Virus record (IMG/VR): IMGVR_UViG_3300029352_000013
Span: 1-16,485 of that record
DNA: 16,485 nt
Source of the DNA: a virus
Direction: 5' to 3' (one strand)
Numbering within the stretch: the first letter of the stretch is position 1; each line of letters begins with the position of its first letter. Shown here piece by piece: positions 1 through 16,485 of this stretch. The position numbers and the translations under genes were made by a program. Below the pieces are notes generated by a model. That model saw only the letters and a program-made list of their open reading frames with translations. It was not told the origin of the DNA and did no database searches.

Positions 1-5152: not shown

Positions 5153-5215
5153 TTTCTGATTTCTGCAAACCCTTTAACCTCTCCTAATTTCTACAACTGT
5201 TTCTGATTTCTGCAA
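5153..5215 (+). repeat. two 16-nt direct repeats TTTCTGATTTCTGCAA 47 bp apart, plus a degenerate middle copy
   Basis: Identical 16-mers at 5153-5168 and 5200-5215. ATTTCTACAA at 5187-5196. Each 16-mer is itself TTTCTG-n-TTTCTG. Confidence 0.85.
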
Positions 5216-5225
5216 CAGTAAAAAG

Positions 5226-5242
5226 CCCCAACCGACAATTTT
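5226..5242 (+). promoter_or_regulatory. copy 2 of the CCCCAACCGACAATTTT motif, upstream of the 5311 gene
   Basis: 17/17 identical to 3547-3563. TCATACAAAC recurs at 5280-5289 after a 37-nt insertion relative to copy 1. Confidence 0.5.
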
Positions 5243-5310
5243 AAGAGCTGGGTGACAGAGAGTCACTTACCTACGATCTTCATACAAACTGGAAACGAGA
5301 GGAGAAAAGC

Positions 5311-5526
5311 ATGTTTTATATCAAAACCGAGCTTTCTGAAGGAGTCACCCTTCGGAGTGAGATCACCGACGAGAATGTGTTTACCATGTGCCCCGGCTGT
5401 GGCTGTGAGCATCAGGTTAACCTTGCGGACGTCGTGGATGCCGATGATGGCCTTGATCTCTACGGCACTGTCGTTCTCTGCGCTGAGTGCTCTGCCAAGC
5501 GACTGGCCGAGCGGGAGGAGGAGTAA
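5311..5526 (+). CDS. 71-aa zinc-ribbon-like hypothetical protein
   Basis: GAGAGGAG RBS. Two Cys pairs (CPGCGC and CAEC) about 35 aa apart. Confidence 0.7.
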   Translation: MFYIKTELSEGVTLRSEITDENVFTMCPGCGCEHQVNLADVVDADDGLDLYGTVVLCAECSAKRLAEREEE

Positions 5527-5528
5527 AT

Positions 5529-5744
5529 ATGCCTCTTCCGAGGATGAGAAGCGCCAGGAAGGCGGCTGCCGAAATCAAGATGCAAGACCCTGGGACCTGC
5601 ATCACGGAAAGTGCTATCCGCCGTGCTATGAAGCGTGGGGAGATCAGGTGGGTGCCCAACGAATCCAAGGCGCTAGTGGACTTGGACGAAGTGCTGGAGT
5701 ATTTTTCCCGCCGGGATGGTAGAAGCAATGAAGAAGGCTGTTAA
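5529..5744 (+). CDS. small excisionase/MerR-type HTH DNA-binding protein
   Basis: Internal ATG at 5529 of ORF-track 5487..5744, with GGAGGAGGAG upstream. ITESAIRRAMKRGEIRWVPNESKALVDLDEVLEYF resembles excisionase-family HTH_17 proteins. Confidence 0.6.
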   Translation: MPLPRMRSARKAAAEIKMQDPGTCITESAIRRAMKRGEIRWVPNESKALVDLDEVLEYFSRRDGRSNEEGC

Positions 5745-5991
5745 TTGCATGGCTTTCTTCCTCGCTCTCCTGGCGGCCCTGTGTGCCGAGAATATCCCGC
5801 TCGCTCTGGGGCTGACCGGAGCGGCAGGCCTGACACTGACAACCTCCCAAACTCCCAAGCGTTTGGGAATTTGGGCAAAAAAGAGAGCCGCTTCCAGTGC
5901 TGTGAACACTGAAAGCGGCAAAGTGGAAAACCCATGCAGTGAATTTATCCATCCCTATTTTAAGGGATCTGAAGGAGAAAAACAAGTATGA
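5728..5991 (+). CDS. small hypothetical protein with an N-terminal hydrophobic helix; start uncertain (5716, 5728 or 5749)
   Basis: Frame of ORF-track 5716..5991. Hydrophobic AFFLALLAALCAENIPLALGLTGAAGL. Its stop overlaps the next start (ATGA at 5988-5991), suggesting translational coupling. RBSs are weak. Confidence 0.45.
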   Translation: MKKAVNCMAFFLALLAALCAENIPLALGLTGAAGLTLTTSQTPKRLGIWAKKRAASSAVNTESGKVENPCSEFIHPYFKGSEGEKQV

Positions 5992-6191
5992 ATTGCAGTT
6001 TGGACCTTGATTTGTGTCCCTCTGTGGCCGAAGTAGAAATGGCGGTGCAAACGTTCAAGGCTAAAATCGTTCGGTTATCTCCCGGCTTCCAGTGTGGAGA
6101 CATGAGGGGGGAAACGCTTCTGCGTTGTGCTCTTGCCGCCGTTTGGCGGGCGGGCCGGGAGTTTCAGGCCAAGAAAGGGGTGAGGGTATGA
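5988..6191 (+). CDS. 67-aa hypothetical early protein
   Basis: GAAGGAGAAAAA RBS. ATGA overlaps at both ends. Confidence 0.55.
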   Translation: MNCSLDLDLCPSVAEVEMAVQTFKAKIVRLSPGFQCGDMRGETLLRCALAAVWRAGREFQAKKGVRV

Positions 6192-6502
6192 ATCTTCCTT
6201 TTAAGTTCCCCGTCTCGCTGGAGGAGTTCATGGCCTACCAAGCGAACCTTGTGGGGCGTAAACTGCCAAGGAGCACGAAAAATCTTGTCGGGAAGTGGCT
6301 CCCCACTATCAACAACGCTTATGAAGCTGGACTGAAATCTGACTTTGCTGATATTAAGCTGTCCATGGACTTCGTGGACGGGCTTATCGAAAGCAACCTC
6401 GGGAAGCAGGCGTATGTCGGCTTTATGGAGGGGATCCGCTGTTGGATTGCTATTGCTTGGGATCACGGTCAGCGTGACGCTGGAAAGAAGGCGGAAAAAT
6501 GA
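6188..6502 (+). CDS. 104-aa hypothetical early protein
   Basis: Internal ATG at 6188 of ORF-track 6092..6502 (MNLPFKFPVSLEEF...). GGGGTGAGGG lies upstream. ATGA coupling with the neighbours. Confidence 0.65.
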   Translation: MNLPFKFPVSLEEFMAYQANLVGRKLPRSTKNLVGKWLPTINNAYEAGLKSDFADIKLSMDFVDGLIESNLGKQAYVGFMEGIRCWIAIAWDHGQRDAGKKAEK

Positions 6503-6807
6503 AAAGCAAAAAAATTTATGATCTTCCGCCTAAAATCATTGACGCTATTACGGGAGCGCTTGGGGAAGAGATGGCAGATCCTTTGATTCAGCTTTTGCGT
6601 AGTTTCTACAACGACGGAGTGGCAGGAATCAACAAAGAGGATCATTTGAGGGATTTCGAGGTTGCGTCGGAGCAATGGTGTGAGTTTAAGGGAAAGCAGC
6701 ATATGACGCACGAAGAGGTTAAATTGTTGGGCCTTCTGCTCAAATGGGAACGTCTCTGCTGGGAACAGGGGCGGCTGGACGCAACGAAAGGAGCGATGAA
6801 ACTTTGA
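6499..6807 (+). CDS. 102-aa hypothetical early protein
   Basis: ORF-track entry. ATGA overlap with the upstream gene. GAAGGCGGA RBS. Confidence 0.7.
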   Translation: MKSKKIYDLPPKIIDAITGALGEEMADPLIQLLRSFYNDGVAGINKEDHLRDFEVASEQWCEFKGKQHMTHEEVKLLGLLLKWERLCWEQGRLDATKGAMKL

Positions 6808-7097
6808 ACAAGGAATTTTTGGAACGTCTGTATTGGGCGTGTGCGGACGAGAGCAACGTTAAGGCGGACGGCACGAAACTGGCGGAGTTCTATGAGAGGA
6901 TTGAAGAGGCCGAAAATGTTTCTGAATGTTTTTCTAAGAAAGTGTATGCCTTGAATCTGACGGTAGATGAAAAGGACCTCCTGGAAACCATCGGTGGTGA
7001 ATTTGCTCTCGTTTATGAAAAGCAGGGTTTCATCAACGGTTTCCGCCTGGGCATGAAGCTGGCCAGGGAGCTGGGGGAGGAGGTGGCGGGCGCATGA
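6804..7097 (+). CDS. 97-aa hypothetical early protein (probable TTG start)
   Basis: Frame of ORF-track 6744..7097. The TTG at 6804 overlaps the upstream stop (TTGA), with AAAGGAG 10 nt upstream. The ATG at 6744 would overlap the upstream gene by 64 nt. Confidence 0.55.
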   Translation: MNKEFLERLYWACADESNVKADGTKLAEFYERIEEAENVSECFSKKVYALNLTVDEKDLLETIGGEFALVYEKQGFINGFRLGMKLARELGEEVAGA

Positions 7098-7318
7098 ATA
7101 TTGACAAGCTCATGAAAGACATTCAGAAGGTTAAGCCTGGACGGCACGGCTGTAAGCTCGGAGAGCTTTCCGATATCTGCGGCGCCTCTGGTGGATATGG
7201 GTTGAAAGCTGCGGCCAACTGCTTCCTTTTCGGGTTTATCCAGGGCCGGAAAGCAGAGCGGGCGGAGGCTAGGCGGGAAAAAAGACAGGCGGAGTACCAG
7301 AGGCATGAGCAGGATTGA
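7094..7318 (+). CDS. 74-aa hypothetical early protein with a basic C-terminus
   Basis: GGAGGAGG RBS. ATGA overlap with the upstream gene. Confidence 0.6.
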   Translation: MNIDKLMKDIQKVKPGRHGCKLGELSDICGASGGYGLKAAANCFLFGFIQGRKAERAEARREKRQAEYQRHEQD

Positions 7319-7943
7319 TCCTACTGCCTTTCAGCGGGTCAAGGAAGCCGTGGATATCTCGGAGGTAGCCCGGCACTTTGGCCTTGAGCCTGACCGGCGG
7401 GGCTGGTGTTGCTGTCCGTTTCATGGGGAGAAAACCCCGTCGTTTCACCTGTACCAACAGCGGTATCACTGTTTTGGATGTGATGCCCACGGGGACGTTA
7501 TGGATCTTGTAGCGGCGCTTCTGGACGTTCCGTTGCTGGAGGCCGCCAAGGAGATCAATGAGGTGTTTCACCTTGGGATAGACCTTGGCGCCCCAGCGGA
7601 CCCGGTGGCGGTGGCTATGGCTGAGGCCGAGCGGGAGAGGAAGCGCCAGTTTCAGGCGTGGCGGAAAGACGCCCTCTTAGTGCTGACACGTCGTTTCCGG
7701 GCCCTGTGGCTTATGGTCAAGGTGGGTGGGGCACTGGCTGTTCCCGGCTCCATACCAGACACCTACGCCAACGCCCTGCGGGAAATCGAGACGATAGGAT
7801 ATTACCTGGACCTCCTCACCTTTGAGGAAGACGAAGCGCTGTGGGAGGCTATGCCAGCCATCAATGGGGCCGTGGGCAGAGCGAAGGAGGAAAAATGTGA
7901 CGTTAAAAAACCTGAGAAAGGCCACGGGCAAGCGGCTGGATAG
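7305..7943 (+). CDS. CHC2 zinc-finger protein (DnaG-primase N-terminal-like), with no recognisable catalytic domain
   Basis: Motif CCCPFHGEKTPSFHLYQQRYHCFGCDAHGDVMDL, which matches the zf-CHC2 pattern C-x-H ... C-x2-C. The remainder is helical with no TOPRIM motif visible. Confidence 0.85.
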   Translation: MSRIDPTAFQRVKEAVDISEVARHFGLEPDRRGWCCCPFHGEKTPSFHLYQQRYHCFGCDAHGDVMDLVAALLDVPLLEAAKEINEVFHLGIDLGAPADPVAVAMAEAERERKRQFQAWRKDALLVLTRRFRALWLMVKVGGALAVPGSIPDTYANALREIETIGYYLDLLTFEEDEALWEAMPAINGAVGRAKEEKCDVKKPEKGHGQAAG

Positions 7944-7961
7944 GGTCTGGAGGGTAAATAT

Positions 7962-8618
7962 GTGATTGGAGACAACTGGGGGTTTATCTCGCTCCATCGG
8001 TCTATCCTGAGCTGGGAATGGTATGACGATATCAACGTCTGCCGCCTTTTTATCCATCTGCTTTTGACCGTCGAATATCAAGATCACAAGATCCGAGGGA
8101 TGGTCATAAAAAGAGGACAAAGGCTGTGTAGCGTTAAAAAACTGGCGTTGGAAACCGGTCTTTCATACCAGCAGACGAGGACGGCGTTAGAGCGTTTGAA
8201 ATTAACGAACACCATAACGAGCACTTCGTTCCCTAAAGGCACTGTAATTACAGTGAAAAATTACGCCGAGTACCAAGCGGCAACGAACAAGACAACACCT
8301 AAACAACAACAAAATAACGAACCTTCCTTATTTAATAATAAAGAAATAATAGAGGGGACGTCTACGACGTCTCCTCCCGCTCGTAAAAAGTTTGTTCCTC
8401 CCACCCTGAAAGAGGTTTCCGCCTATTGCCTGGAGAAGCATTATCATGTGGACCCAGAGCTGTTCGTGGATCATTACGAGGCCAACGGCTGGAAGCAGGG
8501 GCGGGGAAAGCCTATTGTGGATTGGAAAGCGGCGGTAAGGACTTGGGAGAGGCGGGACCGGTCCTGTTCCCCGGAACGCACCAAGGAGGATGACGGCTAT
8601 GGGCCGACTCTGCTTTAA
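7962..8618 (+). CDS. phage replisome organiser / replication initiation protein
   Basis: GTG start with GGAGGG upstream. N-terminal winged-helix-like WGFISLHRSILSWEWYDD...KKLALETGLSYQQTRTALERLK. Low-complexity linker. The C-terminal PTLKEVSAYCLE...YEANGWKQGRGKPIVDWKAAVRTWERRD is typical of the conserved phage C-terminal domain of such proteins. Confidence 0.8.
   Translation: MIGDNWGFISLHRSILSWEWYDDINVCRLFIHLLLTVEYQDHKIRGMVIKRGQRLCSVKKLALETGLSYQQTRTALERLKLTNTITSTSFPKGTVITVKNYAEYQAATNKTTPKQQQNNEPSLFNNKEIIEGTSTTSPPARKKFVPPTLKEVSAYCLEKHYHVDPELFVDHYEANGWKQGRGKPIVDWKAAVRTWERRDRSCSPERTKEDDGYGPTLL
8203..8372. other. candidate replication origin inside the organiser gene (iteron-like repeats plus an AT-rich patch)
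   Basis: TAACGAAC at 8203 and 8315, TAACGAGC at 8215, CAACGAAC at 8281. AT-rich 8299-8352. Tandem GACGTCT-AC-GACGTCT at 8357-8372. Confidence 0.3.
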
Positions 8619-9918
8619 TGACGTCCTTCTCTGTGAGCCCCGGATGATCGACCCGAGCATGAGCACCGGCCTTTGGTGGTGTCAGTCTCCAGAGGATGTG
8701 CAGGCCGTCGGTGTCAACGCCGTCTGTCTCTCAGTGACAGGGCGGTGGGAGGACGTGAAGAACTGCGGGGATTGGCTCTCCCAGTTTCCCTTCGTGTTCG
8801 TGGCCTCCCCGGACCGGGAGCTGGTGGAGCAGGTGCGGCGCCATGTCCGGGGCCTGCCGGTGCTCTCCCCACGGGAGGGGGCTTTTGGGGGCTATCCCTC
8901 CATTACGGCTTTCCTGGAAGCCCATCTGCCAAGCGAGATCAATGGCATCTTGTACGGGGCGGTGATGGAGCCCTCTTACGGGCTTCTGGAGCTGGCCCGG
9001 GTCTCGGTCCTGGATGAGCGGGAGGTCCCCCGCACGCTCTCCGGCCTGCCGGTGCTGGACAAGCTCACCGGCGGTTTCCGTTCCGGGGAATTGTCTGTCT
9101 GGACGGGCAAGCGGGGGGAGGGAAAGTCCACCCTCCTGAGCCAGATCCTTCTGGAGGCCATCGACCAAGGGCACAAGGTCTGCGCCTACTCCGGGGAACT
9201 GCCCGCCGGGCAGTTCAAGGCCTGGGCCCTGGTCCAAGCGGTGGGGCCAGGACACCTGGATCTGTTCCAGGACCCGGAGGTGGGGGAGCAGATAAGCTGT
9301 GCCCAGCCCATGGCCGCCCGGCGGGTGGACGAGTGGTGGGCCGGGCGGTATTACCTCAACGATATTCGGGACGGCTCTGCCCACGATGAGGACCGAATCC
9401 TGGATGAGTTTACTTATGCAAATCGTGTTCTTGGCTGTGACGTGTTCCTGGTGGACAACATCATGACCACCCGCCTTTCAGGGGACCGGGATTTCTACCG
9501 GGCTCAGTCCATGTTCACCCAGCGGTTGACCCGATTTGCCAAAGCCCAAGGGGTCCACGTCCACTTGGTGGCACATCCCCGGAAGACCCAGCAGGGCAAG
9601 CCGGTGACGGACGGGGACGATATTTCCGGCTCCGGTGATATCGCAAACCTTGCGGATAACGTGTTTTCTGTGCGGCGGCTCTCCGACGAGGAGGCCGAGA
9701 ACGAGGGCTGTTCCTCGCTGGTCTACGTGATGAAGGTCCGCAACCGGGGGAAGCGGGGCAAGGTCGGGTTAGAGTTCGATTCGGATTCGTGCCGGTTTTA
9801 CCCACCGGGGAAGGGGCCGTCTAAGGCCTACGGCTGGGAGCGGATGGGTGAGCAAACGACTTTAGTGGACCTGGGAGACGCCCCGGTCCCATTTGAGGAG
9901 AGTGGCGGCAATGTATAG
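8599..9918 (+). CDS. DnaB-like / RecA-fold replicative helicase
   Basis: ATG at 8599 with AAGGAGG 9 nt upstream (ORF-track start 8590 overlaps the RBS). Walker A GKRGEGKST. Walker B VFLVDNIMT. HLVAHPRK and SGSGDIANLADNVF are typical of the DnaB C-terminal domain. Confidence 0.88.
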   Translation: MGRLCFNDVLLCEPRMIDPSMSTGLWWCQSPEDVQAVGVNAVCLSVTGRWEDVKNCGDWLSQFPFVFVASPDRELVEQVRRHVRGLPVLSPREGAFGGYPSITAFLEAHLPSEINGILYGAVMEPSYGLLELARVSVLDEREVPRTLSGLPVLDKLTGGFRSGELSVWTGKRGEGKSTLLSQILLEAIDQGHKVCAYSGELPAGQFKAWALVQAVGPGHLDLFQDPEVGEQISCAQPMAARRVDEWWAGRYYLNDIRDGSAHDEDRILDEFTYANRVLGCDVFLVDNIMTTRLSGDRDFYRAQSMFTQRLTRFAKAQGVHVHLVAHPRKTQQGKPVTDGDDISGSGDIANLADNVFSVRRLSDEEAENEGCSSLVYVMKVRNRGKRGKVGLEFDSDSCRFYPPGKGPSKAYGWERMGEQTTLVDLGDAPVPFEESGGNV

Positions 9919-10075
9919 GGGCGACATGGACTATGAATGCCGGGAGTGCGTTTGTAGGCTTTGCGGGCTTTTCATGACCAAGGATTGTCTGGAGGATGCC
10001 GATATGTGTAATCGTTGCGATAACGAAAGGCACACAGTATCGTGCCCCTGGCACACGGAGGAGGATTGCAGATGA
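9911..10075 (+). CDS. 54-aa Cys-rich (9 Cys) mini-protein
   Basis: Internal ATG at 9911 of ORF-track 9893..10075, overlapping the helicase stop. Translates MYRGDMDYECRECVCRLCGLFMTKDCLEDADMCNRCDNERHTVSCPWHTEEDCR. Confidence 0.55.
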   Translation: MYRGDMDYECRECVCRLCGLFMTKDCLEDADMCNRCDNERHTVSCPWHTEEDCR

Positions 10076-10236
10076 ATGAAATGGAGATGCGAGAGCTGGT
10101 GCTTCGCTTGTTCCAGAAGGAAAGGCGCATTTGGGAGCTCATGGCCTCGGAAGGCAATGAGACGGCCAAAGGGCACTTGGAGAAAGTCGTGGAGGCAGAG
10201 GCGCTTTTTCGGGAGGGGTTTCATGGTGACGAATAG
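10072..10236 (+). CDS. 54-aa helical hypothetical protein
   Basis: ATG at 10072 with GGAGGAGGA upstream. ATGA overlap with the upstream gene. Confidence 0.55.
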   Translation: MNEMEMRELVLRLFQKERRIWELMASEGNETAKGHLEKVVEAEALFREGFHGDE

Positions 10237-10447
10237 ACCGGCTTCCACGGCTCAACTATGCTGGAGCTGTCAGAACGCTGTACCGACTGAGGATGGGCGT
10301 CGTGGATGTGAATGGTCTCTTGATTTCAGACCCGTTCCTGGCTGGACGGCAGAGAGGGTAGGCAAGTCGGTGATAGGCAAGACCTGGAGTGTCAAGGCTT
10401 GTCCGAAGTACATACCTGATCGGCCGAGGAAGGAGTGGCCATACTGA
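10223..10447 (+). CDS. 74-aa Cys-containing hypothetical protein (CxxC...C...C)
   Basis: Internal ATG at 10223 of ORF-track 10076..10447, with GGGAGGGG upstream. Translates MVTNRPASTAQLCWSCQNAVPTEDGRRGCEWSLDF... Confidence 0.6.
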   Translation: MVTNRPASTAQLCWSCQNAVPTEDGRRGCEWSLDFRPVPGWTAERVGKSVIGKTWSVKACPKYIPDRPRKEWPY

Positions 10448-10887
10448 TGGACTGGAAGCGAGAAGCGATTGACATGTTAAAAAACTACCCGGCCCAGCGG
10501 ATGAGCCTTGCTACGCTGCCTGGGGAGTTGGAGAGGTTGGAGTTAGAAAGATCAGCCTTGCGAAGCTCCTTGGGGGAGGGTGAACATGTCACTGGCGGCG
10601 GCGGTGAAGTTGGGGACAAACTCCTATCCAACATTGTTAAACGGGACGAGATCAAAAAGAACTTGGAGCTTGCCCAGCGGCGGGTGAGGATGGTGGAAAA
10701 AGGGCTCTCTGTGCTGGACGAAGAGGAGCGCAGGATCTTGGAATTAATGTTCATCCACCGTGGAAAGGGGAACGTGGAACGTTTATGCGAAGAGCTGAAC
10801 ATCGAGAACCCTCCAGGTGTCTACAAGCGCAAGGATAGGGCGTTGCGCAAATTTACGCTTGCCATGTATGGGGTAACTGAGAGCTAG
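10447..10887 (+). CDS. sigma-70 region-4-like HTH protein, probable late-gene transcriptional activator (RinA/ArpU-like role)
   Basis: The ATG at 10447 overlaps the upstream stop (TGATG). The C-terminal LDEEERRILELMFI..GNVERLCEELNIE..VYKRKDRALRKFTLAMYG resembles a sigma region 4 HTH. Positioned just before the packaging genes. Confidence 0.7.
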   Translation: MDWKREAIDMLKNYPAQRMSLATLPGELERLELERSALRSSLGEGEHVTGGGGEVGDKLLSNIVKRDEIKKNLELAQRRVRMVEKGLSVLDEEERRILELMFIHRGKGNVERLCEELNIENPPGVYKRKDRALRKFTLAMYGVTES

Positions 10888-10930
10888 GAGAATTTCAGGA
10901 GACGATTTTCCAGAAAAACCGTGATATGCT

Positions 10931-11297
10931 CTAACCATGGAAGTGGGCCAAGGTAAGGCCCCTTCCGGCCTTTCTGTCGCCCGGCACCGTGGCGGCATGA
11001 GTAACGGGCGCCTCCTTTCCTACCAGCCCGGCGGGGTGCCAGCCTCGTCGGGCCCCATGCCCAGGCTGTCCGCATGAGGACGGCAGGGGCCGTTTCCGTT
11101 TCCTTCACCCGAAAGGGGGAGGGCCACGGCAAGCAGGAAAAGCCGTTGAGCCTGCAACGTACCCCGAAGAGGGGTATATGTCACTCTTGGCCGCACGAGG
11201 CTGATGGTGGCTCCAATGATCTGAGAGGTGACGCAAGGCGGGGTATTCTCCCGCTGCCTCTCAGATCCAACGAAAGCCCCTGCGATAGTGTGGAACT
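10931..11297. ncRNA. candidate structured RNA or long structured leader of unknown class (strand unresolved)
   Basis: About 370-400 nt with no credible ORF, GC-rich. Nested hairpins at 10955-10972, 10978-11010, 11040-11068, 11089-11130 (GAAA tetraloop), 11160-11176 and 11218-11267 (11-bp perfect stem with a nested 5-6 bp stem). Confidence 0.3.
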
Positions 11298-11304
11298 AAA
11301 AAAG

Positions 11305-11336
11305 ACCGCCGGGGGATATATAAATCCTCCGGCGGT
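11305..11336 (-). terminator. rho-independent terminator of the reverse-oriented zinc-ribbon gene
   Basis: 12-bp stem ACCGCCGGGGGA / TCCTCCGGCGGT with an 8-nt loop. On the minus strand it is followed by CTTTTTTAG. Confidence 0.7.
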
Positions 11337-11349
11337 AGTGTTTATGAGA

Positions 11350-16485: not shown

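Follow-up and report, generated by a model that had tools for sequence, protein, structure and literature searches.

Beyond the Ltr activators, the timing and upkeep of 20-kb late operons in Clostridia-type gut temperate phages are still poorly known. In the Ltr systems (RinA, ArpU, LtrA, LtrB and LtrC), an ltr-type gene stands before the packaging genes, together with distal direct repeats and a terminator between ltr and terS, and the regulator has been described as an activator (PMC3753634). In phage lambda, the PR'-6S-tR' region controlled by Q consists of an upstream regulator gene, repeats abutting a -35-less promoter, a short interval, a terminator and then the late genes. The put RNA of HK022, found in the early operons of a lambdoid coliphage, is about 70 nt long, folds into a V-shaped pair of stem-loops whose stem I contains a triplex, and acts over more than 10 kb, tethering not being needed (PMC9378689). 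Theta (HDV-like) ribozymes lie 3' of real suppressor tRNAs, adopt an HDV fold and occur in a late-gene context in gut phages (PMC10879173).

The DNA analysed here (the window, a stretch of 16,485 nt from a virus record) carries, between a late regulator gene and the packaging genes, a region (10888-11304) that an earlier note, made from the sequence alone, had proposed to be either a large stand-alone RNA or a structured late-operon leader. The latter proposal is supported in part: the region, which codes for no protein, is a structured RNA-type element where early and late genes meet, at the head of the packaging transcript, and it is a modular leader of the late operon rather than one large RNA. 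It is probably transcribed, under selection and structured, and carries a conserved motif. The features of the locus are as follows.

10447-10887, + strand: late regulator gene, 146 aa, Ltr/DUF1492-like (48 homologues, 1 with PF07374)
10887-10909, + strand: direct repeat GGAGA-N6-GGAGA (10887-10902), then CGATTTT; candidate binding site of the late regulator
10922-10930, + strand: extended -10 element TGATATGCT; predicted transcription start at about 10937
10939-10966, + strand: hairpin A (GGAAG-U-GGGCC ... GGCCC-CUUCC), next to the transcription start; minimum-free-energy fold
10978-11010, + strand: hairpin B (CGCCCG...CGGGCG); relatives keep the outer stem only
11011-11024, + strand: C/U-rich tract CCUCCUUUCCUACC, read directly from the sequence
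11026-11053, + strand: hairpin C, 12-bp stem with a GCCA loop; kept in four homologues
11059-11090, + strand: hairpin D, GCCC / GCUGUCC - GCAUGA loop (11072-11077) - GGACGGC / GGGC
11089-11130, + strand: hairpin E, inner part CCUUCACCC-GAAA-GGGGGAGGG at 11102-11123; outer stem competes with pseudoknot stem 1
11126-11155, + strand: candidate H-type pseudoknot, conserved in five lineages
11160-11179, + strand: hairpin F (UACCCC-GAAGA-GGGGUA, 11160-11176) and UAU spacer; covariation
11180-11215, + strand: hairpin G, 13-position stem with a GCACGA cap (11193-11198), then UCCA; compensatory changes
11218-11267, + strand: hairpin H, perfect 11-bp stem GAUCUGAGAGG/CCUCUCAGAUC with inner GCGGG/CCCGC; minimum-free-energy fold
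11305-11336, strand unspecified: 13-bp hairpin terminator, end of the leader unit; homologous hairpin after hairpin G in L288/L289
11350-11552, - strand: head-on moron consisting of a 47-aa zinc-ribbon gene (11350-11493) and a promoter of its own; gene call in L002/L003

Like put, the leader is a promoter-proximal structured RNA heading a long phage operon with terminators to cross, the promoter (10922-10930) lying upstream of it and the terminator (11305-11336) before HNH and terS. Unlike put, which belongs to lambdoid early operons, the motif lies in the late operon of Clostridia-type gut phages, combines an H-type pseudoknot with two hairpins in about 90 nt, has no sequence similarity to put and does not show its architecture. 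The lambda Q layout recurs in 72 of 95 relatives of the regulator family, in which a terminator-like hairpin, at +7 to +25, is not accompanied by such a leader, and the window is an expanded form of it; it departs from lambda in its Ltr/DUF1492-like regulator and in its interval of about 400 nt with a conserved RNA motif, antitermination here being only proposed. The position of the regulator gene, the GGAGA-N6-GGAGA repeat and the terminator at 11305-11336 agree with an Ltr-dependent promoter region, whereas the literature searched describes neither a long structured leader nor a pseudoknot motif nor tRNA-like cassettes for Ltr systems. The minimal versions of the motif resemble the preQ1, SAM-II, fluoride and guanidine-III riboswitches in placing a compact conserved pseudoknot in a 5' UTR near the ribosome-binding site, but they have no Rfam match and no evident ligand or expression platform, and they precede packaging rather than metabolic genes. 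As with theta ribozymes and MALAT1-mascRNA, the motif of sister phages is joined to tRNA-like structures that RNase P/Z would cleave; unlike theta ribozymes, it lies 5' of these elements and does not fit an HDV topology, and the window itself has no tRNA-like element.

The 146-aa regulator has a weak Sigma70_r4 match (E = 0.066); its gene occupies the position of the Ltr activators (PMC3753634) and is followed downstream by HNH, Terminase_4, TerL and portal genes. The same direct-repeat layout is found in most of 125 homologous regulator loci, where the repeat sequence varies by regulator lineage (CCGGA, TGAGA, GCGGA, GGAGA); it is identical in L168, L285, L288 and L289. The -35-less promoter suggested earlier is backed by these loci, 95 of the 125 distinct ones carrying TGnTAnnnT in the 110 nt after the regulator stop codon, with a 5-nt direct repeat and CGATTTTT ahead of it. 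The element at 10922-10930 is conserved in the alignment of close relatives, and a promoter scan of the window showed no other + strand promoter. Because most relatives have a promoter-proximal terminator and no leader, read-through in this regulator family does not generally depend on a leader RNA; there, it is perhaps achieved by the regulator acting like lambda Q, and such other means imply that the RNA may be unnecessary for read-through in the window too. Given that 72 of 95 regulator loci have promoter-proximal terminators, Ltr "activators" may be antiterminators or partners of antiterminators.

The descriptions of the region as ORF-free and GC-rich both hold. The open reading frames at 10884-11132 (-), 11020-11196 (-) and 11074-11508 (+) have no Pfam match, and three single-base indels between the window and the 86-92% identical relatives L288/L289 break all frames; the frame at 11074-11508 (+) is antisense to the real 47-aa gene and crosses the terminator. 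No gene was called in the gaps of 700-1250 nt in L285, L288 and L289. A protein-coding gene or pseudogene was rejected, given the absence of Pfam matches, the indels between close homologues and the lack of an intact ORF in homologues. The G+C content is 0.59-0.65 over 10801-11250, with flanks of 0.50-0.55 upstream and 0.41 downstream. On the + strand, 10888-11340 folds at -217.5 kcal/mol (z = -6.80; none of 100 shuffles equalled it) and on the - strand with z = -4.28, compared with z = -2.5, -2.8 and -0.2 for three coding controls of equal length from the same window. Homologous leaders reach just -0.6 to -2.4, comparable to the coding controls, so the extreme value is partly specific to the window and is driven by the perfect 11-bp stem at 11218-11267; fold z-scores were too weak to serve as family-wide evidence and were dropped. 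In the IMG/VR-type leader, the minus strand folds as well as or better than the plus strand.

Every helix that had been picked out by eye is present at its coordinates, but two are not the conserved ones: the helix at 10955-10972 is displaced by the conserved alternative hairpin A (10939-10966), and that at 11040-11068 is broken in L288/L289, where the hairpins at 11026-11053 and 11059-11090 are kept instead. The 5' half of the leader (10937-11125) is present in three sister prophages only, and its 190 nt are 73-83% identical, versus 96.8% for the neighbouring gene, i.e. they evolve faster. Hairpins A, C and D persist at this divergence of 17-27%. Hairpin A also forms in L288/L289/L291 at 27% divergence, including a G-C to A-U exchange; hairpin C shows several one-sided G-C/G-U changes and one G-U to A-C; and hairpin D has one compensatory G-C to A-U change plus one-sided changes in L288/L289, its architecture, including the GCAUGA loop, being found also in L168. 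The covariance model R1 weakly matches hairpin D as a second hairpin-G-like copy. In hairpin B, the outer stem is kept but invariant and the inner pairing is not conserved. The C/U-rich tract at 11011-11024 contains CCUCCUUUC, which we take to be the 3' end of 16S rRNA and hence anti-Shine-Dalgarno-like, and similar tracts occur in IMG/VR-type leaders and L285. Hairpin E is 97% identical in L288/L289, with no covariation; its outer stem GCCGU/ACGGC competes with a conserved pseudoknot stem that uses the same ACGGC, since 11126-11130 can pair in the window with either 11089-11093 or 11142-11146. Altogether, hairpins A-E (10939-11125) are a lineage-specific extension.

Conservation across lineages is limited to a core of about 90 nt (11126-11211), so the idea of a large ornate RNA of about 400 nt, of the ROOL or GOLLD type, did not stand. 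This core is a candidate new RNA motif without a match in RNA databases, made up, in order, of the H-type pseudoknot, hairpin F, the UAU spacer and a 13-position hairpin with a GCAYGA cap. Pseudoknot stem 1 joins 11126-11130 (ACGGC) to 11142-11146 (GCCGU), and stem 2 joins 11133-11137 (GCAGG) to 11151-11155 (CCUGC). Compensatory changes turn stem 2 into GUGGG/CCCAC in Dulem virus 33 and L368, and a C-G pair of stem 1 into U-A in Dulem virus 33. Hairpin F, among the helices listed earlier, is confirmed in relatives with covariation: its stem is kept with a C-G/G-C flip across lineages, and its loop is GUAA, GGAA, UUCG, UUAC, GGUGA or GAAGA depending on the lineage. The RNA nature of the element is favoured by these loops, which in most lineages are of GNRA/UNCG type, an RNA hallmark. 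Hairpin G has compensatory changes at three stem positions across lineages and a GCAUGA loop in Dulem virus 33 and L368. In the window type, G-U pairs on the + strand become mismatches on the other strand; in the IMG/VR type, the C-A mismatches of hairpin G are G-U on the other strand, so that the wobble evidence for the strand is mixed. UCCA/ACCA follows hairpin G in the window type and CCUA in the IMG/VR type. Kissing of the two GCAYGA loops was rejected because their U/C differences fail to preserve pairing, as was a mini-ORF from an AUG past hairpin F, whose length and sequence are not conserved.

A comparison of homologous regions, as the earlier note had suggested, revealed compensatory changes in the core pseudoknot stems and in hairpins F and G. 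Across the core, 98.5% of the cells pair, versus 23-38% with slid partners. Four compensatory pairs, in both pseudoknot stems and hairpin F, were counted on the core, a number reached by 6 of 500 shuffles, and only about four independent events lie behind the compensatory changes. In the pseudoknot and hairpin F, every change in a stem either is compensated or still allows a wobble pair, the terminal pair of stem 1 being the exception.

The core motif was found in five phage lineages (about 30 contigs), invariably upstream of packaging genes and on their strand. In other gut phages, it occupies the 5' UTR of the packaging gene that comes first. It is always promoter-proximal, at 6 nt to more than 900 nt from the first gene, and is 94-97% identical within the lineage and recognisable between unrelated flanks in the four other lineages. 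The promoters, regulators and terminases with which the core recurs are unrelated. The leader is inherited along with the regulator and promoter, whatever the type of terminase: the genes are Terminase_4, TerL_ATPase and HNH in the window, Terminase_3 and an SPP1 portal in L288, Terminase_6N/3 in L285 and Terminase_2 in L368, and the HNH, TerS and TerL of the window are absent from all 160 regulator-homologue loci. Since the leader or core precedes four different terminase types, a cos/pac site is excluded. In the minimal versions (L368 and Dulem virus 33), the motif lies between the promoter and the terS ribosome-binding site, ends 6-10 nt ahead of the terS Shine-Dalgarno sequence (SD) and has no terminator in its leader; in both the minimal and the IMG/VR type, it runs directly into terS. 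The IMG/VR-type core is nearly invariant, while the modules beside it are exchanged, with at least three kinds upstream and two downstream. Near-consensus sigma-70 promoters precede the leader in L368 and L334, and terminator-like hairpins separate the motif from the late genes in the window, L289, L285 and L168.

In many relatives, tRNA-like cassettes of 232-608 nt lie between hairpins F and G; in L288/L289, 369-391 nt of tRNA(-like) cassettes part the two. Hairpin G and the cassettes start at one junction, directly after ..AUAU, and the tRNA-like elements of the relatives have defective anticodon loops. No tRNA-like cloverleaf or tmRNA was found at 10800-11560 of the window, such elements occurring in relatives only, at the hairpin F/G junction.

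That the RNA could not be assigned to a class by eye agrees with the Rfam searches. The whole window, searched with the Rfam 15 covariance models at the gathering threshold, has a tRNA at 227-300 as its sole match; 10800-11560, searched at E<=10, gave chance-level matches (best E = 0.72), and L285/L288/L289/L168 and L334 gave tRNAs only. The check for ROOL and GOLLD returned no ornate-RNA family in the region or its relatives, and HEARO and OLE, which are among the Rfam 15 families, have no match in the window. By blastn against GenBank phages, the leader of the window has no match and the IMG/VR-type leader matches Dulem virus 33 only. Against the 160 regulator-homologue loci, nhmmer with the leader found identical copies only, and the covariance model R1 found no further members. 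Exact-protein look-ups returned only 100% identical contigs, of no use for covariation, and a 15-mer promoter scan of IMG/VR gave mostly chance matches (L172-L284 are junk loci); a metagenome pattern scan yielded two real loci, and a scan of IMG/VR for a variant with a 4-nt loop 3 found none. An HDV-like/theta or other known ribozyme was rejected, as no model matches and the strand order is unlike the HDV topology. In lambda nut, boxA is joined by a boxB hairpin with a conserved GNRA-like pentaloop that the N protein recognises. The hairpin F loop GAAGA is also that of nutL boxB; a lambda nut boxB (N) was rejected because no specific hairpin F loop is kept among homologues.

In the reading that we favour, with a probability of about one in three, the conserved motif forms the 3' part of the untranslated start of the late transcript and has a cis, co-transcriptional role in late read-through. 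Under the Ltr/DUF1492-like regulator, the promoter at the direct repeats (10887-10902) and the extended -10 element would fire at about 10937, and the transcript would begin with an untranslated, modular, highly paired leader reaching up to the terminator at 11305-11336. The core would fold on the nascent late transcript and, acting in cis and co-transcriptionally, would keep RNA polymerase or the transcript competent for the late operon of about 20 kb. In this prophage, it would allow the terminator and the head-on moron promoter to be crossed on the way to HNH, terS and terL; the leader does precede these two obstacles to late transcription, as had been pointed out earlier, and the moron stands between the leader and HNH/terS. 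The proposed mechanism would be put-like in its logic, not in its family, and put-style untethered action at a distance would explain why the motif tolerates insertions. With a variable distance to the first gene and insertions of 232-608 nt tolerated, action on the polymerase or nascent RNA is a better fit than a switch hiding the ribosome-binding site. A conserved pseudoknot leader before packaging genes would add an RNA layer to late control, and the motif, as a small target of about 90 nt, could be tested by compensatory mutation.

The core might instead be a 5'-UTR switch, riboswitch-like or protein-binding, gating ribosome access to terS/HNH or shielding the 5' end of the late mRNA from 5'-3' decay; in the window, the moron would have severed it from its target, and it would persist as a relic or for stability. 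Riboswitch aptamers typically contain a small conserved H-type pseudoknot, and a conserved fold with covariation, as expected of a riboswitch, is present in both pseudoknot stems. The minimal versions end 6-10 nt before the terS SD with hairpin G arms, CCCUCCC/GGGAGGG, that are anti-SD-like and SD-like; the IMG/VR type has a GGAGAGG/CCUCUCC hairpin 25 nt ahead of the SD GAGAGGUGG; and the near-consensus sigma-70 promoters before the L368 and L334 leaders lead one to expect some post-initiation gate on the late genes. These arms adjoin the SD, yet the predicted folds leave it mostly open (largely unpaired in L368, without clear sequestration in Dulem virus 33 or L328), so that SD sequestration in the ground state is not predicted. 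Moreover, the riboswitch models of Rfam do not match, hairpins F and G tolerate long insertions between them, and in the window, L288 and L289 conservation of the core is 94-96% although a long stretch with a terminator parts it from the first late gene downstream, all of which makes a switch doubtful. It is similarly unlikely that the interval from promoter to terminator is a slot for RNA genes like lambda PR'-6S-tR', holding in the window a discrete RNA of about 400 nt that acts in trans, e.g. as a decoy or scaffold, and in sister phages a leader RNA plus tRNA-like pieces freed by RNase P/Z. The promoter at 10922-10930 and the strong terminator are indeed about 400 nt apart, relatives carry tRNA genes and tRNA-like structures in the same slot, and hairpin G shares the ..AUAU junction with the cassettes and, with its UCCA/ACCA in the window type, resembles an acceptor minihelix. 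Extended -10 promoters can work without an activator, so such an RNA could be made even in lysogens. However, the minimal and IMG/VR-type motifs run straight into terS without a terminator, and not every hairpin G is followed by NCCA, since the IMG/VR type has CCUA there.

Two readings without a structured RNA are far less probable. At the DNA level, the interleaved inverted repeats could be duplex protein-binding sites (operator or roadblock) or linkers for module exchange. The pseudoknot stems are inverted repeats whose covariation could also reflect a palindromic protein-binding DNA site, as such an operator would covary equally; the IMG/VR-type core is near-invariant between swapped flanks, as boundary or linker sequences would look, and its minus strand folds as well or better. 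This is nevertheless improbable, since interleaved repeats are unusual for operators, as opposed to nested or tandem ones, the hairpin F stem is kept while its loop switches among GNRA/UNCG-type tetraloops, the window-type G-U pairs would turn into mismatches on the opposite strand, the element always faces the same way with respect to the promoter and packaging genes, and the variety of terminases excludes a cos/pac role. About as little credence is due to GC-rich filler without function, left by gene decay or by repeated cassette or moron indels at a recombination hot spot, in which hairpins would be a by-product of composition. The low identity of the 5' half beside its well-conserved adjacent gene would fit it, as would the absence of hairpin H from the closest relatives, homologue fold z-scores no better than those of coding DNA, and the lack of such a leader in most relatives of the regulator family. 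It is opposed by a core that is 94-97% identical within its lineage and recognisable in four others with unrelated flanks, by pseudoknot and hairpin F changes that are compensatory or wobble-compatible apart from the terminal stem 1 pair, and by the lack of an intact ORF in any homologue.

An extension of the cis-acting role, which we consider rather unlikely, is that the core represents a new class of cis-regulatory RNA that both gates packaging genes and serves as a docking platform for tRNA-like cassettes with defective anticodon loops, released by RNase P/Z. Such an RNA could work as a riboswitch-like sensor or, without needing any factor, as a processive antiterminator of Gram-positive RNA polymerase, and the cassettes would act, e.g., as decoys against tRNA-targeting defences. 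That the motif is fused to such cassettes suggests phage tRNA mimics of a kind not yet explored.

Downstream of the core, hairpin H exists as proposed earlier but is missing from the closest relatives L288/L289; a similar GGAGAGG...CCUCUCC (GAGAGG/CCUCUC) hairpin, with one-sided stem changes, stands before terS in IMG/VR-type leaders. At the terminator (11305-11336), a strong T-run serves the minus-strand moron, and the T-rich tail on the + strand is weaker. The moron has a promoter found by promoter scan (TTTACA-17-TATAAT at 11552-11524), and its 47-aa product matches DUF4428 (E = 8e-5).

A compact pseudoknot-hairpin motif, supported by covariation and common to several gut phage lineages, is predicted within the leader that separates the late regulator gene from the packaging genes (10888-11340). 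It appears to be new; no Rfam family matches any version of the core (the motif proper, about 90 nt, 11126-11211) or of the leader, and no description of such a motif was found in the literature. An earlier note had read this region as a structured late-operon leader, which was right in kind; its "one large ornate RNA" is unsupported, and the compact motif is instead embedded in a leader that is lineage-specific. The window represents a prophage from a gut bacterium of Oscillospiraceae type, with the following features:

227-300: tRNA, adjoining the integrase gene
390-1628, minus strand: integrase
8590-9918: DnaB-like helicase
10447-10887: regulator gene, 146 aa
10887-10902: direct repeat GGAGA-N6-GGAGA, directly 3' of the regulator stop codon, then CGATTTT
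10922-10930: extended -10 TGATATGCT, 3' of CGATTTT, predicted start near 10937
11126-11130 / 11142-11146, plus-strand RNA: stem 1, ACGGC / GCCGU
11133-11137 / 11151-11155: stem 2, GCAGG / CCUGC, interleaved with stem 1, then AAC
11160-11176: hairpin F, then a UAU spacer
11180-11211: hairpin G, 13 positions, GCAYGA cap
11350-11552, minus strand: head-on moron encoding a 47-aa double-CxxC zinc-ribbon protein (gene 11350-11493; DUF4428-like, E = 8e-5)
11577-11873: HNH gene 3' of the leader, then Terminase_4 small subunit, large terminase and portal

With a pattern built on the leader's 3' part, the same element was detected in about 25 IMG/VR human-gut viral contigs. In these contigs an XRE-type HTH gene and a promoter of sigma-70 type lie 5' of it, it precedes terS or HNH, and the packaging module has a Terminase_6N/3 large subunit together with an SPP1-type portal. 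Two minimal versions that diverge further are carried by Dulem virus 33 (PP511792.1) and by the IMG/VR contig L368, where the order is TTGACA-17-TGATACAAT, small hairpin, core, 10 nt, ribosome-binding site and Terminase_2 small subunit (E = 2.6e-34). When 12 distinct core sequences from five lineages were aligned, 98.5% of cells were paired, against 23-38% with partners slid by 1-3 columns, and only the terminal pair of stem 1 contained unpaired cells. Four pairs changed on both sides (C-G to U-A and A-U to G-C in stem 2, C-G to U-A in stem 1, G-C to C-G in hairpin F), a number reached by only 6 of 500 shuffles and traceable to about four independent events. Hairpin G adds three further compensatory positions (16 sequences), and by inspection its GCAUGA cap is kept on stems of different sequence in both minimal versions. 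Loop lengths of 2, 3-4 and 3-4 nt allow stems 1 and 2 to form a pseudoknot, and the two stems could also be alternatives instead of simultaneous. Window-type leaders carry two GCAYGA-capped hairpins (window loops 11072-11077 and 11193-11198), the first with U and the second with C in the window and the reverse in its relatives L288 and L289, each genome having one of each; invariance of the loop across all five lineages suggests a recognition site.

In both type and position the regulator corresponds to the Ltr late activators known from Gram-positive phages, for which direct repeats and a terminator have been reported in the intergenic region before terS (PMC3753634). PF07374 (DUF1492) was matched by 1 of its 48 homologues, and its own sigma-70 region 4 match is weak; assemblies with homologous regulators belong to Oscillospiraceae, Lawsonibacter, Dysosmobacter and Faecousia. 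Most homologous loci share a layout of 5-nt direct repeat, CGATTTTT, about 10 nt and TGnTAnnnT. The repeat varies by regulator lineage (GGAGA, CCGGA, TGAGA, GCGGA) while its spacing and the CGATTTTT after it are constant (window and regulator-homologue loci L008-L167), which looks like co-evolving DNA-binding specificity. The extended -10 is present in 95 of 125 distinct loci, and in 72 of these 95 a G+C-rich hairpin of 10-12 bp whose tail is T-rich starts at position +7 to +25 relative to the predicted start, about 45-110 nt past the regulator stop (L008-L167), so that late transcripts of this regulator family generally must cross a promoter-proximal terminator-like hairpin, a layout resembling lambda PR'-tR'. 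Because of these hairpins, and because in one locus (L293) the terS ribosome-binding site follows directly, Ltr/DUF1492-type "activators" may work with, or as, Q-like antiterminators. In distant family members (L035, L066, L071, L077, L138-L165), the interval from the late promoter to the packaging genes contains ordinary tRNA genes (Thr, Ser, Asn, Met, Ile), and this slot is thus a recurrent home for RNA genes.

Sequence searches of GenBank phages gave no match to the window leader, nhmmer with the leader gained no relatives among 160 regulator-homologue loci, and exact-protein look-ups at first yielded identical contigs only; relatives were obtained from contigs encoding the closest regulator homologues. 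Window 10885-11181 is matched at 86-87% by L288, L289 and L290/L291, and L168 and L285 have promoter and leader islands in common with it. Their packaging modules differ (Terminase_3 with SPP1-type portal; HNH with TerL_ATPase; Terminase_6N/3), so the leader goes together with the regulator and promoter and with no particular terminase, and none of the regulator-homologue loci has the window's own HNH, TerS or TerL. A cos or pac site is excluded, as the leader is not tied to any terminase.

Identity between the window and L288
Regulator gene: 96.8%
Promoter: 92%
Leader 10937-11010: 73%
Leader 11011-11090: 83%
Leader 11091-11125: 97%
Leader 11126-11179: 94%

Hairpins A (10939-10966), C (11026-11053) and D (11059-11090, loop GCAUGA) can form in every homologue, with compensatory or wobble changes in each; the helices picked out by the earlier note are all present, but the relatives do not maintain those at 10955-10972 and 11040-11068. 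In L288, L289, L285 and L168 the leader ends in ...GGGG(C)UAUAU, with tRNA genes or tRNA-like structures immediately 3' of it. Because GUCACUCUUGGCCGCAUGAGGCUGAUGGUGGCACCA lies 369-391 nt beyond the leader end in L288/L289, where a homologue of the window's terminator hairpin follows it, and directly abuts the leader in the window (11180-11215), the window is a cassette-less version. Cassettes between hairpins F and G measure 232-608 nt and always start after ..AUAU (0 nt in cassette-less versions).

tRNA-like elements: L168 3737-3810; L285 1358-1431; L288 3734-3806 and ~3919-3997; L334 5543-5613; also L305, L329, L335, L364
Trailer 3' of them (hairpin, (U)GAC, second hairpin with GAAAGA loop): L168 3811-3860; L289 3812-3855; L285 1432-1490

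These elements retain the D, T and acceptor arms and have abnormal anticodon loops of 6 or 8 nt that lack U33; ARAGORN lists them as "tRNA-???" and gives them anticodons of 2 or 4 bases. They probably serve as tRNA mimics or processing signals, not as decoders. The trailer is conserved; it has no Rfam match and no obvious fit to an HDV-like (theta) fold.

The earlier description of 10888-11304 as non-coding, G+C-rich and full of helices was correct; its G+C is 0.59-0.65. None of its ORFs has a Pfam match, three single-base indels against 86-92% identical relatives destroy any reading frame, and the ORF at 11074-11508 is antisense to the real zinc-ribbon gene. Folding z-scores of 10888-11340 (-6.8 on the plus strand, -4.3 on the minus strand) are to be discounted, because coding controls from the same window reach -2.5 and -2.8 and homologous leaders only -0.6 to -2.4.

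One thing about the core is constant: it stands at the start of the transcript entering the packaging genes, on their strand. The promoter before it (Ltr-dependent extended -10 or consensus sigma-70), the gene upstream (DUF1492-like or XRE-type), the first gene after it (terS of three kinds, HNH or unknown) and the distance to that gene (6 nt to >900 nt) all vary. A terminator-like hairpin lies between core and late genes in the window, L289, L285 and L168; that of the window (11305-11336) doubles as the moron terminator. The window also has the convergent moron promoter there (11552-11524, near-consensus TTTACA-17-TATAAT with TG extension), and no other plus-strand promoter was detected in it; in L288 a different small minus-strand gene takes the moron's place. 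This anatomy is easier to reconcile with action on elongating polymerase or the nascent transcript than with a local switch hiding a ribosome-binding site. Constant position, variable distance and insertions, intervening terminators and the single plus-strand promoter favor a put-like logic, in which the nascent leader would confer read-through competence on the late transcript. Put RNA acts over >10 kb without remaining tethered (PMC9378689). Three points argue against cis-acting read-through: most relatives of the same regulator family have a promoter-proximal terminator and no such RNA, the minimal versions lack a leader terminator, and the core does not share the architecture of put. We give this model, our preferred one, a probability of about one in three.

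A translational or stability element is a rival, suggested by the hairpin G arms CCCUCCC/GGGAGGG adjoining the ribosome-binding site in the minimal versions and by the GGAGAGG/CCUCUCC hairpin upstream of GAGAGGUGG in the IMG/VR type, but in the predicted folds the ribosome-binding site is not hidden. The promoter-terminator slot might alternatively yield a stand-alone or processed RNA, as hairpin G and the tRNA-like cassettes share a start point right after ..AUAU. Hairpin G is followed by UCCA in the window (11212-11215), ACCA in L288/L289 and CCUA in the IMG/VR type; with UCCA or ACCA it resembles a tRNA acceptor minihelix with discriminator base and CCA, and might by analogy be an RNase P minihelix substrate. 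A DNA-level site is less likely: covarying inverted repeats are also expected of a palindromic DNA operator, and C-A mismatches in IMG/VR-type hairpin G would be G-U on the opposite strand, but hairpin F loops (GUAA, GGAA, UUCG, UUAC, GGUGA or GAAGA) are typical of RNA hairpins. Absence of function is likewise less likely, given the paired changes in the core.

CCUCC-type tracts are abundant in the leaders (window 11011-11024 and 11102-11110; L328 3968-3992), as are GGAGG-type partners, so that many helices are SD/anti-SD-like in sequence, and the window has CCUCCUUUC, which is identical to the 3' end of 16S rRNA. A 3-kb metagenome contig (L292, OKRT01008386.1) is identical to the window from the 3' end of the regulator gene, through the promoter, to 58 nt into the leader; past a junction at window 10995 it continues into a bacterial histidine-biosynthesis operon (IGPD, GATase, His_biosynth), and represents either a chimeric assembly or the boundary of a prophage remnant.
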